DNA of 64,000 bases from a virus. The notes beneath the pieces are model-generated. The model ran no database searches and was not told the DNA's origin. It worked only from the letters and a program-made list of their open reading frames with translations. This document shows, one piece after another, positions 1 to 64,000 of the stretch (the first letter of the stretch is position 1; every line of letters starts with the position of its first letter). The stretch covers positions 89 through 64,088 of the IMG/VR virus record IMGVR_UViG_3300028024_000008, one strand, 5' to 3'. Position numbers and translations under genes: made by a program.

Positions 1-181
1 ACACGCTGGCCCACACGCTGGCCCGCACGCTGTCCCACACGCTGTCCCGCACGCTGTCCCCCACGCTGTCCCGCACGCTGTCCCCCACGCTGTCCCGCAC
101 GCTGTCCCCCACGCTGTCCCACACGCTGTCCCACACGCTGTCCCACACGCTGTCCCACACGCTGGCCCGCACGCTGTCCCC
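1..181. repeat. 12-bp coding tandem repeat (CACGCTG[T/G]CCC[A/G/C]), about 15 units, encoding (D/A)SV(W/R/G)
   Basis: Directly visible; no spacers; the same unit recurs at 63969-64000. Confidence 0.95.
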
Positions 182-433
182 TATTTCGACCTCGAGCTTC
201 TTGCGAAGCTCTCGGTCGGTCAGAATCGCGTACCAAATGGCACCAGCCATCGGTGAAGTGGAGAAAACTACCCTCGGCTTCGGCAGACCGGCAGCCTGAT
301 AGGCGAGCTCGATCGCTTTTTCCGCGCGGTCACGGTCCATCGGCTCTGTCGAAAGCCCGATCTGCGTCCATTTATCCGTCCAGACCGGCAAGAGTGCGGT
401 TTGTTCCGGTGTCAATTTTTCGATGCGAGCCAC
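1..433 (-). CDS. N-terminal part of DUF6745-like protein, running off the window start inside its repeat; absent from the ORF track
   Basis: GTG at 433 preceded by AGGAGG-like RBS. Manual translation MARIEKLTPEQTALLPVWTDKWTQIGLSTEPMDRDRAEKAIELAY...EIGDSVRASVWDSVWDSV..., open to base 1. The matching C-terminal part is at 63297-64000. Confidence 0.85.
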   Translation of the reverse strand, partial: MARIEKLTPEQTALLPVWTDKWTQIGLSTEPMDRDRAEKAIELAYQAAGLPKPRVVFSTSPMAGAIWYAILTDRELRKKLEVEIGDSVRASVWDSVWDSVWDSVWDSVGDSVRDSVGDSVRDSVGDSVRDSVWDSVRASVWASV

Positions 434-494
434 GATATCCTCCTGATAATCCGTGCGAGGACCGGCGCACCGGCCCTCTGACAGACCATCAGGA

Positions 495-830
495 TCAATC
501 GGCGACGTTGCGGATGGCCTGGGGCGAGTACTCCCGCTGGATCGTCACGTCGTAATGACCGGCGGGCAGCTGGATGGTCGCATGCTCTTCATGTTGCAGG
601 GCGGCGCCGGCCGGGTCGGCAATGCTGAGATAGGTCGCGCCGCCGTTGCCGCTATCACGGAACAGCTTGACCTTGGGATTGTGGATCGCATGGCTGTGGC
701 CGGTGACTTCACCATAGGCAAGGACAACGGCGCCCTTGTCCCGCGGCACTTCGGTGGCGACCGCGACCGGTTCGGCGCGCTCACGAATCAGCACGTCACC
801 CTGGCGGTAGAGCTTCAATTTCTTGGTCAT
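495..830 (-). CDS. Conserved phage protein (YRQGDVL...LAYGEVTGHSH), usual neighbour of DUF6745 genes
   Basis: Motifs in the ORF 495..866 translation; start chosen at MTKKLKL. Confidence 0.75.
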   Translation of the reverse strand: MTKKLKLYRQGDVLIRERAEPVAVATEVPRDKGAVVLAYGEVTGHSHAIHNPKVKLFRDSGNGGATYLSIADPAGAALQHEEHATIQLPAGHYDVTIQREYSPQAIRNVAD

Positions 831-862
831 GGTCATCTCCTCAAAAGATGGGTTGGGTGATC

Positions 863-2101
863 TCACATCACGCCGATCGAGACGGCGTGTTTCTTCAGTT
901 TCTCGAAGCGCTCGATGATCGGCTTGCTGGCCGGGTCATCAGCCTTGCGGAGGACAACCGTGAATCCTTCGTTGAAGGATTCGATGTTGTCGGAGGTCCA
1001 GATATCGTGCGGTTCCGGAAAGGTCGCGACGATGTTCTCCATCTTGTCGAGCCAGCCGGTGATGCTCGGAATCGTCTCGACGGTCGTCGTCCGGGGATCA
1101 TAGAAATCGAGGCCCTTGCCGCCCTCCGGCTGCTTTCCTTCGGCGGGGCTTTGGTGCTTTGCCGGCTCCCCGCTGCCGTCCGTGCCGGCCTCGGCGTTTG
1201 CGCCCTGCGAATCCGGACGCGCTTTATTCTTGTTTTTGTCCTCGTCTGGCCGGCCGTCGCCCTGATCGGCATCGGTGGCATCCTTACGGAATTGCGCCTG
1301 AGTCGGACGGTCGGGCGCCTGAGTCGGTGTGATCACCTCGACGCCGCCACCAAGATCGATGGTATGGCCTTCCATCTCGTCATTCGTCATCCAATCGCCG
1401 ACCTCTTCGGGGAATGCCGCGCGCAAGGCAGAGGCCTCGGCGACCTTCTCCAGCATGAAACTCGGCTTGCGGGACCATATGTCATTGGGCAGATCGGTCT
1501 TGCCCTGCCGGCCATAGCTCTCGACGAATTTCACCCGGGGGCCCGGATAGGCGCGGGGCGTGCCGGCGCGGTCGAGCCGATAGAGCGTCACCTCGCACCA
1601 GTCCGGCGCGATGACCTCGACAGTCTTTTCCGGCTGCTTGACCTTGTTGCCGTTTTCCCAGACCTCAGGAGAGCCCTTGAAGATGAATTTCTTGTCCGGG
1701 CCCCAGGTCGGCTTATCCTTGCCGGCATAATCTGCCGTCCGAAACGCGGTGGTGCGCAGCTCGCCGATGCCGGGCCAGACGGTATCGACCATGCGGCGCA
1801 GCTGGTTGGAGTAGATCGGTACGATATGGACGACGCGCTTGAAGGGGTCGAGCTTTCGCGCCCGGCAATAGCTGAGGGCCAGGAGGATGCTGTCAACCGA
1901 TGTCGCCAGCGGGTAGCAAGCATCGATCAGCGCCCGCCACATGCCTTCATTGATCTCCGGAAACTGCCGCTGCACCTCTGGATGCCAGGGCAGGCGAGGG
2001 GCCGGCAATGGCGCCAGCTGGCCCTTGCTCTGCGGCTCCTGCGCGAAGCCCTGGTCCTGCTGCTGCGGGCGTTCCTTGGTCTGTGTGTTCTGCTTAGCCA
2101 T
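863..2101 (-). CDS. bet: Phage single-strand annealing recombinase (Bet/RecT-like)
   Basis: LSYCRARKLDPFKRVVHIVP, GIGELRTTAFRT and MLEKVAEASALRAAFPEE motifs. Confidence 0.85.
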   Translation of the reverse strand: MAKQNTQTKERPQQQDQGFAQEPQSKGQLAPLPAPRLPWHPEVQRQFPEINEGMWRALIDACYPLATSVDSILLALSYCRARKLDPFKRVVHIVPIYSNQLRRMVDTVWPGIGELRTTAFRTADYAGKDKPTWGPDKKFIFKGSPEVWENGNKVKQPEKTVEVIAPDWCEVTLYRLDRAGTPRAYPGPRVKFVESYGRQGKTDLPNDIWSRKPSFMLEKVAEASALRAAFPEEVGDWMTNDEMEGHTIDLGGGVEVITPTQAPDRPTQAQFRKDATDADQGDGRPDEDKNKNKARPDSQGANAEAGTDGSGEPAKHQSPAEGKQPEGGKGLDFYDPRTTTVETIPSITGWLDKMENIVATFPEPHDIWTSDNIESFNEGFTVVLRKADDPASKPIIERFEKLKKHAVSIGVM

Positions 2102-2145
2102 GCTGGCTTTCCCCGGATGATGGATGGTGAAATATCGAACTGGCG

Positions 2146-2493
2146 TTAGGTGGTGGCGTCGGTCCTACGGAAGCCGCTGCAGCTGCCGTCACCTTCGATC
2201 ACGGCGACAATCGGGCCCCACCCTTTGTGAGGGCCTTCGCTGAAGATGCCGCAGAAGCCATTAATGACGCCGAGAAAACCGACGACGGGCTGGTTATCAG
2301 CGAAGTTCGCTTCATAGGCCCCGGGAGCGCTCTTGAGATCGCCCCAGATACCAGCCTGCACAGTCGGATGACCGAGGACGTCAAGGTTGCATGGCACCCT
2401 GGCTGCGACCAGCTTGCCCATGCCGACTGGATCGAGCTTGGCCAAGGTGTCCAGGAAGGTGACGAGGTCGTCCGTTGCGGGATGAATTGCCAT
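2146..2493 (-). CDS. Hypothetical phage protein
   Basis: 115-aa ORF tightly packed in the operon. Confidence 0.65.
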   Translation of the reverse strand: MAIHPATDDLVTFLDTLAKLDPVGMGKLVAARVPCNLDVLGHPTVQAGIWGDLKSAPGAYEANFADNQPVVGFLGVINGFCGIFSEGPHKGWGPIVAVIEGDGSCSGFRRTDATT

Positions 2494-2504
2494 CGTGAGA
2501 CTCC

Positions 2505-3713
2505 TTAGCGGACGACCGTATTGACGTCCTCGAAGATGATGACGCCGGCCAGTTCGCGGCCATCGGCGTCGACGTAAGAGCGGATCGCGCGCTCCAGCGC
2601 CGCCTGGTCGAAATGCTGCGCCAGCTTCAGGATGTCACCGCGCAATGCGGCCATATCGGTGATCTGGAAATCCCAGTCGGTGCGGAGAGATGCCGTGGCG
2701 CCGTGATCGCCGCGGACCTGGCCGAATTCATGGGGCTTCGCCTCGATGACGCGGGTTTCCTTGACGATCGCCGCCGTCTCGCGCTCAGAAGCCTGCACGA
2801 CGCGGGCGTCGGCCTTTTCGACCTTCTTGGCGCCGGCTTCTTCGGCCAATTTGATCCGGGCGGCATTCCGTTCTTCCTGCTCCAGGCGCTGGCGCTCCAG
2901 CCGGGTCTGTTCCTCGGCCGCCGCCAGCCGCTCGCGCTCAGCCTTCAGCCGATCGGCCTCGGCAGCTTTGCGCTGGCGCTCGGCAGCTTCCTCGGCTTCC
3001 TTGGCCGCCTTGACCGCGGCATCGCGCTTGCGGCCCGCCTCGGCGGCCTCCTCGATCGCTTTGCGGCGGTCTTCCTCGGCCCTGGCCCGGGCCTGCTCAG
3101 CCTCCTGCCGCTGGCGCTCGGCCGCTGCCGCCCGCTCCTTGGCCTCACGTTCCAATGCCTCGGCCTGGCGCTGGCGCTCCTCGGTCTCGCGGCGCTGCGC
3201 ATCGGCCTTTTCACGGGCTTCACGGGCGATGCGCTCGGCTTCCTCGCGCGCCGCCGCCGCTTTGGCTTCCTCTTCCTTGCGCAGCCGCTCGGCCTCTTCG
3301 CGCTTTTTACGGGCCTCTTCCTCGGCGAGTTTGCGCTTGCGGTCGGCCTCCTTCTCCTGAAAGACCTGCAGGCGGCTCTCGACCGTCTCCTTGTCCTTTT
3401 TCAAAAGATTGATCGGCTTCATGAAAAGGTTCTGCACGGCGGCGGCGGCGTTATCATGCGGCGCCTTCTCCGCGGCGCGGGTGGTGTTGAGATCCTTGAC
3501 GCCGTAACCGATCTGCTTGGCGAAATCGGCCGCCTTGCGGGCCGTCTCCTCGTCATCGATCGTCTCCGGCACCGCGCCCATGCCGGCATGCAGATCATTC
3601 GCCCGCTTGAACAGGAAATCGTGCTTTTCCTGCAGGTTGTCGACGATCTGCTGTTCAGCGGAAACGACGGCAATATTGGTGAGATCCGGGATCTCGGCGA
3701 CGGCAACGCTCAT
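2505..3713 (-). CDS. Coiled-coil protein next to the recombinase
   Basis: Long E/A/R/K-rich helical middle with globular ends; stop/start overlap with the upstream gene. Confidence 0.8.
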   Translation of the reverse strand: MSVAVAEIPDLTNIAVVSAEQQIVDNLQEKHDFLFKRANDLHAGMGAVPETIDDEETARKAADFAKQIGYGVKDLNTTRAAEKAPHDNAAAAVQNLFMKPINLLKKDKETVESRLQVFQEKEADRKRKLAEEEARKKREEAERLRKEEEAKAAAAREEAERIAREAREKADAQRRETEERQRQAEALEREAKERAAAAERQRQEAEQARARAEEDRRKAIEEAAEAGRKRDAAVKAAKEAEEAAERQRKAAEADRLKAERERLAAAEEQTRLERQRLEQEERNAARIKLAEEAGAKKVEKADARVVQASERETAAIVKETRVIEAKPHEFGQVRGDHGATASLRTDWDFQITDMAALRGDILKLAQHFDQAALERAIRSYVDADGRELAGVIIFEDVNTVVR

Positions 3714-4075
3714 TTACGTGAACCTCCAAAGATAGGCGGCATCTGCCGCAGGTCGACGGGTTTGCGGGGATTGGCTTCCGGCTCGTCGGGGGCATGCTTG
3801 GCAGCCCATTGCCGCAACGCGCAGCGCCAATTGTATTCGGCCTCCGGGGTCGGCTCGCCGGCACACCAGGGCCAGACCTTCTCGATCGGCACCTCTTCAT
3901 CGCCGAGCAGGGCATGAAAGGACGGCGACCGATCCAGCAGCTCGCCGGTGTCAGGGTCGCGCGACGGCCGGAACTCGATCTTCACCGGGACCCACGGGCC
4001 GCGCTTTATAAGGCGCATCTTGTAGAGCCCTGGCGTCGGCGTGCTGATATCGTGGGAATCGCGGAGATCAAGCAT
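3710..4075 (-). CDS. Hypothetical phage protein (PGLYKMRLIKRGPWVPVKI)
   Basis: Part of ORF 3710..4186; ATG 4075 overlaps the upstream stop. Confidence 0.65.
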   Translation of the reverse strand: MLDLRDSHDISTPTPGLYKMRLIKRGPWVPVKIEFRPSRDPDTGELLDRSPSFHALLGDEEVPIEKVWPWCAGEPTPEAEYNWRCALRQWAAKHAPDEPEANPRKPVDLRQMPPIFGGSRK

Positions 4076-4253
4076 TCCGTTTGCGCTTCCCAGAACGTTC
4101 GGCGGCGCGGCGGCTGGCCTCGGTCTCGGCGATGACCTGTTCGACACCTTCGCGGTAGATGCGGAAGTTGCCAAGATGTTGGTCACACCAGGCCATTTGC
4201 TTCGGGCCGAGACCGCGCGGCTTGCCGGCCGGCTTCAGGGCGACGGCTACCAT
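4068..4253 (-). CDS. Small hypothetical protein
   Basis: 3' part of ORF 4068..4385; tiles between neighbours. Confidence 0.45.
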   Translation of the reverse strand: MVAVALKPAGKPRGLGPKQMAWCDQHLGNFRIYREGVEQVIAETEASRRAAERSGKRKRNA

Positions 4254-4369
4254 GCCAGCACCCATGACCAGGCGATATAGACGCCGAGACCGGCGGCCAG
4301 GATGACGAATTGCGCAAGGCCGCCCCAGGTCAGGGCATGGGCTACTGCGTTGCGTGTATCGCGTTTCAA
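4247..4369 (-). CDS. 40-aa single-TM peptide (TTG start)
   Basis: Manual translation LKRDTRNAVAHALTWGGLAQFVILAAGLGVYIAWSWVLAW; TTGA overlap with the upstream stop; GGAG RBS. Confidence 0.5.
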   Translation of the reverse strand: MKRDTRNAVAHALTWGGLAQFVILAAGLGVYIAWSWVLAW

Positions 4370-4590
4370 GCTGCGTCTCCATCATTAGGGGCTGGACTGA
4401 AACGAATCGTCTCGCCTCGAAGGGCGAGGGCGTGCCGGCTGTTCTGCCGCAGGCGAAAGCTCGGGCCGATATCGACCAGGCGCCAGAGCTTCTCCTTGTG
4501 CTGGCGATGCGCGGTAAGCTCGACGATCGGCTGTGCCAGCTCGGAGCTGGCCTGCCAATAGGCGCGCGTCTTTTCCTCGAGATAGCTCAT
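4366..4590 (-). CDS. Hypothetical protein
   Basis: ATGA coupling on the upstream side. Confidence 0.55.
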   Translation of the reverse strand: MSYLEEKTRAYWQASSELAQPIVELTAHRQHKEKLWRLVDIGPSFRLRQNSRHALALRGETIRFSPAPNDGDAA

Positions 4591-4925
4591 GCGATCACCG
4601 TCGATGCGTCCCACTCGGCGCGGATGGCTTCGGCGACCATCTTCTCGGCGAGGCGCAGATCACCTCGCTCCATAGCCTCGAAATGCGCGGTGCCGTCGAG
4701 GCGATTGAAACGAGCGCGTTCGATCACGTCAGATGGACAATTCTGGCCAATGAGCACAAACCAATGATGGCCACCGAATTGGTCCTCCGCGCGCTTGATC
4801 GTGACAAGTGGCTCTACAATTGGCCTCACATGCATGATCGATGAGGCCCGCACGATCGACGGCGCAACGATCAGCCCAGCGGCCATGCGCAGCAACTGAC
4901 GGCGAGGAAGGACGAGACCGGTCAT
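4587..4925 (-). CDS. Hypothetical protein with RR-containing hydrophobic N-terminus (PRRQLLRMAAGLIVAPSIVRASSIM)
   Basis: ATGA coupling; N-terminus typical of alphaproteobacterial phage ORFs. Confidence 0.6.
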   Translation of the reverse strand: MTGLVLPRRQLLRMAAGLIVAPSIVRASSIMHVRPIVEPLVTIKRAEDQFGGHHWFVLIGQNCPSDVIERARFNRLDGTAHFEAMERGDLRLAEKMVAEAIRAEWDASTVIA

Positions 4926-5164
4926 ATGCCGGCACCCGCGTAGAGCGCCAAGGCGGGCGGCGTCATGCCGATGACAAAGCCCTCGGCATCGGTCTGATCG
5001 GCAAGATAGCTCCACCAGCTGCGGACCCGGATCGCCAGCTGGCGCTCGCCGCAGACGTCCTCGACGGCATGGACGACATAAAGACCCTGCGGCGTATGGC
5101 TGAAGCCCTCCGCCATCATGATCTGATCGCCGGGCGTCAGGTCTTCGAGCTTGATCTGCCGCAT
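4922..5164 (-). CDS. Small protein, paralog of 5166-5405
   Basis: IKLEDLTPGDQIMMAEGFS...YVVHAVE...LADQTDAEGFVIGM. Confidence 0.7.
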   Translation of the reverse strand: MRQIKLEDLTPGDQIMMAEGFSHTPQGLYVVHAVEDVCGERQLAIRVRSWWSYLADQTDAEGFVIGMTPPALALYAGAGI

Positions 5165-5165
5165 C

Positions 5166-5405
5166 TCAGTGCACCTGCATGCCGGCGGCACGCGTCAGGC
5201 CGATGAGATAGCCGTCATCGCCCTCCTGGCCAGCGAGGTCATGCCAGCCCGAGGCGCATTTGATGGCGTAATACGGCGTACCGTCGCGGCCTTCGACTTC
5301 ATAGACGGTATGAACGCCGCCTTCGATGCGGGTGAAGCCGTTATCGGCGACCAGCTGGTCGCCCGGCTTGAGATCATTGAGCTTGACGCGCGAGATAGTA
5401 CTCAT
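5166..5405 (-). CDS. Small protein, paralog of 4922-5164
   Basis: VKLNDLKPGDQLVADNGFT...HTVYEVE...LAGQEGDDGYLIGL. Confidence 0.7.
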   Translation of the reverse strand: MSTISRVKLNDLKPGDQLVADNGFTRIEGGVHTVYEVEGRDGTPYYAIKCASGWHDLAGQEGDDGYLIGLTRAAGMQVH

Positions 5406-5545
5406 CCGAACACCTCTCTTAGCAGTGCCAGCGCGCCGAACACGCTGACGAAGAAGGCCACCAGCAGCCAAAAGTAGAAGGGCGCCGCACTCGGCCGCGC
5501 GGCATTCTCATTGGCGGGTTTACGGACGCCGATCTCATCCATCAT
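5402..5545 (-). CDS. 47-aa single-TM peptide
   Basis: Manual translation MMDEIGVRKPANENAARPSAAPFYFWLLVAFFVSVFGALALLRGVFG; ATGA overlaps at both ends. Confidence 0.6.
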   Translation of the reverse strand: MMDEIGVRKPANENAARPSAAPFYFWLLVAFFVSVFGALALLREVFG

Positions 5546-5679
5546 CGACCGCCCAGCACGAAGATCTTCAAGGCGAGCCACGTCGCGTCGAGGAAGAACG
5601 ACCCGACCATGATGCGGAAGATGAAGGCGAGGCCGGGATTGTGGATCGGTGCCCAGAGCCAGTTGACAAGACGCAGCAT
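5542..5679 (-). CDS. 45-aa hydrophobic peptide
   Basis: Manual translation MLRLVNWLWAPIHNPGLAFIFRIMVGSFFLDATWLALKIFVLGGR; starts directly after the sigma factor stop. Confidence 0.55.
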   Translation of the reverse strand: MLRLVNWLWAPIHNPGLAFIFRIMVGSFFLDATWLALKIFVLGGR

Positions 5680-6165
5680 TCAGCAGCCCTCCGCCCAGGC
5701 CATCAAATCGCTGCGCGTGCGGGAAATGCGCGATCGCACGGTCCCGACCGGCACCTGTTGGATCTCAGCAATCGTCTCGTATTTCTCGCCCTCACCGGCC
5801 AGATAGAATGCGACACGGCGTTCCATGGGAAACCTGGCCGAGCCAGCCATAATCTCGCTGACGAAGACCGCATCTTCCTGCCGGGCCGGAGAGATGACGG
5901 CTGCTGGCGACAGATCCGGATCAAGTTGGACGGTCGGCCGACGCGCTGCCTTGCGGCTATCGTTGATGAAGCCGTTCTTCAGGATGACAAAGAGCCATGC
6001 AGCGAGGTTGGTCCCGGGCTTGAATGATTCCTCATGGCGGAGCGCCCGCTCGAGTGTGTCCTGCAGCAGATCCTCAGCGGCGGACCGGTTGCGGGTAAGC
6101 TTCATCGCCGCCGCGAACAGCATCGGCATGGCGGCGAGCAGCCCGTCGTTGAAGGGCGCGGTCAT
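5680..6165 (-). CDS. ECF-type RNA polymerase sigma factor (EcfG/SigT-like)
   Basis: Region 2 AEDLLQDTLERAL...FKPGTNLAAWLFVILKNGFIN; region 4 YETIAEIQQVPVGTVRSRISRTR. Confidence 0.9.
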   Translation of the reverse strand: MTAPFNDGLLAAMPMLFAAAMKLTRNRSAAEDLLQDTLERALRHEESFKPGTNLAAWLFVILKNGFINDSRKAARRPTVQLDPDLSPAAVISPARQEDAVFVSEIMAGSARFPMERRVAFYLAGEGEKYETIAEIQQVPVGTVRSRISRTRSDLMAWAEGC

Positions 6166-6557
6166 AGGCCACCCGCCCGCGCGGTGGCCCGCTGGATCTG
6201 CGAGAGCAGGGCGGGGATGCCTTCCTGCAGCGCGTTATCCTCGAAGCCGGAGATGAAGCTTTCTGCCGCCTGCAGCGCCCTCAGCATCTCCGCCTCGATC
6301 GGCCGATCGGCCTCCGTCACCGGTTCGGCGACGGCCTCGCGCAAGGTCTGCTCGGCCTCGGCGATGAAGGAAGCATTACTGGCACCGCCGATCTGCCGAA
6401 GCCGGTCGGTCAGGTTTTCGAGGGTGCGATAGAGCTGCTCGCCGTGGCCGCGAACGCGCCGCGCCAGCTCGGCATCCTTGGCGCGGGCTGCGATCATCTC
6501 GGCCTGCGGGATCTTGCCGTCATAGGAGGAATGGAGGCAGTCGACATAGCTGATCAT
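6162..6557 (-). CDS. Hypothetical protein
   Basis: ATGA-coupled ORF. Confidence 0.6.
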   Translation of the reverse strand: MISYVDCLHSSYDGKIPQAEMIAARAKDAELARRVRGHGEQLYRTLENLTDRLRQIGGASNASFIAEAEQTLREAVAEPVTEADRPIEAEMLRALQAAESFISGFEDNALQEGIPALLSQIQRATARAGGL

Positions 6558-6757
6558 GCAGCCACCTCGGGCTTGAGCGCCTGCGCGGTGACGACGGCAT
6601 CGCTCAGGATCTTGATAAGCTGCAGGGCATCCGGAACGTCGAGAAAGATCGTGAGATCTCGGCTAGCGGTAAGCTGGATGCGCGGCTCGCCCTGCCGGTT
6701 GAGATAGGTCTTCGCCTCGGTGATGCGCCCTTCGGCGCTCGTCATTGCGCTAATCAT
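6554..6757 (-). CDS. Hypothetical protein
   Basis: ATGA-coupled ORF. Confidence 0.55.
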   Translation of the reverse strand: MISAMTSAEGRITEAKTYLNRQGEPRIQLTASRDLTIFLDVPDALQLIKILSDAVVTAQALKPEVAA

Positions 6758-6981
6758 GCGACGGCTCCCGCGGCTTCGACCCGCGCCAGGCGCTGCGCCT
6801 CGAGCCGGCGCGCCGCTTCCAGGGCCCGCGGCAGCTCATGCAGCAGGTTGGCGGTCTCTTCGATGCTGAGATGAAGCGCGAAGTGCCCGAGGCTTTCGAG
6901 CGCGACGCTGGCCGGCGATTGGAGGATCTGGCTGGCCCGGGCCATGACCGGCCCCGTTGTCTGGGTGGTGCAAGTCGCCAT
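6754..6981 (-). CDS. First gene of the PL operon, hypothetical
   Basis: GGAGGG RBS upstream; ATGA-coupled downstream. Confidence 0.6.
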   Translation of the reverse strand: MATCTTQTTGPVMARASQILQSPASVALESLGHFALHLSIEETANLLHELPRALEAARRLEAQRLARVEAAGAVA

Positions 6982-7122
6982 TTTCCCGTTTCCCTCCCCC
7001 GTCCCTGTCCCCAGGGACCCCGGCGCGGGGGATGGACGCGCCGGGGCTGGGGACTTCAGTTCATGGTGACCTCGGGGGTAAGGCTGGTTTCCATGAAGCC
7101 GGCGCTTGACCGCCGGTGACCA

Positions 7123-7176
7123 ACAGTCGCGTCAAATCGCGATCCAGTCAAGCGAGAAATCGCGACATAACGCGAT
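7123..7176 (-). promoter_or_regulatory. PL promoter with two repressor operators (OL)
   Basis: Minus strand TTGACT(7151-7146)-17 bp-GACTGT(7128-7123); palindromes GTCGCG-N6-CGCGAT (7126-7143) and ATCGCG-N6-CGCGAT (7159-7176). Confidence 0.8.
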
Positions 7177-7350
7177 ATAGGGGAGGCGCGAGGCGGCCAA
7201 GGGACAGGAAACGGTGCTCAATTCCCTGTGATAAAAGGGGAATGGCGCGCGCCATCGGCGCGAAAAATTTTCGCCACTCGCGCCTTTTCGCGCTCAGAGA
7301 AGGGGAAATAGGCGGGACGGGGAGCTCAACTCTCTCTCCGCCCCGGCACC

Positions 7351-8319
7351 TCAAATCATGCGGAGATCGGTGATCTTATAGATGCCCACGACTTTCGCGC
7401 GGTCGATCTTGACAGATTGTTCGGGGTTCAATTGGAGCAATTCGACATAGGTGTCCGTCTTGCGGACGAATTGCTTCACGATGGCCAGATGATCCTGCAG
7501 CTCGACGACGACATCGTCGCCCGCTCGCGCCGGCAGCCTCGGATCAAGGATAACCGTCTCGCCAGGCCGAAACCTTGGCAGCATGCTTTCGAAGGCAACG
7601 AGCAAACCTGCCGCTTTCTCGACGCCGGCTAGGCGCGCTGGCCGTTCGACATACATGACAGGATTTTGATAATCGATCTCCGCACCGTCGAAACTGCCCT
7701 TCACCGAGCCGAAGACCGGCAGATCGTTGGTGGCCATGTCCACCTCTCTCGTCAGGGTTAGATCAAAGTCTCCCCTGCGCATAATATGCTGAAATATATC
7801 AGATTTTGACGAACTCCGTTCCATCGTATCCACATCCCCAAGATCTTGTTTGCGAAGATCAGAGGGCTCCAGGCCTAATAGACCGGCAAGTTTAATTCCC
7901 TCCTCTTCGGGTAGGACTGTGGACATGGAATTATTAATATATTCTCGCAAATAGGTTTCATGTCTCCCAATGCCGAGAGACAGGGTGTCGAGCTCGTAGC
8001 CGAGTGCCTCGGCTCGATCGGCGATCAATTTTCCTACGGCACTGGGCGGCATTGGCTGCGGCGCGCCATCGGCTGGCGCATCTTCGCCGAGCAATACATG
8101 CATCGGCACACCCTCGGACCTCGACAGCTTGTCATAGGTCTCCACCTGCATGCTCAGGGTTTTGCCCTTGAGGAAGTCCCGAACAGTCGACGCAGAGACC
8201 TTAGCCCGGACGCAAATAGCATTCTGGGAACCCCTTCCCGCCTTTCGCTGGACGGCGAAGAATTTCTTCAGGGCCAATCTGCGCTCTATCGCGCTAATTC
8301 CTCGATTCTTTTCGGGCAT
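7351..8319 (-). CDS. cI: CI-like repressor: two HTH domains plus C-terminal S24 peptidase
   Basis: LLVAFESMLPRFRPGETVILDP...GDDVVV...IVKQFV...VELLQLNP S24 signature; divergent from cro. Confidence 0.9.
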   Translation of the reverse strand: MPEKNRGISAIERRLALKKFFAVQRKAGRGSQNAICVRAKVSASTVRDFLKGKTLSMQVETYDKLSRSEGVPMHVLLGEDAPADGAPQPMPPSAVGKLIADRAEALGYELDTLSLGIGRHETYLREYINNSMSTVLPEEEGIKLAGLLGLEPSDLRKQDLGDVDTMERSSSKSDIFQHIMRRGDFDLTLTREVDMATNDLPVFGSVKGSFDGAEIDYQNPVMYVERPARLAGVEKAAGLLVAFESMLPRFRPGETVILDPRLPARAGDDVVVELQDHLAIVKQFVRKTDTYVELLQLNPEQSVKIDRAKVVGIYKITDLRMI

Positions 8320-8411
8320 GTCGCATTTTAACGTGGTTCGCGCTTTATCGCGTGCGCGAAGTAACGCGATTTAATTTGACAGCATCGCGATATGACGCGA
8401 TTATGCGGGTC
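8320..8411. promoter_or_regulatory. PRM/PR switch with three operators (OR)
   Basis: PR TTGACA(8376-8381)-17 bp-GATTAT(8399-8404); minus-strand TAAAAT at 8330-8325; operators at 8337-8354, 8353-8370 and 8384-8401 match ATCGCG-N6-CGCGAT. Confidence 0.8.
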
Positions 8412-8663
8412 ATGTTCATTGCCAAGTCCATTGAGAAGATCAGAGCGTTCCGTGTCAGCCGTGGCTGGACACTGAGCAAACTCGCTCGCGAAGCAGGACT
8501 TCGCGAGAGTTCCATTCGCGATCTCGACAGGGATAGCTGGAATCCCGAGAGCAAAACGCTGCGCAAGTTGGAGACGATCATTCCGTCGGACTTCCAGCCG
8601 TCTGCCGGCGAAGTCGCGATGGAGATCAGCGCTGTTTCTTCGTCGGAAGGGCCGGACCAATGA
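8412..8663 (+). CDS. cro: Cro-like HTH regulator
   Basis: IRAFRVSRGWTLSKLAREAGLRESSIRDL XRE-type HTH; position divergent from cI. Confidence 0.8.
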   Translation: MFIAKSIEKIRAFRVSRGWTLSKLAREAGLRESSIRDLDRDSWNPESKTLRKLETIIPSDFQPSAGEVAMEISAVSSSEGPDQ

Positions 8664-8877
8664 TCTCGTCGGCGGCGATGCGCATGTATTCACGTCCGCG
8701 CATCTCGTCGCTGGGCGCCCAGCCATTGCGAAATTGGAAGTTGTCGATTGAGTGCTCTACGCCCTGCGTGAAGGTCTTGGCAAATTTCGGGTTGCCATGG
8801 AAGGCATGGGCGAGAAGCTGCGTTAAGATGATCTGCGCCGCGAGGGCCTCAGCGCGCTCTTTGAATTTCCGCATCAT
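8626..8877 (-). CDS. Hypothetical protein antisense to the PR operon
   Basis: GGGAGAGG RBS before MMRKFKERAE; 83 aa. Confidence 0.5.
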   Translation of the reverse strand: MMRKFKERAEALAAQIILTQLLAHAFHGNPKFAKTFTQGVEHSIDNFQFRNGWAPSDEMRGREYMRIAADEIIGPALPTKKQR

Positions 8878-9105
8878 TTTCCTCTCCCTTCCGGCGGTTG
8901 CACTGCGAGCCCTGCTAGGCTCGCTCCCAAGCACCGCCGTTTTCCGAAGGGTGCTTTAATGGCTGCTTCAACAGTCATCCGCACCTCTATCGATCGGCAG
9001 GCGCTCCAACGCCGGCCGAATGCGCGTCCGCTTCGAGAACCGCGAGCCATTCCAAGACACCGAGCCCTCTCATCGCGTGAAAATCATGCGACGGAGAGAG
9101 CCGAA

Positions 9106-9486
9106 ATGTCCTACCCCAATACCGGGAAAGTTTTACCGAACCCGCGGCAATGCCGTGACGAGCATCGCGCCCGCATCGCTGCCGCGCTCCGGCTTGCGCT
9201 GCAGAGCGGCCACTGGACGAAAGAGCAGATCATCTCGACCGCTCATATCGACCGGAAGACACTCGACAACTGGCTGAACGGATATTGCGATCCGACCAGC
9301 TGGCGCATTGCCGAGGTCTCCAACCTGCTCGGTCCCTGGTTCTTCATGCACATCTTTGGCGGCGATGTTGGTCGCGCCATGTTTGACCGGTTGCAAGCGC
9401 GCGTTGCCGCAGCGCTCAGTCAGCAGAGCATGGAGGCGGACCTCCGCGAAATCGCCGCCCAGATCTTCGAGAGGAAGGTAGGGTAA
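9106..9486 (+). CDS. CII-position HTH protein
   Basis: WTKEQIISTAHIDRKTLDNWLNGYCDPTSWRIAEV HTH-like; position after cro. Confidence 0.6.
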   Translation: MSYPNTGKVLPNPRQCRDEHRARIAAALRLALQSGHWTKEQIISTAHIDRKTLDNWLNGYCDPTSWRIAEVSNLLGPWFFMHIFGGDVGRAMFDRLQARVAAALSQQSMEADLREIAAQIFERKVG

Positions 9487-10241
9487 TGACTCCTCTCGCT
9501 CATCGAATCACGAACGAACTGATGCTGCCAATAAAGCGGCGCACATTCGTCGACAACTGCGGGTTGCTCGGTAAGCTCGATGACATTCACTGCTTTGAAG
9601 TCACTCCAGTTCTTGGGGTTGCAGCTAACCTAGCATTCAAGGTTGAGGAAGCGAGACGCGACACGGTTGGCATCTGCGACGACTTGCTATTTCTGCCGGC
9701 CCCTCGGACCTGGGTGGAATTTGAATCGCATGGGGGGCGCGCCGGCTTCCTTCTAGAGCAGAAAGAGACTCATACCGAAGTGCGCGCCGCCTTTCAGCAT
9801 GATGATCGCTTTGAATCTGCTCCGCGCATCGATCACTTTTCGTCTCGGCCAATCGAGATGGATGCCTTTGGGTGGGGATTTGTCGCTGCAGTCCTGATGA
9901 TGATTAATAGGCCGAAGATTTTTGGCCGTCGCCAGCATGATCCGCATCGTGGTCTTGCGCGAAAGCTGTTGGCTGGCCGCAGCATCTGCGGTCGGTTTCC
10001 TCTCCGCGCCTGGACAGAAATCATCCTTGAAGTCACGCCTCCGCGCGATGCTTCGAATGATGAGCCGTCAGAGACGCAGTTAACGGGGCAGCGCGCTCTC
10101 CATTTCGTGCGCGCCCATCTCGGCATTCGATGGGGTCAGCTCGTTTTGATTTCAGCTTGTTGGCGAGGAGATGCCTCCCTTGGCATCCGCCAGAGCAGAT
10201 ACCTCGTCGTCCCACCGAAATCCATGGAGGCATCAGCATGA
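9486..10241 (+). CDS. Hypothetical phage protein
   Basis: 251-aa ORF with TAATG coupling. Confidence 0.7.
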   Translation: MTPLAHRITNELMLPIKRRTFVDNCGLLGKLDDIHCFEVTPVLGVAANLAFKVEEARRDTVGICDDLLFLPAPRTWVEFESHGGRAGFLLEQKETHTEVRAAFQHDDRFESAPRIDHFSSRPIEMDAFGWGFVAAVLMMINRPKIFGRRQHDPHRGLARKLLAGRSICGRFPLRAWTEIILEVTPPRDASNDEPSETQLTGQRALHFVRAHLGIRWGQLVLISACWRGDASLGIRQSRYLVVPPKSMEASA

Positions 10242-10475
10242 GCGGCAAACCGGGCTTTCTCCCGAGCATCCGGATTAAGATTCCCTTCACCTCCTGGGTC
10301 ATCACGCTCGCCGTGCCGGCCTGGATCAGCCGCATCTGATTTTCAGAAATCCAAGGGGGAAGCATCCGGTCCCCGACCATGATGCGGCGATGTGGTCTGA
10401 GGACCCAGCGCCACCGATGCCAAGCCGGTGGAAGGCCGGCAACCTTCTGTCAACCCATAGAAAGGAAAGCAGGAC

Positions 10476-10751
10476 ATGTCCTGGTCTTATAACAAAACCG
10501 GTCGCGCCTCGAAGCTGGCCGAGGTCGTGAAAGATGGCTTCGCTTCAACTGGTGACTGCCCGGCCGGCAGCGCGGAGGAAGCGGCGAAGAATGCGCTTGG
10601 CGACGTCGCAGCGGCGCTTTGCGGCAGCCTCGCCGGTGACAAGGTCTGCGTGATCGAGGCCAGCGGCTCTGCCTGGAACAACCAGGACGGCACGGCGAAC
10701 AGCCAGGCCTGCCAGTTCAAGTTCTCCACCGTCGGCGATTTCATCGAATAA
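10476..10751 (+). CDS. Hypothetical protein
   Basis: AGGA RBS; high-GC codon bias. Confidence 0.65.
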   Translation: MSWSYNKTGRASKLAEVVKDGFASTGDCPAGSAEEAAKNALGDVAAALCGSLAGDKVCVIEASGSAWNNQDGTANSQACQFKFSTVGDFIE

Positions 10752-10881
10752 CTGATCTTCGGGCGCGCGATCCGGCGGTCGATCGGCGGCCGACCGGGCA
10801 TACCAAGCAGCGATTGGGGCGCCCTGATTCATTTCCCGATCGCAGCAAGCCGCCGACCTATCCCTTTCTCAGGAGAGTCAT

Positions 10882-11550
10882 ATGGCCGCCAAACTGCCCA
10901 AGCCCAGGAGCAAGAAGTCCGCGACCACCACGCAACCGGAACCGGAAGCCAAATCCGCCAAGCCGACGGCTTCGGCCCAGCCGCCGGCGCCGAATGCGCT
11001 CAGCCCCAGCCAGATGAAGGAGTTCGCCAAGAAGGCAGTCCGGCTGGAGAAGAACTATCAGTCGACGCGTGAGCGCGCCCAAGCCGAGATCTCGAGCGAA
11101 CTCGGCATCTACCGCGCGCATCTGAAGGACTTCAAGAAGCAGGGTGGCAATCCGGACGATCTGACCTGGTACATCCAGATGCTGAAGCGCGACCCGGACG
11201 AGATCGCCCGCGAGACCAACCGGCGCAATGAACTGGCGAAGCTGATGGATCTGCCGCTCTTCGCCCATGTCGGCGTCATGAAGGACGGCCGCACCGTCGC
11301 CACGGCGATCGAGGACGCGAAGACTGGCCCTGCATCAACGATTGAGCAGATCGAGGCCGAGGGCTATGTCGCCGGCAAAGCGGCCAAGCCCATGTCGGTC
11401 TGCGAATATGCAGAAGAGACGCCCGAGCATGATGCATTTCTGGCGGGATGGAAGAAGGGCCAGGGCGAAAACGCTGGTGTCAAGGCGCTGCCGAATGGCG
11501 GCCGCAAGGCCAACGGCAAAAACGGTGCGGCGGGAGCGATGGCGCACTGA
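10882..11550 (+). CDS. GapR/DUF2312-like helical protein with C-terminal Rmf/CrpP-like motif
   Basis: Helical core AEISSELGIYRAHLKDFKKQG; tail AEGYVAGKAAKPMSVCEY...DAFLAGWKKG. Confidence 0.5.
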   Translation: MAAKLPKPRSKKSATTTQPEPEAKSAKPTASAQPPAPNALSPSQMKEFAKKAVRLEKNYQSTRERAQAEISSELGIYRAHLKDFKKQGGNPDDLTWYIQMLKRDPDEIARETNRRNELAKLMDLPLFAHVGVMKDGRTVATAIEDAKTGPASTIEQIEAEGYVAGKAAKPMSVCEYAEETPEHDAFLAGWKKGQGENAGVKALPNGGRKANGKNGAAGAMAH

Positions 11551-11552
11551 TC

Positions 11553-12059
11553 ATGACCGACCGCAGGCTGGCATTCCTTGACATCGCGAAGTCCGCTGGC
11601 TGGGCGACCTCCAACGGTCGCGCCGACGTGCTTTTCGGCGTCAAGGAATTCCCGCGCGGTCAGCTCGCGACGACTGGCCAGGTCTTCCGCCTCTACCGGC
11701 AATGGCTCAGCGACTTCATTGCCATACACAATCCCACCGATCTCGCCTTCGAAGCGCCGATGTTTGCCGGCAACGCGGGCGAGGTTGCCTATCTGCTGAT
11801 CGGCATGGCGGCGATCACCGAAGAGTTCTGCAACGAGCGAGGCATACCCTGCTATCAGCAGACACCTGACGAGATCCGCAAGCATCTGCTCGGCTTTGCC
11901 CGGGGCAATGACATCAAGAGCCATGTCGGCTTCAAGCTGCGCCAGCTCGGTTACGATGTGGCTGATCACAATGCCGCCGATGCCTTGGCCGGCCTCATCT
12001 ACATGCAGGACTGCTTTCTGCCGGAAACGGCCGCGATTCTCGCCGGAACGGCGCAATGA
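11553..12059 (+). CDS. RuvC-like Holliday junction resolvase
   Basis: LAFLDIAKSAGWA, DLAFEAP and DHNAADALAG acidic motifs. Confidence 0.8.
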   Translation: MTDRRLAFLDIAKSAGWATSNGRADVLFGVKEFPRGQLATTGQVFRLYRQWLSDFIAIHNPTDLAFEAPMFAGNAGEVAYLLIGMAAITEEFCNERGIPCYQQTPDEIRKHLLGFARGNDIKSHVGFKLRQLGYDVADHNAADALAGLIYMQDCFLPETAAILAGTAQ

Positions 12060-12262
12060 CGGCGGAACGCAACCCCGGCCCCGACTGCAGCCTCTTCGTC
12101 GGCGATCATGTCGTCCACATGGAAGGCTGGGAAGGCGCCGTCGAGGCGATCAGCATCCTCGCCGATGGTGCCATCGAGGTCAAAGTCTCCCGCGATACCG
12201 GCGGCACATGGACCGGGCTTCGCGGCTATCTGCAATTCGATGGCCGCAACAAAGCGGCATAG
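12056..12262 (+). CDS. Hypothetical protein
   Basis: ATGA-coupled. Confidence 0.55.
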   Translation: MTAERNPGPDCSLFVGDHVVHMEGWEGAVEAISILADGAIEVKVSRDTGGTWTGLRGYLQFDGRNKAA

Positions 12263-12270
12263 GGGGCGAT

Positions 12271-12576
12271 ATGTTCAAGAATATTCTACTGGGCGCCGCG
12301 ATGGCGATGGGCAGCTTCCTGCGCCTGCCGGCGACCCATCCGCACCATGATGACGGCCGGCATCGAGAGATCCCGGCGAGCCGTGTCCGGCGTCATTCAC
12401 GCCGCAGCAAGCAGGCGCTGAACCAGAAGCCGGTCTTCCTGCGCGATGAATGGACCATCATGGTGGCACGGCTGACCAACTGGCAGCGCAATCAATGGGC
12501 CCGCGCCGGCTATCCAGGTCTCGTCAAGCGCGATGTCACCAAGCTTCGTCTCTATGCGGATATGAGCCGTCGGTAA
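12271..12576 (+). CDS. Hypothetical protein
   Basis: GGGGG RBS before MFKNILLGAAM. Confidence 0.5.
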   Translation: MFKNILLGAAMAMGSFLRLPATHPHHDDGRHREIPASRVRRHSRRSKQALNQKPVFLRDEWTIMVARLTNWQRNQWARAGYPGLVKRDVTKLRLYADMSRR

Positions 12577-12599
12577 CAGATTGAGGGACAGGGGCAGAC

Positions 12600-13478
12600 A
12601 TGGGGCAAGCAGCGCGGGCGATCCAGGAACCGGTGACACAGCTTTCCCAGCTCGGTGAGCGGCCGCAGCTGGTCTGGCTGCCGATCGGCAAGCTCGAGAC
12701 CGATCCTTCCTATCAGCGCAGCATGGCCGGCCGCGTCAGCCAGAAGCTGATCCGTCACATTGCTCTCAATTTCACCTGGTCGCGCTTCCAGGTCCTGACC
12801 GTGACAGCGAAGCCAGGCGAGGGCTGGACCGTGCCGGGTTGGCTGATCATCGACGGCCAGCACAGGGCGGCGGCGGCGCTTCTCCGCGGCGACATCGCGG
12901 AATTGCCCTGCATCATCCTCGATCTGCCGGACCGGGCCGCCCAAGCGCAGGCCTTCGTCGCCCTGAACCGCGACCGGGTCGCCATCAACCGGCTGCAGAT
13001 GCATCATGCCGCCGCGGCGGCTGGTGATCCGGCTTCGATCCAGCTCAATGAGATCTGCGCCGCCGCCGGCATCGAGATCCCGCGCAACATCGTGCCGAAG
13101 GGGATCTTGAAAGCGCACCAGACCATGGCCGTCTCGACCCTGCAGCGCATCCTTCGCGAGCAGGGCGCCGAAACCATCCAGGGCGCCTTGAAGCTGACAC
13201 GTCTCGCCTGGCCGAGCCGACCGTGCCCGGCGGATCTGATCGATAGCATCGCTTTCTTCATCTCGAACCAGCACGGCGAGTTCGACCTCGATCATCTGCT
13301 GATGATCCTGAAGCTGAGAATGCCGGATTCCTGGCTCGAGATCAGCCGGCGCCGGAAATATGAGGATAACTGCAAGATCACCCGCGCCGTGACGCTGTCG
13401 ATCATGGCGACCTATAACGCCAAGGCTCCGGCGAATCTCGCGAAACTGAAGCTGGAGGTCGCCAATGCCGGCGCCTAG
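12600..13478 (+). CDS. ParB/Srx-like (DGQHR, DUF6551-like) protein
   Basis: LETDPSYQR and LIIDGQHRAAAA motifs. Confidence 0.75.
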   Translation: MGQAARAIQEPVTQLSQLGERPQLVWLPIGKLETDPSYQRSMAGRVSQKLIRHIALNFTWSRFQVLTVTAKPGEGWTVPGWLIIDGQHRAAAALLRGDIAELPCIILDLPDRAAQAQAFVALNRDRVAINRLQMHHAAAAAGDPASIQLNEICAAAGIEIPRNIVPKGILKAHQTMAVSTLQRILREQGAETIQGALKLTRLAWPSRPCPADLIDSIAFFISNQHGEFDLDHLLMILKLRMPDSWLEISRRRKYEDNCKITRAVTLSIMATYNAKAPANLAKLKLEVANAGA

Positions 13479-14634
13479 CAAGATGCCACCGATCAGCCGC
13501 GAAGAGGCCGAGTATCTCATCGCGCGGCACATCGCCGAGAAGGGTGTCACGCTTTGCAAGGCGGGCGTCGCCATCGGGGCGCCGGTGCATCAGCTGCAAG
13601 CCGACCCGGCAACGATGCTCAAGTTTCCGGATGGCGGGTCGCTGCCTTCGACCGGCGGTGGTGCACGCGCACAGATCAAGGAGATCGCGCGGCGGAAACA
13701 GGAATTCATCGAGATCAACACGTTGTCAGGCTTCAAACCCGGAACCGATGTCCCGCCAAAACCGGCGCCGCGGCCGGTCATGGTGACGATCCATGCCGCG
13801 AAGCCCCTGGCCAAGCCGACAGCTGCGGCGCTGCAGGCCGTGGCGCATGTTGCGGCGGCTGCCGATGGGGGGGGCATGCCAGCTAAGCGCGCCTATACCC
13901 AACATGAGGGGCCGAAACGCCGCTTCGAGAAGCATTTCAAGCCCGGCAAGCCGAACGTGCTGGCGCGTGATCATGCTGCCATCGTCAACGCCCATAGCTT
14001 CTTCCCATCGACCGTCAAGCCGGCCGCCGGCGAGTTCCAGCTGCTGAAATCCGGCGAACATCAGCGCAAGATCGGCAGCCATGTCGTCAAGGGCGACTGG
14101 GCGCAGATGCCGATCTTCACCCTGACGCTGGAGGAGCGCACGACCTGCCCGCGGTCCTGCGGTCATTGGCGCGACTGCTATGGCAACAACATGCATTGGT
14201 CGACGCGGATCTCGGCAGATGAAACCTTCCTGCCTAAGTTGGAGCGCGAGCTTGGCGCCTTGAACATGATCCACCGCGACGGCTTCGTCGTCCGGCTGCA
14301 TATCCTTGGTGACTTCTTCTCGGCCGATTACGCCAGGTTCTGGCAGCGCATGCTGGCGACACTCCGAGCCCTCAGGATCTTCGGCTATACCGCCCGAACC
14401 CCTTCCGATGCCATCGGCGTGGTCATCGATTCGATGAACCGGGAATCGCGCGGAAACTGCCTGATCCGCTTTTCCAATGGCGTCGCATATGTCCCCCGCA
14501 CGGTGACGATCGACAAGCCGGAGCAGGCCGGTGCGGCGATCATCTGCCCGGCGCAGACCGAGAAAACCGCCTGCTGCGGCACCTGCGCGCTATGTTGGTC
14601 GAGCGATAAACCAATCGCGTTCCTGAGGCATTGA
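13465..14634 (+). CDS. GP88-like Cys-rich (radical-SAM-like) protein with low-complexity N-terminus
   Basis: TCPRSCGHWRDCY, VRLHILGDF and CPAQ...CCGTCALCW motifs. Confidence 0.6.
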   Translation: MPAPSKMPPISREEAEYLIARHIAEKGVTLCKAGVAIGAPVHQLQADPATMLKFPDGGSLPSTGGGARAQIKEIARRKQEFIEINTLSGFKPGTDVPPKPAPRPVMVTIHAAKPLAKPTAAALQAVAHVAAAADGGGMPAKRAYTQHEGPKRRFEKHFKPGKPNVLARDHAAIVNAHSFFPSTVKPAAGEFQLLKSGEHQRKIGSHVVKGDWAQMPIFTLTLEERTTCPRSCGHWRDCYGNNMHWSTRISADETFLPKLERELGALNMIHRDGFVVRLHILGDFFSADYARFWQRMLATLRALRIFGYTARTPSDAIGVVIDSMNRESRGNCLIRFSNGVAYVPRTVTIDKPEQAGAAIICPAQTEKTACCGTCALCWSSDKPIAFLRH

Positions 14635-14635
14635 G

Positions 14636-15022
14636 ATGGGGATCGATCTTCACGCGCATATCAAGCGGCTGGCGGGCGAACTCGAAGAGGCGAAGCTCAG
14701 GATCCGTGAACTCGAGGACGCCCTCGGCGCCGGTTTTCAGGCACCGCTAGCCCTCGGCCTGACGAAACATGAGGGGCAGCTGCTCGGCCTTCTGGTCAAA
14801 CGCCAGGCCGTCATGCGTGAGATGGCGATGGCGGTCATGTATGGAGACGCCGCGCGGCAGCCGCAGGATGACCGCATTCTCGATGTCTATATCGCCAGGA
14901 TCCGCAAGAAGCTGGATCAGTTCGGTATCGAGATAAAAACCATGTGGGGCTCCGGCTGGGTGATCGAGCCTGAGCACAAGGCCAAGATCCATGCGCTCAC
15001 GGCCGATGAGGTGCCGGTATGA
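14636..15022 (+). CDS. Receiver-less OmpR/CtrA-type winged-helix regulator
   Basis: LTKHEGQLLGLL...ILDVYIARIRKKL...IKTMWGSGW. Confidence 0.85.
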   Translation: MGIDLHAHIKRLAGELEEAKLRIRELEDALGAGFQAPLALGLTKHEGQLLGLLVKRQAVMREMAMAVMYGDAARQPQDDRILDVYIARIRKKLDQFGIEIKTMWGSGWVIEPEHKAKIHALTADEVPV

Positions 15023-15591
15023 GAACCGACTGGCCCTTCGGCGAGCTGCAGATGTTTGGCTTCGATCTCGTGATGATCGATATCCCCTGGTCGTTCGAAA
15101 CCTGGAGCGATGCCGGCAAGCGGGAAAAATCGCCCGAAAGCCACTACGAGACGATGACTCTCGACGAGATCCGATCTTTGCCGGTCATGGATCTCTTTGG
15201 CCGGGACGGTCTTCTTTGGGCTTGGGCGACACACCCGATGATCGATCAGCAGATCGACATGGTGAAGCGTTGGGGCTTCAAGTTCGTAACCACCGGCGTT
15301 TGGGTGAAGCGGACACGGACTGGGAAGCTAGCCTTTGGCACCGGTTACCGCCTTCGCTGCGCCTCTGAACCCTTCATCATCGCCACCACCGGCAGTCCTG
15401 TTACCAGCAGGTCGATCCGCACCGTCATCGAAGGCCCGATCCGTGACCATAGCCGGAAGCCGGATGAGGCTTATAGAGAGGCTGAAAAGATGATGCCGAA
15501 CGCGCGCCGCGCGGACGTCTTTGCCCGCCAACGGCGTTCAGGGTGGGCAGCTTTTGGCAACGAAATCGACAAGTTTAAGGCCGTGGCGTAA
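15019..15591 (+). CDS. MT-A70 family adenine methyltransferase
   Basis: DLVMIDIPW, HYETMTLDEIRSLPV, LWAWAT, HSRKP and DVFARQRRSGWAAFGNE motifs. Confidence 0.9.
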   Translation: MRTDWPFGELQMFGFDLVMIDIPWSFETWSDAGKREKSPESHYETMTLDEIRSLPVMDLFGRDGLLWAWATHPMIDQQIDMVKRWGFKFVTTGVWVKRTRTGKLAFGTGYRLRCASEPFIIATTGSPVTSRSIRTVIEGPIRDHSRKPDEAYREAEKMMPNARRADVFARQRRSGWAAFGNEIDKFKAVA

Positions 15592-17081
15592 TGGGGAACA
15601 TGCCAGCCCCGCAGTCGCGTGAGATCGAATTTCCGCCAGACCTCTTCGTGCCGGAAGCCGAGATCGCCTTGCTTGCCGCGATCATGGCCGATAACTCGGT
15701 CATCTACCGCGTCAACGGCTGGCTGGAGCCGACATATTTTGGTGATCCGCTGCGGGCCCGTATCTTCGAGGCCATGCGCGCCATGGCGAAGGACAAGGCC
15801 AAGATCAACTCGGTGACCTTGCTGCCATACTTCGCGCAGGACCGCGCCTTCGCCGATTGGGAAGGCATGACGCCGCAGAAATATCTCGTCGATCTGGCGC
15901 AATCGGTTGTCAGCGTGATCAATGGCGAGGATTACGGCCGGCCGATCGTCGAGGCCTTTGTGCGCCGAAAACTGATGCGGCAGGCGGAAGAGCTGACCGA
16001 AAGTGCCATCAATGACCGCTTCGAAATGGATGGCGGCAGCTTCTCCCTGACGCCGGAACAGGCGACGGCCAAGATCATCGCCGACAATCGTCAGAAGCTG
16101 CTGGATCTCGAGGAGACGCTGCAGGGGCCGAAGGAAGCCGAGACCCTCGAATCTATCGGCGATAGAGCATTGCAGGCGATCGAGGCGTCATACCTTGCCA
16201 AGGCGCCAGTCGGTGGCATTCCGACCGGCTTGGTGGACCTCGATAAGAAACTCGGTGGCTTCTTTCCCGGCGAGCTCGTGATCGGTGGCGGCCGGCCCGG
16301 CATGGGCAAGACGGTCTTTGCCGCTACCTGCGCCTGGCGGGCGGCCTATGGCGGCATCCCGTCGGTCTTCTTCTCGAAGGAAATGTCGTCCGAGCAGCTG
16401 TTCCAGCGCATCCTCGCCATGGAGACCGGAATCGGCACCGAGAAGCAGCGGACCGGCAAGATCAGCGATCAGGAATTCAGCGACCTCATCGAAGCGAAAA
16501 GGCGTATCGGCGCCCTACCAATCCACATCATCGATGAGGCCCGTATCACGACATCGATGATCGAAGCAAAGGCCCGAGGCATCCTGAAGCCGGGAAAGCC
16601 CGGTATCGTCATCATCGACTATCTCCAGCTGATTACCGGCGAGGGCGGCTCCCGCAATGCCAACCGGGTCGAGGAGCTGACCAAAATCACCCGGGAGCTG
16701 AAGCTGATGGCAAAAAGTCTGCGCGCCCCCGTCCTGGCGCTTTCCCAGATCAATCGCGGGGTCGAGGGCCGAGATGACAAGCGGCCGCAGCTGGCCGATC
16801 TCCGCGAATCCGGATCGATCGAGCAGGATGCCGACCAGGTCCTGCTGTTCTACCGGGAGGAATATTACCTCGAACGGAATGAGCCGAGGCGCAAACCCGG
16901 GGAAGGCGACGCCTCCTTCAAGGAGCGCTGGAATGACCATCAGGCCGACATGGAGCGCTGCCGCGGCCTCGCCGAGATCATCGTCGGCAAACAGCGCTTC
17001 GGGTCGGGTGGTGCCGTCAAAGTGGCCTTCCTGGGTGAAGCGCAGCGGTTCGACGATTTGCAGCATGGGGGCTATGAGTGA
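15591..17081 (+). CDS. dnaB: Replicative DNA helicase (DnaB family)
   Basis: GGRPGMGKT, IIDYLQL, LSQINRGVEGRDDKRPQLADLRESGSIEQDAD. Confidence 0.95.
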   Translation: MGNMPAPQSREIEFPPDLFVPEAEIALLAAIMADNSVIYRVNGWLEPTYFGDPLRARIFEAMRAMAKDKAKINSVTLLPYFAQDRAFADWEGMTPQKYLVDLAQSVVSVINGEDYGRPIVEAFVRRKLMRQAEELTESAINDRFEMDGGSFSLTPEQATAKIIADNRQKLLDLEETLQGPKEAETLESIGDRALQAIEASYLAKAPVGGIPTGLVDLDKKLGGFFPGELVIGGGRPGMGKTVFAATCAWRAAYGGIPSVFFSKEMSSEQLFQRILAMETGIGTEKQRTGKISDQEFSDLIEAKRRIGALPIHIIDEARITTSMIEAKARGILKPGKPGIVIIDYLQLITGEGGSRNANRVEELTKITRELKLMAKSLRAPVLALSQINRGVEGRDDKRPQLADLRESGSIEQDADQVLLFYREEYYLERNEPRRKPGEGDASFKERWNDHQADMERCRGLAEIIVGKQRFGSGGAVKVAFLGEAQRFDDLQHGGYE

Positions 17082-18112
17082 CCGACCTTCCCGCACCTTT
17101 GACGAACGAAAGCCATGACGTCCGCAACCTGGATGGCTTCATGTTGAACGTCGAAAGATTGATGGCGAGCGAGCTGATGGCGCTCTCTTCCGGCGACGAG
17201 TTCAAGGCCGCAGTTGCACTTTGGTGCAGGGCTTGGAAACAAATTCCCGCAGGAAGTCTTCCAGATGATGATCGCGTCCTTGCTTCGTACTCAGGAGCTG
17301 GCAGGAAATGGAAAAAGGTTAAATCCATGGCTTTGCGCGGCTTTGTCAAATGCAATGACGGCCGCCTTTACCACCAGACGCTCTGCACCGATGTACTGCG
17401 AGCCTTTGAAAAGAAACAGGAAAGAAGGGATAGGACACAGGCAGCGACGGAAGCCAGGCGCCGCGCGGCCGAAGAACGGGAAGCATCGTCACGTCAACGC
17501 GACGACCAACGTAACGATATTCGTAACGACCATCGTAACGATGACCGTAACGTTCACGTAACGACCTCCCATAGACAGGACAGGACAGGACAGGACTATA
17601 AGAAAGAAAACAACCAGTCTGAAATTAAGACCCAGCCTAAGCCTGACACAGGGCCGGCGGGCGAGCCGCCGAAGGCTCGGGCTGAGCCGCTGCATGAGCG
17701 CTATCGGGAGGTTCAGGCCAGGGTCGAGGCGATCGCCGACAATCCGAAGCTGTTGGTCTTCGGTCGGATCGATCGTTGGCTGAAGGACGGCGCAGATCCT
17801 GAGGCCGACATCTACCCGACCATCGAGCGCCTCAAGGGGCGCTGGAGAGGCGGCAACCTCGAATTCTTCGACGGCGCCATCGCCGATTCGATCGCTGCCC
17901 GCAAGAAGCCGCTTCAGGCCGGAGCGGCATCATCCGCCGAACGCTCGGCTCAGCATCGAACGATCGCCGGGCCAGATGATTTCACCTGGGAGCTGCGCCT
18001 CGCGGCCTTTCGCACCAAAGGCACGTGGAATCCGCTCTGGGGCGCCAAACCCGATGAGCCAGGATGTCTAGCGCCGAAGCATCTGCTGGCGGGCAAAACC
18101 GATGCGGCGTGA
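17078..18112 (+). CDS. DUF1376/YdaU-like replication initiator
   Basis: FMLNVERLMASE...LWCRAWKQIPAGSLPDDDRVLA; central NDxR iteron-like repeats. Confidence 0.75.
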   Translation: MTDLPAPLTNESHDVRNLDGFMLNVERLMASELMALSSGDEFKAAVALWCRAWKQIPAGSLPDDDRVLASYSGAGRKWKKVKSMALRGFVKCNDGRLYHQTLCTDVLRAFEKKQERRDRTQAATEARRRAAEEREASSRQRDDQRNDIRNDHRNDDRNVHVTTSHRQDRTGQDYKKENNQSEIKTQPKPDTGPAGEPPKARAEPLHERYREVQARVEAIADNPKLLVFGRIDRWLKDGADPEADIYPTIERLKGRWRGGNLEFFDGAIADSIAARKKPLQAGAASSAERSAQHRTIAGPDDFTWELRLAAFRTKGTWNPLWGAKPDEPGCLAPKHLLAGKTDAA

Positions 18113-18296
18113 TCCGACGAGCCCATTGGGTGACTGGCAGAGCGATATCTGCACGCTCAGTCCGGAGCAGATCAAGGATTACCGGCGCCGCGCATTCCAT
18201 GCCGGTTTCTTCGATATCAAGCTCGATGACTACCGCCTGGCTGAAAGCGAGCGGCAGGTATTGATCAGCATCGGTCAACGCATTTGGGGGAGATGA
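18102..18296 (+). CDS. Hypothetical protein
   Basis: Overlapping start/stop tiling. Confidence 0.55.
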   Translation: MRRDPTSPLGDWQSDICTLSPEQIKDYRRRAFHAGFFDIKLDDYRLAESERQVLISIGQRIWGR

Positions 18297-18748
18297 TGAT
18301 CATGGCGAAACGCCGGCCAGAGCGGCAACCGGACGTCTGGGATGGCTGGGCCCCGACTGATGAGATGATCCTGCGTGCGGCCGCCAGCCGGCCTTTCTGG
18401 ACGTTCTGGGAGCGCGAGAAGGTCGAGAGCATCCAGGAGCTTTACGACGCCTTCACCATGCGCTGCTCGGCCCTGCTGGTGCGATCATTCGATCCGGCGC
18501 GGGTACAGCGGCGAGCTGCGCCATTCATGTCCCAGGCCGAGGAGGATATCTATGGCCGGCTGGTGCAATGGCTGCGCGATGTCCACGACGCCGGCCTCAA
18601 GCGCTATGTGCCAATGGTGCAGGGCGTGGTTGTTAACGAAGATCAATGTCCTGACGAGCACCTGTTCGGGCGCATTGTCAGCTTCCATGTGAAGATCCGG
18701 CAGGCTGAGCTTCAGCGGTATGGTATCCAGCGAAACAAGACGCGGTAG
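18284..18748 (+). CDS. Hypothetical protein in the Q (late regulator) position
   Basis: Last gene before the late promoter; function inferred from position only. Confidence 0.55.
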   Translation: MGEMMIMAKRRPERQPDVWDGWAPTDEMILRAAASRPFWTFWEREKVESIQELYDAFTMRCSALLVRSFDPARVQRRAAPFMSQAEEDIYGRLVQWLRDVHDAGLKRYVPMVQGVVVNEDQCPDEHLFGRIVSFHVKIRQAELQRYGIQRNKTR

Positions 18749-18757
18749 CACCAGATA

Positions 18758-18787
18758 TTGACAATCGATAGGGAACGGCCGTATATC
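18758..18787 (+). promoter_or_regulatory. Putative late promoter (pR'-like)
   Basis: TTGACA-18 bp-TATATC directly upstream of the packaging/head operon. Confidence 0.6.
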
Positions 18788-18837
18788 TTGTTTCGCGCTG
18801 GGCGAGCTGCGCCTAAATGCAGCCGCCGATCATCCAC

Positions 18838-18872
18838 AAAACCCCGAGCCCCATGGCCGGGGTTTTTGCTTT
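18838..18872 (+). terminator. Intrinsic terminator in the late leader (tR'-like)
   Basis: AAAACCCCG...CGGGGTTTT stem followed by a T-rich tail. Confidence 0.65.
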
Positions 18873-18884
18873 TCCGGAGATGGC

Positions 18885-19229
18885 ATGGCGAAGCGACGGC
18901 TGATCACCTTATCGAGTCGTGTCCAGCCGCTGCGTCAGCCGCTGCTGGCGCCGAAGCCGAAGCAACGCGACCCGTTCTATGGCAGCTCGGAATGGAAGAA
19001 GCTGATCGCCGAGATTGTCCAGGAGCGTGGCCGGCGCTGCCAAGCCAGTGGTTGTGGCCGGACGCATGACGCCGATGGTCGGCCGATCAGGGTGTTTGGG
19101 GACCACGATATCGAGCTCAAAGACGGCGGCGCGCCACTAGATCGCAGCAATATCAAGCTGTTATGCGGCAGCTGTCACACCCTGAAGACGAACGCAGCCC
19201 GCGCCGAACGCGCCGCCAAAGTCTGGTAA
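18885..19229 (+). CDS. Packaging-associated HNH endonuclease
   Basis: RCQ...C...DHDIELKDGGAPLDRSNIKLLCGSCHTLKT; upstream of terS. Confidence 0.9.
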   Translation: MAKRRLITLSSRVQPLRQPLLAPKPKQRDPFYGSSEWKKLIAEIVQERGRRCQASGCGRTHDADGRPIRVFGDHDIELKDGGAPLDRSNIKLLCGSCHTLKTNAARAERAAKVW

Positions 19230-19254
19230 GTGCAAGATTTCGAAGCAAAATCAA

Positions 19255-19335
19255 AGGGGTATGGGGGTTTGATTCTGCCGAACGGCTAGGGGCTGAGACC
19301 GCGTCGGTGGCACGTTCATAAAATTTTTTCCGGCG
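19255..19335. other. Candidate cos/packaging initiation region
   Basis: Noncoding gap between HNH and terS with G runs, GACCGCG and an A/T tract, as is typical of HK97-like cos phages; cut site not identifiable. Confidence 0.35.
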
Positions 19336-19387
19336 CCTGAGATTTCGGCGCGATTGCCCAAACCCCCAAAATAATCGAGCGACTTCA

Positions 19388-19840
19388 ATGACGCAGCCAA
19401 GGCGCAAGCGAGGCAGGCCAGCGTTCAAGCCGACCGCTGCGATGCGCCGGACGGTCGAGCGCATGATGGCCTGCGGCGACAGCAAGGACACGATTAGCCG
19501 AGCGATCGGCTGCAGCATCCCGACGCTGGAACAGCACTTCGAGAACGAGCTGAAAAACGGCTACGCGAAGAAGCGCCAGGAAGTGCTGAACATGATGTTC
19601 GAAGGTGCGCGTAAGGGCAATGCCGCGCTGATCAAGCGCCTCGAGGAGATGACCCGGGCGGCATTGCCCTTCGATGAGCCGGCTGCAGCAGCTGACAAGC
19701 CTGATGCCGCGGCGGCCGTTCCCCAGGGTGGTAAACCGAAGGGTAAGAAGGAACAGCAGCGGGCTGAAGCCCTGGCCGCCGGCGTCAATTCCGAATGGGG
19801 CGATGACCTGGCGCCGCTGCCGGGAACCCGGCCGAATTGA
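19388..19840 (+). CDS. terS: Terminase small subunit
   Basis: RGRPAFKPT N-terminus and HTH; coupled to terL. Confidence 0.8.
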   Translation: MTQPRRKRGRPAFKPTAAMRRTVERMMACGDSKDTISRAIGCSIPTLEQHFENELKNGYAKKRQEVLNMMFEGARKGNAALIKRLEEMTRAALPFDEPAAAADKPDAAAAVPQGGKPKGKKEQQRAEALAAGVNSEWGDDLAPLPGTRPN

Positions 19841-21549
19841 TCACCTGGACGACTGCTAGGCCTGACTGGGAACAGCGGATCATTGCCCGGGAAAGCCTTT
19901 TGCCGGACGGTCTGCCGATAGATCGGCACCGAGCAGCAAAGGCCCTTCGGATCTTCAAGCGGCTGAAGGTCTCCGATATCCCCGGGAAGCCGACGCTTGG
20001 CGAGTGCTGCCCGGAATGGATATTTGATCTCGTCTGGGTCGTCTTCGGTTGCTTCGACTCAGAACTGAAGCGCCAGCTGATCCGCCAGATCTTCGTGTTG
20101 ATCAGCAAGAAGAACGGCAAGAGCACGATCGCCGCCGGCATCATGATGACAGCGCTCATCATGAATGAGCGTGCGATGGGCGAATTCTTGATCCTGGCGC
20201 CGACCAAGGATGTCGCCGATAACAGTTTCGATCCCGCCTATGGGATGGTGATGGAGGACAGCGCACTTCTTGCGAGGTTCAAGCCCTCGAATGTAATGCG
20301 CGAGATCGTTAACCGGCTGGACGGATCGAAGTTGATCGTCAAGTCGGCCGATGCCGATGTCGTCGGCGGCACGAAGGCGACTGCGGTATTCATCGACGAG
20401 CTTTGGCTGTTCGGCAAGAAGCTGCAGGCAGCGAATATCCTGTCGGAGGCGACCGGCTCGCAGGCCTCGCGGCCGGAAGGCTTCGTCATCTATGCGACGA
20501 CGCAAAGCGACGAGCAGCCGGCGGGCGTCTTCAAGCAGAAGCTCAAATACTTCCGCGCCGTGCGCGATGGCAAGATCGATGATCCGACATCGTTGCCGCT
20601 GATCTATGAATATCCAGAGGCGATGGTCAAGGCGAAGGCCTATCAGGACCGGACAACCTGGTATATCCCAAATCCGAGCCTCGGGAAGTCTGTCGACGAA
20701 CAGTGGCTGATAACCACATTCGCGCAGAAACAGCAGGAAGGCCCGGGCGAGGCCAGCCTGTTCATTGCCAAGCATTTCAATGTCGAATCCGGCCTCGGGC
20801 TGAAATCCGACGATTGGGTCGGCGCGAACCATTGGGAAGCGGCGGCAGATGTTGCGCTCACGCTGGAAGAGCTGCTTGACCGCAGTGAGGTCGTAACGGC
20901 CGGGATCGATGGCGGCGGCCTTGATGATCTGCTCGGCCTGGCGATCCTGGGCAGGGAGCGCGACACGCGCCGCTGGCTGCTCTGGATCCATGCATGGGCT
21001 CACCCGACGGTTTTGGAGCGGCGGACCGATATCGCCACCAAACTGAAAGACTATGAGGAGAACGGCGACCTCACTCTGATCGAGGAGGTCGGTGAGGACA
21101 TCGAGGCACTGTGCCAGATACTGGACCGGGTCAATGATACCGGGCTGTTCCCAGAGAAGGACGGGATCGGCGTGGACCCGGCTGGGATCACCGAGATCGT
21201 CGATGCGCTGGAGTTGCGCGGCTTCTCTGCCGGCGGCGAGGGCGGCGAAGATGCCAACATCGTGGCGATCAGGCAGGGCTGGACGCTGACAATGACGATC
21301 AAGACCGTTGAACGGAAGCTCGCCGGCAAGAAGTTTGTTCACGGCGGGACACCGCTCATGAACTGGTGCGTCAGCAATGCCAAAGTTGTCCCGGCCGGCA
21401 ATGCGATCACGATCACGAAACAGGCGGCCGGCTCGGCGAAAATCGACCCGTTGATGGCGACCTTCGATGCCGCGGCATGCATGGCCAAGAATCCGGTGGC
21501 TGGCGGCCGCTTCATCTACAACGAGCGCGACGCAATCATCCTTGCTTGA
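19837..21549 (+). CDS. terL: Terminase large subunit
   Basis: Walker A ISKKNGKST, Walker B VFIDELW, nuclease GIDGGGLDDL and KIDPLMA. Confidence 0.95.
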   Translation: MITWTTARPDWEQRIIARESLLPDGLPIDRHRAAKALRIFKRLKVSDIPGKPTLGECCPEWIFDLVWVVFGCFDSELKRQLIRQIFVLISKKNGKSTIAAGIMMTALIMNERAMGEFLILAPTKDVADNSFDPAYGMVMEDSALLARFKPSNVMREIVNRLDGSKLIVKSADADVVGGTKATAVFIDELWLFGKKLQAANILSEATGSQASRPEGFVIYATTQSDEQPAGVFKQKLKYFRAVRDGKIDDPTSLPLIYEYPEAMVKAKAYQDRTTWYIPNPSLGKSVDEQWLITTFAQKQQEGPGEASLFIAKHFNVESGLGLKSDDWVGANHWEAAADVALTLEELLDRSEVVTAGIDGGGLDDLLGLAILGRERDTRRWLLWIHAWAHPTVLERRTDIATKLKDYEENGDLTLIEEVGEDIEALCQILDRVNDTGLFPEKDGIGVDPAGITEIVDALELRGFSAGGEGGEDANIVAIRQGWTLTMTIKTVERKLAGKKFVHGGTPLMNWCVSNAKVVPAGNAITITKQAAGSAKIDPLMATFDAAACMAKNPVAGGRFIYNERDAIILA

Positions 21550-21555
21550 GGCGAA

Positions 21556-22881
21556 ATGAGCTTCCTGAAACGACTGTTCAGCCGTGAAGCTGCAACGGGC
21601 GAGGGTGTCTCTGCGCCTGCGGCGAAGGCAGCGGCCGAGGGCGGTACATGGTCAGGTGGCACATTCTCGCTGCCGTCATTGGCCGGCTCGGTGCGGTCGC
21701 TGACCGGCGTCACCATGAACCAGGTGACGGCGCTGCAGGTCTCGACCGTCTTCGCCTGTGTTTCGATCCGGGCCGAGGATGTCGCGCGCTGCACAGCCAG
21801 GCTGTACCGACAGCTTCCGGATGGTGACAGGGCAGAGATCAGCCCGAAGCAGCATCCGATCGCCCTGTTGTTGAAGCGTCCGAACGATTTTCAGACCTGG
21901 TTCCAGTTTGTCGAACAGATGGAACTCAATTGTCTGCTGCATCAGAACGCCTATGCGGTGAAGCTCTATGACCGCCGCGGCAACATCGAAGAGGTGATCC
22001 CGATCAACCCGGCGCAGGTCATCATGATGGCCGGCCCGGATGGTCGCCTGATGTATAACGTCGCCCGGCTGGGCCTCTGGGAACAGGCGAAGCTGTCCGA
22101 TTACGGCGCGGTGATCGCCGCCGAGGACATCATCCATCTTCGCGGCCTGACCCTGAATACGTTGCTCGGCTATTCGCGGATCCAGCTGGCGCGGGAAGCG
22201 ATCGGCCTCGCCATGGCTCAGGAGCAGCAGGCGGCACGCTGGATCGGCAACGGCGCCCGGCCGTCCGGCATCCTGAAGACCGACAAGAGCTTGACGGATG
22301 AGGGCGCCAAGCGGCTCAAGAGCCTGTGGCAATCGCTGGTCGGCGGCCTCATCAATACCGGCTCGACGCCGGTGCTGGAGAACGGCCTCAGCTGGGAAAA
22401 GCTCGGCATGGATTCCGTCGACATGGAATTCGCCCAGTCCCGCAAGGATCAGATCCTGGAGATCTGCCGCTTCTTCCGGATGCCGCCGCACAAGGTCGGC
22501 ATGATGGATGGCGTCGCCAAGGCATCGCTTGCCCAGCAGGACCAGGATTACGTCAACAACACGATCATGCCGGATCTCGAGCGCTGGGAGACCAGCCTGG
22601 AGCGCACCTTTGATCTCGACCTTTCCGACTACGAGATCGATTTCGACGAGACGCAGCTCGCCCGGGCCGATGTGCAAACCCGCTACACCAACTATCGCAC
22701 CGGCATCATGAGCGGCTTCCTCAAGCAGAACGAGGCCCGCAAGGCCGAAAATCTCAAGCAGGACCCAGACGGCGACAAGTTGCTCGTTCCGTCGAGCATG
22801 GTGCCGCAGGGCAGCGACATCAATGGATCGGCCGATGATGGCGCCGGCCGGCCGCCCGCAGGTCAATCCGAGAAGGTGTGA
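21556..22881 (+). CDS. HK97-family portal protein
   Basis: GYSRIQLAREAIGL, NGARPSGIL, EICRFFRMPPHKVG. Confidence 0.95.
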   Translation: MSFLKRLFSREAATGEGVSAPAAKAAAEGGTWSGGTFSLPSLAGSVRSLTGVTMNQVTALQVSTVFACVSIRAEDVARCTARLYRQLPDGDRAEISPKQHPIALLLKRPNDFQTWFQFVEQMELNCLLHQNAYAVKLYDRRGNIEEVIPINPAQVIMMAGPDGRLMYNVARLGLWEQAKLSDYGAVIAAEDIIHLRGLTLNTLLGYSRIQLAREAIGLAMAQEQQAARWIGNGARPSGILKTDKSLTDEGAKRLKSLWQSLVGGLINTGSTPVLENGLSWEKLGMDSVDMEFAQSRKDQILEICRFFRMPPHKVGMMDGVAKASLAQQDQDYVNNTIMPDLERWETSLERTFDLDLSDYEIDFDETQLARADVQTRYTNYRTGIMSGFLKQNEARKAENLKQDPDGDKLLVPSSMVPQGSDINGSADDGAGRPPAGQSEKV

Positions 22882-22882
22882 C

Positions 22883-24166
22883 ATGAACAAGAAATTTGCC
22901 AATGCCGCCGTCGTGAAAAGCGACGGTCTCGGCGATCGCCAGATTCGTGTCCGTGCCTCGGATGCGACGGTCGATATGGTCGGCGATATCCTGATCCCGA
23001 AAGGCTGCTCGCTGCGCGGCAACACGCAGACGGTCAAGGTCTTCGCCGATCATGAATCGAAGATCGCCAATACGCTCGGCAGCGCCGAGGTCACGATCAC
23101 CGACAAGTCGGTCGATGCCGTCATCACCTTCCTGGAAAAGGGCATCAGCGATCTCGCCGATCTCGCCTGCAATCTCTACAAATCAGGCGTCCTGACCGAC
23201 GTCTCGGTTGGCTTCGATCCGGAGGAGGCGGAACCGCGCAAGGGCGGCGGCATCGTCTTCACCAAATGGAAACTCCTCGAGATCTCCTGTGTCGGCATCG
23301 GCTGCAACGACAACGCCGTGACGACCGCCAAATCGGCGGAATTCGATGGCGCGCGGTTCTGGCTGGAATCGGACGAGCATATGTCAATTGAGCAGACCGC
23401 CAGGGCCGGAGAAGTGCTCAAGGCGTGGCTTGCCGATCCGGCAACGCCGCTGGTGCTCGGGAAAGGTTTCCACCTGAAATCCACCATCGTCCAGAAGGCC
23501 GATGAAACCGATTGGCGTGTCGGCGCAGCGAGCGATCTCCCGCTTGGCGATGACGGCACCTGGGATGGACCGGCCGCCGCCAAGAAGATGCTGGATGATG
23601 CCGAAGGCGAAGACGGCAAGATCGATGCCACCAAGGCCAAACGCGGCTTCCTGGTCTATGACCTGAAGAACGCCGCAGAACGCGGCGGCTACAAGCTGCC
23701 TTTCGCCGAGCTCATCGACGGCGAGCTGAAGGCCATGCCAGGCGGTCTCCGCGCCGCGGCGTCCCGTCTTTCCGGTACCGACATCCCCGACGCAGCCAAG
23801 GAAAAGGCCCGGAGCGTCATCGACAGCTATGAGGCGAAGATGAAAAACGACAAGGCGATTGCCCGCATCAAAACGAAGCTCCTCGAGCGCCTCAAGACCA
23901 AGGGTCTCTATGACGTGGCCTATCTGGCGGAATGCCTGCAGACGCTGGGCTGGCTCCAGATGGGCGCCGAGGATGAGGCCGATTGGGAAGGCGATGATTC
24001 GCTCGTCCCCGGCATGCTCGCAAATGCGCTGCAGGCTTGTGCCGACGCCCTGGTTGCGATGGCGAAGGAAGAATCCGACGAGCTGCTGGCCGTCGCGCTC
24101 GGCAAAGCCCGGACGCAGGTTCGCACCAAGAACGCCATCACCAAACGGGCGAAACAGGTCGCCTGA
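22883..24166 (+). CDS. Prohead protease with extended C-terminal domains
   Basis: DMVGDILIPKG, FADHES, DVSVGF and LLEISCVGIGCN (S78-like); start at MNKKF. Confidence 0.85.
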   Translation: MNKKFANAAVVKSDGLGDRQIRVRASDATVDMVGDILIPKGCSLRGNTQTVKVFADHESKIANTLGSAEVTITDKSVDAVITFLEKGISDLADLACNLYKSGVLTDVSVGFDPEEAEPRKGGGIVFTKWKLLEISCVGIGCNDNAVTTAKSAEFDGARFWLESDEHMSIEQTARAGEVLKAWLADPATPLVLGKGFHLKSTIVQKADETDWRVGAASDLPLGDDGTWDGPAAAKKMLDDAEGEDGKIDATKAKRGFLVYDLKNAAERGGYKLPFAELIDGELKAMPGGLRAAASRLSGTDIPDAAKEKARSVIDSYEAKMKNDKAIARIKTKLLERLKTKGLYDVAYLAECLQTLGWLQMGAEDEADWEGDDSLVPGMLANALQACADALVAMAKEESDELLAVALGKARTQVRTKNAITKRAKQVA

Positions 24167-24258
24167 CTAATTCCGGCAGCCGCCGGGATTGCCCCTTCCG
24201 CCCTTGGGCAAGGCAGCGGCGACGCGATGTCGCCGCGTCCCCACTGAAGGAGCCTCTC

Positions 24259-25548
24259 ATGGCTAAAAACCGCGCAGAGCTGGTCGCCAAGCGCCTCCAG
24301 CTCTCCGATCGCATGAACGCGATCGCCGAGATGCCGGCGGCTGAAATGACGCCGGAAGTTACCAAGGAGTTCGACGATGCCGAGACCGAGATCAAGGGTC
24401 TCGATAAGGAAATCGACAAGCTGGATCGGGCATTCCAGGCCTCGGCCGCCAAGGCGATGCCGGTCGGCGGCGGCGCACAGCCGGCGGCGACTGTCCCGGC
24501 CCGCGCCAAGGAGAAGGATTATCCGGTCGGCCGCTATGTGAAATCCCTCTACGCCGGCGGCGGCAGCGTGCATCAGGCCGCGGACCATGCCAAGCGCACC
24601 TATGGTGATGACGACGTCGTCACCAAGGCGCTGAGCACCGCGGTTGCCGCCGATGGCGGTGCGCTCGTGCCGGAAGACTTCGCCGACCAGGTGATCGAGC
24701 TGCTGCGTCCGGCGACGGTGGTTCGTTCCAGCGGTGCCCTCACGGTGCCGATGCCGCGCGGTACCATGCGCATGCCGCGTCAGACCTCCGGTGTGACCGG
24801 CAGCTATGGTTCGGAAGGCGGTTCGCTGTCGGCCGAGCAGGCTCAGTTCGGCGATATCGTCGCGACGTTCAAGAAATTGCGCGTCCTGACGCCGATCTCG
24901 AATGATCTCCTGCGTTATGCCTCGCCGCAGACCGATCGCATCGTCCAGCAGGATATCGTCCTCGGCCTGGCCCGCACGGAAGACTTCGCCTTCCTGCGCG
25001 GTGACGGCACCCAGGATTATCCGGTCGGCCTGAAGACGATCGCCACCCGGGCCGGCAATACCGTCCCGAGCAACGGCACGCCGACCCTCGACACGGTCTC
25101 CGCGGAACTGAATAACGCGGTGCTGAAGCTGTCGCAGGCCAATATCCCGATGCTGGAGCCGGCCTGGTTCTTCCATCCCCGGACCGAGCTCTTCCTCAAG
25201 AACCTGAAGAACGCCAACGGGTTCTACGTCTACAAGGACGAGATGAGCGAAAACAAGACGCTGCTCGGCTATGCCTTCAAGAACACGACGGCGATCCCGG
25301 CCAATCTCGGCGTCGGCGGCGATGAATCGGAGATTTATTTCTCCGATATGGCGCAGATCATGATCTTCGACTCCCTCGCTCTCAGCCTCGCGATGTCGAC
25401 CGATGCCACCTATACGGCGGCGGATGGTTCCCAGCGCAACGCCTTCGAGCGCGACGAGACGCTGATGCGCGGTATCGCCGAGCATGACTTCCATGCCCGG
25501 CATGACACCGCTGTCGCCCTCATCACCGCCGTCAAGTGGAAGTTCTAA
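24259..25548 (+). CDS. HK97-fold major capsid protein
   Basis: Coiled-coil delta domain, DGGALVPEDF, EDFAFLRGDG, RDETLMRGIAEHDF; GAAGGAG RBS. Confidence 0.95.
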   Translation: MAKNRAELVAKRLQLSDRMNAIAEMPAAEMTPEVTKEFDDAETEIKGLDKEIDKLDRAFQASAAKAMPVGGGAQPAATVPARAKEKDYPVGRYVKSLYAGGGSVHQAADHAKRTYGDDDVVTKALSTAVAADGGALVPEDFADQVIELLRPATVVRSSGALTVPMPRGTMRMPRQTSGVTGSYGSEGGSLSAEQAQFGDIVATFKKLRVLTPISNDLLRYASPQTDRIVQQDIVLGLARTEDFAFLRGDGTQDYPVGLKTIATRAGNTVPSNGTPTLDTVSAELNNAVLKLSQANIPMLEPAWFFHPRTELFLKNLKNANGFYVYKDEMSENKTLLGYAFKNTTAIPANLGVGGDESEIYFSDMAQIMIFDSLALSLAMSTDATYTAADGSQRNAFERDETLMRGIAEHDFHARHDTAVALITAVKWKF

Positions 25549-25605
25549 CCGCCAGCTAACCGGATCGGGCGGTGAGAGCCGCCCATCCGAACAGAGGAGA
25601 TCATC

Positions 25606-26076
25606 ATGCAGCGGATTCTCGCTACCGATCCGGCGAGCGTGCTCAAGGCTGTCATTGCCAGCACGATCCAGGACGTCACCGCCGGCGCGACGCCGGATAA
25701 CCACAATGTCACCGGCCTCGCCATTGACCGCGAGACCATGCATTTGCCGCCGGCGGCAGTGCTGGCGGTTTATTTCGAGGCCGTGCTGGGCGCCGCCAAG
25801 ACGCTCGCCATCAAAAACGTCTCGATCCAGCACAGCGACGACGGCGCCACCAACTGGGCGACCTATCTGACCCTGACCGATCCCGGCGTTGTCGCCACCG
25901 GCCAGAGCGGCGGCTCGACCGAGCGCGGGCAGGTGCAGAACAGCGTCAACCTGTCCGGCGCCAAGCGTTGGGTCCGGACCATGTTCACGCCGGATCTCTC
26001 CGCGACCAATACCGACACCTGTGAGGTCATGAGTTCGCTCATCTTCACCGGCTTCGACACCATCCCGCACGCCTGA
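25606..26076 (+). CDS. Probable capsid decoration/accessory protein
   Basis: Strong GAGGAG RBS; beta-rich; directly after the capsid gene. Confidence 0.6.
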   Translation: MQRILATDPASVLKAVIASTIQDVTAGATPDNHNVTGLAIDRETMHLPPAAVLAVYFEAVLGAAKTLAIKNVSIQHSDDGATNWATYLTLTDPGVVATGQSGGSTERGQVQNSVNLSGAKRWVRTMFTPDLSATNTDTCEVMSSLIFTGFDTIPHA

Positions 26077-26132
26077 GGTGCGGCACCGGCCGGCGCCATC
26101 CCGGCGCCGGCATCTCTCTCCGGAGTTTCTCC

Positions 26133-26297
26133 ATGATCATCGAATTCCAGAAGACCGTTACGCCCTACGTGAAAGGTGACGTCGCCGATATCCGTGACGA
26201 TACGGCCAGGGGCCTGATCGAGAAGGGTGCCGCGAAGAGCTACCAGACCCGCGATGCCCGTCCCGCGGAGAACAAGCAGCGTCAATCCGGTCAGTAA
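26133..26297 (+). CDS. Small head-associated protein (54 aa)
   Basis: Manual translation MIIEFQKTVTPYVKGDVADIRDDTARGLIEKGAAKSY...; GGAG RBS. Confidence 0.65.
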   Translation: MIIEFQKTVTPYVKGDVADIRDDTARGLIEKGAAKSYQTRDARPAENKQRQSGQ

Positions 26298-26308
26298 GGT
26301 CCAGAACA

Positions 26309-26980
26309 ATGCGGGTCGTCAGCACGGTCCTGATAAAGGCAGGCAGTGCCGCGCTGACGACCTGGTCGGACGTCCAGCTTGAGCTCGGCCTGAAAGATGC
26401 CGATCGCGCCTGGACCGAGAAGGCAATCACCCGGGTGAGCGCGATCATCGCGCAATACTGCAACCGGGTGTTCGGCCTACAGGTCATCCAGGACGAGTTC
26501 ATCCCGGAAAACCAGCCTTTCGGCTGGCAATATCCGGACACGAAAGAGGATCTGAGGCTGAGTGCATGGCCGGTGCAGGGGGCGGCCTCGGTTGCCCTAC
26601 CGGACCGCACTTTATTGGATGGCGTCGACTATCGCCTTGACCCGAAGAGCGGCGAGCTGTTCCGGATCGATGAAGTCGGCCAGATCATCCCCTGGATCCC
26701 GCTCACGGTGACGGCGGTTTATGAGGCCGGCTACATCCTGCCGAATGACAGCGGTTATGTTGCCGGCGATGCCTCGGCGCTGCCGGCCGACATCCAGGAT
26801 GCCGCGATTTCGCTGGTGAGGGCCCGGTATTTCGCCCGTAAGCGCGATCCATTGCTGAAATCCGAGGACGTGCCGGATGTCGGCGCCGCGCAATATTGGA
26901 TCGGTTCCGTCGGCGACAAGCAGATGCCGAGCGACATCGCCTCAACCCTCGATAACTACCGTCCCGGCGTCATCGCATGA
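26309..26980 (+). CDS. Head-tail connector (adaptor)
   Basis: LTTWSDVQLEL, IAQYCNRVF and LPADIQDAAISLV. Confidence 0.8.
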   Translation: MRVVSTVLIKAGSAALTTWSDVQLELGLKDADRAWTEKAITRVSAIIAQYCNRVFGLQVIQDEFIPENQPFGWQYPDTKEDLRLSAWPVQGAASVALPDRTLLDGVDYRLDPKSGELFRIDEVGQIIPWIPLTVTAVYEAGYILPNDSGYVAGDASALPADIQDAAISLVRARYFARKRDPLLKSEDVPDVGAAQYWIGSVGDKQMPSDIASTLDNYRPGVIA

Positions 26981-27348
26981 GCCCGACCGAGGCGATCAGT
27001 ATGCTTGACCGGCAGCTGGCGAATAATGGCAAATCGGTTGCCATGAAGAAGCGCATCGGCGGCGGCCTGAGTGGCTTCGAACAGTATTTCTGCAAGGCGA
27101 TGCACCGCACCTGGACCAAGGGCCGCGGCAGCGATGAGCTCGCCGACGGCATCCAACAGCAGTTCACGCTCCTTGTTTTCTCGCCGACAGATATTCCGGC
27201 AGGGTTCGGGTCGCTTTCCGGCGGCCAGCCCTGGCCCGACGTCGGCGACATCGTCAGCGCCGATGGTCGCGACCGTGAGATAAAGGCCAGCAATCCGATC
27301 TTCATGGATGACGTGCTGGTCAGGATCAATTGTCAGCTGGTTGGCTGA
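26977..27348 (+). CDS. Head closure protein
   Basis: Position and size; WPDVGDIVSADG. Confidence 0.6.
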   Translation: MSPTEAISMLDRQLANNGKSVAMKKRIGGGLSGFEQYFCKAMHRTWTKGRGSDELADGIQQQFTLLVFSPTDIPAGFGSLSGGQPWPDVGDIVSADGRDREIKASNPIFMDDVLVRINCQLVG

Positions 27349-27351
27349 CGA

Positions 27352-28008
27352 ATGATCCATTCGACCGCGAAATGGTCGGGCTCCATGGCCCGGCCGGAGA
27401 CGGCCTGGCGCGCGGATCCGGTCTGGGCCGGCGAGATGGTCGTCTGTGTCGCCTCTGGGGCCAGCCTGATGCAGGCGGATATCGATCTCTGCCGCGGCCG
27501 CCGGGTGATCGCCGTCAATGATTGCTGGCGCCTGGCGCCCTGGGCGGACTGCCTATTCGCCGCCGATGCCTCCTGGTGGCAGGCCAAGGGCCCGAGGCCC
27601 GATGAATTCGCTGGCATGCGGGTGACAACGGACCGGACCAACCCGCCCGGCTGCAAAGTGATGCTCTGGAACCGGATGACGGGACTGGCCGCCGATCGGC
27701 GCTATCTCTGCACCGGTGCCAATTCCGGATACTCGGCCGTCAATCTGGCGGTTCATCTGAACAACGGTACCGCGCCGATCGTGCTGCTCGGTTACGACAT
27801 GACCGGGGAACACTTCTTCGGCCGGCATCCGGAACCGCTCCGCAACCCTGAGGAATCGCATTTCCGGCAATGGCGCGAGAACTTCGCGACGCTGGCGGAA
27901 GCCGCGGCCAAGCGGGACCGGCCAATTGAGATCATCAATGCAAGCCGGGAAACGGCGCTGACCTGTTTTCCGTGCATGCCGCTCGAGGAGGCGCTGCAAC
28001 TTCAATGA
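27352..28008 (+). CDS. Maf/MptE (DUF115)-like transferase, copy 1
   Basis: VASGASL, VIAVND, NSGYSAVNLA, IVLLGYDM and IINASRETAL motifs. Confidence 0.65.
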   Translation: MIHSTAKWSGSMARPETAWRADPVWAGEMVVCVASGASLMQADIDLCRGRRVIAVNDCWRLAPWADCLFAADASWWQAKGPRPDEFAGMRVTTDRTNPPGCKVMLWNRMTGLAADRRYLCTGANSGYSAVNLAVHLNNGTAPIVLLGYDMTGEHFFGRHPEPLRNPEESHFRQWRENFATLAEAAAKRDRPIEIINASRETALTCFPCMPLEEALQLQ

Positions 28009-28403
28009 TCAAGATCACAAGCGAAGGCGGGAACGGTTCTGGCACCAAGATCACGGATACAGAAACCGGCTATGAGATTAATCGCTGGGCCGCCGGTCTC
28101 GACGTTTCAATCAAGAGCGCAGATAGCCCAGTTACGGCGCTCGTTCAGCTGGCAATGGTTGAGCTCGACATAGAGGCCGAGCGGGTCCGTTATGCGCTCT
28201 ATGATCCTGACACCCACCAATTGCGCGAGATCGCTCAAATTGTCTTCGCAGACGGCAAGACGCTGGATTTCAGCGGCAATGGCGCGCCGAGGCCGTTGCA
28301 GGACATGAATTTCGACCATGCGGTGAAGACGCTGCATCACTCGATCCAGTTCCGCACTCAGGCTGCGATCGATGCTTGCTTCGATCGGGATGCCGGGGTC
28401 TGA
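28005..28403 (+). CDS. Hypothetical protein
   Basis: ATGA and TGATG coupling at both ends. Confidence 0.6.
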   Translation: MIKITSEGGNGSGTKITDTETGYEINRWAAGLDVSIKSADSPVTALVQLAMVELDIEAERVRYALYDPDTHQLREIAQIVFADGKTLDFSGNGAPRPLQDMNFDHAVKTLHHSIQFRTQAAIDACFDRDAGV

Positions 28404-29587
28404 TGCCCTATCCTGATGTGATCGGCGAATATGAGACGATCGAGGCATGCAAGACGCGCTCGATCGCAAGGTTCGGTGACGGCGAGTTCAATCTGGCGGT
28501 TGGGCGCAAATGTGTCAGCCAGGAGGCCGATGATCGGCTCGCTGCCGAGCTGCGGGCGATCCTGGCCGGCCCGACCGCCTGCATGGTCGGGATCCCGAAC
28601 ATCGCACAGAGCCCGCGCGCCATCTCCTGGCAGAAATACGCCGATGGCCCGGCCGGGCAGCTGCTCGGCAAGGGCCCGTTCTATTCGAGTTTCATCACCC
28701 GGCCGGACAACGCGCCGCATATCGACACCCCGGCCTACTGGGATGCGATGTGGTCGCTCTGGCGCGGCAAGGATATCACTCTCGTGCTCGGCGATCGCCG
28801 CTCGCTGCGCCCGGAGATGCTCGCGGATGCCGCGCGCCTGACGGTGATCGAGGATCTGCGGCCAGTCACCGAGGGCGGCTGGACCAAGCATGCCTATCGG
28901 CATGTCGGCGAGATCGAGGAGCGCATCGGCACGCCGGCCGGTACCGTCATCATGTGCCTCGGCGCGACGGCAACGGTTCTCGCCGAACGCCTGGCGCGCA
29001 AAGGTGTCCATGCCCTGGATCTCGGCCATGCCGGCATGTTCGCCCGCCATGCCGGCATCTATCGCTACAGCCAGGACGATCTCTGCTCGCCGGCCTACCG
29101 GCAAATGCTCGCTCTGGTCCGAAAGAATGTGAAGGGCTGGGGCGGCGATGGCGCCAAACATGCCGATGAGGTGCGACGCCTGGTCGCTGAGTTCGAGGCG
29201 GTGACCATCCTGGATTATGGATGCGGCGCCGGGAAACTGGCTGACGCAATGTCGCCCCAACGCGTGATGCAGTATGACGCCGGCATCGAGGGCAGGGCCG
29301 GCATGCCGAAGCCGGTCGACCTGGCGGTCTGCACGGATGTATTGGAGCATGTCGAGCTGGAAAAGCTGGATGCAGTTCTCGATCATCTCTTCCGGCTCGC
29401 AGGCAAGGCGCTCTATGTCGTGATTTCGACCCGGCCGGCGAAAGCGGTTCTGCCCGACGGCCGCAACGCCCATTTGATCGTGCAGCCCGGGCCCTGGTGG
29501 GTCGCCAAGTTCCAGGAGCAGGGCTGGAAGGGTCCTTACCGCATCGAAGATGACGGCAAGGAAGTCAGGCTCTGGTTCAAGAAATGA
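28403..29587 (+). CDS. GT-D fold (DUF1792-like) glycosyltransferase fused to a class I SAM methyltransferase
   Basis: N-term SIARFGDGEF...CLGATATVLA...ALDLGH; C-term ILDYGCGAG...CTDVLEHV. Confidence 0.8.
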   Translation: MPYPDVIGEYETIEACKTRSIARFGDGEFNLAVGRKCVSQEADDRLAAELRAILAGPTACMVGIPNIAQSPRAISWQKYADGPAGQLLGKGPFYSSFITRPDNAPHIDTPAYWDAMWSLWRGKDITLVLGDRRSLRPEMLADAARLTVIEDLRPVTEGGWTKHAYRHVGEIEERIGTPAGTVIMCLGATATVLAERLARKGVHALDLGHAGMFARHAGIYRYSQDDLCSPAYRQMLALVRKNVKGWGGDGAKHADEVRRLVAEFEAVTILDYGCGAGKLADAMSPQRVMQYDAGIEGRAGMPKPVDLAVCTDVLEHVELEKLDAVLDHLFRLAGKALYVVISTRPAKAVLPDGRNAHLIVQPGPWWVAKFQEQGWKGPYRIEDDGKEVRLWFKK

Positions 29588-30207
29588 TCAGCCGCGCCGA
29601 CTGGTCGCCAAAGGTCAGCGATGAAGCCTTCGCTTTCCTGGCGATCCAGCGCGGCCGACTGAACGATATCGTCGGCAACCGGCCGGCATGGCTCGAAGCC
29701 TATAAGGCGTCGCTGTTCGACTGGTATGAGAATGCGCTGCCGTACCTGCCGGAGACCTGCGGGTCGATCTGCGATATCGGCGGCGGGATGGGCGGTATCG
29801 ATGCGCTGCTGAGTCGGCATTACGGTGGCGTCGATGTCTTCATCCTCGACGGCGTCGCCGATCAGCCGGTTTTCGCGCAGACCAACCGACCGTTCAATGA
29901 CATGCGGGTAACGGCTCGATTTCTGGCGGCGAACGGCGTCGAGACCTTCGGTTATTTCCCGCCGGGTGCCCGCTCGACGGAAACCAGGTTCGATCTGATC
30001 CTGAGCACGCAGGCCTGGGGCTTCCATCTCCCACCGGCGGCCTATGCCGAATTCGCCCTCGATGGCTGGCGGACCGGTACCCGCATGATCATCGATCTGC
30101 GGCGCGGCCGCAGCGACTGGCGCCAAGGGCTGGAAGCGGATTTCGGTCGGGCCGAGATCATTTATCAGGACTGCAAGTTCGAAAGGCTGGTCTTCGGGCA
30201 TGCCTGA
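29584..30207 (+). CDS. Class I SAM-dependent methyltransferase
   Basis: ICDIGGGMGGID and FDLILSTQAWGFH. Confidence 0.75.
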   Translation: MISRADWSPKVSDEAFAFLAIQRGRLNDIVGNRPAWLEAYKASLFDWYENALPYLPETCGSICDIGGGMGGIDALLSRHYGGVDVFILDGVADQPVFAQTNRPFNDMRVTARFLAANGVETFGYFPPGARSTETRFDLILSTQAWGFHLPPAAYAEFALDGWRTGTRMIIDLRRGRSDWRQGLEADFGRAEIIYQDCKFERLVFGHA

Positions 30208-30796
30208 CGTGATCACGGTCCTGGCGGGCGGCTGGTCGGCTGGTCTGCTGGACCTCGCACGGCTGCCGGGCTTCGTGATCGGGGTCAATGACAGCGCCAT
30301 CCATGCGCGCTGCGACCATGTCGTCTCGATGGACCGGCTCTGGACCGAGCATCGGGCGGCGCATCTCGCCTTCTGCAATGTGCCGGCGCATATCCGCGGC
30401 GCGGCACTAAAGAACGTGAAGCCGTGGCCGGCGCTGCAGCGGTTCGATTGCGATCATAGGTCAGCCGTGTTCTCGGACGACCCCGGCATCCTGAACGGGA
30501 CGAATTCCGGGCTCTGTGCCTTCAATCTCGCCTACCAGATGCGGCCGAAGCAGATCTTCCTGGTCGGCTTCGATATGCAGCGCGGGCCGAATGGGGAAGG
30601 GCACTGGTTCCAGGATTACAGCTGGGCGCCAGGCGGGGCGACCAAACAGGGCAAATACAATGCCTGGGCAATGGAATTCCATTGCGCCGGCGGCAAATGC
30701 TCTGCGGCCGGAATCGAGGTTTTGAATATTGGTGAGCGGTCACTGATCGACGCTTTCCCGAAGATCAACAGCAAGGATTTCGGTCGTTACCAATGA
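30200..30796 (+). CDS. Maf/MptE (DUF115)-like transferase, copy 2
   Basis: VLAGGWS, VIGVNDS, NSGLCAFNLA and IFLVGFDM. Confidence 0.65.
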   Translation: MPDVITVLAGGWSAGLLDLARLPGFVIGVNDSAIHARCDHVVSMDRLWTEHRAAHLAFCNVPAHIRGAALKNVKPWPALQRFDCDHRSAVFSDDPGILNGTNSGLCAFNLAYQMRPKQIFLVGFDMQRGPNGEGHWFQDYSWAPGGATKQGKYNAWAMEFHCAGGKCSAAGIEVLNIGERSLIDAFPKINSKDFGRYQ

Positions 30797-31488
30797 GAGA
30801 TGTGACGTTCTGCCTCGCCTATTACCTGAATCGAGGCATGTTGCGGGAGCAATACCGCCAGCTCCGCGCGCTGCCCGCCGACCTGAAAGAACATCTTCGT
30901 CTCATCGTCGTCGATGACGGCTCGCCGGATCCGGCCTGGGCCGATGATCTCGGCTTCCCGATGCGTCTCTACCGGATGCAGAAGGACATCGCCTGGAACC
31001 AGGACGCCTGCCGCAACCTGGCGGTCAAGGAGGCCGAAACCGACTGGGTGCTGATGACGGATATGGATCATGTCGTTCCGGAGCAGACCTGGCGCCGCGT
31101 CGTCACCGGCAGCCTCGATCCGAACACCGCCTATCGCTTCGCCCGCGTCTCGATGCCGAAGCGCGACGCTTATAAGCCGCATCCCAACAGCTGGCTGATG
31201 ACGACAGCGGTCTTCGAGAAGGCCGGCGGCTATGACGAACGCTTCGCCGGCTATTACGGCACCGATGGTGACTTCGTCGGCCGGCTGAGCGCCCAGGCGC
31301 CGATCGAGCAGCTGAAGGAGCACATCATCCGCTACCCGCGCGAGGTCATTCCGGATGCCTCGACGACGACCCTGGCGCGGAAGTCGGAAGAGAACGGCGA
31401 GGCGATCAAGCGGATCAAGGCCGAGCGCAAGCTGGAAACCGATGGCCGCCCGAAGCGCTATCAGACGCCCTGGGAGCGCCTTGCCTGA
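30793..31488 (+). CDS. GT-A fold glycosyltransferase (GT2/GT7-like)
   Basis: IVVDDGS, ACRNLA, MTDMDH and GGYDERFAGYYGTDGDF. Confidence 0.85.
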   Translation: MRDVTFCLAYYLNRGMLREQYRQLRALPADLKEHLRLIVVDDGSPDPAWADDLGFPMRLYRMQKDIAWNQDACRNLAVKEAETDWVLMTDMDHVVPEQTWRRVVTGSLDPNTAYRFARVSMPKRDAYKPHPNSWLMTTAVFEKAGGYDERFAGYYGTDGDFVGRLSAQAPIEQLKEHIIRYPREVIPDASTTTLARKSEENGEAIKRIKAERKLETDGRPKRYQTPWERLA

Positions 31489-31490
31489 TC

Positions 31491-32198
31491 ATGCTGTCGA
31501 TCGTCTGCTTTAAATGGAAACCGAAGGGCGCCTATCGGTCGACCTTCGGGCCTCAGACCGTCAACATCCTGAAGCGCATGGTTGGCCGGCATTATGCCAA
31601 GCCGCACCGCGTGATCTGCGTCACCGATGACGCGCGCGATATCGATCCGGATGTCGAGATCGTGCCGCTCTGGGACGATTATGCCAACGTGCCGTCACCG
31701 CATGGTGCCGGCAATCCGAGCTGCTACCGCCGCCTGAAGGCCTACAGCAAGGAGGCGGCCGACTGGTTCGGCCCGCGCTTCGTGATCCTCGACCTGGACT
31801 GCGTCATCGTGCGCGACATGGTGCCGGTCTGGGACACGCCGACGGATTTCTGCATCTGGGGCGATACCAACCCGACGAGCCCGTATAACGGCTCGATGCA
31901 GCTGATGAATGCTGGCGCCAGGGCGCAGGTCTGGGAGACCTTCGATCCGATCGAAAGCCCGAAGCGGTCAAAGGCGATGGGGTATTTCGGGTCGGATCAG
32001 GGCTGGATCGCCGCCTGCCTCGGCCCGAACGAGAATAAATGGTCGACCGTCAACGGGGTCTATAGCTACCGCAATCACATAGCACGCGCCGGCGGCAAGT
32101 TGCCGGCGAACGCGCGGATCGCCTTTTTTCACGGTCAAACGGATCCATGGCATCCCCAGGCGCAAGCACTGGACTGGGTGAGGGAGCATTACCGCTGA
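31491..32198 (+). CDS. GT-A fold glycosyltransferase (GT8-like)
   Basis: VCFKW, VICVTDD, ILDLDCVI, GSDQGWI and FFHGQTDPW. Confidence 0.75.
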   Translation: MLSIVCFKWKPKGAYRSTFGPQTVNILKRMVGRHYAKPHRVICVTDDARDIDPDVEIVPLWDDYANVPSPHGAGNPSCYRRLKAYSKEAADWFGPRFVILDLDCVIVRDMVPVWDTPTDFCIWGDTNPTSPYNGSMQLMNAGARAQVWETFDPIESPKRSKAMGYFGSDQGWIAACLGPNENKWSTVNGVYSYRNHIARAGGKLPANARIAFFHGQTDPWHPQAQALDWVREHYR

Positions 32199-32905
32199 TG
32201 GCCGAAGATTTCAGCCGCATCGTCGATCTTGGCGCCGAGCTGCAGCGCGATCTCGCACAGTTGTTGCCGCAGGAAGTCAAGGAACTGCATATCACCTATG
32301 CCAAAGAGGTGAAGGCCTCGGAAATGTCGGCCAGCGGCTTCCGGCCGGCCGAAGTGCAGACCATCGTCGACGGCCGGACGCCGGCGGCAGAGGAACAGGT
32401 GCAGCCCTTCGGCATCATTGCTTACCGGTTCGGCTCGATCGTCGATGTGGCCTTCGAGGTCCGTGATCTGCTGATCGAGAAGTCGCCGAAGGGCGAAACC
32501 GGGCTCTATGCCTCAAGCTGGTTTGCCATCGTCAACGGCGAGCCGGTGGCCTGGGAGGCGCTCGAGCAGACCTGGAAGCCGGGCCAGGAGATCTGGATCA
32601 GCAACGACCAGCCGTATTCGCGCATCCTGGAGATGGGCGCTGATCCCAATGGGCCGCTGCGCGTCTTCAAGGTGCCGGCGCACACGACGCAGAAGATCCT
32701 GCCGGAGGCCCGCAGCCGATTCGGCAATCTGGTGCGCATCAATGACACCTTCATCGACCTGCATGGTCCCGGAACCGGAAAGGCCAAGCCAAGCCCGACG
32801 CATGGTAGCTCGGTCCCCTGGATCCTGCAGAATTCGCAGGGCCGCAAGGGCCGGCTGGCTGGCGACCCGATCAACTATCCTGCCGTGGTCATCACACCGC
32901 TATGA
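32198..32905 (+). CDS. Tail completion (neck) protein
   Basis: Position before the tail terminator; IWISNDQPYSRILEMG. Confidence 0.65.
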   Translation: MAEDFSRIVDLGAELQRDLAQLLPQEVKELHITYAKEVKASEMSASGFRPAEVQTIVDGRTPAAEEQVQPFGIIAYRFGSIVDVAFEVRDLLIEKSPKGETGLYASSWFAIVNGEPVAWEALEQTWKPGQEIWISNDQPYSRILEMGADPNGPLRVFKVPAHTTQKILPEARSRFGNLVRINDTFIDLHGPGTGKAKPSPTHGSSVPWILQNSQGRKGRLAGDPINYPAVVITPL

Positions 32906-33333
32906 ACATCATCGAAGCCCGCCAGGCCGTGAAGCAATACGTCACCGATCACTGGACGACGACGCCGGTCGTCTGGCCCAACCCGGCCCGGCCCGGAAAG
33001 GGACCGCCGAAGAAGATATCGGACATCGATCCACACTGGATCGCCCTCGAACTTCTCGACCTCAGGGCGGATACCGGCCTCGGTGAAGCCGGCAGCCGTT
33101 TCGCGCAGGATGACGGCCTCTTCATCATCAATGCCTTCGCGCCGGTGATGACCGAAGAAGACGCGATCTGGAACATCACCTTTCAGTTCAGCGAGATGTT
33201 CCGCGCGCTGAAACTCGATGGCTTGCAATTCATGTCGCCGCGCATTCAGCCATCGGCCACGAAGGCCAGCGATGACGGCGCTTGGTACGCCCTGACGGCG
33301 ACGGTGCCATTCATGCTCTTAGGTACCGTCTGA
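32902..33333 (+). CDS. Tail terminator protein
   Basis: TPVVWPN, DDGLFIINAFAP and WYALTATVPF. Confidence 0.7.
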   Translation: MNIIEARQAVKQYVTDHWTTTPVVWPNPARPGKGPPKKISDIDPHWIALELLDLRADTGLGEAGSRFAQDDGLFIINAFAPVMTEEDAIWNITFQFSEMFRALKLDGLQFMSPRIQPSATKASDDGAWYALTATVPFMLLGTV

Positions 33334-33413
33334 TAGACGGGCAGCCCTCATAGCCCTTGGGCAAGGCAGTGATCGAGGCGCCTCCGGGCGCCTTTTTCTT
33401 TATGGAGCCCCCT

Positions 33414-33878
33414 ATGACGACCACAACTCCGTTACCAGCCTCTGGTTCCAAGCTCTATATCGGCGGCATCGGCGCCCTCGATTCCGAAACCGGTTGGACC
33501 TTGATCGGCAACGTCATCACCATGGGTGAATACGGCGCCAAGGACGACACGATCGACTATGTCGATCTCGGCTCCGGCATCCATATCAAATTGAAGGGGC
33601 CGACCAATGCCGGCGCCATGGCCGCGACGCTTGCTAAGATCCCGAGCGACGCCGGGCAGGCGGCTCTTAAGGCCGCCTATGAGGACAAGGTCAATGACTA
33701 TAATTTCAAGGTTGAATGGCCGGACCGTCCGTCGCATAGCGGTGGCACGCCCTCGACTGAAAAGTTCAAGGGCAAGGTCATGGGCTACACGACCAATATC
33801 CAGAACGCGAACAGCGTCATCCAGGCCGGCGTCGCGATCGAGCTGAACAGCGTGCCGGAATTCATCCCGGCAGCCTGA
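33414..33878 (+). CDS. Major tail tube protein
   Basis: ASGSKLYIG, WTLIGNVITMGEYG and DAGQAALKAA. Confidence 0.85.
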   Translation: MTTTTPLPASGSKLYIGGIGALDSETGWTLIGNVITMGEYGAKDDTIDYVDLGSGIHIKLKGPTNAGAMAATLAKIPSDAGQAALKAAYEDKVNDYNFKVEWPDRPSHSGGTPSTEKFKGKVMGYTTNIQNANSVIQAGVAIELNSVPEFIPAA

Positions 33879-33899
33879 CACATAATCCCTTCTGACCCG

Positions 33900-33930
33900 A
33901 CCGCCGCAATCCCTGCGGCGGTTTTCTTTT
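33900..33930 (+). terminator. Intrinsic terminator after the tail tube gene
   Basis: ACCGCCGCA-atccc-TGCGGCGGT followed by TTTCTTTT. Confidence 0.7.
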
Positions 33931-33939
33931 GGAGCAACC

Positions 33940-34290
33940 ATGTCGAATTTGAATGACGGCGAAGTGCAGATTGTCCTCGGCGACGAAACCGTCACCCTGG
34001 AGCCGACGATCGAGGCCGTGAAATCACTCTCGCGGCTCTATGGCGGCCTGCAGGGTGCCCTGAAAGCCTGCAGCAACCAGGATATCGAGGCGCAGGCGGC
34101 GATCGTGCAGATCGGCGCCAATATCGAAGACAAGGCCGATATCAAGACGCTACCGCTGCGGATCTATAAGGCCGGCATGCTGAAGACGACGCCGCTGCTC
34201 AACGATTACATCCTGATGCTGATGAATGGCGGCAAGCCGCTGGTCGAGCAGACCGACAGCGGAAACGACGCGGGAAACTCACCTGGCTGA
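33940..34290 (+). CDS. Tail assembly chaperone (gpG-like)
   Basis: Between tail tube and tape measure genes; slippery site near its end. Confidence 0.8.
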   Translation: MSNLNDGEVQIVLGDETVTLEPTIEAVKSLSRLYGGLQGALKACSNQDIEAQAAIVQIGANIEDKADIKTLPLRIYKAGMLKTTPLLNDYILMLMNGGKPLVEQTDSGNDAGNSPG

Positions 34291-34529
34291 GCATTGAGGA
34301 CTACTGCGTCCACCTCTACGGCATCGCTAGAGGGGTGCTCGGCTTTAACGAACGCGAGGCAATGCGGACACCGATGCCTCGGATCGAAATCGCCCACAAG
34401 GCACGGCTCGATTTCGAGATCGACATCAATCCCATGATCAAGAAACCGGAAGCGTTTCCGATTCCGACGCAAACGCCGGAGGAGTTCTTCGCAATGCTGA
34501 GGCGCAGGAATAAGGCCAAGAATGGCTGA
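34272..34529 (+). CDS. -1 frameshift extension of the tail chaperone (gpGT-like)
   Basis: G GGA AAC heptamer at 34272-34278 in the correct phase; the -1 frame is open to 34529. Confidence 0.8.
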   Translation, partial: GKLTWLSIEDYCVHLYGIARGVLGFNEREAMRTPMPRIEIAHKARLDFEIDINPMIKKPEAFPIPTQTPEEFFAMLRRRNKAKNG

Positions 34530-37500
34530 CACCTATCAGAAGATCTATCAGGTCGTCATCGACGCCTCGAAGGCGAGGACGGGTGGCGCTGAGCTGGTCA
34601 ACGCCATCAACCAGATCATCCAGGCTGGCGGCCAGGCACAGACCGCGACGGCCAGCCTCTCCAGGCTGAGTGATCAGGTCGATGCGATTGCGCGCAGGGT
34701 GACGCCGGGGCTGCGGGATTCCCAGGCCTATGCGGCGTCACTGGCGCGGATCGGACAGCTTGCAGAGGCCAGCGGCAAGCCACTCTCGGACTACGCCGAC
34801 CTGATCGATCTCGTTACCCTGAAATACGACGCCAGCGCCCGCGCGGCCAAGGTCTTCCAGGATGCCAACAGTGCCGCGATTGCATCGCTGAGCCAGGTCA
34901 ATTTGGCCCAGCTCGCCGAGCAGCAGGCCAATCAATACCAATCGCTTCTGAATGATCGCATCCAGCTTGCCGGGTCGAACCGTGTATCGCAGACCAGCGG
35001 ATCGACCGAGGCGCCATTTGCGGCCGTTCCGACCGCCAATAACACCGCCCTCGCGGCGCTCTTGAAGCAGCAGGAAGAAGAGGAACAGCAACAAGCCGCC
35101 GCACAAGCTCGCCTTCAGGCCTTCACGGCGAAATATGAGCCGCTAACGGCCGCGACTCAGCGCTATACCGCCGCCGTCGCCGAACTCAAAGCGATGCGCA
35201 GTGCTGACGAGATCAGCGAGGAACGCTACACCGCAGCGCTCAAGATCGAACAGACGGCCCTCGATGCCGTGACGGCTGCCCAAGCGCGAGCCGCCAAGGG
35301 TGGCGGCTCGCTCTTCGGCCTCAATAATATCGGCCGCATGGAATTGCAGGCCTCGGCGATCAACTTCGTCCAGGGCATCTCCGCCGGCATCTCTCCCCTT
35401 CGCATGCTTCAAACCGAGGCGCCACAGGTCTTCGGCGCCTTTATCCAGGGCGGTTTGAAGGTCAGCGCCTCGATGATTGGCATGGGTGCTGCGATCACTG
35501 GCGCGGCGCTTGTGGTGGGCGGCATCGGATACGCTTTTGAAGCGGGTTCAAAGCAGGCCAACGCCTTTAACCAGGCGATGCGGCTGACGGCGGACTCGTC
35601 CGGCATGACGAGCACGCGCCTCGAACAGATCATCGCTTCGGCGCAGAAATTCAGCGATATCGGCGCCCTGTCTGCTCGCTCCGTCGCGACAGAGATGACG
35701 GCCAGCGGCAAGCTCAGCGCCGATGTCATCGAACGACTGACCGGCCTGACCGAGGATTATGCCAGGGCCACCGGCCAGACGGCTGAAAAAGCCGGTACCG
35801 AGCTGACCAAGCTCTTCAGCGACCCCAAACAGGGGATGCAGCAGCTTGACGATCAGTACAATCTCCTCGATCAGCAGCAGCGCCGTTATATCGAGCAGCT
35901 CATTGCTCAGGGCGATCGGACCGGGGCGCAGATCGCGCTCTCGGATGCCCTGGCTGGTCGCATCCACAACGTTGCCGACAATGTCGGGTATCTCGGGCAG
36001 GTCCTAAAAGAAGGTGGTCGTCTCTGGCAGGATTTCTGGAACGCCGCCGACAACATCGGGCGCCCGGAGACGACCGGGCAGAAGCTTGACGATCTGGATG
36101 CGAAGATCAAGAAGCTGCAGGCCGACCGGGATGCCCAGAGCCATGCATTGCTTGGGCAATTTCTGCCGTTCTCGGGTCAAAATCGCCTTCAGGACCTCAT
36201 CAATCAGCGCTCCATCGTCCAGGCTCAGCAGGCCGCCGAAGAGCAGAAGGCCCAGTCCGACGCCGCAGCAGCCCAGTTTAAGACGCTCACCAAGAACGTG
36301 GGCGACGCGGCAGAAAAATACGATACCTTCACCACCAAGCAGAAGGCGCTGACGCTCGAAGTCAGCAATTATGCCAATGCCCTGAGACAACTCTATGCGG
36401 TAGCGCCTCACGCAGGTCCGCAGGGCGCGGCTTCATCTGCCCGCGATCAGGCCATTCTCGATGCCCAGACAGCGCAGCGCTTTGCCGCCGCCGAACTGGC
36501 GGCGATGCGGACGCCACAGGATGAGGCCATTGCCCGGTCGAATATCGATAAGCAGGTAGCGGCCGCCGGTCCGATTGCCCGGGCGGCGCTGCAGGCGCGC
36601 CTGACCGCCGAAGATGCCGCCCGGCATAACGTGCAGATCCTGGCGCAGCCGAATGCCGAGGACCTGATCAAGCAGCAGGGCTCTTTGGCGGCCGAAAACG
36701 CGATCCGCCAGCAGACGACCGCTGTCCGTGACCAGAATGCCCAGCTCGATCTCAATGCCCGGCTGACCCTGGCCACCGGCGAAGCCTGGATGAAATCGGC
36801 CACCGAGGGCGCCATGGCCGCGGCGCGGCAGCAAGCCGCCGTCGAGGCGCTGACCCAGCCGATCAATGTCGGCGCCCGCACGCTGCAGATCCTCAACCAG
36901 CAGGTCAACGAAGCCGTCACCGCCGGCGCGCAGCAGGTCCGCTCGCTTGATGACCAGGTCGCGGCTCAGCAGCGCCTGGCCGCTGCCGCCAAGGACGGCC
37001 CGCTCGCTGAGCATCAGGCCGAGGTTACCAACCAGATTGCTGCGGCAACCAAGGACCTGAACGATAAGCTGCAATTGGCTTTTGCGACGAAAAACACGAA
37101 GGCAGCAGCCGACCTGCAGGCCGAAATAGCGGGGATTGCGCAGAGGACCAGAGATGCCGATGCCGCCGCGAAGGAATATGCCAACAACCATTGGCTGACC
37201 AACGCCGTGACGGACCAGGGCTATCAGAAGCAGCTCCTACAGGTCCAGCTCGCCAATGTCGGCGCAAACGATAACCAGCAGCAGAGAGCGTTGGCGATCG
37301 CTCAGGCGCAGATCGATCTCGTGAAGCAGCATATCGATCTTCAGAGCGAGCAGGCAAAGAACTACGTCCAGGGCGCCGCTGATCTCGCCGACTATAATGC
37401 CGAGCTGACCCGGCAGAAGGCGATCGCCTCCGAGCTACCGAATGCCTTCGACCAGGCCTTCGACCGGATCGGCCAGGCCGTTACCCAGTTCGCGGTGCAG

Positions 37501-38106
37501 GGCGGCAATGCCTTCCAGTCGCTGCAGAACGTCGGCAACGCGGTCCTGTCCGAGCTTTTCCAGGAAGCGCTCAAGCTGTCGGTCGTCAACCCGCTGAAAA
37601 ACTGGATGAACGGCGACAACGCACTGCCGACCTGGGATGCCGTCATGAATCGCGTGACACAGGGCAGCGGGTCAGGCCCCAGCGGCATGACCGCCAGCCA
37701 GGGCCGCATCGGCAGCGTGTCCGGAGCGGGTGATAGCGGCGGCTGGCTGTCCGGTATCGGCTCCTGGATTGGTTCGTTCTTCGCCGATGGTGGCGTCATG
37801 ACCTCGCGCGGCCGCCTGCCGCTCCGCGCCTATTCCACCGGCGGCGTCACATCGACGCCGCAGCTCGCCATGTTCGGCGAAGGCTCGACCCCGGAAGCCT
37901 ATGTCCCGGTTCCGTCCGGCCGCATCCCGGTCGAGATCCGCAACTTCCAGCCGGCGCAGGCCGCGAACAGCAACAGCGAGCGCCAGCTCGTTGTTCATTT
38001 CAACTTCCAGACCGCGGCCGCCGTGGACGCCTTCAACCGCAGCCCGTCTCAGCATGCCTATAAGGCTGCCCGCGCCCTGCAATCCTCTCTCGCAAGGAAC
38101 GGCTGA
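34522..38106 (+). CDS. Tape measure protein (lambda-type)
   Basis: 1194 aa, A/Q-rich helical; GISPLRMLQTEAPQV motif; C-term FADGGV...GEGSTPEAYVP. Confidence 0.92.
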   Translation: MADTYQKIYQVVIDASKARTGGAELVNAINQIIQAGGQAQTATASLSRLSDQVDAIARRVTPGLRDSQAYAASLARIGQLAEASGKPLSDYADLIDLVTLKYDASARAAKVFQDANSAAIASLSQVNLAQLAEQQANQYQSLLNDRIQLAGSNRVSQTSGSTEAPFAAVPTANNTALAALLKQQEEEEQQQAAAQARLQAFTAKYEPLTAATQRYTAAVAELKAMRSADEISEERYTAALKIEQTALDAVTAAQARAAKGGGSLFGLNNIGRMELQASAINFVQGISAGISPLRMLQTEAPQVFGAFIQGGLKVSASMIGMGAAITGAALVVGGIGYAFEAGSKQANAFNQAMRLTADSSGMTSTRLEQIIASAQKFSDIGALSARSVATEMTASGKLSADVIERLTGLTEDYARATGQTAEKAGTELTKLFSDPKQGMQQLDDQYNLLDQQQRRYIEQLIAQGDRTGAQIALSDALAGRIHNVADNVGYLGQVLKEGGRLWQDFWNAADNIGRPETTGQKLDDLDAKIKKLQADRDAQSHALLGQFLPFSGQNRLQDLINQRSIVQAQQAAEEQKAQSDAAAAQFKTLTKNVGDAAEKYDTFTTKQKALTLEVSNYANALRQLYAVAPHAGPQGAASSARDQAILDAQTAQRFAAAELAAMRTPQDEAIARSNIDKQVAAAGPIARAALQARLTAEDAARHNVQILAQPNAEDLIKQQGSLAAENAIRQQTTAVRDQNAQLDLNARLTLATGEAWMKSATEGAMAAARQQAAVEALTQPINVGARTLQILNQQVNEAVTAGAQQVRSLDDQVAAQQRLAAAAKDGPLAEHQAEVTNQIAAATKDLNDKLQLAFATKNTKAAADLQAEIAGIAQRTRDADAAAKEYANNHWLTNAVTDQGYQKQLLQVQLANVGANDNQQQRALAIAQAQIDLVKQHIDLQSEQAKNYVQGAADLADYNAELTRQKAIASELPNAFDQAFDRIGQAVTQFAVQGGNAFQSLQNVGNAVLSELFQEALKLSVVNPLKNWMNGDNALPTWDAVMNRVTQGSGSGPSGMTASQGRIGSVSGAGDSGGWLSGIGSWIGSFFADGGVMTSRGRLPLRAYSTGGVTSTPQLAMFGEGSTPEAYVPVPSGRIPVEIRNFQPAQAANSNSERQLVVHFNFQTAAAVDAFNRSPSQHAYKAARALQSSLARNG

Positions 38107-38726
38107 TGTCGGGGTTCGATGAGATCCGCATGCCGGCGAACCTGGCGGCCGGCGCCGTCGGCGGCCCCGGCTTCAGCACGACCGTGTTTCCGCTGAATTC
38201 CGGTTTCGAGAAGCGCAACCAGAATTGGGCGAAGTCGCGGTATCGCTGGACGCTGACCCACTGGATGAAAAGTGACGCCGACATCCTGGCGATGATCACG
38301 TTCTTCCAGCGGCGCGCCGGCAAGGCGAACGGCTTCCGTTTCCAGGATCTCGCCGATTATCAGGTCACCGCCTATCAGCAGTTCGCGACCGGTGATGGCG
38401 CCGCGACACAATTTCAGCTCAACAAGACCTATACCGATGCTCTCGGCTCCTATCAGCGCATCATCAAGAAGCCGGTCACCGGGACGCTCAGCATCAAGGC
38501 CGGCAGCTCGGTCATCACCGAAGGCGTCGGCTCCAGCCATTTCACCTGCGACTATACCACCGGCATCGTCACCATCGGCACGGCGCCGGCCTTGTCGACG
38601 GCGATCTATTGGACCGGCCAGTTCGATGTTCCGGTCCGGTTCGATACCGACCAGCTGGATATCAATTTCCATCTGTTGCGGATCGGTTCCGCCGAAGGCC
38701 TCGACATCGTGGAGCTGCGTCTGTGA
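38106..38726 (+). CDS. Distal tail protein (DUF2460, GTA-like)
   Basis: GGPGFST, GFEKRNQNW, GFRFQD and FDVPVRFDTD. Confidence 0.9.
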   Translation: MSGFDEIRMPANLAAGAVGGPGFSTTVFPLNSGFEKRNQNWAKSRYRWTLTHWMKSDADILAMITFFQRRAGKANGFRFQDLADYQVTAYQQFATGDGAATQFQLNKTYTDALGSYQRIIKKPVTGTLSIKAGSSVITEGVGSSHFTCDYTTGIVTIGTAPALSTAIYWTGQFDVPVRFDTDQLDINFHLLRIGSAEGLDIVELRL

Positions 38727-39838
38727 AGGCGACCACGGCGCCGATGGATACACATCTGGCCGGCGATCTCACCAAGATGACGCTGTGCTGTCAGGTCACC
38801 CGCAGGGACAACCAGGTCTTCCGCATGACGACGCATGATCAGGACGTCGAATATCCGGCCGGATCGGGCGTCATCTATTCATCGTCCTTCGGATCGATCC
38901 CGAACGCCGTCGATATCAGCACCGATTACTCGGTGGCGACCCAGAACTATTTCGGCTTCTGGGATGACGCCGAGGTCTCCGAAACCGACATGATCGTCGG
39001 CAAGTTCAACGGCGCCGATGTCCGGATCTTCCTGCTCAATTGGTCGGACACCTCGGCGACGATGGGGCAGATCAAGGAATTTCGCGGCAATTTCGGCCAG
39101 GCGTCGCTGACCAAACAAGGCTTCTTCCAGATCGAGCTCCGCTCGATGATGCAGAAGCTGCAGCAATTGCTCGGCAGCTATTACAGCCAGACCTGCCAGC
39201 ACAGCCTCGGCGACAGCAAGTGCCGGGTGCCGATCAAGCCGGACGACATCCTGCGCGATACCGATTATGTGCTCGGGCAGATCGTCAAGGTGCCGGATAT
39301 TGTGCCGGCGCCGGACAGCAGCGCCTATCATGACAGGATCTTCACCTGCACGACGCCGGGTCATACCGATGTCGTCGCGCCGCCCTATGACTATACCGTC
39401 GGCAATATGACGACCGACGGCACCGCCGTCTTCACCGCATCGGAAGCCTGGACCCGCGCCGGCACCGTGGCCGCCGGCACCCAGACGACCGCCGGCGACA
39501 AGCACAAATTCAATGTGACATTGACAGAGGCCCGCGCCGTCGATGGCTGGTTCGCGGCCGGGGCGTTGACCTGGGAGACCGGCAACAACGCCGATCTGCC
39601 GCCGATCGAAGTGAAAGGCTGGACGCAGACCGGCGCCATCATGCAGCTGCGCTACGCGACCCCGTTTGCCCCGCAGCCGGGTGACAAGTTCCGGGTCTAC
39701 AAGGGCTGCAACCTATTTCTCTCCGGGTGCAAGGGCTTCAACAACGTCATCAACCGCCTGGGGTTCGACAACATCCCCGGCGAAATCGCGATTCTCGGCT
39801 ACGGCATCGGTGACGGCAATGTCAGTGTCGGGACCTGA
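38723..39838 (+). CDS. Baseplate hub protein (DUF2163, GTA-like)
   Basis: TTHDQDV, CQHSLGDSKC, GWFAAGALTW and GCN...C...FNNVINRLGF; GTG start overlapping the upstream stop. Confidence 0.88.
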   Translation: MKATTAPMDTHLAGDLTKMTLCCQVTRRDNQVFRMTTHDQDVEYPAGSGVIYSSSFGSIPNAVDISTDYSVATQNYFGFWDDAEVSETDMIVGKFNGADVRIFLLNWSDTSATMGQIKEFRGNFGQASLTKQGFFQIELRSMMQKLQQLLGSYYSQTCQHSLGDSKCRVPIKPDDILRDTDYVLGQIVKVPDIVPAPDSSAYHDRIFTCTTPGHTDVVAPPYDYTVGNMTTDGTAVFTASEAWTRAGTVAAGTQTTAGDKHKFNVTLTEARAVDGWFAAGALTWETGNNADLPPIEVKGWTQTGAIMQLRYATPFAPQPGDKFRVYKGCNLFLSGCKGFNNVINRLGFDNIPGEIAILGYGIGDGNVSVGT

Positions 39839-40247
39839 GATCGCCGCCGCCGCCCGCAAATGGCTGGGCGTCAAATGGCGCCATCAGGGCAGGTCGGAAC
39901 GGGGCGTCGATTGCATCGGCATCGGCGCCTGTGTCGCCGCCGATCTCGGCTTCAAGATCGCAGACCGCACGAATTACGGCCGGGAGCCGATACCGGCCGA
40001 GATCGTCGCGGCCTTTCGCGCCAATGGCTTCAAAGAAGTCATTCCGAGGACCGCGCGGCAGATCGGCGACGTCCTCGTCTTTCGTGATGGCCGACATATC
40101 CGGCATGTCGGCATCCAGTCGGAGAAGCATGATGTCCCGCATTTGATCCATGCAACGGCCGGCCTCCGCCAGGTCGTCGAGGAACCGCTGACGCCGGATT
40201 GGATGGGGAAGCTGGTCTATGTCTTCAGGTTCCCCGGGGTCGATTGA
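39819..40247 (+). CDS. NlpC/P60 tail-associated peptidase
   Basis: ARKWLGVKWRHQGRSERGVDCIG and HVGI...LIHA. Confidence 0.9.
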   Translation: MSVSGPEIAAAARKWLGVKWRHQGRSERGVDCIGIGACVAADLGFKIADRTNYGREPIPAEIVAAFRANGFKEVIPRTARQIGDVLVFRDGRHIRHVGIQSEKHDVPHLIHATAGLRQVVEEPLTPDWMGKLVYVFRFPGVD

Positions 40248-40250
40248 AAT

Positions 40251-43200
40251 ATGGCACGTACCGCGATCGTCACCGGCGCCGGGCTGCTTGGCGCCGCGAT
40301 CGGCTCTGAGTTCGGGAGTCCAGGTCTCGGCTTCGCGCTGGGCAGCGCCGCCGGCTCAGTTGTTGCCAGTTTCGCCGTGCCGAGCGGGTCGCCGACAAAG
40401 GGTCCGCGCCTCACCGATCTCAAGGTTACGTCCTCGGCCTATGGCGCCTTCATTCCGATTGGCTACGGAACCGTCATTGTCGGCGGCAACATCATCTGGT
40501 CGACCGATCTCAAGGAACATAAGAAAAAGAGCAAGAGTGGCAAGGGCAGCAGCGATACCGCCAGCACGGTAATCAACTTCTATTACACCGCTTCTTTCGC
40601 CCTCGGTCTCGCCTATGGTCCGGCCGAGGATGTGCTTCGCATCTGGTTCGACGACAAGCTCTATTTCGATAAGACCGGCACCGGTCCTGTCATCAGGAAG
40701 GGCGGCTTAAGCTTCCGCTTCTATCCGGGCGATGACAGCCAATTGCCGGACCCGTCGATCGTCGCGGCGCTCGGTGAAGAGAATACGCCGGCCTGGCGGG
40801 GGCTTGCTTACATCGTCTTCGATGAACTCGATCTGAGCCCATTCGCCAACCGGATCCCCTCGATCAAGGTCGAACTCACCTACAATGCGATCCCGACTTT
40901 TCCCTATACGCCACTGACAATTCCTTCGGGTGCGCCGGCGCCGGTAGGAAATTTTCTCGCTGTGGATATCAACCGCAACGTTGCCTACACGATGTCCTCT
41001 GGCGGCGGTTATCTGGAGCGCATCAACCTCGATACGATGATGCTGGATTTCTGGAAAGATTCCAACGTCGTCAATTTCATTGGAAATGGCTTCGCAAAGG
41101 CAACATTGGGTATCGGCCTCGATGGCTATGTTTATGGCTCGGATGGTACGGCGTCGAATGACACCCCACTATTAAAAGTCAACCCCGAGACGCTGACGGA
41201 AATCTTTGAGGCCCGTTACGGTGAAGACGCCGCTTTTGACGGCTATCCCGCGAATGTTACAGGTACAGCGCATGATATCGCCTCGGTCCAGAATTTCGGC
41301 GTCAATGCTGTAAATACCTATGCGATTGTCATCAGCCAGTTCGCGGCGACCGGATATGTCGGCGTCTTTACCGTCAATGGCGGCCCATCCACTGCCGAGG
41401 ACATCACCGCTGGCTCCCTGCCGATCTCGTTGGCGGGCTGGTCACAAGGCACACCGGGCGAAGGTCCTGCGTCCTATATGGTTGGGGCGACTGACCTCTC
41501 CAGTGTTGGTGCGATCGATACCGTCGAATCCTGGGCCTATGCCTATGGCATGCTGGACAATGGCAAAATCGTCAGGGTCATCATCGCCGGCTATCCGCTG
41601 TTTCAGGATACAGAAGGTGGTGGTACTGAGGCCTTGGCGAAAGGCTGCGCGATCGATTATTTCGATCCGCTTGAACTGGACGACCTCTCCGTCGCCATCG
41701 GGAAATCCGCCGGATACTATTTTGCCTATAACAACATCGGCACCGGCTGGTGGGATCAGACCGATGATACAATCATCTTTACCTGCCGGTTGAACAAGTC
41801 GGTCGGCGGTTCCGATGTCCTGCTCGTGAAATATCGGCCGGATAAGCAGAATCTTCTCGACCCGATCAATACCGTTGTTTGGGCAATGATCGTACCCAGT
41901 GACCTGTTCACCGGGTCGACCCATGGGACAAAGCTGATCGGCAACCGCCTCGCTTACATGCTGGGGAGCACGGTCTATCAGTTCGATACCAATACCGGCG
42001 CGATGACAACCCAGGTCTGGCCGATCGCTGCGACCGATGGCAGCTTTCCACAGGTCTATGATACCGATTCCGACAGTCTTCTCGTCTTCATCACCGGACA
42101 CAATTGGACCCGGATTTATCTCAACCGCGGCACCGGTGACGGTACGACGGATGGCACCATTGTCGCCGATCTCTGCAGCCGCGTCGGTTACGGCCCAGGT
42201 GACATCGATGTCTCGCAGCTGACAGATCCGGTATACGGCTTCCTGGTCAGCAACCAGTCGGCGATAAAGGACAATATCCTGGCGCTCGGCCAGGCGTTCT
42301 TTTTTGATGCCGTCGAGAGCGATTACAAGATCAAGTTTGTGAAGCGCGGCGGATCGTCAGTCGTGACGATCCCGCAAGACGACATGATGTGGCTTGGTAA
42401 CAATGGTTCCGACAAAAATCCGCAGTTCATGTCGGATGATGACACGCAGGACGTCGATCTGCCGTTTGCCGTTTCCGTCGCGTTCCTGAACAAGGATCAG
42501 CAGGATCAGCAAGGCAGCATGGAATATCGCCGCATCGACGCGCCGGACGCGACGATGGGCTCGCAGAACCGGACAACGGCGCAGCTGCCGATCGTGATGA
42601 CCGGGACCGATGCCTTGAAGATCGCGGAACAGGCGCTCGATGCCGCCTGGGGCAGCCGGCGTCGCTACGGCCATATGCTGCCGCCGAAATATCTGAAATA
42701 TGACGGCACCGATGTCGTCACCTTCTCCTATTCGGACGCAACATCGACCCTGGCTCGGATCATTCAGCTCGGCACCGGTGCCGATTTCTCGCTTGATGTC
42801 ACCAGCGCTTCCGAAGACCCGACCGTTTATGGCGGCACGCTTGTCGCCGACAATGCGAACTACCCGGCGCAGGTCATCGCCGGGCCTGCGGTCGGCAAGC
42901 TGTTCGTCCTCAATATCCCGCTGCCACGCGATGTGGACGATACCGGTGGCGTTGGATCACGGGTCTATCTGGCGACCTCCGGGTATGGCGCCGCAACGAA
43001 CCCAGGCCGTGTCATCATGCGGAGCTATGATCAAGGCGTCACCTGGGACGAAGTGACCCGGACCTATCTCGATGCGACCTGGGGCAGCTGCATCACGGCG
43101 CTTCCCGACACGACACATCCATTCGCCTGGAACGATGATTATAGCCTCACGATCCAACTGACCGATCCCGGCAACGAAGCCCTGGCGAGCGTCACGGACG

Positions 43201-44534
43201 ATCAGGTTTATGCTGGCAGCAACGTCGCCGCCATCATCAAATCCAACGGTGAGGCCGAGATCATCCAATTCGGCACTGTCACCGTGAACACGGATGGCAG
43301 CTACACGCTGTCGCATTTCCTGCGCGGCCGGCGCGGGACCGAAGTCAATACGGCCGGCCATGCGATCGGCGACTATTTCCTGCTGCTTGATGCGAATGAG
43401 ATGACGTCGGTCGTCGTGCCGCTGAACGACATCGGTCGGTCCGTCATGTGGAAAGTCGTGACGGCCGGCCAGGTGGCGGCCGATGTGGACGGATTCACAC
43501 GGATCACGACAGGAGCCGACCTTAAGCCTTACGCCGTCGATCATATCGCCGTCGCCGCATCCGGGTCGGACCTCAATCTCACCTGGGTACGCCGCACCCG
43601 TCTCGGCGGCGGCCTCTTCGACGGCACCGGCACAGTGCCGCTGTCGGAGACCTCGGAAGCTTATGAGATAGATATTCTCTCCGGCCCGGGCGGCATCGTA
43701 AAGCGGACCCTATCTGGCCTGACATCGCCGGCGGCGACCTATACCGGCGCGCAGATCCTGGCGGATTTCGGCACATCCATCAGCAGCCTGACGCTGAAAA
43801 TCTATCAGCTGAGCGGCATCGTCGGGCGTGGCTTTGCCAAGGAAACGACACTTGCCGTTACCGGCCTGCCGAGCTTGTCGCCAACCGCTGTTCCAGCGAT
43901 TCCAACTGGTTTGGCATCTGCGTCTTCGGCGGGACAGAACGCGCTTAGCTGGAACGCGAATGTGTTGGGCGATTATGTCACCGCCTATCACCTCTATCGG
44001 GCCGCAGGAACCGGCGCCGCCTTCGCTGATGCTAGCCTGATCTGGTCAGGTAGTTCTAATTCCTATGTTGATGGCGGATTGTCGGTCGGCCAGAAGAACA
44101 CCTATTTTCTGACCGCGACAAACGCGATCGGGACGTCCTTAAATACGGCGGGTCTCGACACGACTGCCGGCGTCATCGTCAAGGATCTTCGGATCGTCGG
44201 CGGCACTCCTGGTGTCAAGCCAACGGGCCTGCAAGAACTCCTGTTGATGGTGATGCTCTCCGGCGATGCGTTGCCGAAGGACCTCATCCATAACGGCGTC
44301 AATAGCAAGATCAGCTGCGAAGTCGCGCCGACCGCCAATTACACGATCACGCTGAAGAAGAATGGTTCGACCATCGGAACCGGCACGATATTGGCTGGTC
44401 ACACGACCGGGACATGGACGTTTACCTCGGCCGTCACTTTCGCCGATGGCGATCTCTTCACCATCACGGCGCCGGCATCTGACGCGACCATGTCCGGTCT
44501 CGCTTTGACGATCCTCGGCTCCCGCACGACCTGA
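40251..44534 (+). CDS. Central tail/host-specificity protein (GTA megatron-like) with FN3-like C-terminus
   Basis: GPRLTDLKVTSSAYGAFIP, PAWRGLAYIVF, LRGRRGTE and LTWVRRTR. Confidence 0.88.
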   Translation: MARTAIVTGAGLLGAAIGSEFGSPGLGFALGSAAGSVVASFAVPSGSPTKGPRLTDLKVTSSAYGAFIPIGYGTVIVGGNIIWSTDLKEHKKKSKSGKGSSDTASTVINFYYTASFALGLAYGPAEDVLRIWFDDKLYFDKTGTGPVIRKGGLSFRFYPGDDSQLPDPSIVAALGEENTPAWRGLAYIVFDELDLSPFANRIPSIKVELTYNAIPTFPYTPLTIPSGAPAPVGNFLAVDINRNVAYTMSSGGGYLERINLDTMMLDFWKDSNVVNFIGNGFAKATLGIGLDGYVYGSDGTASNDTPLLKVNPETLTEIFEARYGEDAAFDGYPANVTGTAHDIASVQNFGVNAVNTYAIVISQFAATGYVGVFTVNGGPSTAEDITAGSLPISLAGWSQGTPGEGPASYMVGATDLSSVGAIDTVESWAYAYGMLDNGKIVRVIIAGYPLFQDTEGGGTEALAKGCAIDYFDPLELDDLSVAIGKSAGYYFAYNNIGTGWWDQTDDTIIFTCRLNKSVGGSDVLLVKYRPDKQNLLDPINTVVWAMIVPSDLFTGSTHGTKLIGNRLAYMLGSTVYQFDTNTGAMTTQVWPIAATDGSFPQVYDTDSDSLLVFITGHNWTRIYLNRGTGDGTTDGTIVADLCSRVGYGPGDIDVSQLTDPVYGFLVSNQSAIKDNILALGQAFFFDAVESDYKIKFVKRGGSSVVTIPQDDMMWLGNNGSDKNPQFMSDDDTQDVDLPFAVSVAFLNKDQQDQQGSMEYRRIDAPDATMGSQNRTTAQLPIVMTGTDALKIAEQALDAAWGSRRRYGHMLPPKYLKYDGTDVVTFSYSDATSTLARIIQLGTGADFSLDVTSASEDPTVYGGTLVADNANYPAQVIAGPAVGKLFVLNIPLPRDVDDTGGVGSRVYLATSGYGAATNPGRVIMRSYDQGVTWDEVTRTYLDATWGSCITALPDTTHPFAWNDDYSLTIQLTDPGNEALASVTDDQVYAGSNVAAIIKSNGEAEIIQFGTVTVNTDGSYTLSHFLRGRRGTEVNTAGHAIGDYFLLLDANEMTSVVVPLNDIGRSVMWKVVTAGQVAADVDGFTRITTGADLKPYAVDHIAVAASGSDLNLTWVRRTRLGGGLFDGTGTVPLSETSEAYEIDILSGPGGIVKRTLSGLTSPAATYTGAQILADFGTSISSLTLKIYQLSGIVGRGFAKETTLAVTGLPSLSPTAVPAIPTGLASASSAGQNALSWNANVLGDYVTAYHLYRAAGTGAAFADASLIWSGSSNSYVDGGLSVGQKNTYFLTATNAIGTSLNTAGLDTTAGVIVKDLRIVGGTPGVKPTGLQELLLMVMLSGDALPKDLIHNGVNSKISCEVAPTANYTITLKKNGSTIGTGTILAGHTTGTWTFTSAVTFADGDLFTITAPASDATMSGLALTILGSRTT

Positions 44535-44581
44535 ACCATCTCACATCGGCGCGAGAAGCGCCGCCGAAAGGCCTTAACGCG

Positions 44582-46102
44582 ATGGCACTCATCATCCGCG
44601 ATAGTTTCGCGCCATATGCTTCTATCACTGATGCCGGCCTGTCTTATTGGGACGTAGTAAATTCATCCCTCACCTTGTCATCGGCGACAACGCGGTTCGG
44701 TGAGGGGCAGTCTATACGTTCCGCCTCTGGTGGAACCGCTGGCGTCATGTTGCAAAAGGCGATGACATCGAACCAGCAGACGATCTTCGCTGCCTTCGCC
44801 TTCATCTGGAATGCAGCATTTTCCGGGACGAACGAGGTCATCGGCGTCCAATATCTCGATGGTGCGACGGCACAGGTAACTATCTGCCTTAGGTCAGACG
44901 GTGCCGTTGTAGTGCGGCGCGGCGGCAATGCCGGGACCGTGGTTCAGACCTTTACTGGTGTCTTTTCGGCAAACGCTTGGACGCATATCCAGATCAAGAC
45001 CGTGATCGACGGATCTGCTGGCGAGGTGCATATCCGGCTCAACGGCAATTCGTCGGACGACTTCGCGGCAACTGGGCTCAACATCAAATCCTCGGCGAAT
45101 AGTTATGGGAATGTTGTTGTCTTAAATCAGACCGTTCTGAATGGCACGACCAGCGTTGTCTTCTGCCAGCACCTCGCTTTCTTCGACAGTTCGGGAAGTG
45201 CCCCATGGAACAACTGGGTCGGTGATATCCGCGCCAATATCATCCGCCCCTCGGCCGATACAGCACAGAAGCAATTCGCCCCGAGCCCGGCGACTTCAAC
45301 CAACTTCGGCGAACAGACACAGGTCAGCACCAATACGCTAGCCATCACTGCCGGGCAGATCCGTGTTGCCAGGATCATCACGACTCCGGTCGGCGGCACG
45401 CTCGGCAAGGCAACGGCAAATTTCAACGCCGCGATGACCGGCAATGCCAAGATTGCTCTCTATGACAGCGATGGTGCCGCTGGTGTTCCCGGAACGCTCA
45501 TAGCAACGTCTAACCAGGTCACCAATCCCATCATCGGGACGAACGATTTCACGTTCTCATCGCCACCACTTCTCAGAATCGCGCATCAGTATTACCTCGC
45601 GATCCTCACGGATACGAACTGCACGTTGAAGGGCGCCACCGGCTCTTCAACGACCTATATCCAGACACAGGCTTATGCGTCAGGATTCCCGGCGACTATG
45701 ACGCCAGCCGGCAGTACCGCAACCGATCCTGTCCTGTTCGGCACGATCACGGCGACGAATTCCGGCTGCGTCCAGGAACTCACCGAAGACGGAACGACGA
45801 CCTATGTCTTCGACAGCACGGTCGGTCACTACGACCTCTATGATTTCGATGATCTCGCCGCCACCCCGGCCTCAATCCTGGGTCTTTCGCTGCGTGGTTT
45901 TGTCTCGAAATCGGACTCCGGTGCCAGGTCTGGTGCCCTCACCATGAAATCGGGGGCGACCAGCCAGGACAGCGCGACTGCTGTTCTGTCAACCACGATG
46001 TCAAATCTCGTGATGGTACAGGATACTGACCCGAATACCGGGGTGGCCTGGACCTCTGCCGCGATCAACGCCCTGCAGGCCGGACTTAAAGTCGCCGCCT
46101 GA
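44582..46102 (+). CDS. Putative tail fibre/receptor-binding protein with lectin-like beta-sandwich
   Basis: S/T/G-rich beta protein; WTHIQIK...IDGSAGEVHIRLNG; C-term DPNTGVAWT. Confidence 0.7.
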   Translation: MALIIRDSFAPYASITDAGLSYWDVVNSSLTLSSATTRFGEGQSIRSASGGTAGVMLQKAMTSNQQTIFAAFAFIWNAAFSGTNEVIGVQYLDGATAQVTICLRSDGAVVVRRGGNAGTVVQTFTGVFSANAWTHIQIKTVIDGSAGEVHIRLNGNSSDDFAATGLNIKSSANSYGNVVVLNQTVLNGTTSVVFCQHLAFFDSSGSAPWNNWVGDIRANIIRPSADTAQKQFAPSPATSTNFGEQTQVSTNTLAITAGQIRVARIITTPVGGTLGKATANFNAAMTGNAKIALYDSDGAAGVPGTLIATSNQVTNPIIGTNDFTFSSPPLLRIAHQYYLAILTDTNCTLKGATGSSTTYIQTQAYASGFPATMTPAGSTATDPVLFGTITATNSGCVQELTEDGTTTYVFDSTVGHYDLYDFDDLAATPASILGLSLRGFVSKSDSGARSGALTMKSGATSQDSATAVLSTTMSNLVMVQDTDPNTGVAWTSAAINALQAGLKVAA

Positions 46103-46353
46103 TGACCGACTTCCGCACAACTGAGATTTTTGCCGAGGTCTGGTCTCTCGCGACACCCGCATATCAGGCGACGGAGATCGTCGGTGAAGTCTGGTCGGTG
46201 ATGACGCCGGCTATGCAACTGACGGACTTCTTCATTGAGCTATGGGCCCCGACCGCGACGGCCGGAACACGGTATCAGGCCGGTTTCTTGGGGATCGAGG
46301 TCTGGACCATGACCGCAACAAACACCGCACCATTCTTCTTCGTGATCACATAG
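46102..46353 (+). CDS. Small protein with four internal E(V/L)W repeats
   Basis: TGATG coupling; repeats visible in the translation. Confidence 0.6.
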   Translation: MTDFRTTEIFAEVWSLATPAYQATEIVGEVWSVMTPAMQLTDFFIELWAPTATAGTRYQAGFLGIEVWTMTATNTAPFFFVIT

Positions 46354-46363
46354 GCAGGTCAGT

Positions 46364-47062
46364 ATGCCCATCTCATATAGTCCGATCCTGGCAATTCCCC
46401 ACGTATCCGAGTCTCAGAATGACAAGGAAGTGCCGATCAACGGCGGGATCGATCTTCTCGAAGCGGCGCTCTGCGATACGCTGGACGTCGACGTCACATC
46501 AGCCAACCAGACGGTTACCGATGACAACTATCGGCAGCATATGCGCTTCCGGATCATCGGTGCGACGACGGCTGGCCGGGCGGTGATCCTCGGCAATAAT
46601 CCGATCAAGCGCCTGGTCATTCTTCGATCGTCAGCATCGAATACGCAACCGGTCTTGATCGAGCGTGGCTCGACAACGATCACGCTCTACCCAGGGCAGA
46701 CGATATTCGTCTATACCAACGGCACGGCGAATGGTCTCGATCGCATGGACGTTCCGGGGAAGGTGATGCCGTATTCGGTCGCCGGCAATCATCTCATCCT
46801 GTCAGGCGACGCCGGCGCCTATATCTTCTGCACGGCCAGCACGCCGAGCGCGATGATTATCGCCTCGAACCAGGATTCGCCGATGGATATCGGCACGCGC
46901 ATCTGGTTCATGCAGAAGGGGACCGGCCAGATATCCCTCGCTGCCGGTACAGGCGTGACGATCCTGACAGCGCGCAGTCTGACATCGCGGGCGCAATATT
47001 CTGAAATCCGCATCACCAAGATCGATACCGATACATGGCTCGCCAGCGGCGACCTGACCTGA
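46364..47062 (+). CDS. DUF2793-like tail fibre protein
   Basis: SPILAIPHVSESQNDKEVPINGGIDLLE N-terminus; C-term KIDTDTWLASGDL. Confidence 0.7.
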   Translation: MPISYSPILAIPHVSESQNDKEVPINGGIDLLEAALCDTLDVDVTSANQTVTDDNYRQHMRFRIIGATTAGRAVILGNNPIKRLVILRSSASNTQPVLIERGSTTITLYPGQTIFVYTNGTANGLDRMDVPGKVMPYSVAGNHLILSGDAGAYIFCTASTPSAMIIASNQDSPMDIGTRIWFMQKGTGQISLAAGTGVTILTARSLTSRAQYSEIRITKIDTDTWLASGDLT

Positions 47063-47086
47063 TGCCTGCCAAATAGTCGCTCTCGG

Positions 47087-47108
47087 CCGCCGTCGGGCGG
47101 TTTTTTTA
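47087..47108 (+). terminator. Intrinsic terminator after the tail genes
   Basis: CCGCC-gtcg-GGCGG followed by T7. Confidence 0.7.
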
Positions 47109-47127
47109 TGCCTGGAGGGGAAAAAGA

Positions 47128-47361
47128 ATGGATCACCTGAGCATCAGGACCGAAGCAACCTTGGGGGCGGGTCTGATGACGACGCCCTTTTGGGTTTCGC
47201 TGCTGAACAACATCGGCTGGGTCGCCAGCATCATCGCCGCGGTGTGCGGCGCCATCGTCGGCATCCATGCCGTCTGGCGGATCTGGAGCAATCGCAAAAA
47301 GCCGGATACGACAGCGGCCAAAAAGGCCGACGAAGACGACCTCGATATTCTCGCTCCATGA
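47128..47361 (+). CDS. Small membrane protein (holin/antiholin candidate)
   Basis: GGAGGGG RBS; hydrophobic helices and charged tail. Confidence 0.6.
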   Translation: MDHLSIRTEATLGAGLMTTPFWVSLLNNIGWVASIIAAVCGAIVGIHAVWRIWSNRKKPDTTAAKKADEDDLDILAP

Positions 47362-47375
47362 ACAGGAGATCATCC

Positions 47376-47732
47376 ATGAGGATCTTGATCGCGGCGGCTT
47401 CGGCCGCCTTTTTGCTGCTCTGCGCGGCCGCCAGAGCCGATCCGGCGCCAGCCTGCATTCCGCTGCAAGCCGTCGTCATGCATATCGCGGCCAACAACCC
47501 CAGGCAACACTTCACACTGATCATCGCGTCACCAGCGGAAGCAGCACTTCTGGTGCCCTATCTCGCCAAGAGAGCCGGTCATCCGGAAATGAAGGGCGAT
47601 GACGTCGCCGCCTTAAGGGCCGATGGCGATCCCGGCAACTGGTACGCCATGGTCCTTTATCACGGCTGCGTCGAGATCGGCATGGCGGTGTCAATCGACG
47701 ATCTTCAATCGGTGCTTGGCCGCGGCACCTGA
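47376..47732 (+). CDS. Secreted hypothetical protein
   Basis: Signal peptide MRILIAAASAAFLLLCAAARA; AGGAG RBS. Confidence 0.65.
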   Translation: MRILIAAASAAFLLLCAAARADPAPACIPLQAVVMHIAANNPRQHFTLIIASPAEAALLVPYLAKRAGHPEMKGDDVAALRADGDPGNWYAMVLYHGCVEIGMAVSIDDLQSVLGRGT

Positions 47733-47768
47733 TAACGACCCCATCAACCAGCCTGAAAGGCAAGCATC

Positions 47769-48128
47769 ATGCTGAAAAGCCTGCTCACCCTCGAAAATCT
47801 CTGGAAGGGCCTCGGCCATATCACCCGCTGGGTCCTGATCCCGTTCCTGGTCCTGGCTGCGGTAATCGCCGGAGCGCTCATCATCAATGCCGACAGCATT
47901 GGTCTCGGCATCAAGAACACTGTCGCGGCGGCACTCTTCGTCTTTATGGCCGTGACGACGCTCTGGCTGTGCTCACGCTGGCTGGACTGGCTCTCCGAAA
48001 CGAGGTTTAAAAAAGATGTCGCTCCACTTCTCAAGCAGAACACTCTGGCTCTGGCTATCTATTACACTGGCCGCTGGATTGGCCTCGCCTTCCTGGTCGG
48101 CACAGTTTACGCCACGGTACGATTCTGA
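47769..48128 (+). CDS. Holin candidate (3 TM)
   Basis: Three hydrophobic segments; directly before the endolysin. Confidence 0.7.
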   Translation: MLKSLLTLENLWKGLGHITRWVLIPFLVLAAVIAGALIINADSIGLGIKNTVAAALFVFMAVTTLWLCSRWLDWLSETRFKKDVAPLLKQNTLALAIYYTGRWIGLAFLVGTVYATVRF

Positions 48129-48609
48129 CATCCGCGGTGCGGTCGCTCAGTTCTGGCCTGAAGGGCCGGATTGGACCTGGTGGAAGGCGCAGCTCTACCA
48201 GGAAAGCCGCCTGGACCCGCAAGCAATGTCTCCGGTGGGCGCAAGGGGGCTGGCGCAGACGATGCCAGCTACATGGGCAGAAATAACGCGCCAGCTGCAC
48301 TGGGGCAATGTCAGCCCGCATTCGCCGCGCCATTCGATCTATGGTGGTGCCTTCTATATGCGGCGGATGCAGCTCGCCTGGACCTTCAAGCGCACGATCG
48401 AGGAGCGCCAGAAGCTGGCCCAGGCAAGCTACAACGCCGGCACCGGCCACATCATCGAAGCCCAGGACGCCTGCCATGGCGCCTTGGCCTGGGATGAAAT
48501 CAAGGCCTGCCTGGCGCAGATCACCGGCGCCGCCAATGCCCAGCAGACCATCGACTACGTGACGCGGATCGCCGACTGGCGCCGGCAGATCCTCAGCACG
48601 CCGCACTGA
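48016..48609 (+). CDS. Lytic transglycosylase (SLT) endolysin with signal-peptide-like N-terminus
   Basis: KAQLYQESRLDPQAMSPVGARGLAQTMPATW and ASYNAGTG. Confidence 0.88.
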   Translation: MSLHFSSRTLWLWLSITLAAGLASPSWSAQFTPRYDSDIRGAVAQFWPEGPDWTWWKAQLYQESRLDPQAMSPVGARGLAQTMPATWAEITRQLHWGNVSPHSPRHSIYGGAFYMRRMQLAWTFKRTIEERQKLAQASYNAGTGHIIEAQDACHGALAWDEIKACLAQITGAANAQQTIDYVTRIADWRRQILSTPH

Positions 48610-48675
48610 TCACAGCCTGAATTTCCGATCCTTCAACCGCGCCGCCTGAACGGCAGCAGAGAGCGGAGCTTTGTC

Positions 48676-49446
48676 ATGGACAGACTTAAAAGCAATATCG
48701 GCCGGCGTTACGACTGGATCCCGGACCTGCCGGATCACCGCGATGATGTCTATCAGGTGAAGCGCCGTCTAGCGCTGCCGACGAAGGTCGATCTCTCGGC
48801 GAAATGCTCGCCGGTCGAGGATCAAGGCGATCTCGGCAGCTGCACCGCCAATGCGCTCGCCGGCGCCCTCGAATTTCTCGAGGATGTCGACGGCACGCCG
48901 TTCAAGGATATTAGCCGGCTCTTCATCTATTACGGCGAGCGGGCGATCGAGCATACCATCAACCAGGATAGCGGCGCGCAGATCCGCGACGGCGTCAAGT
49001 TCTTGCACCAGATCGGCGTCTGCTCTGAAGATCTCTGGCCCTATGTCATCGCCAAGTTCAAGCAGCGGCCGCCGGCAGCCGCCTATGCCGATGCCAGCGG
49101 CCGCAAGATCACCAGCTATAGCCGCGTCATCGGCATCAATGCGCTGCGGGCCTGCCTGGCGGCCGGCTTCCCGGTCGTGTTCGGCTTCACGGTCTATGAC
49201 GGCTTCGAGAGCGATGCCGTCGCCAGGACCGGCAAGCTGAACATGCCGAAACCGACGGAACGGGCGCTGGGCGGCCATGCCGTGCTGGCGGTCGGCTATG
49301 ACGACGGGACCAAGCGGGTGAAGGTCAGGAACAGCTGGGGCGCTGGCTGGGGCCTGAAGGGCTATTTCACGATGCCCTACGACTATATCGGCAATCCGCA
49401 GCTCGCCGACGATTTCTGGACCATCCGCGCCGGGAGCCAGCTGTGA
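48676..49446 (+). CDS. Papain-family (C1A, xylellain-like) cysteine peptidase
   Basis: DQGDLGSCTANA, GGHAVLAVGY and VRNSWGAGWG catalytic motifs. Confidence 0.92.
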   Translation: MDRLKSNIGRRYDWIPDLPDHRDDVYQVKRRLALPTKVDLSAKCSPVEDQGDLGSCTANALAGALEFLEDVDGTPFKDISRLFIYYGERAIEHTINQDSGAQIRDGVKFLHQIGVCSEDLWPYVIAKFKQRPPAAAYADASGRKITSYSRVIGINALRACLAAGFPVVFGFTVYDGFESDAVARTGKLNMPKPTERALGGHAVLAVGYDDGTKRVKVRNSWGAGWGLKGYFTMPYDYIGNPQLADDFWTIRAGSQL

Positions 49447-49916
49447 CCGGCCTCGTCAAGACCGGGCTCGCTTCTGTCACCGGTGGCACGTCGGTCTGGC
49501 TGCCTTGGGCGATCGCTGGTCTCATCATCGCCGGTCTCGGCGGTGCCGTCTGGGTGCAGACCTCGCGCCTGCATGCCGCCGAAACGGAAACCACCTCAGC
49601 CAAGCATGATCTCGGCATCGCGCAGTCGGATGTCACCCGCTGGACGGCTCATAGCAGCGAGCAGGATGCCGAGATCGCCAGCCTGAACAAGCAGCTCGCC
49701 CAGCGCGTCGCCGATGCTGCTGCCGCTGACCAGGCCGCCCAGGCGAATGCCGATGCCCAAGCGGCGGCCGTCGCCAATCTCCAGATCCAACTGAAACGAT
49801 TGAAGGAGCAGGCTCATGCGCATCCCGACCAGGTGCGGCCTCTTGGCCCTATTGTTCTTGACGTCCTGCGCAGCGGGCAAGCCGGAACCACTCCCGCCGC
49901 TCCCGGCAGGCACTAA
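49443..49916 (+). CDS. Inner-membrane spanin (Rz-like)
   Basis: N-terminal TM followed by coiled coil. Confidence 0.8.
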   Translation: MTGLVKTGLASVTGGTSVWLPWAIAGLIIAGLGGAVWVQTSRLHAAETETTSAKHDLGIAQSDVTRWTAHSSEQDAEIASLNKQLAQRVADAAAADQAAQANADAQAAAVANLQIQLKRLKEQAHAHPDQVRPLGPIVLDVLRSGQAGTTPAAPGRH

Positions 49917-50106
49917 GACCGTCTACGTCTATAAGCCGCTTCCCGACGAGCTGCGCCGGCCCTGCCCGAAGGTCGACTATGATCCGGCCGAGGTCGTCAA
50001 TGACGTCGATCTTGCCGGATTGTGGAAGCGCGAGCAGGCGAGGGGCGACTGCAACGAAGGCAAGCTGAACGCGATCGATAAGCTTTATCGGGGAGCACCG
50101 GAATGA
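49816..50106 (+). CDS. Outer-membrane spanin lipoprotein (Rz1-like)
   Basis: Lipobox LTSC, Pro-rich, overlaps the Rz 3' end in another frame. Confidence 0.8.
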   Translation: MRIPTRCGLLALLFLTSCAAGKPEPLPPLPAGTKTVYVYKPLPDELRRPCPKVDYDPAEVVNDVDLAGLWKREQARGDCNEGKLNAIDKLYRGAPE

Positions 50107-50216
50107 TCCGCGTCATTGCGCTTGCGGCCGCCCTGGCGCTCGCCGGCTGCGCAGCGCTGCTGGTCCGGCATCAGGATCACGGCTTCTCCCTCAAGATCCT
50201 GACCATCCATATATGA
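50103..50216 (+). CDS. 37-aa lipoprotein, absent from the ORF track
   Basis: Manual translation MIRVIALAAALALAGCAALLVRHQDHGFSLKILTIHI; LAGC lipobox; ATGA overlaps at both ends. Confidence 0.6.
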   Translation: MIRVIALAAALALAGCAALLVRHQDHGFSLKILTIHI

Positions 50217-50482
50217 CCGACGCGGTGAAACCCTCGGTGGGCGACGATTGCCATAACTGCAGAGGCGGCCGGCTCTACTACGATGGCGGCCTGGTGCGTG
50301 GCGTATCGCATCTGGCTTGCTTCGCCTGCGGCTGGCGCCCGGAAGCCGTCCAGGCCGGGCGGATGCCGCCGCGTGAGACCTTCTGGCTGACGGCCGAGGC
50401 TCGCGGGGTCAGCCGGGCGCAATTCGACCTGGAATGGGACGAATATCAGCGCTCAAAGCTGCCAAGCGTTAACCATTCCTAG
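50213..50482 (+). CDS. Hypothetical Zn-ribbon protein
   Basis: CHNC and CFACGW. Confidence 0.55.
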   Translation: MTDAVKPSVGDDCHNCRGGRLYYDGGLVRGVSHLACFACGWRPEAVQAGRMPPRETFWLTAEARGVSRAQFDLEWDEYQRSKLPSVNHS

Positions 50483-50539
50483 GTGGATTTTCCGATTGAG
50501 ACTTTGCTGCTATTCTATCCGCCTGGATAGGAGAACATC

Positions 50540-51619
50540 CTGCAGCGCAATTTCGGCCTCGACCTGATGCGAGCCGCCGCCATCCTCATGGTGGTGACGG
50601 TCCATGCGCCGAAGACATTCCCTGGCGAGCAGATTCCCTCCATGTTGAGCGTCGATCTGTTCTTCGCGCTGAGCGGCTTCCTGATTGCCCAGATGATGGT
50701 CGAGCGGTTCGATGGCATCTCGACTTGGCCGGCATTGCGGGCTTTCATGCTGAACCGCTGGCTGCGGATCTTCCCGCTCTATTACCTGACCCTCGCCGCT
50801 TTCCTCGTCTATGCCGCCCTGCGATATCCGCCGAGCTGGACCGGCGGATCGTTCGTGGCACCCTGGCAGTTCGTTTTCTTTCTATCGGACCTGACCGCCG
50901 GCCGGCCCAATGACCATGGCTATTTCTCCTTTTTCCTTGTCTCGTGGTCGCTGTCGATCGAGGAGCTGTTCTATTTCGGCTGCCCGCTGGTGGCGCTGCT
51001 GACCGGCCGGTGGCGCCGATCGCCGATATTCTGGATCTGCCTTGGCGCCGCAGTCATCGTCGCGACCATTTTGGCGCGGCTCTGGGTATATCTGCAGGTC
51101 GACGACGGATCCCTGACCGAGGATAGCGCCTATCGCCGCGCGACGTTCCTCCGGGCGGATGTCTTTGTCTATGGGGCGGCGATCTATTGGCTCTGCCAGC
51201 GGGGATTCTTTACCCGCCGGAATGCGCTGCTGGTCGCGGCCATCGGCCTTGTGACCTTGCTGTGGTGCGCCGTTCATTATATCGCCGCGCCGGACGGCTT
51301 TTTCAGCAAGATCTGGCTGCTGTCCCTGGTGCCGATGGCCTGCGCCATGCTGATCCCGGCGGCGATGATGCTGCCGGCGCCGAATGTGATCGGCGGCCTG
51401 ATCCGGCTGCTCAGCACGCGGACATATGCGCTCTATCTCACCCACATGCTGGTGCCGGCCGTCTGGTTCATCTTCGTGGCGATCACGCCGACAAACTATC
51501 TCTGGTCGCTGGCGATCTCATTCCTTCTCGCCAATCTCCTGCATATCGCCTTGGAGCGGCCGTTCATGCAGTTGCGCCCAATGGATGCATCACATAAGGT
51601 TCCCGCCCTGGCAGAATGA
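50540..51619 (+). CDS. Acyltransferase-3 (OafA-like) membrane O-acyltransferase; lysogenic conversion moron
   Basis: GLDLMRAAAILMVVTVH, VDLFFALSGFLI, RWLRIFPLYY, SWSLSIEELFY and TYALYLTH; start inferred at CTG 50540. Confidence 0.9.
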   Translation: MQRNFGLDLMRAAAILMVVTVHAPKTFPGEQIPSMLSVDLFFALSGFLIAQMMVERFDGISTWPALRAFMLNRWLRIFPLYYLTLAAFLVYAALRYPPSWTGGSFVAPWQFVFFLSDLTAGRPNDHGYFSFFLVSWSLSIEELFYFGCPLVALLTGRWRRSPIFWICLGAAVIVATILARLWVYLQVDDGSLTEDSAYRRATFLRADVFVYGAAIYWLCQRGFFTRRNALLVAAIGLVTLLWCAVHYIAAPDGFFSKIWLLSLVPMACAMLIPAAMMLPAPNVIGGLIRLLSTRTYALYLTHMLVPAVWFIFVAITPTNYLWSLAISFLLANLLHIALERPFMQLRPMDASHKVPALAE

Positions 51620-51628
51620 GGATGTGGG

Positions 51629-51796
51629 ATGACAACGGGGCAAACGATTCTGCTTGCCGGTCTGGCGGCGACTATTGTGACTGTTGCTGTCCTCAGGATG
51701 GATAGCAGCAAAACCACCAATAAGGCGATGTGTCAGGCAATTGCGGCGGCTGGCGCCGATCCTGCTAGGCAGTCTACAATCACCTGTCAGCCCTGA
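51629..51796 (+). CDS. 55-aa membrane-anchored protein
   Basis: Manual translation: N-terminal TM and two Cys. Confidence 0.45.
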   Translation: MTTGQTILLAGLAATIVTVAVLRMDSSKTTNKAMCQAIAAAGADPARQSTITCQP

Positions 51797-51802
51797 TCCC
51801 GC

Positions 51803-52048
51803 TCACGCTTTGCTGTCCGGTCGTTCGTTCCTCACCGGCAGGTCATAGCTGATGGAATGGGCCTTGAGCGGTTCGCCGCGGCGGATGATCCAGTTCGATG
51901 CCTCGATATGGTCTGCTAGCCAGCCGGCCAATATCTCGGGGTCGATCTGGTGCGCGCGTCGTTTGGCTGGGCTCAAGCGCTTCTGCAGTTCCATCCTGAG
52001 ATCAAAAGCCAGCGCCTTTTTGATCTCTGCCGACATCTTTTCGCCCAT
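51803..52048 (-). CDS. Hypothetical protein
   Basis: GGGGGAAG RBS. Confidence 0.5.
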   Translation of the reverse strand: MGEKMSAEIKKALAFDLRMELQKRLSPAKRRAHQIDPEILAGWLADHIEASNWIIRRGEPLKAHSISYDLPVRNERPDSKA

Positions 52049-52122
52049 GGCTTCCCCCGCTGAAATGTTCGCATATCGTTCTCATGTGGCAGGTAGGAGT
52101 CAAGACCGCTCGCGGCCTCGAA

Positions 52123-52320
52123 AAGGTGCGACAATGGGCTGAGGAAAAGGTGCGGAATGCTGGGACATTCGCCGACTGTCGCACTCTCGCTAAGCGGCTG
52201 ATTTTCTTCAATTGTGGCATGCCGTCCCTGGGCACCATCGCATTTCCAAGCATTTGAAAACGCTTCACTTTGTGCCGGCTTTTGTCGCACCTTTCGTGAA
52301 CTGCGCTTCAGGTGCGACAA
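52123..52320. other. attP: core CCGTCCCTGGGCACCA (52222-52237, a tRNA 3' end) flanked by integrase arm-type repeats AGGTGCGACAA
   Basis: Repeats at 52123-52134, 52147-52157, 52177-52185 (inverted), 52282-52293 (inverted) and 52310-52320; adjacent to the integrase 3' end. Confidence 0.8.
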
Positions 52321-53416
52321 TCTCGTTCTCTTTTGGTGCCTCGCGGCTGAGATATTTCATGCCGCTGGCGGCCAGCTTATTGCGGTTCGCCTTGCGGGTA
52401 TAGACCGCTGCTTGCTTCGGGCTTTCCCAGCCATAGATCGCCATCAGCTGGTATTCGGTAGCGCCGTTGTTCGCCGCGATCGTGGCGCCCGCCTTGCGCA
52501 ATCCATGCGCCGAGCAGCCGATCAGTCCCGCAAGGCGGCATTGCCTGCCGAACCAGTTGCCGAAGCCACCATGTGAGTAGGCCTTGCCGTGGTCGGTGAC
52601 GAGATAGGTCAGATGATTATTCGGCGTCGCGTCGAGCACTTGCTGCAGCTCAGGCAGCACCGGAATGAAGCGCTCCTTCAGCACCCGCTTGCGACCCTTC
52701 CATTCTCTGAAATGGAGGACGGGACCGCAATATTCTTCCATCTCGATATGTTTTGCCATTTGCCGCCCGAGCTTGATGACGTCTGACCGCCGCACGCCGG
52801 TAAAGAGCAATAGAGCCATCGCCAGGCGCGGCTTGGTTCCGATCGGCCAGCGCTTCTCGAACTGTGCGATCTCCTCAAGAGTCCAGGTATGGAACCCCTC
52901 GGGATTGTTGCTTTCCAGATAAGGCACGTCGGCCGCCGGGTTGGCCTCGGCGTATTCCATGGCGATTGCCCATTTGAAGACCTGCCGCAGCGCCTTGATG
53001 AAGCTGTTCGCCGCCTCTGGCCGGCTCGACATGGCGTCACGGTCCTGGCGTAGGTTCCGGGCCCGGAGTGGCTTGAAGGGCAGGTGGCCGTCTCGCTGGC
53101 TGAATTTCTCCAGGATCAGCTTCCGGGCATGCTGTGTCGCCGGCTCGAGGGTCTTGAATTCGGCGCTCTTGTAATACTCGGTCAGCAGCCACGCCAGGGT
53201 GCCACTGGCGGGCGCCAGGGCTTTCTTGGGCAATCCAAGGCCATTGGCGGCCCGGAACTCCAGCGCCTGCAGGCCGTCCTTGTAGCTCTGAAGGAAGGCG
53301 GTTGTGCCTGGCGCGCCCTTGACCCGGATCCGCTTGCCATGGCGCCTGACATACCATTTCTCGTTCCCGTGCCGATCGGTCTCATGGGAGAGATAGGGAA
53401 GGTCGATCTGGGTCAT
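52265..53416 (-). CDS. int: Tyrosine integrase
   Basis: FTGVRRSD, SAHGLRKAGAT and YGWES...AVY catalytic residues. Confidence 0.95.
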   Translation of the reverse strand: MTQIDLPYLSHETDRHGNEKWYVRRHGKRIRVKGAPGTTAFLQSYKDGLQALEFRAANGLGLPKKALAPASGTLAWLLTEYYKSAEFKTLEPATQHARKLILEKFSQRDGHLPFKPLRARNLRQDRDAMSSRPEAANSFIKALRQVFKWAIAMEYAEANPAADVPYLESNNPEGFHTWTLEEIAQFEKRWPIGTKPRLAMALLLFTGVRRSDVIKLGRQMAKHIEMEEYCGPVLHFREWKGRKRVLKERFIPVLPELQQVLDATPNNHLTYLVTDHGKAYSHGGFGNWFGRQCRLAGLIGCSAHGLRKAGATIAANNGATEYQLMAIYGWESPKQAAVYTRKANRNKLAASGMKYLSREAPKENEIVAPEAQFTKGATKAGTK

Positions 53417-53664
53417 CGCTTGTCCCAAGGGTTTTCCTCCTCGGAAGTTGGCAACGCGGAAAAGGCGGCGTCAAGGGCCAGCCGATCCCATATGACGCGA
53501 GTGTTAACCTTTTTGGCCTCCGGCATCCGGCCGTCTTTAACCATTTCATCGAAGAGGCTGGGCGAGACGCCGATATAGGCCGCCGCCTCGACGCGGGAAA
53601 GACCGCGGGGCGGGCAGGAGGCCGGCAGGATGTCAGCGCGGCGGCGCGGCGCCTCGACGTTCAC
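53413..53664 (-). CDS. xis: Excisionase (AlpA/MerR-like HTH)
   Basis: RGLSRVEAAAYIGVSPSLFDEMVKDGRMP; coupled to int. Confidence 0.85.
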   Translation of the reverse strand: MNVEAPRRRADILPASCPPRGLSRVEAAAYIGVSPSLFDEMVKDGRMPEAKKVNTRVIWDRLALDAAFSALPTSEEENPWDKR

Positions 53665-53957
53665 TATTGGGGCATCCTTCTCGGTTTCCTATGCAGGTCC
53701 TGTGGAGGATCGCGGTGCATTACCGCTCTTTTCATGTCGGGTCGCACCCGGCTGACATAGAGATGGACGCCATCAGCCTCTGGCAGTCCGTCCTCAGGCA
53801 TCAGGTAGTGAACCTGGTTAATTATCCAGATAACGCCACGGAGCTCTGAATCAGGCAGGCCAGTGAACTCGATCAGTTCGCCGACGCGAGGCACTACAGG
53901 GCTTTCCGATTGCGCGAAGCTCTCTTCTTCGTCTCTGTCAAAAAAATATAGATGCAT
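53664..53957 (-). CDS. Hypothetical protein
   Basis: VVPRVGELIEF; tiling with neighbours. Confidence 0.55.
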   Translation of the reverse strand: MHLYFFDRDEEESFAQSESPVVPRVGELIEFTGLPDSELRGVIWIINQVHYLMPEDGLPEADGVHLYVSRVRPDMKRAVMHRDPPQDLHRKPRRMPQ

Positions 53958-53978
53958 CTTGCTGCTCCGTCGCCGTCT

Positions 53979-54551
53979 TCAGGGCACCGCCCCGGTCGCC
54001 ATTTGCTTCGGTGGTGCGCACCGGTCCTCCTTCGGCGCCGTTTGGGCATAATGGCGGAGCGCCCGAATGATCAGATCATCGTGCGCGACCAGTAGGGCGT
54101 CGGTCACTTCCCTGTCGTCATAGTTCGAGGCCTTCATCCGCTCGATCTCGGCGATTACCCGGTGAGCCTCGGTGAACGTCTTCGGCAGCACACAAGGTGC
54201 GTCAGTCATGGGGTGACGGTCTTCGGCGGTATACTTCTTCTTAGCCAAGCTGGCGGGGTCGAGGGCGCGGATCTGATCGGCTAACACTGGATAGGCGCCC
54301 TGTATCCCGATCGCCGCCATCTCCAGCCCTTCGCGCAGGCAACGTTGGAAGGATGCCTCACTCTTCGCCGAATAATGTACGGGGCCTACCTTGAATGCAT
54401 CCCGCTCCTCGGTCATCGCCTCGATAAACGCATCTCTTTCATCAATCATTCTAAGCATAAATGCCGCCAAACTCTCGCCGGCCAACTCTGTAACCTTGAA
54501 ATCTTGAGTGACCATCTTTCTAATGTCAGCCAGTCTTTCTTCGTCCGTCAT
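53979..54551 (-). CDS. Hypothetical protein
   Basis: ATGA-coupled. Confidence 0.6.
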   Translation of the reverse strand: MTDEERLADIRKMVTQDFKVTELAGESLAAFMLRMIDERDAFIEAMTEERDAFKVGPVHYSAKSEASFQRCLREGLEMAAIGIQGAYPVLADQIRALDPASLAKKKYTAEDRHPMTDAPCVLPKTFTEAHRVIAEIERMKASNYDDREVTDALLVAHDDLIIRALRHYAQTAPKEDRCAPPKQMATGAVP

Positions 54552-54814
54552 GGCTTCACATCCGATTCAGAGAACAGCGTGTCGCAGATGATATCGGCTA
54601 TATTCACCGCCATCGCTTCCACCGGAAACTCTGGCGCGGCTTGGAGCATGGCGCGATAGGAGACGATCTCACCAACAATGACGTTAGCCTCCGGCCGCGT
54701 CATTGTTAGATGCTGCCGCGCCTCCCATCCGGCGTCCTGCATCTCTTCCGTCGCGCTCTCCGGCACCATGGCCCAGCGCGATCCGTCGATGGGGTTGATT
54801 AGGTAGGTTGGCAT
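54548..54814 (-). CDS. Hypothetical protein
   Basis: TAATG-coupled start MPTYL. Confidence 0.6.
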   Translation of the reverse strand: MPTYLINPIDGSRWAMVPESATEEMQDAGWEARQHLTMTRPEANVIVGEIVSYRAMLQAAPEFPVEAMAVNIADIICDTLFSESDVKP

Positions 54815-54975
54815 TATTGCATCCTCCAAACGACGCGCCCATTTATGTCTTCAACGCGCAATGTACCAGGATTGCATTCAGCAATTGCTTTGGCATCTTG
54901 GTCGTCTTTTAGTTCCACGGGATACCAACCGATGTCTCGAAAGAAGATGTAAACCGTCATTTCCGTATCTTCCAT
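54814..54975 (-). CDS. 53-aa hypothetical protein, absent from the ORF track
   Basis: Manual translation MEDTEMTVYIFFRDIGWYPVELKDD...; exactly fills the gap with overlaps at both ends. Confidence 0.55.
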   Translation of the reverse strand: MEDTEMTVYIFFRDIGWYPVELKDDQDAKAIAECNPGTLRVEDINGRVVWRMQ

Positions 54976-55634
54976 CACTCCCCTCGCGCGGCTTCGGCGG
55001 AGAGGAAGGCAGATATTTTCAGATCCAACGTTGCGTCACCGCCGCTGTCTTCATTCAGGATCGCTGGCGATTCGCCTTTGACCAAGTGATACAGTTCCTC
55101 CAGCAACTCCCGCGCCTCGTCGGGCTGTGTGGCGCGGAGGGCCGTCTGTGCATTAGAGATAGCGCCAAGCGCGCGATTACGGGCGCGCTCCATCATCAAT
55201 TCGGGTATTCGCTCGTCACCTGCTTCGTCATCATCCGCCGCCGCGACCGGCTGCGCTGCGCCGAAGGGGTCCACCCCAATATTGTCAGGCTTTGTTCGAA
55301 AGGCGTGCAGGATCTCGCTGGCAGATCGCCGCGATCCGCCAATGAGATCAGTTACCGCGTAATCGATCAGCTTCAATAATGCCGCTTCTGTCGGCGTCGC
55401 GAGGATCGGTTGCCATCCGCAGGTCGGGCATTGGCAGAGATCGGCATCAGGCGAGGTCGAATGCGCAAGGGCGGCTCGAGCCTTCCACGCTTCAACAGCT
55501 ATTCCATCATCTTTATCGTAGCACCAACCTAGCTCATAGGCTTTGGTTTCTGCACGCATGGGTGTTGCCCCATAAGGCTCGGGACGCTTTAATCCCCATG
55601 CGACAAATGCCTCCCGCTCGCGATCCGTGGTCAA
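54975..55634 (-). CDS. Hypothetical mosaic phage protein
   Basis: 219-aa ORF; AWKARAAL motif. Confidence 0.6.
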   Translation of the reverse strand: MTTDREREAFVAWGLKRPEPYGATPMRAETKAYELGWCYDKDDGIAVEAWKARAALAHSTSPDADLCQCPTCGWQPILATPTEAALLKLIDYAVTDLIGGSRRSASEILHAFRTKPDNIGVDPFGAAQPVAAADDDEAGDERIPELMMERARNRALGAISNAQTALRATQPDEARELLEELYHLVKGESPAILNEDSGGDATLDLKISAFLSAEAARGE

Positions 55635-56377
55635 GGCTTAGGCTCCCCGCAGCAAATAGTTTTGGAGGTCGGTAATTCGCCGAAATGTAGACGAGCTTTA
55701 TCTTGATCGAAGAACGCTTCGCCGCAGTGGAAACACACCCACGGCAGCCCAAACGGCATCGTATAAGTATCACCACCGCCATATTGAGGTATGCGATCTT
55801 GACGCGATAGACGAGCGCCAAGCCTACCCGTCAACCGCTCAATCTCCGCCTCCTTCTCGGCAAGCTGGCGGCGCAATTCGGTGATCTCTAAAGCCGTATC
55901 AACTATCTTACGTGTGTCAGCGACGACTTTGTCAGGGTCTTCACCGTTCGCAACCAAATCAGCACGCAACTCGTCTTCCGACATCTGCATGATTTTATCG
56001 ACTTCGGCATATTCTTGCAGACGCGCATTCTCTTCCTGCAACCGCTTCACTTCCTCGATCAGCGGCTTGGCTGCGCGGTCAAGACGTTCAATCTCAGCAA
56101 TGATCAGCGCGGCAGCGCGAACGAGATCGCGACGTCGGTCTTTTGGTTTCCACCACCTCCGACCCCAAGGCCATAACATCGACGGCTTGAATGTTTGGCG
56201 TTCCATCGGGTTATTTGGCCTCGGCTTTTCCATCATATAGCCGAGGGCATAGCAGGCTGCGGCCCTGGCCATCTCGCCGTGTGCGTGCTCATCATCATGT
56301 TCTGGCGTCCAGCCCTCGACGCTGATCTGTCGCTGGCGTTCGGCAATCACATCAGCGATGGCGCTAGTTTCTTTCAT
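55631..56377 (-). CDS. Conserved phage protein (AERQRQISVEGWTPEHDD...RRDLVRAAALIIAEIERLDR)
   Basis: Recognisable widespread phage motif. Confidence 0.75.
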   Translation of the reverse strand: MKETSAIADVIAERQRQISVEGWTPEHDDEHAHGEMARAAACYALGYMMEKPRPNNPMERQTFKPSMLWPWGRRWWKPKDRRRDLVRAAALIIAEIERLDRAAKPLIEEVKRLQEENARLQEYAEVDKIMQMSEDELRADLVANGEDPDKVVADTRKIVDTALEITELRRQLAEKEAEIERLTGRLGARLSRQDRIPQYGGGDTYTMPFGLPWVCFHCGEAFFDQDKARLHFGELPTSKTICCGEPKP

Positions 56378-56748
56378 TGCCCTTGCCCCTGTGCGTTGAA
56401 AGTGGCGAGGATTTGATCCTCAGTTGGATCTGGCTCTTCGCCTGCATAATGCAGACAATAGTCAAGCGTGAACCTAATCAAAGCGCAGTCCCGCGCCTCA
56501 TCTGAGGCCTTTGCGGTGACAGTGCTTAGGGCGTCACGCATTGGTTTCATTTCGTCCCAAGTTTCTTTACAGGCGCCAGATAATTTCGTGGTTCGCCCCT
56601 TCTGCTCGGCGCGGGCGTAGGCGAGGGCTGCAGAGAAGCCGGCAAGAAATGCGTCTTCAGGCACAAGCGGCTGGCGGCAGATCGCACGCCAATCGTTCCA
56701 CCTTTTCCACTCAAACGCAGCCCGGTCTTGCTCTGTGATTGGGGTCAT
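56374..56748 (-). CDS. Hypothetical protein
   Basis: ATGA-coupled. Confidence 0.55.
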   Translation of the reverse strand: MTPITEQDRAAFEWKRWNDWRAICRQPLVPEDAFLAGFSAALAYARAEQKGRTTKLSGACKETWDEMKPMRDALSTVTAKASDEARDCALIRFTLDYCLHYAGEEPDPTEDQILATFNAQGQGQ

Positions 56749-56963
56749 GGCTGAAGCCCTCCGTTACAACACAGAGACGCCAGCCGCTTTGCCTTCATAT
56801 TTGCCAGGATAACGAGCGCCTGCGCCACAAAGTCCGCTTGATCACGCTCCGCATGAAGCTGTCGGTCATAGGTTTCCTGCATAACCTGGGTTATTACTGT
56901 GGCCTCTGCATTGAGTTCATTGGCAAGAGCGAGCAAGCTATCTGGCGTTGTGTGATCGGTCAT
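56745..56963 (-). CDS. Hypothetical protein
   Basis: ATGA-coupled start MTDHTT. Confidence 0.5.
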   Translation of the reverse strand: MTDHTTPDSLLALANELNAEATVITQVMQETYDRQLHAERDQADFVAQALVILANMKAKRLASLCCNGGLQP

Positions 56964-57115
56964 GATTGCACCCACATGAGATGATGCCATAAATACCAAA
57001 TCGCCCATCCTGCTCCGCCGATGATCGCAACGGCGGCAAGAATGATTCCGACGATTGCCCAAAACATCATCGCTGCTATCGCCGGGCCTAATTGCCGTCC
57101 AAAACTGCTATCCAT
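56960..57115 (-). CDS. Small TM protein
   Basis: MMFWAIVGIILAAVAIIGGAGWAIWYLW. Confidence 0.55.
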   Translation of the reverse strand: MDSSFGRQLGPAIAAMMFWAIVGIILAAVAIIGGAGWAIWYLWHHLMWVQS

Positions 57116-57488
57116 TGCGAACATACTCCCCATAGCCGACGCGCCGAATTGCATTGCGCCGGGCCAAATATGAAAAGGCGTTATAGACGTGCTTACGCTT
57201 GGTGGCATCGCCCTCACTGTTCACTTGGCGCATGAAGTCAGCGACGCGGATTGTCCCGTCGCATTGGCTGATGAAATCACGGGCCTTCATGGCGATGTCA
57301 GTCAACGCCATGCCGTCTAGAGAAGGAGCCCTTAATCGTTTAATCTCGTCATCCTGCCGCATCACCATCGCCAGCAGAGCCTCAATAGCCTTGGCCGCTT
57401 CATTGATACACGGCACCCAATCACGTTGGCGCAGGAACTTTACCAGTCGCTCCAATTCTTCGATCTCTTGCGCGGTGAGGCCGGTCAT
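57108..57488 (-). CDS. Hypothetical protein with winged-helix-like C-terminus
   Basis: VYNAFSYLARRNAIRRVGYGEY. Confidence 0.55.
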   Translation of the reverse strand: MTGLTAQEIEELERLVKFLRQRDWVPCINEAAKAIEALLAMVMRQDDEIKRLRAPSLDGMALTDIAMKARDFISQCDGTIRVADFMRQVNSEGDATKRKHVYNAFSYLARRNAIRRVGYGEYVRNG

Positions 57489-57784
57489 GATTGCACACCT
57501 GTTAAAAGATAGTCGGTCGTGACGTTCAAATACTTGGCGATTTTGACCAAGCTGTCGAAGCCGATGCTGTTAGATTTGTTGTTGACCAGGCGCCATGCAA
57601 CACCGTGCGAGATATCGCATTCGACCTCTAGCGCCTTGATAGTAAGGCCGCGCTCAGAGAGCAATCTTGCGACACGTCCGCCTGGGGTATCAGGAAATGA
57701 CGCCGATATCCCTTCGCCGCAGTGCGGGCATCTCATCGTCTCAACTCCCTGCGCAGCTGCGCTGCTTGGCGTCGTTTCAGGCAT
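57485..57784 (-). CDS. XRE-family HTH regulator with N-terminal CPHCG
   Basis: LLSERGLTIKALEVEC...LVKIAKYLNVTTDYLL. Confidence 0.8.
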   Translation of the reverse strand: MPETTPSSAAAQGVETMRCPHCGEGISASFPDTPGGRVARLLSERGLTIKALEVECDISHGVAWRLVNNKSNSIGFDSLVKIAKYLNVTTDYLLTGVQS

Positions 57785-57884
57785 TCCGCCTCAGTGTCGT
57801 ATCCGCACGCCTCACGCCAGATCAGCCATGCCAGATAGCCGCTGTTGAGCAGTAGATACGGCAGGCCGATGGCGAGAGAGGGGA

Positions 57885-58163
57885 TCATCCGATGCCTCCT
57901 GCTCGCTCAATCGCCTGTATGCGGATACGCTCCCAGGCATGGTCCGCAATCATCTGGCACCGCTCCAAAGTTTCACCTTGAACGCCACGCTTGATGAGGC
58001 GATTGGCGCGGCTGTACCTTTTCCGATGATGAGCATCGCCGAGCCGCCAATGCTTCCAGCAGATGATGCGGGTCCCTTCCTCGTACTTCGCCTTTGGAGC
58101 GGTACGGCGGCAGAACGGCACCTCGCAGGCGATGCGGTCGGGCTTGGTCATGGAAACAGCCAA
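57885..58163 (-). CDS. Hypothetical Cys/His protein
   Basis: CEVPFC and ICWKHW. Confidence 0.6.
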   Translation of the reverse strand: MAVSMTKPDRIACEVPFCRRTAPKAKYEEGTRIICWKHWRLGDAHHRKRYSRANRLIKRGVQGETLERCQMIADHAWERIRIQAIERAGGIG

Positions 58164-59851
58164 TCTGCTGCTTTGACCGTCCCGCGCCCGCTGGGCTCGA
58201 TCAACCCATAGGCGGCAACGGCCGACATATAGACCCCGGCCGTGCTGGCAGTCGGCGACAGCCCAACACTTTCAGCAACGGCATCCCGGCGGATATCCTT
58301 CGGCCAGGCACGATAGATGACATCGAAGACACGCTGCTCCTGAGCGCCTAAAAGACCGCGCGCCATTTGATAGAGATCTTCGCGCGTCGTCGCCGTCGGC
58401 ATGTTTGCCGCCTTCAGCCCTGCCGGCGTCAGCGCGATCTTGCCGGGCGATGTTTCGAGCAGTCCTGCTTTGACCAGCTGCGAGACGTAGACGCCGAAGG
58501 TGGAAGCCTTCGGACTATAGCCGGCAACGACACAGGCCCTATCACGGTCGGCTGGATCCTGGCCGATCTTGCGCCACCAGGCGACTGCGTCGAGGACGCG
58601 CTGCTGTGCCGGCGTGATGCCTTCGCTGGGAGGATTGGAGCGGACGACGGGACTCGAACCCGCGACACTCGGCTTGGAAGGCCGATGCTCTACCGACTGA
58701 GCTGCGTCCGCTTTGTGAGTTGGCACCTTCATCGGCGATGGTGCGCCGCGACGCTCTCCTGGCACCACATGGTTGCCATCATAGTAATCGAGATGCCCAC
58801 GGACCCGCTTCAGGAGTTCGTCCCACCCGCCAACATATCCCTCGTTATAAGCGCCAAGGCGCATGGCATCGATCTCGGCCTGAGATATGGATGGCACCGA
58901 TACCTGTGCCGGCGCAGCCTTCAACTGCTTCTCCAGCTCGGCAACGCGTCGCCGCAATGCGACCGGATCATCTGCCTCAGCCGCCTTCACGGCATCACCG
59001 ATCAATGCCCGCAGCTTCTCAGGATCGACCTGAGCGGTCTTGACCTCATGCCGATGATCGTCATCGGTCGGGGTGGCGCTGTTGTCATAGGTCGTGATGC
59101 GCGGGAACTTGACGAGATCGGCGATATTGGCCTCCCCGGATATCACCCAGCCTTCACCGGTCTTGAGGCCGGCCAGCGAGCGGGAGACCTTCTCGGCAAC
59201 GTCCTTGGCGACGTTTCCCCGCAGCCATTCCTTGACCGGCGTCTGATCGGCCGGCAGCGTCAGCCGGTGCGCGATAAGCGTCTCGCAGCTGCCGAGCACG
59301 GCATTGTGCAGCGATTGGGTCCGCTGCGTCACCACCACCAGGCGAATGCCCTTCGACCGGCCGGCAGTTGCCAGCTTCTTCGCGAAGTGGATGGTCAGGT
59401 TCTCGCCGCCGAAGCCCGCCCGTTCTTTCGGGGCGAATTCGTGCGCCTCCTCGATGACCAGGTAGAGGATACCGCGCATCTTCCGCAACAGGGCCGGTGC
59501 GAATTCCGTGAAGAAGGTCTGCAGGCCGCCCGGCTTGAAATCGGCCATGTCGATGATACTCAGCGGCAGGTCACCACCGGCCACCAGCTCGCCGATCGGC
59601 TTGCCCGCCGTCTCCTGGATCTGCACATGGCCGTGCGGGCCGCCCAGGATCTGGAATGGCAGGCCTGGGCGCTTGCCGTCGGCGCTTGACGTCAGGCCCC
59701 ACCAGTCGGACTTGATCGGGTCCAGAATGCACACCCGGGCGCCCTGGGCCACGACATGCTCGACCAGCAGCTTGGCGGTCGAGGTCTTGCCCGAGCCAGT
59801 CTTCCCGACCACAGCAGTATGCTGGCCGATGATCTCCTTGAAGATCTTCAT
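58148..59851 (-). CDS. HerA/FtsK-superfamily (DUF87-like) ATPase with C-terminal winged-helix-like domains
   Basis: Walker A VGKTGSGKT, Walker B LVIEEAHEFAP, GRSKGIRLVVVTQR. Confidence 0.88.
   Translation of the reverse strand: MKIFKEIIGQHTAVVGKTGSGKTSTAKLLVEHVVAQGARVCILDPIKSDWWGLTSSADGKRPGLPFQILGGPHGHVQIQETAGKPIGELVAGGDLPLSIIDMADFKPGGLQTFFTEFAPALLRKMRGILYLVIEEAHEFAPKERAGFGGENLTIHFAKKLATAGRSKGIRLVVVTQRTQSLHNAVLGSCETLIAHRLTLPADQTPVKEWLRGNVAKDVAEKVSRSLAGLKTGEGWVISGEANIADLVKFPRITTYDNSATPTDDDHRHEVKTAQVDPEKLRALIGDAVKAAEADDPVALRRRVAELEKQLKAAPAQVSVPSISQAEIDAMRLGAYNEGYVGGWDELLKRVRGHLDYYDGNHVVPGERRGAPSPMKVPTHKADAAQSVEHRPSKPSVAGSSPVVRSNPPSEGITPAQQRVLDAVAWWRKIGQDPADRDRACVVAGYSPKASTFGVYVSQLVKAGLLETSPGKIALTPAGLKAANMPTATTREDLYQMARGLLGAQEQRVFDVIYRAWPKDIRRDAVAESVGLSPTASTAGVYMSAVAAYGLIEPSGRGTVKAADWLFP
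58636..58711 (-). tRNA. tRNA-Gly(UCC), 76 nt with encoded CCA, nested inside the ATPase CDS
   Basis: GCGGACG CA GCTC AGTCGGTA GAGC A TCGGC CTTCCAA GCCGA GTGTC GCGGG TTCGAGT CCCGT CGTCCGC T CCA: all four stems pair (one G-U), discriminator U73; the one noted deviation is C at position 8. Confidence 0.88.
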
Positions 59852-60150
59852 CCGTTCCCCTTTGTCGGCATGTACCGTGCCTCGAATTCCTTGATGAAGC
59901 CGTCCAGCTCGGCCTGGATCAGCGCCAGGCGGTTGAGATCGCCATCGGTGGCGTCGTCGCCATCATCGAGCGTGCGCAACAGCGTCGCGAAGACATGCTG
60001 GGCGCCAGCAAAGAAGGCGGTCCGCATCTCTGCGAGCTGGATGGCGGGCGCGTCGGTCGGGATCGTCATCACGCGCAGGCTGTGCCAGCCGGCCTCAATC
60101 AGCTTGCCGCTATTGGCAAGCTCGCGTTCCAGTTCTTCAATCTGGCTCAT
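59848..60150 (-). CDS. Hypothetical conserved phage protein
   Basis: QLAEMRTAFFAGAQHVF. Confidence 0.65.
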   Translation of the reverse strand: MSQIEELERELANSGKLIEAGWHSLRVMTIPTDAPAIQLAEMRTAFFAGAQHVFATLLRTLDDGDDATDGDLNRLALIQAELDGFIKEFEARYMPTKGNG

Positions 60151-60545
60151 GCAGCCTCCTGTAAGCCGGCTCGTTCCCGGCGATCTTCCAGCCGCGCGAG
60201 TGTCTCCAATCGCACAGCAATCGACTGATGCAGGCGGCCAAGACGACGGCCGATCTCCATATTGTTGACGCCCTGCTTGGCGAGAGCGAGAAGCTCGGCA
60301 TCTTCCTCCGGACTGAACCGGCGGATCGTCCGGTCCCGGCATTTTATGACGGGCTTGCCCCGATAGGCCGGGGCGACAATCGCGGGCGGTCTCCCCTCGA
60401 CCTCGATCACATAATGCCGGCAGGCATATTCGACTGTCGAATGAGAGCGGCCGATCTTCCGACCGATCCGCTCATAGGACCAGCCTCGGCCGCGCAGCTC
60501 TTCGATGGCGGCGATCTCTGCTTCGCTCAGTCGTTTGCGTGTCAT
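60147..60545 (-). CDS. Tandem HTH (Myb/GcrA-like) protein
   Basis: GWSYERIGRKIGRSHSTV and FSPEEDAELL...EIGRRLGR. Confidence 0.7.
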   Translation of the reverse strand: MTRKRLSEAEIAAIEELRGRGWSYERIGRKIGRSHSTVEYACRHYVIEVEGRPPAIVAPAYRGKPVIKCRDRTIRRFSPEEDAELLALAKQGVNNMEIGRRLGRLHQSIAVRLETLARLEDRRERAGLQEAA

Positions 60546-60859
60546 GCCCGCTTCTCCCGCTGAGCCATTCTGACCGCCTGGCGGCCGATCTCGGTAATGA
60601 ACCACTCGGCCGAATAGTCGCTGTCATTGACCCAGGTAAAGAGTCCGATGCCGGCCACACTGCGCCGAGCTTCACGCCGCACCAGGCCGCGCCAGTAAAG
60701 AGCACGGATGACCCGCATCGGGTACAGATGGCCGATAGGATTTCGCTTCGGCCGCCGGCCGGTGCGCGGGTCTGCCGAGCTGAGGCAGAGCAGCATCGCG
60801 TCGCTAAGCTGCAGGTCGACCTTGCCGCCGGCGGGGAAGGGGATGATTTGGGCTGTCAT
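60542..60859 (-). CDS. Hypothetical protein
   Basis: ATGA-coupled. Confidence 0.55.
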   Translation of the reverse strand: MTAQIIPFPAGGKVDLQLSDAMLLCLSSADPRTGRRPKRNPIGHLYPMRVIRALYWRGLVRREARRSVAGIGLFTWVNDSDYSAEWFITEIGRQAVRMAQREKRA

Positions 60860-61290
60860 TGCTTTGCCATCCTGTCATAGAGAACGACATTCGCCGTCGC
60901 AGCGAGATTCATGCACGCTGCAGTGGGGATGGAGATCAAGTCCCGGCATCGTTCGGTTAAATGTCGCGGCAAGGAGCCGTCCTCCGGCCCGAAAATATAG
61001 AAGGCCCGTTCCGGGTGACGATATCGAAAGAGCGAGCGTGCTGAAGGATCGATCTCGACGGCAACCGGAACGCAATCGTGTGGCAATGCGCCAAGCAGAT
61101 CGGCGACATGAAGTGTCGGTATATGCCGCCGGGCATCGGTTGTGTCCGAGGCCTGCCTGCGGTATCGGTGTCCCTGGATGACGATCAGGGATGCGCTATA
61201 GCAAAAGGCCGCGCGCATCACGCCACCGACATTGTGGTCAGTCTTCGGATTGAAAAGGCCGATTGCGGCGAAACCACGGCCACGCATCAT
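60856..61290 (-). CDS. SPOUT (TrmH/TrmL-like) RNA 2'-O-methyltransferase
   Basis: PKTDHNVGGVMRAA, FGPEDGSL and ISIP...MNLAATANVVLYDR. Confidence 0.85.
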   Translation of the reverse strand: MMRGRGFAAIGLFNPKTDHNVGGVMRAAFCYSASLIVIQGHRYRRQASDTTDARRHIPTLHVADLLGALPHDCVPVAVEIDPSARSLFRYRHPERAFYIFGPEDGSLPRHLTERCRDLISIPTAACMNLAATANVVLYDRMAKQ

Positions 61291-61622
61291 GCGATCTCCA
61301 TCGAAAGCTGGCCGCGCTTCCTGTCGCGCGTGCGCCTGGCATTGGTTTGATGATGATGGTGGTCATAGGCGAGATGGCACTTCTGGCACATCGCCTTTAG
61401 GTTATCGTCACCGCAGTTCTCCGGCGTATGATCGAGATGTGCTACTGTCAGCACGACGGTCTTGCCGGTGATCGGATGCGGTTTGCCGTGCTCGGCCGTG
61501 CAGCGCGTGTCTCCGACCGTTTGCTCACAGCGGCCGCCGGCTCGATCGAAGCGGATGCGATGGCTGATCTGCTTCCAGTCCTTCGGATAGCGCTTGCGAT
61601 TCTCGAGGCGGATCGGCATCAC
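61287..61622 (-). CDS. HNH endonuclease-like protein
   Basis: RCE...LTVAHLDHTPENC...NLKAMCQKCHLAYD. Confidence 0.8.
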   Translation of the reverse strand: MMPIRLENRKRYPKDWKQISHRIRFDRAGGRCEQTVGDTRCTAEHGKPHPITGKTVVLTVAHLDHTPENCGDDNLKAMCQKCHLAYDHHHHQTNARRTRDRKRGQLSMEIA

Positions 61623-62356
61623 GCCGGCTCCTTCATCTGATCGATGTTGGTCTTGTGGACAGTGAAGCTCAGGGCAACGACATCGGGGTTAGCGTCCCAG
61701 GATTCGGGGCCGTGTAGATGGCGCCACAAGCGGGCGAAGACCAAGCCGGCTGAGACGCCATCGGCGCAGCGCAATTCAACCTCCGGTAAACCTGGGACAT
61801 AGGTGCATAACAGGTTACCGGATGGCTCGTTCTTTACGACGCCTTCAGCGATGGCATCCGCCTCGCTGATATCCTGCAGCCGCTCTATCTTGGTGGCGGT
61901 CACGACCAGGGTCAGGCGGCTGGCCCAGCGTGGCATGTGGATAGGCGGCACGAGTTTGCCGCCGGTCAGATCCGGATCGTCTGATCGATAGGCGAGCAGG
62001 TTCCACCAATTGCCGAACGCTTCCGACTCTCTATCGTGATTCGACGTGACAACGCGCAGATCGTGATCAGCCTCGTAATGGATGCAGTGGTCAAAGTCCT
62101 CATCTTCGACCGCCTTCACTGTCTCTCGCACCCAAAGCCGATCGCCGGGCTGCACCTTCTGCCAGGGCGATAGTTTAGGCGCGTCACAAGTCGGGCAGAC
62201 ATCATAGCCGTGCCGGCATTCGATGGCCGGTTCGCACTTAGCTGCCGCGATAGCCACTCGTGAAGATTTCCACGCCAGCCGCCTGGTCATGGTCTTGCGC
62301 CCGTCCAGCAGAGCGCGCACCATGGGGCCGCTGAAGATGACGGGGATATCGGTCAT
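61619..62356 (-). CDS. ASCH/PUA-like domain protein
   Basis: IFSGPMVRALLDGRKTMTRR, GDRLWVRET and IHMPRWASRLTL. Confidence 0.7.
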   Translation of the reverse strand: MTDIPVIFSGPMVRALLDGRKTMTRRLAWKSSRVAIAAAKCEPAIECRHGYDVCPTCDAPKLSPWQKVQPGDRLWVRETVKAVEDEDFDHCIHYEADHDLRVVTSNHDRESEAFGNWWNLLAYRSDDPDLTGGKLVPPIHMPRWASRLTLVVTATKIERLQDISEADAIAEGVVKNEPSGNLLCTYVPGLPEVELRCADGVSAGLVFARLWRHLHGPESWDANPDVVALSFTVHKTNIDQMKEPA

Positions 62357-62835
62357 TCGATGTACCCGCGCTTGGCGATGTCCTTCAGCTGCCGCGCAAG
62401 CTGTGTCACTTCGGCTTGGACATAAGCATCATCGCGATAGACATCATCGCGAAAGGCTGCCCAGCCGCATCTGGCGTCGCTGGCTGGCGTTTGATCGCCG
62501 GCGTGCGCACAATCGAAGCCGAGCCACCAAATGCGATGAGGGCGGCCAGCCTCGGGGACATGGCATATGCCAAATTCACCAGCATCCTCTCGGCAGAACG
62601 CCGCGAAAGTCAGTCCGCCATGCGCATCAACCGGCACATCGTCATAGTCCTTCCCGAAGGAGGGATGACCTTCCGAGACACCGACATAGCCGCACCAGAC
62701 GCCAGAATGGTTGCGGACCATGAGACAGTCCAGGTTTGTGGCCTCATCCACCCATTGGCGCTTGTCGGGTTCATCGAGCCATGGACCATGCCCCCAGGCC
62801 TTCTTGTCGAGCTCAGAATTGTAAAGGGCCTTCAT
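62353..62835 (-). CDS. Conserved hypothetical phage protein
   Basis: WCGYVGV, HGGLTF and WWLGFDCAH. Confidence 0.7.
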   Translation of the reverse strand: MKALYNSELDKKAWGHGPWLDEPDKRQWVDEATNLDCLMVRNHSGVWCGYVGVSEGHPSFGKDYDDVPVDAHGGLTFAAFCREDAGEFGICHVPEAGRPHRIWWLGFDCAHAGDQTPASDARCGWAAFRDDVYRDDAYVQAEVTQLARQLKDIAKRGYIE

Positions 62836-62843
62836 ATCGCCTC

Positions 62844-63002
62844 CTATTTCCTCGCCGCTTCTGACAGGATCTCGATTGCTCTTTGCGGGTCGTCATCATC
62901 GATCGCGTTGATCGCGCGGCCGATGGCGAGACGCATCCGATGGTTTTCGAAGAGCAGGGCGGCCTTATCGACCGCCGCCACTGCCCAGGCAAAGAAGCGC
63001 AT
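62844..63002 (-). CDS. 52-aa hypothetical protein
   Basis: Manual translation MRFFAWAVAAVDKAALLFENHRMRLAIG...; fills the gap between neighbours. Confidence 0.5.
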   Translation of the reverse strand: MRFFAWAVAAVDKAALLFENHRMRLAIGRAINAIDDDDPQRAIEILSEAARK

Positions 63003-63007
63003 GATCG

Positions 63008-63295
63008 TCAAAGCTTCGCCCGCTTCCGGGCTTCTGCCCTGATTGCCAGAAGAAACTCGGCATGGCTTTCGATCAGCTGCTGCAGGCCGGAGAGACCGAG
63101 GAGCGGATCCTTATTGTTGAGATCCACAAGATGGATCGCTATGTTCGCGGCGAACAGACTGACAATGGCCATGACATCGCCGCCACCCTGCAGCTTGTGC
63201 CGATCGAAGACTGGCCACGCCGCCTCGGAAAGCTCATTGGCGATTGCCATCAGCTGGGACGTCTTCTCGCGATGCTGTCGGTCGGTCATTTCCAT
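63008..63295 (-). CDS. Hypothetical protein
   Basis: 95-aa ORF directly after the DUF6745 stop. Confidence 0.6.
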   Translation of the reverse strand: MEMTDRQHREKTSQLMAIANELSEAAWPVFDRHKLQGGGDVMAIVSLFAANIAIHLVDLNNKDPLLGLSGLQQLIESHAEFLLAIRAEARKRAKL

Positions 63296-63296
63296 C

Positions 63297-64000
63297 TCAG
63301 GTCTCGATCTGCGGATAATACTGCTTGCCGGTCAGCCCGAATGTGCTGGCGATGGCGTTACGTGCCGTAAGCTTCTGCGGATCGCCGAATTGCTGATCTG
63401 CGAGCAGGGGCCGGCATTCCGGATGGACGCGGAGCGTGTAACGCTTCCAGCTGCCATCTGGCTCAGGCGTCGAATTGATGACATGGACCATGACGAGCGG
63501 CTCATCATCGCGGACATTCTTGCGATAGAGCGTGCCGACGCCTTCTTCGTGATCGAGGATCTCGGCACTGCCGGCGAGTAGGTATTTGTCGAAGCCGAAG
63601 CGCTCCATCATGACGCGCCGGACCTCGGCGTTCTGCTCGGCATCGATCAGGTCGACCGTGATGCGCTCCGGATGCAGGATGATCCAGTCCGGAACGCGGA
63701 CGCCGTGCCAGGAATAGACGCCCCAGCCATCACGATATTCGATCGCGGCGCGGTCTTCGCAATGGAGCCGGCCTTGATCATCGCGCGCCAGGTGGCGCGG
63801 CCGATCGGTTACGAGACAGACTTTCTCCATCGGCCAGAACCAGCCGGCCGACTGCGTCAGCTCGATCAGGCCGACAAGACGCTCGGTCTGCTGGACCAGG
63901 GCGCAATTCTGGCGGAAAAAGTCATAGAAACCGGTCCAGTTGCCATCGTGTTGGCCGTAACCGGCCGCCCGCACGCTGGCCCCCACGCTGTCCCACACGC
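63297..64000 (-). CDS. C-terminal part of the DUF6745-like protein (continuation of 433->1)
   Basis: SVWDSVGASVRAAGYGQHDGNW...GRLHCEDRAAIEYRDGWGVYSWHGV...NAEVRRVMMERFG. Confidence 0.85.
   Translation of the reverse strand, partial: VWDSVGASVRAAGYGQHDGNWTGFYDFFRQNCALVQQTERLVGLIELTQSAGWFWPMEKVCLVTDRPRHLARDDQGRLHCEDRAAIEYRDGWGVYSWHGVRVPDWIILHPERITVDLIDAEQNAEVRRVMMERFGFDKYLLAGSAEILDHEEGVGTLYRKNVRDDEPLVMVHVINSTPEPDGSWKRYTLRVHPECRPLLADQQFGDPQKLTARNAIASTFGLTGKQYYPQIET

Follow-up and report, generated by a model that had tools for sequence, protein, structure and literature searches.

A tRNA-Gly(UCC) gene lies on the sense strand and in frame inside the linker-coding part of a phage ATPase gene, and 14 further distinct loci of the same prophage gene family carry a tRNA at the same linker position, so that one stretch of DNA appears to be kept both as protein code and as a tRNA. 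The gene was found in a 64,000-nt stretch of viral DNA (IMG/VR virus record IMGVR_UViG_3300028024_000008, positions 89 to 64,088; hereafter the window), in the early region of a temperate phage. A sequence-only reading of the window had noted a complete cloverleaf nested in an ATPase gene and had proposed that tRNA processing acts as a switch between full-length ATPase and a mature tRNA plus a broken mRNA. Our analysis confirms the observation; the interpretation is only partly supported, as the tRNA and the continuous gene are genuine while the switch is possible but untested. The features of the locus, all on the minus strand, are as follows.

58148–59851 (−): host gene, 567 aa (P0001), encoding a HerA/FtsK-type ATPase joined to two predicted winged helices
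59087–59851 (−): ATPase core (aa 1–255), with Walker A GKTGSGKT at 59783–59806
58775–59023 (−): helical, coiled-coil-like region (aa 277–359), the second half of which runs into the part of the family that cannot be aligned
58631–58798 (−): low-confidence, probably disordered linker (aa 352–407), containing the peptide encoded by the tRNA
58636–58711 (−): tRNA-Gly(UCC), 76 nt, with encoded CCA, read in frame as codons 381–405 plus the first base of codon 406
58704 (−): tRNA position 8, C instead of the nearly universal U
58676–58678 (−): anticodon UCC (tRNA positions 34–36), read by the ribosome as the serine codon TCC
58151–58624 (−): C-terminal pair of predicted winged-helix modules (aa 410–567)

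A complete tRNA-Gly(UCC) in the window

To test whether the cloverleaf is a genuine tRNA, we first ran ARAGORN, a check that the sequence-only reading had itself called for, and it finds one tRNA in the window, a tRNA-Gly with anticodon tcc at 58636–58711 on the minus strand. Rfam RF00005 scores the element at 68.9 bits (gathering score 29, E 6.3e-13), with all 71 model positions matched. The 76-nt RNA folds into the exact cloverleaf as its minimum-energy structure (−31.5 kcal/mol, 50% of the ensemble), and it keeps that fold inside a 146-nt piece of the mRNA. The stems of 7, 4, 5 and 5 pairs and a 7-nt anticodon loop with U33 are in place, and all 21 stem pairs are standard, one of them being a G49-U65 wobble. 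The tRNA is preceded by the leader ACTCACAAA.

The GlyRS identity set, consisting of G1-C72, C2-G71, G3-C70, U73, C35 and C36, is present in full. Of the conserved tertiary nucleotides U8, A14, G18, G19, G53, T54, T55, C56, A58 and C61, all are present except U8, which is C in the window and also in the nested tRNA-Trp of one relative (locus L073); the substitution could weaken the tertiary fold, but its effect cannot be judged from sequence, leaving this criterion undecided. Base 1 of the tRNA is the first base of codon 381, and the stretch reads ADAAQSVEHRPSKPSVAGSSPVVRS.

The host gene is continuous and its C-terminal domain is under purifying selection

The N-terminal part of the protein matches DUF87/HerA (PF01935) at 39.6 bits against a cut-off of 23.2 (E 8.4e-10), and a profile of the family matches HerA chains in the PDB down to 2.7e-14. 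However, the protein starts about 15 residues before Walker A, without the N-terminal HAS barrel, and NCBIfam HerA equivalog models score 47–56 bits against cut-offs of 800–970, indicating that it shares the ATPase core but is not a HerA orthologue. In the AlphaFold model, the ATPase core has a pLDDT of 76–93, the linker falls below 50, and aa 361–400 are at about 30; the tRNA encodes a passenger stretch of this inter-domain linker. The C-terminal domain (pLDDT 91) contains two helix-helix-helix-strand-strand modules. Their top Foldseek matches are all winged-helix proteins (MarR, SelB, ScpB and MntR), but with E 0.012 or weaker and TM 0.3–0.46, and Pfam matches are weak, which leaves the assignment as winged-helix DNA-binding domains unsettled, DNA binding not having been assayed. 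The description of the protein in the sequence-only reading, a HerA-like ATPase and coiled coil followed by a linker and a C-terminal winged-helix region, holds, though only weakly for the winged helices.

Homologues of about 570 aa that lack a tRNA have the same layout and cover 99–100% of the protein, and the family has 3145 representatives at E<=1e-30. Between tRNA-bearing genes, the C-terminal domain has a dN/dS of 0.04–0.13 at dS 0.5–1.0. The first in-frame ATG, GTG or TTG after the tRNA lies well inside this domain, past the first module, so the domain is made only by reading through the tRNA. We therefore reject the possibility that two adjacent genes share an accidentally open frame. 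Among sequenced cultured phages, a search returned only one distant match, to the N-terminal part (33.8%), and no close homologue.

The arrangement recurs in 14 further loci

Fifteen distinct loci have DNA evidence for a tRNA at the same linker position: the window and the loci L002, L003, L004, L005, L008, L068–L073, L086, L166 and L217. Their Rfam scores are 59.7–76.7 bits, all of the tRNAs are on the sense strand, and all lie in one long open frame, which makes the nesting more than chance. They cover six anticodons: Gly-UCC, Arg-CCG, Arg-UCU, Lys-UUU, Trp-CCA and Gln-UUG. One more case, the protein P0170, is known from its peptide only. Among about 143 loci found by tblastn, which does not depend on ORF calls, no split or out-of-frame form turned up, although a dedicated search for shorter homologous proteins was not run. 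Only about 2–10% of family members carry a tRNA, so it is dispensable for the gene.

An antisense tRNA would leave a frame open about as often as a sense one (1.86 against 1.93 open frames, counted on 14 of the tRNAs), yet all 15 are sense. A possible second kind of nested tRNA, a tRNA-Met inside a 496-codon frame at locus L101, turned out to be a truncated remnant (29.6 bits) under a junk ORF typical of high-GC DNA, probably an att scar.

The tRNA is an island of conservation

Lack of conservation in homologues, together with the absence of a processed RNA and of a phenotype from synonymous disruption, had been named in advance as an outcome that would point to a neutral relic, and as to conservation we found the opposite for the window. 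Between the window and L002, 71 of 76 tRNA bases (93%) are identical, while the flanking ATPase domain has dS 0.66 and the adjacent linker is 28–50% identical, which is the level of unrelated sequence. The linker cannot be aligned even between genes whose flanks are 85–95% identical. Compensatory stem changes in homologues, likewise proposed beforehand as a test, were also found. Specifically, across 11 nested tRNAs, 97% of stem positions pair and 11 of 21 pairs show changes on both sides, whereas shifted-partner controls give 37–51% paired. Covariation between tRNAs of different identity could partly reflect separate captures of already working tRNAs rather than selection after nesting; within the close Gly lineage, 6 of 21 pairs show changes on both sides. 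The same backbone persists in a gene only 47% identical at the protein level (L217, 63.3 bits).

In addition, identity nucleotides follow the anticodon. All eight Gly tRNAs, the window's among them, carry the full GlyRS set given above, all four Arg tRNAs have A20, the Trp tRNA has G73, and the Gln tRNA has U1-A72 with G73.

These data make it very unlikely that the tRNA is a neutral relic that once landed in a tolerant linker and survives only because frame-preserving decay is slow. In accordance with decay in some relatives, L004 has two A-C mismatches in the acceptor stem and L005 has mismatches in the D and anticodon stems, and neither folds into a cloverleaf as its minimum-energy structure. 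The tRNA function can therefore be lost while the gene lives on, and the C8 of the window and the minority status of the trait in the family also fit a relic.

The tRNA is neither an attachment site nor a recent copy of a host tRNA

The window's tRNA is at most 83% identical to any of 80 tRNAs of a Bradyrhizobium genome and 79% identical to the host tRNA-Gly(UCC), but 91–93% identical to the tRNAs nested in diverged phage relatives. The true host of the window's phage was not identified, but the tRNA is encoded in a viral genome and distinct from these copies, and the proposal of the sequence-only reading that it may be a recently captured relic is rejected for the window.

Tyrosine integrases commonly target tRNA genes, which raises the possibility that the nested tRNA is an attP or secondary att core, or that it replaces a host tRNA destroyed by integration. 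The evidence contradicts this for L002 and L166, and the secondary recombination site suggested by the sequence-only reading is rejected. The integrated prophages L002/L054 (one prophage) and L166 keep the gene and the tRNA-Gly whole, and their integrases sit next to a tRNA-Val(GAC) or its 3′ remnant, followed by host genes. The tRNA-Val next to the L002 integrase is complete and is not of the same type as the nested tRNA. The host genome of L054 holds no second copy of the nested tRNA; the L166 host was not searched. In the window, the integrase (52265–53428) is 5 kb away, and no tRNA fragment lies next to it.

A DNA-level role as a short stretch of homology at a module boundary, letting phages swap linkers and C-terminal DNA-binding domains, was also considered. 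The gene is a mosaic around the tRNA: the N-terminal part of the window's gene matches L002 (85–90% nt), while its C-terminal domain matches L005 and L003 (about 80%) and not L002 (about 45%), with similarity resuming within about 10–25 nt of the 3′ end of the tRNA. Furthermore, the sister genes L069 and L070 are about 90% identical in both flanks but carry different linkers and different tRNAs. However, homology for recombination does not call for RNA-level compensatory changes, identity nucleotides, a CCA end or a fixed strand, tRNAs of different type share too little sequence to recombine with each other, and the linker is just as variable in relatives without a tRNA. We consider this reading unlikely.

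Sequence context and codon use

A consensus scan between 58000 and 60500 found no promoter or terminator of the tRNA's own, apart from one weak promoter-like site at 60411–60440, though for an alphaproteobacterial host such a scan is only weak evidence. No repeat families were found in or near the linker, arguing against a replication origin or iterons. A SpoU/TrmL-like methyltransferase is encoded nearby (60856–61290), but its homologues occur next to family members without a tRNA, so no link is shown. Codon use gives no clear motive: GGA is 6% and GGG 11% of glycine codons, with no difference between early and late genes worth noting. As no host was available for comparison, these figures do not settle the matter either way. 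The Arg-CCG and Trp tRNAs in relatives do not read rare codons.

A probable working phage tRNA maintained within a protein-coding gene

The most likely reading, to which we assign a probability of roughly 0.68, is a working phage tRNA, matured from the early mRNA and kept inside a protein-coding gene. Two parts of this reading rest directly on the sequence data: ribosomes must read through the tRNA stretch to make the conserved C-terminal domain, the 25 encoded residues being a passenger piece of linker, and both the reading frame and the cloverleaf are held by selection. The remainder is inference. Lacking a detected promoter or terminator of its own, the tRNA would be transcribed as part of the early mRNA during lytic growth, and host RNase P would cut at G1 and 3′ nucleases trim back to the encoded CCA, on transcripts or decay fragments that are not covered by ribosomes. 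RNA ends, aminoacylation, use by ribosomes and a peptide spanning the junction were not examined. The mature tRNA would be charged with glycine and would add to, or stand in for, the host's scarce GGA/GGG reader. In this view, the linker works as a permissive slot, which in relatives holds Arg, Lys, Trp and Gln tRNAs, some of them derived from the Gly tRNA by changes in the anticodon and in identity nucleotides.

Each processing event would destroy one message, so tRNA yield and full-length protein would compete. This trade-off follows from the action of RNase P, but it does not have to be a control device. In a switch model built on the sequence-only reading, the main role of the cloverleaf would be regulatory, and RNase P cutting would set the ratio of full-length ATPase to a truncated product without a stop codon, or time the shut-off of this early gene, with the released tRNA as a by-product or second output. 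Consistent with such a model, cutting and translation are inferred to be mutually exclusive for any one transcript, the sense orientation is universal, and the tRNA always sits just before the DNA-binding domain, so that a cut would separate the ATPase from the part that targets it. However, nothing here shows that processing is regulated, or that a broken mRNA or truncated ATPase has a role, and no regulatory partner was seen. A switch would need only a shape that RNase P recognises, not anticodon-specific identity nucleotides or an encoded CCA, and about 90% or more of homologues work without any tRNA. We regard the switch as possible but unlikely.

A more speculative and doubtful extension is that the linker is a heritable tRNA slot coding for two things at once, in which tRNAs change amino-acid identity in place. 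For example, the Arg-UCU tRNA of L004 is 87% identical to the nested Gly tRNAs but only 68% to a host Arg-UCU tRNA, and differs from the former in the anticodon, by gaining the arginine identity base A20 and by losing the G3-C70 glycine element. Because the linker peptide is free to vary, every base of the tRNA could evolve under RNA selection alone. Phages would then tune which tRNA they supply, perhaps against host tRNA-cutting defences, and cutting the tRNA out of the early message would also time the shut-off of the ATPase.

Bacterial and phage annotation treats tRNA genes and protein-coding genes as mutually exclusive, and pipelines usually drop or truncate an ORF that overlaps a tRNA, so cases like this one are hidden. 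A complete tRNA kept by selection inside a translated frame would be a clear example of one sequence serving as both protein code and structural RNA, and it raises the question of how RNase P and the ribosome share one transcript. Full-text literature searches found no report of a complete tRNA nested in frame in a phage or bacterial gene, although most subscription journals were outside their coverage and a precedent may exist. The system lives in prophages of soil Alphaproteobacteria, with lysogens such as Bradyrhizobium strains, and the family offers a natural series of six anticodons on related backbones for studying how tRNAs change identity.

Comparison with known systems

Phage-encoded tRNA genes, for example in T4-like phages and mycobacteriophages, are explained by codon compensation or by escape from host anticodon nucleases (PMC10264068). 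As in those cases, the tRNA described here is carried by a phage, diverged from the host's own tRNAs and presumably expressed during infection, and the isoacceptors seen here are mostly readers of A-ending codons, which are rare in a GC-rich host. Known phage tRNAs, however, lie between genes, often in clusters, whereas here the whole tRNA lies inside a protein-coding frame, on the sense strand, and is translated as part of the protein.

Two systems documented in temperate mycobacteriophages link tRNA sequence to lysogeny. In integration-dependent immunity of mycobacteriophage BPs, attP lies inside repressor gene 33 (PMC4557955), so that sequence related to a tRNA gene likewise lies inside a phage ORF and is read in frame. 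In BPs, only the att core is present, it is used for recombination, and integration truncates the protein; here the tRNA is complete, it is not the att site, and the gene stays whole in the prophage. In tRNA-dependent lysogeny (PMC10865867), a temperate phage also carries a single tRNA gene, but here attB is a tRNA-Val, while the nested tRNA is Gly.

The proposed maturation route resembles that of tRNA-mRNA co-transcripts cut apart by RNase P and RNase E, such as the E. coli thrU-tyrU-glyT-thrT-tufB operon and mitochondrial tRNA punctuation, in which a tRNA is released from a longer transcript that also carries coding sequence. In those cases, the tRNA lies beside or between ORFs, so releasing it does not cut a reading frame in two. 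The origin of phage lambda, which lies inside the linker-coding part of replication gene O, similarly houses a second, non-protein function in the DNA that encodes a flexible inter-domain linker of an early gene. That element works as DNA, through iterons, while repeats of that kind are absent here and the evidence points to an RNA.

A tRNA-Gly(UCC) is nested in the reading frame of a phage ATPase gene

To verify the nested tRNA, we first ran ARAGORN on the 64-kb window, a check that the sequence-only reading had itself called for. ARAGORN finds exactly one tRNA, tRNA-Gly(tcc), and the Rfam tRNA model scores it end to end at 68.9 bits against a gathering score of 29 (E 6.3e-13). The 76 nt fold into the textbook cloverleaf as their minimum-energy structure (−31.5 kcal/mol, half of the ensemble), and the fold survives inside 146 nt of surrounding mRNA. 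The features of the window discussed below are as follows.

58636-58711, minus strand: tRNA-Gly(UCC)
58148-59851, minus strand: ORF of the host gene, 567 aa
about 58775-58950: part of the host gene encoding the linker
52265-53428: integrase gene
60856-61290, minus strand: 144-aa SpoU-family 2′-O-methyltransferase gene
1-433 and 63297-64000: the two ends of the window, with the open-ended ORF 2..433 (minus strand) at one and a truncated DUF6745 gene at the other

The observation made from the sequence alone holds in every detail. Specifically, G1-C72, C2-G71, G3-C70, U73, anticodon UCC, the encoded CCA, C at position 8, the A-rich leader and the in-frame peptide ADAAQSVEHRPSKPSVAGSSPVVRS can all be read off the sequence, and tRNA base 1 is the first base of codon 381 of the ORF.

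The host gene is real and continuous

The 567-aa product has a DUF87/HerA P-loop at its start, as indicated by a match to PF01935 above the cut-off and by matches to HerA structures in the PDB, but it falls far below the NCBIfam thresholds for true HerA. A protein search returned more than a thousand relatives, the best 120 of which are about 570 aa long and cover 99-100% of the query; most come from metagenomes, with named examples in Bradyrhizobium and Rhodopseudomonas. An exhaustive search counts 3145 cluster representatives at E<=1e-30.

In the alignment, the ATPase core and the last 160 or so residues are conserved, whereas the stretch between them cannot be aligned. The AlphaFold model comprises a confident ATPase (aa 1-255), helices (aa 277-359), a segment of pLDDT about 30 (aa 352-407) that contains the tRNA-encoded residues, and a confident C-terminal domain. 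Modelled alone (pLDDT 91), the C-terminal domain is predicted to form two helix-helix-helix-hairpin modules, and its best fold matches are all winged-helix proteins, though weakly. Between tRNA-bearing genes, this domain has a dN/dS of 0.04-0.13 at a dS of 0.5-1.0, and the first in-frame start codon after the tRNA lies well inside the domain. The domain is therefore translated, and only by ribosomes that have read through the tRNA.

The SpoU-family methyltransferase gene (PF00588, 2.3e-16), whose product has weak similarity to the tRNA wobble methylase TrmL, lies 1 kb upstream of the ATPase gene. Its homologues also occur next to family members without a tRNA (loci L016, L099 and L144), so no link to the nested tRNA is shown.

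The arrangement recurs in the gene family

The linker peptides of a few homologues looked like translated tRNA. We retrieved the corresponding DNA, and every one is a tRNA.

tRNAs nested in loci of the ATPase gene family (L numbers), with Rfam scores in bits
window: Gly-UCC, 68.9
L002 (= L054 = L087): Gly-UCC, 76.7
L003: Arg-CCG, 61.8
L004: Arg-UCU, 61.9
L005 (= L154): Gly-UCC, 60.9
L008: Gln-UUG, 59.7
L068: Arg-CCG, 71.6
L069: Gly-UCC, 62.0
L070: Arg-CCG, 71.4
L071: Lys-UUU, 69.8
L072: Gly-UCC, 61.5
L073: Trp-CCA, 62.1
L086: Gly-UCC, 66.4
L166: Gly-UCC, 69.4
L217: Gly-UCC, 63.3

All of these tRNAs are on the sense strand and sit 10-35 codons before the C-terminal domain, and in each locus exactly one long frame stays open through the tRNA. 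In 13 of the 14 tRNAs of 76 nt, tRNA base 1 is a first codon base; the phase of the fourteenth, L217, was not computed, although it lies in a called gene that translates to its protein. The 74-nt Gln tRNA of L008 uses another phase, so it marks at least a second, independent insertion. In L005/L154, the frame through the tRNA (ORF 1616-4402) is open for 928 codons and the first part of the ATPase region is unrelated to that of the window, which is either an N-terminal fusion or an upstream frame that happens to stay open.

In three tblastn-based scans that do not depend on ORF calls (about 143 loci), every tRNA found inside the gene was of this kind, and no split form appeared. The trait is a minority one, present in 12 of the 121 closest proteins and in 2 of about 150 representatives at 50% identity. 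A useful contrast to the genuine nested cases is provided by locus L101, in which a truncated tRNA-Met without a D arm (5510-5582, 29.6 bits), probably a prophage att scar, lies under a 496-codon junk frame typical of high-GC DNA. In addition, the Bradyrhizobium embrapense genome that holds L197 carries a dense array of about 35 tRNA genes, all on one strand within 11 kb (contig C1:34858-46100 of genome G003), about 90 kb from its copy of the ATPase family, which has no tRNA.

The nested tRNA is under selection as RNA

Identity profiles show the tRNA as an island. Specifically, the window against L002 is 85-90% identical through the ATPase, 28-50% (no better than unrelated sequence) through the linker, 93% in the tRNA and about 45% in the C-terminal domain, which is of a different type. 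The tRNA thus has 5 differences in 76 bases, where synonymous sites of the flanking domain have a dS of 0.66. The 200-250 nt that encode the linker cannot be aligned (28-50% identity) even between genes whose flanks are 85-95% identical, and this is also true in relatives without a tRNA; it looks like replacement by recombination rather than drift, with no cause identified.

Compensatory stem changes in homologues had been named in advance as a test of the cloverleaf, and they are present. Across 11 nested tRNAs, 97% of stem positions pair and 11 of 21 pairs have changes on both sides, whereas controls with partners shifted by 1-3 columns give 37-51% paired. Because tRNAs of different identity might be separate captures, we repeated the count on eight close relatives of the Gly backbone, among which 95.8% of positions pair and 6 of 21 pairs have double changes, such as G29-C41 to U-A in L086, and C11-G24 to U-A and U27-A43 to C-G in L217. 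L217 sits in a gene only 47% identical to the window's protein, yet it keeps the same acceptor stem. Furthermore, L068 (Arg-CCG) and L071 (Lys-UUU) have acceptor stems that differ by the compensatory change C2-G71 to U2-A71, and they share the AT-rich leader TTGACTTATAA just upstream of base 1 (L068 1700-1720 and L071 3008-3028) in an otherwise GC-rich gene. The leader could be a processing signal or a mark of common descent.

Identity nucleotides follow the anticodon. All Gly tRNAs have U73 with G1-C72, C2-G71 and G3-C70, all four Arg tRNAs have A20, the Trp tRNA has G73, and the Gln tRNA has U1-A72 with G73. An antisense tRNA would leave a frame open about as often as a sense one, so the uniform sense orientation, although the number of independent events behind it may be as low as two, points to a need for transcription as RNA.

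The nested tRNA is neither an attachment site nor a recent copy of a host tRNA

L002/L054 is an integrated prophage in which the gene and its tRNA-Gly are intact, and its integrase lies next to a complete tRNA-Val(GAC), followed by host genes. L166 is a second integrated prophage with the same picture, in which a 3′ remnant of a tRNA-Val lies beside the integrase. The host genome of L054 has no second copy of the nested tRNA. At another locus, L053/L089, a tmRNA gene (tag peptide ANDNTFAGADRVAA) lies close to the prophage early region, about 1.8 kb downstream of a homologue without a tRNA, and is probably the attachment site of that prophage.

The window itself looks like an excised, circularly permuted phage genome, and no tRNA fragment lies beside its integrase. 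The DUF6745 gene cut off at the right end appears to continue in ORF 2..433, and gene order matches L002 across the junction. The record is therefore probably a complete, circularly permuted genome, although the source classes it as linear and about 75% complete.

The tRNA-Gly(UCC) of Bradyrhizobium is 74 nt long and 79% identical, and no nested tRNA exceeds 83% identity to any of the 80 distinct tRNAs of one Bradyrhizobium genome, arguing against a recent copy of a host tRNA. Several nested tRNAs are closer to nested tRNAs of another anticodon than to the host tRNA of their own anticodon. In particular, L004 (Arg-UCU) is 87% identical to the nested Gly tRNAs and 68% to host Arg-UCU.

Evolution of the tRNA-bearing linker

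On a tree of the ATPase domain, the tRNA-bearing genes are scattered, and at least 8 changes of state are needed, of which at least 4 are forced by well-supported branches. The window falls in a well-supported group of five, all of which carry a tRNA. The sisters L069 and L070 are about 90% identical in both flanks, yet they hold a Gly and an Arg tRNA, respectively, and have unrelated linkers. Together with the shared codon phase, this fits one or a few old insertions, followed by exchange of the linker-plus-tRNA segment between phages and by identity change in place, and does not fit many fresh insertions. Decay also happens, as L004 and L005 carry mismatches and do not fold into cloverleaves.

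Proposed mechanism

Our analysis shows that the tRNA structure and the reading frame are both kept by selection and that the protein must be translated through the tRNA; the steps by which the tRNA would be produced are inferences. As no promoter or terminator of its own was detected, we infer that the tRNA is made from the early-operon transcript, that RNase P cuts at G1 and exonucleases trim to the encoded CCA, that this happens on transcripts or fragments free of ribosomes, and that each cut ends one message.

We do not assign a purpose to the tRNA. Supplying readers of rare A-ending codons fits Gly-UCC, Arg-UCU, Lys-UUU and Gln-UUG, but not Arg-CCG or Trp, and codon use in the window is uninformative. 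Replacing host tRNAs cut by defence nucleases (PMC10264068) is equally possible. The sequence-only reading had proposed that tRNA processing is a switch between full-length ATPase and a mature tRNA plus a broken mRNA. The switch is a legitimate reading of the same architecture, but it is untested, is not needed to explain the data and does not explain the identity nucleotides.

Comparison with known systems

Our literature searches, which did not cover most subscription journals, so that a precedent may exist, found no report of a complete tRNA nested in frame in a phage or bacterial gene. No cultured phage in GenBank has a close homologue. The closest known systems are ordinary intergenic phage tRNAs, attP inside the repressor gene of phage BPs (PMC4557955), tRNA-dependent lysogeny (PMC10865867) and tRNA-mRNA co-transcripts. 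We tested the defining features of the two att-based systems, attP inside the BPs repressor gene and tRNA-dependent lysogeny, and neither set is present here. Phage tRNAs are already known; with the main reservation that expression has not been shown, we regard the nested tRNA as a phage tRNA with a new dual-coding architecture, and as one of high interest.
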